Below the pieces are notes generated by a model, which searched no databases, was not told the origin of the DNA, and was given only the letters and a program-made list of their open reading frames with translations. Positions 1 through 2,617 of a DNA stretch of 2,617 bases are shown one piece after another. Within the stretch, counting starts at the first letter, position 1. The number at the start of each line of letters is the position of its first letter. The stretch is from Dictyostelium discoideum (taxonomy: Eukaryota): assembly GCA_000004695.1 (NCBI GenBank), contig CH709162.1, positions 1 to 2,617 on the forward strand, in the 5' to 3' direction. Made by a program: the position numbers and the translations under genes.

Positions 1-335
1 TTTTTATTTTTATTTTTTAAATCTTTAAATTGTTGACCACTTTTATAATTTGTATAAATTCCAGTTTCAAAATCTGTATCAAAATCTATTCTTTCAAAAA
101 ATTGCTTTTTATTTAATAAAGTTTCTAATACTTTTTTAATTTCAAAATAAAAAATTGAGTGATCATAATTTTTATTTATAAATGTTTCTCCTTTTATTTG
201 AAAATCTTCCATAAATAATTTATCCATATATTGAGGAGAGAATCTTATTTGATTTAAATTGGTTTTATTTTTGTCAATAAAACTTTTAAATTTTTCAAGT
301 AGCTTTAAACTTATTGAGTTTTCAATTCCCAACAT
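1..335 (-). CDS. 5' portion (at least 112 codons from first ATG at 333-335; open frame extends to about 417) of a protein-coding gene running off the left edge of the window. Function unknown, Lys/Asn/Phe-rich (MLGIENSISLKLLEKFKSFIDKNKTNLNQIRFSPQYMDKLFMEDFQIKGETFINKNYDHSIFYFEIKKVLETLLNKKQFFERIDFDTDFETGIYTNYKSGQQFKDLKNKNK...)
   Basis: Manual reverse-complement translation of 1-420 gives 139 consecutive sense codons with no TAA/TAG/TGA in DNA of about 20% GC, where stops should occur every 10-15 codons by chance. The frame is closed upstream by a TAA at 418-420. It is absent from the supplied ORF track only because it leaves the window. The ATG at 335 has a weak Kozak context, so the true start or an upstream exon is uncertain. 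Confidence 0.55.
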   Translation of the reverse strand, partial: MLGIENSISLKLLEKFKSFIDKNKTNLNQIRFSPQYMDKLFMEDFQIKGETFINKNYDHSIFYFEIKKVLETLLNKKQFFERIDFDTDFETGIYTNYKSGQQFKDLKNKNK

Positions 336-562
336 TAAAAATTCAATTTCAGTTTCATTTAATTTTTTTTTTAAAGCAATTAATAAAAGCTTAAAAAAGG
401 ATTGATAAGTAATTTTAAATTACATTAAAAATAACTTTTTTAAATTTATTATAAAGAGATTAAAACATTATTTAAAAACTGCTTTATAATAAATTTAAAA
501 GGACATTTTTAATGAAATTTTAAATGACCTTAAAAATATCTTTAAAATTACCTTTTTAAAAA

Positions 563-595
563 GCAAATTTAAAGCCAATTTAAAGCAAATTTAAA
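563..595. repeat. Three tandem copies of an 11-bp unit: GCAAATTTAAA / GCCAATTTAAA / GCAAATTTAAA
   Basis: Read directly at 563-573, 574-584 and 585-595. The period of about 11 bp equals one helical turn, so the A/T tracts are in phase (a possible intrinsic DNA bend or factor-site array). Confidence 0.8.
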
Positions 596-672
596 CTGTA
601 TTTGCTTGAAATAGGCTTTAAAGGTGCATTTTTCTTTGCTGTGTATATATTATGAATAACATTTATTTATTT

Positions 673-683
673 GAATTTCCGAA
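673..683 (+). promoter_or_regulatory. Weak or imperfect HSE-like site GAAtTTCcGAA (1-nt instead of 2-nt spacers)
   Basis: GAA 673-675, TTC 677-679, GAA 681-683. The spacing is non-canonical, so the site is only suggestive. Confidence 0.25.
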
Positions 684-702
684 ATATCTAAGATAATTTT
701 TT

Positions 703-727
703 AGAATGTTCTAGAACATTCGAAGAA
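703..727 (+). promoter_or_regulatory. Canonical heat-shock element (HSF binding site). Four contiguous perfect alternating 5-bp units aGAAt-gTTCt-aGAAc-aTTCg form the perfect 18-bp palindrome GAATGTTCTAGAACATTC (704-721). They are followed by a head-to-head TTCGAA and an extra GAA.
   Basis: Sequence read: GAA 704-706, TTC 709-711, GAA 714-716, TTC 719-721, GAA 722-724, GAA 725-727. The 2-bp spacers match the nGAAnnTTCn consensus exactly. Three or more contiguous units are sufficient for trimeric HSF binding (established knowledge). It lies about 110 bp upstream of the ATG at 834. Confidence 0.6.
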
Positions 728-736
728 TAAAAAATT

Positions 737-762
737 TTCGAAAGAAAAGTAAAAATTTCGAA
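737..762 (+). promoter_or_regulatory. Two additional TTCGAA dyads (737-742 and 757-762), spaced 18 and 20 bp from the TTCGAA inside the main HSE
   Basis: The three TTCGAA hexamers at 719-724, 737-742 and 757-762 repeat roughly every two helical turns. These may be accessory HSF half-sites or a different factor's sites. Confidence 0.3.
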
Positions 763-768
763 CCGGCA

Positions 769-785
769 CAATGATGCGATCATTG
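769..785. other. Inverted repeat CAATGAT-gcg-ATCATTG (7-bp arms, 3-nt spacer) inside a short island of about 50% GC (763-795) embedded in promoter DNA of about 15% GC
   Basis: Arms at 769-775 and 779-785 are exact reverse complements. The surrounding CCGGCACAATGATGCGATCATTGAGCAAGGTCG is conspicuously GC-rich for this window. Confidence 0.5.
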
Positions 786-812
786 AGCAAGGTCGAAAAA
801 CATAAAAATTAA
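771..812 (+). other. Possible 13-codon upstream ORF (MMRSLSKVEKHKN*), in frame with the main ATG at 834 and ending 21 nt before it
   Basis: ATGATG at 771-776, TAA at 810-812. It is relevant only if transcription starts upstream of 771, and the TSS cannot be determined from sequence. Confidence 0.2.
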
Positions 813-815
813 ATA
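802..815 (+). promoter_or_regulatory. TATA-like A/T element ATAAAAATTAAATA about 20-30 bp upstream of the ATG. An alternative TATATATTA is at 645-653.
   Basis: This is a motif match only, in a region where A/T-rich matches are expected by chance. Confidence 0.2.
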
Positions 816-833
816 GAAACCTTTGATTTAAGA

Positions 834-1286
834 ATGAAATCAATGGAAGATCAAATCAACAACCTTTCCTTAGCCTTTACAAGATTCATGAAAGAACCAA
901 TGTTCTATTCTAATAAAAATTCACGTAGCCAACCTTCTCATGATAACTCTGACACTGAGAATGAACAAAGTGAAGATGAATCAAGTAACAATTTCGATGT
1001 TTCAACCGATTATCAATTATCCGATACCTTACTTGGTCAGTACAAACATATGGTAAACAATCAAGGTTTACTCGTAGAAGAAGAATGTATCCTCAAGAAA
1101 GATGAGATATCCGAATTGAATAAAGTATTCAACTTTCCATCTAACTTCCAAGTGAATGTCGCTCCATTTATTACACCTGAAGGTAATTCTGTATCATCCA
1201 ACTTCAAAAACAATGATACTGACTTGTTGATTGTCGAAAAGAGAATCAACGATAGCTTGAAACCTTTGATTCTCTTTTTTTTATAA
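834..1286 (+). CDS. Intact 150-aa ORF encoding an acidic (D+E 24 vs K+R 13), Ser/Asn-rich, probably disordered protein with a short hydrophobic C-terminus (LKPLILFFL). I recognise no domain. It is putatively heat-shock regulated.
   Basis: ATG with A at -3 (agaATGa). There are 150 sense codons with no stop in AT-rich DNA. GC is about 34%, above the flanks. Codons are C-ending 'optimal-type' (ttc, aac, atc, tcc, acc, gtc, ggt). The HSE lies 110 bp upstream and an AATAAA cluster 27-60 nt downstream of the stop. Confidence 0.65.
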   Translation: MKSMEDQINNLSLAFTRFMKEPMFYSNKNSRSQPSHDNSDTENEQSEDESSNNFDVSTDYQLSDTLLGQYKHMVNNQGLLVEEECILKKDEISELNKVFNFPSNFQVNVAPFITPEGNSVSSNFKNNDTDLLIVEKRINDSLKPLILFFL

Positions 1287-1312
1287 ATTTTTTGATATTT
1301 ATTAACAATTAG

Positions 1313-1347
1313 AATAAAAAATATATATAAAAAATAAATAAAATAAA
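1313..1347 (+). terminator. Cluster of AATAAA polyadenylation-signal hexamers (1313-1318, 1333-1338, 1337-1342, 1342-1347) in the presumptive 3' UTR of the 834-1286 gene
   Basis: The hexamers were read directly. In DNA this AT-rich they may occur by chance. Confidence 0.35.
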
Positions 1348-1444
1348 AGAATGATTTACATACTAAATTTTAATTCTACGATAAGTCTTAACAAATATTG
1401 TTTAATATTATATAAAATTTTTGTTTTAAATAATGCGTTTTATT

Positions 1445-1465
1445 AAAAAAAAAAAAAAAAAAAAA
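1445..1465. repeat. A21 homopolymer
   Basis: Read directly. Confidence 0.95.
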
Positions 1466-1489
1466 CATATGAAAAGTGAAAATTTTTTC

Positions 1490-1503
1490 AAAAAAAAAAA
1501 AAA
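1490..1503. repeat. A14 homopolymer
   Basis: Read directly. Confidence 0.95.
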
Positions 1504-1638
1504 CTTTTTTTCGAAACAACTCGGCTTATTCCCAAATAACTCCATCTTTTTTAAAAATAACTTTATTTATTCAGAATTAATTCAATTATTCACTGATAGG
1601 TCCATTGTAGTATTTCATTTTAATTTTAAATCTTATAA

Positions 1639-1653
1639 TTTTTTTTTTTTTTT
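1639..1653. repeat. T15 homopolymer (followed by T8 at 1659-1666). It lies inside the decayed C-terminal part of the integrase relic.
   Basis: Read directly. Confidence 0.95.
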
Positions 1654-1838
1654 CATTATTTTTTTTCACTTGAAAAGGTGTAAATATAGAAGTAGAAGAT
1701 ATTGTATTATTGATTGAAAATTGAACCACTTTTAAGTACAATGTCCAGGAACTATTATGAATATTATTAATATCAGTCATATCAAGCTCTGGATTTTCAG
1801 AGGTTTGGCTTGTAATAAAGTTTTACGTAAAGCGTTTG

Positions 1839-2120
1839 CTAAGACTCTAACTTATATCTCTGCTTGACCGTCGCCTGATGATGATAGGGTAAGCATGTGT
1901 GATGTTTGACATTATTATTAATTAAGAACTTGGACCATGAGTTACTTGAGAATAACGGATCATTATCTGAAATAATTACGGATGGAAATCTAAATGTAAA
2001 CATAACTTGATCTTGTGACAATGGAAAAATATCTTTTGAATTAGTAGATGATGGAATTGGTATGAGTACGACATATTTGGATAATCGGTCAACTACAATT
2101 AATATTCTATTAAAGTTCAA
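1839..2120 (-). mobile_element. Integrase DDE catalytic core (rve-type) of the relic. D1 is in VVDRLSKY and D2 in ISDNDP. The catalytic E (QTDGQTER) is apparently replaced in QATVKQRY.
   Basis: It is a 93-codon open stretch, and the motif order and spacing match retroviral/gypsy integrases. Confidence 0.75.
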
Positions 2121-2220
2121 TTTGATTAATTGTACATTTGTTCAAACTTGAAAGGAAATCCATGCTAATTTCACTAAAACATCTTGATGGTGAAAGAGGT
2201 GATAGTAATCCAATTTGATG

Positions 2221-2436
2221 TTTCCTTGAATCGGAGGCACAAATACATATTTTATAATTACTACAATAATCTTTGATATCAGCAATCACTCCTTTTCAAA
2301 AGAAGTTTCTTTTTATTTAATCAATGGTTTTGAAACTACTTCAATGACCTGCTAGTGCTGAATCATGATGTATGGAAATTACTTGATTAATTACAAAAGT
2401 CTCTAATGGTATTATTACAATAATATTTTCATTATC
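2221..2436 (-). mobile_element. Integrase N-terminal HHCC zinc-finger region of the relic (H-H from IHHDSALAGH, C-C from DYCSNYKICIC), interrupted by TGA 2341-2343, TAA 2317-2319 and TGA 2296-2298
   Basis: See the pseudogene entry. Stop positions come from manual reverse-complement translation. Confidence 0.7.
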
Positions 2437-2535
2437 TTTTAAGCATTGATCTAATGGATAAGTGTTTAATTGTTGATATTGGTTAGTAACTTTTTGAAGT
2501 TTGATAAATTTCCGCAAGAAAAAATTCAAAAAATG

Positions 2536-2552
2536 AAAAAAAAAAAAAAAAA
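2536..2552. repeat. A17 homopolymer immediately 5' (minus-strand sense) of the recognisable integrase N-terminus
   Basis: Read directly. Confidence 0.95.
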
Positions 2553-2617
2553 TTGTTAAAAATGTTTTTTTCGATATTATAATAATATGAAGTTTGATCT
2601 TGGAAAAATTAATTTAT

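What the first reader, a model, noticed from the sequence alone, without database searches (positions are those of the whole stretch)
703..762. Perfect palindromic four-unit heat-shock element plus phased TTCGAA dyads upstream of a small orphan ORF
GAATGTTCTAGAACATTC (704-721) is a perfect 18-bp palindrome made of four contiguous nGAAn/nTTCn units with exact 2-bp spacing. A chance occurrence of four perfect units is very unlikely, even though GAA/TTC triplets are favoured in AT-rich DNA. It sits 110 bp upstream of the 150-codon acidic ORF. Two more TTCGAA dyads follow at about two-turn spacing (737-742, 757-762), and a looser GAAtTTCcGAA site lies 20 bp upstream (673-683). This predicts that the downstream gene is a strongly heat- or stress-inducible HSF target. 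HSF targets of this size are usually small HSPs or hydrophilins, but this protein resembles neither, so it may be an uncharacterised stress protein. Because the region is a divergent promoter, the minus-strand gene starting at <=335 could be co-regulated.
Basis: partly seen in the sequence, partly recalled or inferred. Interest (0 to 1): 0.5.

Follow-up and report, generated by a model that had tools for sequence, protein, structure and literature searches.

The report
DIRS-1 retrotransposon heat-shock element, dead copy
The perfect heat-shock element is real, but it is the long-known heat-shock promoter element in the terminal repeat of the Dictyostelium retrotransposon DIRS-1, here in a broken copy, and the "orphan ORF" is a truncated piece of that element's gag-like gene.

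Summary
GAATGTTCTAGAACATTC lies at 704-721 and is a perfect four-unit HSE; 0 of 200 shuffles produced one.

The window is Dictyostelium discoideum DNA made of transposon relics. Bases 644-810 are positions 21-188 of the ~314-bp DIRS-1 inverted terminal repeat (ITR). Bases 816-1274 are DIRS-1 ORF1 (putative GAG), codons ~22-174 of 335.

The exact 18-mer is present in every D. discoideum ITR copy aligned. It showed 0/198 mismatches in 11 copies, against 5.7% elsewhere in the ITR. The ORF has more than 100 Dictyostelium-only homologue clusters. That DIRS-1 ITRs carry a heat-shock promoter was published in 1983-84.

This copy is dead:
- It lacks ITR bases 1-20.
- A ~327-bp deletion removed the TATA box, the 5'UTR and the ORF1 start.
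- It is cut at 1274.

The minus-strand "gene" is another truncated multi-copy transposon ORF whose terminus abuts the ITR at 643|644. There is therefore no host divergent promoter. The site at 673-683 has the wrong spacing and depends on one private base.

The only small new point is that the HSE varies between Dictyostelium species.

Verdict: already known, low interest.

The parts
704..721 (.). Perfect four-unit heat-shock element (GAAtgTTCtaGAAcaTTC), at positions 82-99 of the DIRS-1 ITR. With the upstream tTTTt it makes five units with one mismatch.
   Evidence: Identical in all 11 D. discoideum ITR copies aligned. The 13-mer GAATGTTCTAGAA is also the core HSE of the C. elegans hsp-16.2 promoters (PMC9148306).
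644..810 (+). DIRS-1 left inverted terminal repeat, positions 21-188 of ~314. The outer 20 bp and the inner ~126 bp, which include the TATA box, are missing.
   Evidence: 93-94% identity to L002 5569-5736 and to the inverted right ITRs at L002 9436-9269 and 10285-10116.
737..762 (.). Two TTCGAA hexamers (737-742, 757-762) inside the ITR. The block AAAAnTAAnAATTTCGA (about 745-761) is invariant in ITRs of four Dictyostelium species. The first hexamer is specific to D. discoideum.
   Evidence: Alignment A1. Their function is unknown, and they are not in HSE register.
673..683 (.). GAAtTTCcGAA. It is not an HSE because the spacers are 1 bp. It exists only through the private base G681.
811..819 (.). 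Junction of a ~327-bp internal deletion relative to an intact DIRS-1 (L002 5737-6063). The deletion removed the distal ITR with TATAAATA, the 5'UTR, and the ORF1 ATG plus the ~21 codons after it.
   Evidence: The junction is unique to this locus among the fetched loci.
816..1274 (+). DIRS-1 ORF1 (putative GAG) fragment, codons ~22-174 of 335. The called 150-codon ORF (834-1286) starts at internal Met28 and ends in 4 unrelated codons.
   Evidence: 93% nucleotide identity to L002 6064-6522. 91% amino-acid identity to P0001. 108 homologue clusters, all Dictyostelium, some fused to RT or Tyr-recombinase domains. Clusters with 335-aa proteins. The 3' junction 1274|1275 is unique to this locus.
1..643 (-). 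Relic of a second, unnamed multi-copy Dictyostelium transposon-like element. Bases 359->3 encode aa 199-317 of an 814-831-aa protein. Bases 345-643 are its repeated terminal region, ending exactly at 643.
   Evidence: No Pfam family.
1839..2529 (-). Degraded Ty3/gypsy-type integrase (zinc-binding H2C2 plus rve core), with in-frame stops and a frameshift.
   Evidence: (24% identity to a D. firmibasis Ty3/gypsy pol).

Best explanation
The palindrome is the heat-shock element (HSE) carried in the inverted terminal repeat of the tyrosine-recombinase retrotransposon DIRS-1 (also called Tdd-1) of Dictyostelium discoideum. It is present in this window by descent, because bases 644-1274 are a fragment of the left end of a DIRS-1 copy.

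In intact elements the four contiguous nGAAn units lie about 174 bp upstream of the ITR's TATAAATA box. They are the only HSE-like site in the ITR. They are inferred to bind heat-shock factor trimers cooperatively and to make ITR-driven, inward-directed transcription responsive to heat and stress. The literature reports a heat-shock promoter in the ITRs and a 900-nt heat- or stress-induced antisense transcript, E1, assigned to the right ITR (PMC4482531).

The copy in this window is defective:
- Its ITR is cut at position 21 by the end of another transposon.
- A ~327-bp deletion removed the TATA box, the 5'UTR and the ORF1 start.
- ORF1 is cut at codon ~174.

The HSE here is therefore most likely a stranded relic in a nest of transposon fragments. 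Such nests are typical of the centromeric DIRS-1 clusters. The 150-codon ORF is a gag remnant, not a stress gene.

Shown here: identity of the sequence, copy structure, recurrence and conservation of the 18-mer. From the literature: heat inducibility and promoter activity of the family. Inferred: HSF as the binding factor, and inactivity of this particular copy.
For:: 108 homologue clusters of the ORF, all Dictyostelium, some fused to PF00589 or PF00078.

the homologue P0001 sits immediately upstream of an RT plus Tyr-recombinase ORF.

window 644-810 matches a 314-bp repeat found once direct and twice inverted around that element. Window 816-1274 matches its ORF1.

position of the HSE, the TATA box and the ORF1 ATG in the intact copy, and the deletion in the window.

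the 18-mer is exact at 13 places in five D. discoideum-group loci. It has 0/198 mismatches in 11 copies against 94/1639 outside it, including copies 11-27% diverged elsewhere.

there is no other HSE in the ITR.

the three junctions are unique to this locus.

Literature:
- PMC2685390 states that an active heat-shock promoter lies in the DIRS-1 ITRs, citing Zuker et al. 1984 PNAS 81:2660 and Cappello et al. 1984 MCB 4:591.
- PMC3950715 reports left and right LTR promoter activity, the heat-induced 900-nt E1 transcript, ~40 intact copies plus 200-300 fragments, and centromeric clustering.
- PMC4482531 reports that both ITRs are strong promoters and attributes the stress-induced E1 transcript to the right ITR.
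- PMC9148306 shows the same 13-mer in the C. elegans hsp-16.2 HSEs.
Against: I could not read the 1984 primary papers. The equation 'published heat-shock promoter = this 18-mer' therefore rests on it being the only HSE in the ITR, and on my recollection that the papers pointed to matches to the Pelham consensus CTnGAAnnTTCnAG. Bases 701-714 and 711-724 each match that consensus at 9 of 10 specified positions.

No expression or binding data exist for this particular copy. AT-rich sequence between the HSE and the ATG could still support cryptic initiation.

The perfect HSE is not conserved in DIRS-1 ITRs of D. citrinum or D. dimigraforme. It is therefore not indispensable for the element family.
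Confidence: 0.92

Rival explanations
1. The HSE cluster is the dedicated, possibly divergent, promoter of a single-copy host gene that encodes a new small acidic stress protein.
For: A perfect HSE lies 112 nt upstream of an intact 150-codon ORF with no Pfam family.
Against: The ORF is 91% identical to DIRS-1 ORF1 and is truncated at both ends. The HSE is part of a repeat found in every DIRS-1 copy aligned. The upstream ORF belongs to another truncated repeat. The ITR promoter is unidirectional (PMC3950715).
Confidence: 0.02
2. The 18-bp palindrome serves the retrotransposon mainly in another role, and its HSE-likeness is secondary. For example, it could be a binding or recombination site for the element's tyrosine recombinase, or for another dimeric DNA-binding protein.
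For: Tyrosine recombinases act on inverted-repeat sites (established knowledge). The palindrome is strictly conserved within D. discoideum copies.
Against: Recombinase core sites normally have a 6-8-bp spacer, and this palindrome has none. The DIRS-1 model places joining at the ITR termini and the ICR, not 80 bp inside the ITR (PMC7192593). DIRS-1 ITRs of D. citrinum and D. dimigraforme lack the palindrome although their elements encode the recombinase. The sequence equals a proven HSE core from C. elegans.
Confidence: 0.04
3. The motif is a chance product of AT-rich, GAA/TTC-rich sequence.
For: GAA and TTC triplets are frequent in this composition. TTCGAA alone is only about 3-fold enriched.
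Against: 0 of 200 shuffles gave a four-unit HSE. The 18-mer is invariant across diverged copies.
Confidence: 0.01

Closest known systems
Heat-shock promoter in the inverted terminal repeats of Dictyostelium DIRS-1/Tdd-1 (Zuker et al. 1983 Cell 34:997; Rosen et al. 1983 Cell 35:243; Zuker et al. 1984 PNAS 81:2660; Cappello et al. 1984 MCB 4:591)
   Same: Same organism group, same element, and the same ITR sequence (93-94% identity). The HSE lies at the same ITR position as in intact copies.
   Different: This copy is a fragment. It lacks ITR bases 1-20, the inner ITR with the TATA box, the ORF1 start, everything beyond ORF1 codon ~174, the second ITR and the ICR.
Canonical eukaryotic HSE (inverted nGAAn pentamers; Pelham box CTnGAAnnTTCnAG), e.g. 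the C. elegans hsp-16.2 promoters
   Same: Four perfect alternating units in 5-bp register. The 13-mer GAATGTTCTAGAA is identical to the hsp-16.2 HSE core (PMC9148306).
   Different: It sits in a transposon repeat, about 174 bp from the TATA box in intact copies, and not in a chaperone gene promoter.
Other stress-responsive retrotransposon LTRs with HSEs, e.g. Arabidopsis ONSEN/ATCOPIA78 (from my own knowledge, not checked here)
   Same: A TE-borne HSE couples element transcription to the host heat-shock response.
   Different: The element class is unrelated (Ty1/copia with direct LTRs and a DDE integrase, against DIRS with inverted repeats and a tyrosine recombinase).

Membership tests
DIRS-1 retrotransposon (fragment of) | Terminal repeat homologous to the DIRS-1 ITR | tested here: met
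   Window 644-810 is 93-94% identical to positions 21-188 of a 314-bp repeat. That repeat flanks, in inverted orientation, an ORF1/RT/Tyr-recombinase element in L002.
DIRS-1 retrotransposon (fragment of) | ORF1 (putative GAG) homology | tested here: met
   91% amino-acid identity to P0001. Same 90% cluster as the 335-aa ORF1 proteins.
DIRS-1 retrotransposon (complete element) | RT/RNase H/methyltransferase and tyrosine recombinase ORFs, a second inverted ITR and an internal complementary region | tested here: not met
   Homology ends at 1274. Downstream lie AT-rich DNA and an unrelated integrase relic. The window holds a fragment, not an element.
Heat-shock element (HSF binding site) | At least three contiguous alternating nGAAn/nTTCn units in 5-bp register | tested here: met
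   Four perfect units at 704-721.
Heat-shock element (HSF binding site) | Lies upstream of a core promoter (TATA box and transcription start) | tested here: not met
   Met in intact copies, where TATAAATA is 174 bp downstream. In this copy that segment is deleted.
Heat-shock element (HSF binding site) | HSF occupancy and heat-inducible transcription | not testable with these tools
   The literature reports heat inducibility for the family. Nothing is known for this copy.
   No Pfam family at E<=1. The protein is a DIRS-1 ORF1 fragment.

The most novel reading that the evidence does not exclude
The HSE is kept under selection in active D. discoideum DIRS-1 lineages. It is invariant across copies that are 7-27% diverged elsewhere in the ITR. 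A different HSE-like site (GAAttTTCtgGAG) sits at the homologous ITR position in D. firmibasis, while D. citrinum and D. dimigraforme lack one. If so, stress coupling of DIRS-1 would be a lineage-specific trait that has been repeatedly gained or lost. Stranded HSE-bearing fragments like this one could then seed heat-induced transcription or siRNA production in centromeric repeat clusters.
Probability: 0.12. Interest if true: 0.4.

Novelty: already known. Interest (0 to 1): 0.12.

Why it matters
It matters little beyond correct annotation. The finding rediscovers from raw sequence a textbook case of a transposon-borne heat-shock promoter. It also shows that the flanking 'genes' are transposon debris.

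There are two practical lessons. A perfect HSE next to an orphan ORF in an AT-rich protist genome should first be checked against the repeat content. And the AX4 gene model DDB_G0294206 is a DIRS-1 gag fragment.

The cross-species variation of the ITR's HSE is a minor lead on how stress-responsiveness of retrotransposons evolves. The HSE is perfect in D. discoideum, carries a 1-bp insertion in most D. cf. discoideum copies, is different but HSE-like in D. firmibasis, and is absent in D. citrinum and D. dimigraforme.

Tried and rejected
- tRNA and Rfam scans of the window found nothing. No tRNA-targeted element or RNA gene explains the GC-richer patch at 763-800. That patch is part of the ITR.
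- Pfam gave no family for the 150-aa ORF or for the upstream ORF.
- I tried to read the primary 1984 papers (PMC345129, PMC369062), Glöckner 2001 (PMC311061) and Kuhlmann 2005 (PMC1283529). None is held. As a result the upstream transposon could not be named, and the published HSE coordinates could not be checked directly.
- The look-up of the AX4 protein P0036 found no contig.
- A literature search for Dictyostelium HSF/HSE work found nothing specific.
- I considered an alternative genetic code (TGA=Trp) for the integrase relic and rejected it. TAA stops and a frameshift are also present, and the neighbouring ORFs read normally. It is a decayed copy.
- I considered the TTCGAA hexamers and the 673-683 site as extra HSEs and rejected them on spacing and register and on conservation.
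- I ran no further search on naming the integrase relic, because it does not bear on the finding.

Full report
**Observation**

The window contains GAATGTTCTAGAACATTC at 704-721. It is a perfect 18-bp palindrome with GAA/TTC/GAA/TTC starting at 704, 709, 714 and 719, which makes four contiguous nGAAn units in exact 5-bp register.

- TTCGAA is at 737-742 and 757-762 as stated. A third TTCGAA overlaps the palindrome at 719-724.
- GAAtTTCcGAA is at 673-683.
- The 150-codon ORF is at 834-1286, 112 nt downstream of the palindrome. Its pI is 4.5.
- The four-unit pattern never arose in 200 dinucleotide-preserving shuffles.
- TTCGAA alone is only mildly enriched: 4 observed against 1.4 expected, and 10 of 200 shuffles reached 4.

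The core observation is therefore real and not due to chance.

**What the sequence is**

The ORF has 108 homologue clusters (E<=0.01). Every one comes from Dictyostelium (D. discoideum, D. cf. discoideum, D. firmibasis, D. citrinum, D. dimigraforme), with up to 91% identity. Several are fused to tyrosine-recombinase (PF00589) or reverse-transcriptase (PF00078) domains.

The exact protein is KAM9950958.1 of D. discoideum. Its 90% cluster also holds the AX4 model DDB_G0294206, which lies on a 2617-bp contig, the same length as this window. The cluster also holds 335-aa full-length versions.

The best homologue, P0001, sits immediately upstream of an RT plus Tyr-recombinase ORF in locus L002. Around that element a ~314-bp sequence occurs once in direct orientation (L002 5549-5862) and twice inverted (9455-9142 and 10305-9989). 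[quoted passage not shown]

- Window 644-810 aligns to positions 21-188 of that ITR at 93-94% identity.
- Window 816-1274 aligns to ORF1 (L002 6064-6522) at 93% identity.
- The palindrome lies at ITR positions 82-99.

**Structure of this copy**

In the intact L002 copy, the HSE (5630-5647) is followed 174 bp later by TATAAATA (5822-5829), then the inner end of the ITR, a 5'UTR, and the ORF1 ATG at 6001.

The window copy has three defects:
- It lacks ITR positions 1-20.
- It has lost L002 5737-6063, about 327 bp. This segment holds the second half of the ITR with the TATA box, the 5'UTR, and the ORF1 ATG with the ~21 codons after it. The called ORF therefore starts at internal Met28.
- Homology stops at 1274, at codon ~174 of 335. 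The frame then runs into 4 unrelated codons and a stop.

All three junctions (643|644, 811-819 and 1274|1275) are unique to this locus among the fetched loci.

**Flanks**

- Window 359->3 encodes residues 199-317 of an 814-831-aa protein. That protein is again multi-copy and restricted to the D. discoideum group (34 clusters). It often occurs on the same contigs as DIRS-1 copies and has no Pfam family.
- The N-terminal 198 codons are missing.
- Window 345-643 is the repeated terminal region of that element. At least three other partial copies lie in L001 and one in L006, and two copies end exactly at the base equivalent to 643.

The 'intergenic region' is therefore the end of one transposon relic butted against a DIRS-1 ITR cut at position 21.

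Downstream, 1839-2529 on the minus strand is a decayed Ty3/gypsy-type integrase. It matches Integrase_H2C2 at 1e-13 and rve at 9e-10, and carries in-frame stops and a frameshift.

The 13-kb contig holding this locus in another strain carries only transposon genes: rve, DDE_Tnp_4 and RVT_1. This matches published descriptions of DIRS-1 clusters. [quoted passage not shown]

**Recurrence and conservation of the HSE**

The exact 18-mer occurs at 13 places in the five D. discoideum-group loci fetched. Among 11 D. discoideum ITR copies it shows 0 mismatches in 198 cells. The rest of the aligned ITR shows 94 in 1639 (Fisher p = 2e-5). This includes copies that differ from the consensus at 11-27% of other positions. 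The copies are not independent, so the p-value is only indicative.

A scan for 3-unit HSEs allowing one mismatch finds no other HSE in the ITR. The exception is a one-copy variant upstream of the palindrome, GAATTTTCCCAAA.

Across species:
- D. cf. discoideum: four of six copies carry a 1-bp insertion in the centre (GAATGTTCTTAGAACATTC).
- D. citrinum: GAATGCCGAAA(T/C)GACATTC, with the inner units lost.
- D. dimigraforme: lacks the segment.
- D. firmibasis: a different HSE-like site, GAAttTTCtgGAG, at the homologous place in three of four copies.

The block around the second TTCGAA (AAAAnTAAnAATTTCGA) is invariant in all four species compared with the window. The first TTCGAA is specific to D. 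discoideum.

It also depends on G681, which is C at the same locus in the other strain and in every other ITR copy.

**How it works**

The literature states that DIRS-1 ITRs harbour an active heat-shock promoter (PMC2685390, citing Zuker et al. 1984 PNAS 81:2660 and Cappello et al. 1984 MCB 4:591).
- The left LTR drives the 4.5-kb sense mRNA.
- Heat shock or other stress induces a 900-nt antisense transcript, E1 (PMC3950715), which PMC4482531 assigns to the right ITR.
- Both ITRs are strong promoters (PMC4482531).
- The right LTR works only in forward orientation (PMC3950715).

The 18-mer is the only HSE in the ITR. Bases 701-714 and 711-724 each match the Pelham consensus CTnGAAnnTTCnAG at 9 of 10 specified positions, read directly from the sequence. 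Its 13-mer core is identical to the HSE of the C. elegans hsp-16.2 promoters (PMC9148306).

I therefore infer that this is the published heat-shock element. I infer that it acts by cooperative HSF trimer binding upstream of the ITR's TATA box. I could not read the primary papers, so this equation is an inference.

For the copy in the window, the core promoter is deleted and both neighbouring ORFs are truncated. The most likely state is an inert relic. Cryptic heat-induced initiation cannot be excluded.

**Comparison, novelty and verdict**

This is a fragment of a known element carrying a known regulatory site, so the verdict is 'already known'. The only mildly new material is the between-species variation of the ITR's HSE, which would need reporter assays to interpret. 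Interest is low.

Noticed in passing
window 1-643 (minus strand); L001 212-2143, 10041-10343, 10946-11045: An unnamed multi-copy protein specific to the D. discoideum group, 814-831 aa when intact, with an N-terminal C2H2-like CxxC...HxxxxH motif and no Pfam family. It has a repeated ~300-bp terminal region that contains three 11-bp-spaced AAAGC(A/C)AATTTAAA repeats (560-595) and an 85% inverted repeat (558-590 / 600-632). It is probably a DNA transposon. The window copy lacks codons 1-198.
   Followed up: partly
window 1839-2529 (minus strand): A Ty3/gypsy-type integrase relic. One in-frame TGA falls where integrases have Trp (FF*KG for F(Y/F)WxG), further stops (a TGA after AGH and a TAA) interrupt the zinc-binding region, and there is a frameshift near 2110-2120. 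The pattern is consistent with transition decay and not with an alternative genetic code. It is only 24% identical to a D. firmibasis Ty3/gypsy pol. In the longer contig it is separated from its RT part by a DDE_Tnp_4 gene.
   Followed up: partly
window 237, 239, 241, 457, 503, 515, 681, 2536-2610: There are 16 differences between the window and the same locus in assembly GCA_054883475.1 (L001), i.e. 99.4% identity. They include a cluster of three A/T swaps at 237-241 that change two codons of the upstream ORF (FS in the window, YT in L001), and G681/C. They are either strain differences or old sequencing errors. The window is probably the 2617-bp AX4 contig that carries DDB_G0294206.
   Followed up: partly
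L002 5678-5785 (intact ITR); window 760-805: The intact D. discoideum ITR holds two tandem ~50-bp GC-richer modules. Each has an internal palindrome (CACAATGAcgcgaTCATTGTG, then CACAATGcacgaatTTGTG) and ends in GGTCGAAAA. The window keeps only the first module. One L006 copy has collapsed the two into one. The function is unknown. It could be a promoter element or a target of the reported LTR methylation.
   Followed up: no
L003, L004, L005, L008 ITR copies (alignment A1): The HSE segment is the most variable part of the DIRS-1 ITR between Dictyostelium species, although it is invariant within D. discoideum. The outer ~80 bp and the inner ~90 bp (TATA region) are well conserved.
   Followed up: partly
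window 1441-1502, 1636-1653, 2528-2550: Long A and T homopolymer tracts (up to about 21 nt) lie in the unassigned AT-rich stretch 1275-1740 and next to the integrase relic. No homology to the fetched loci was found beyond low-complexity matches.
   Followed up: no
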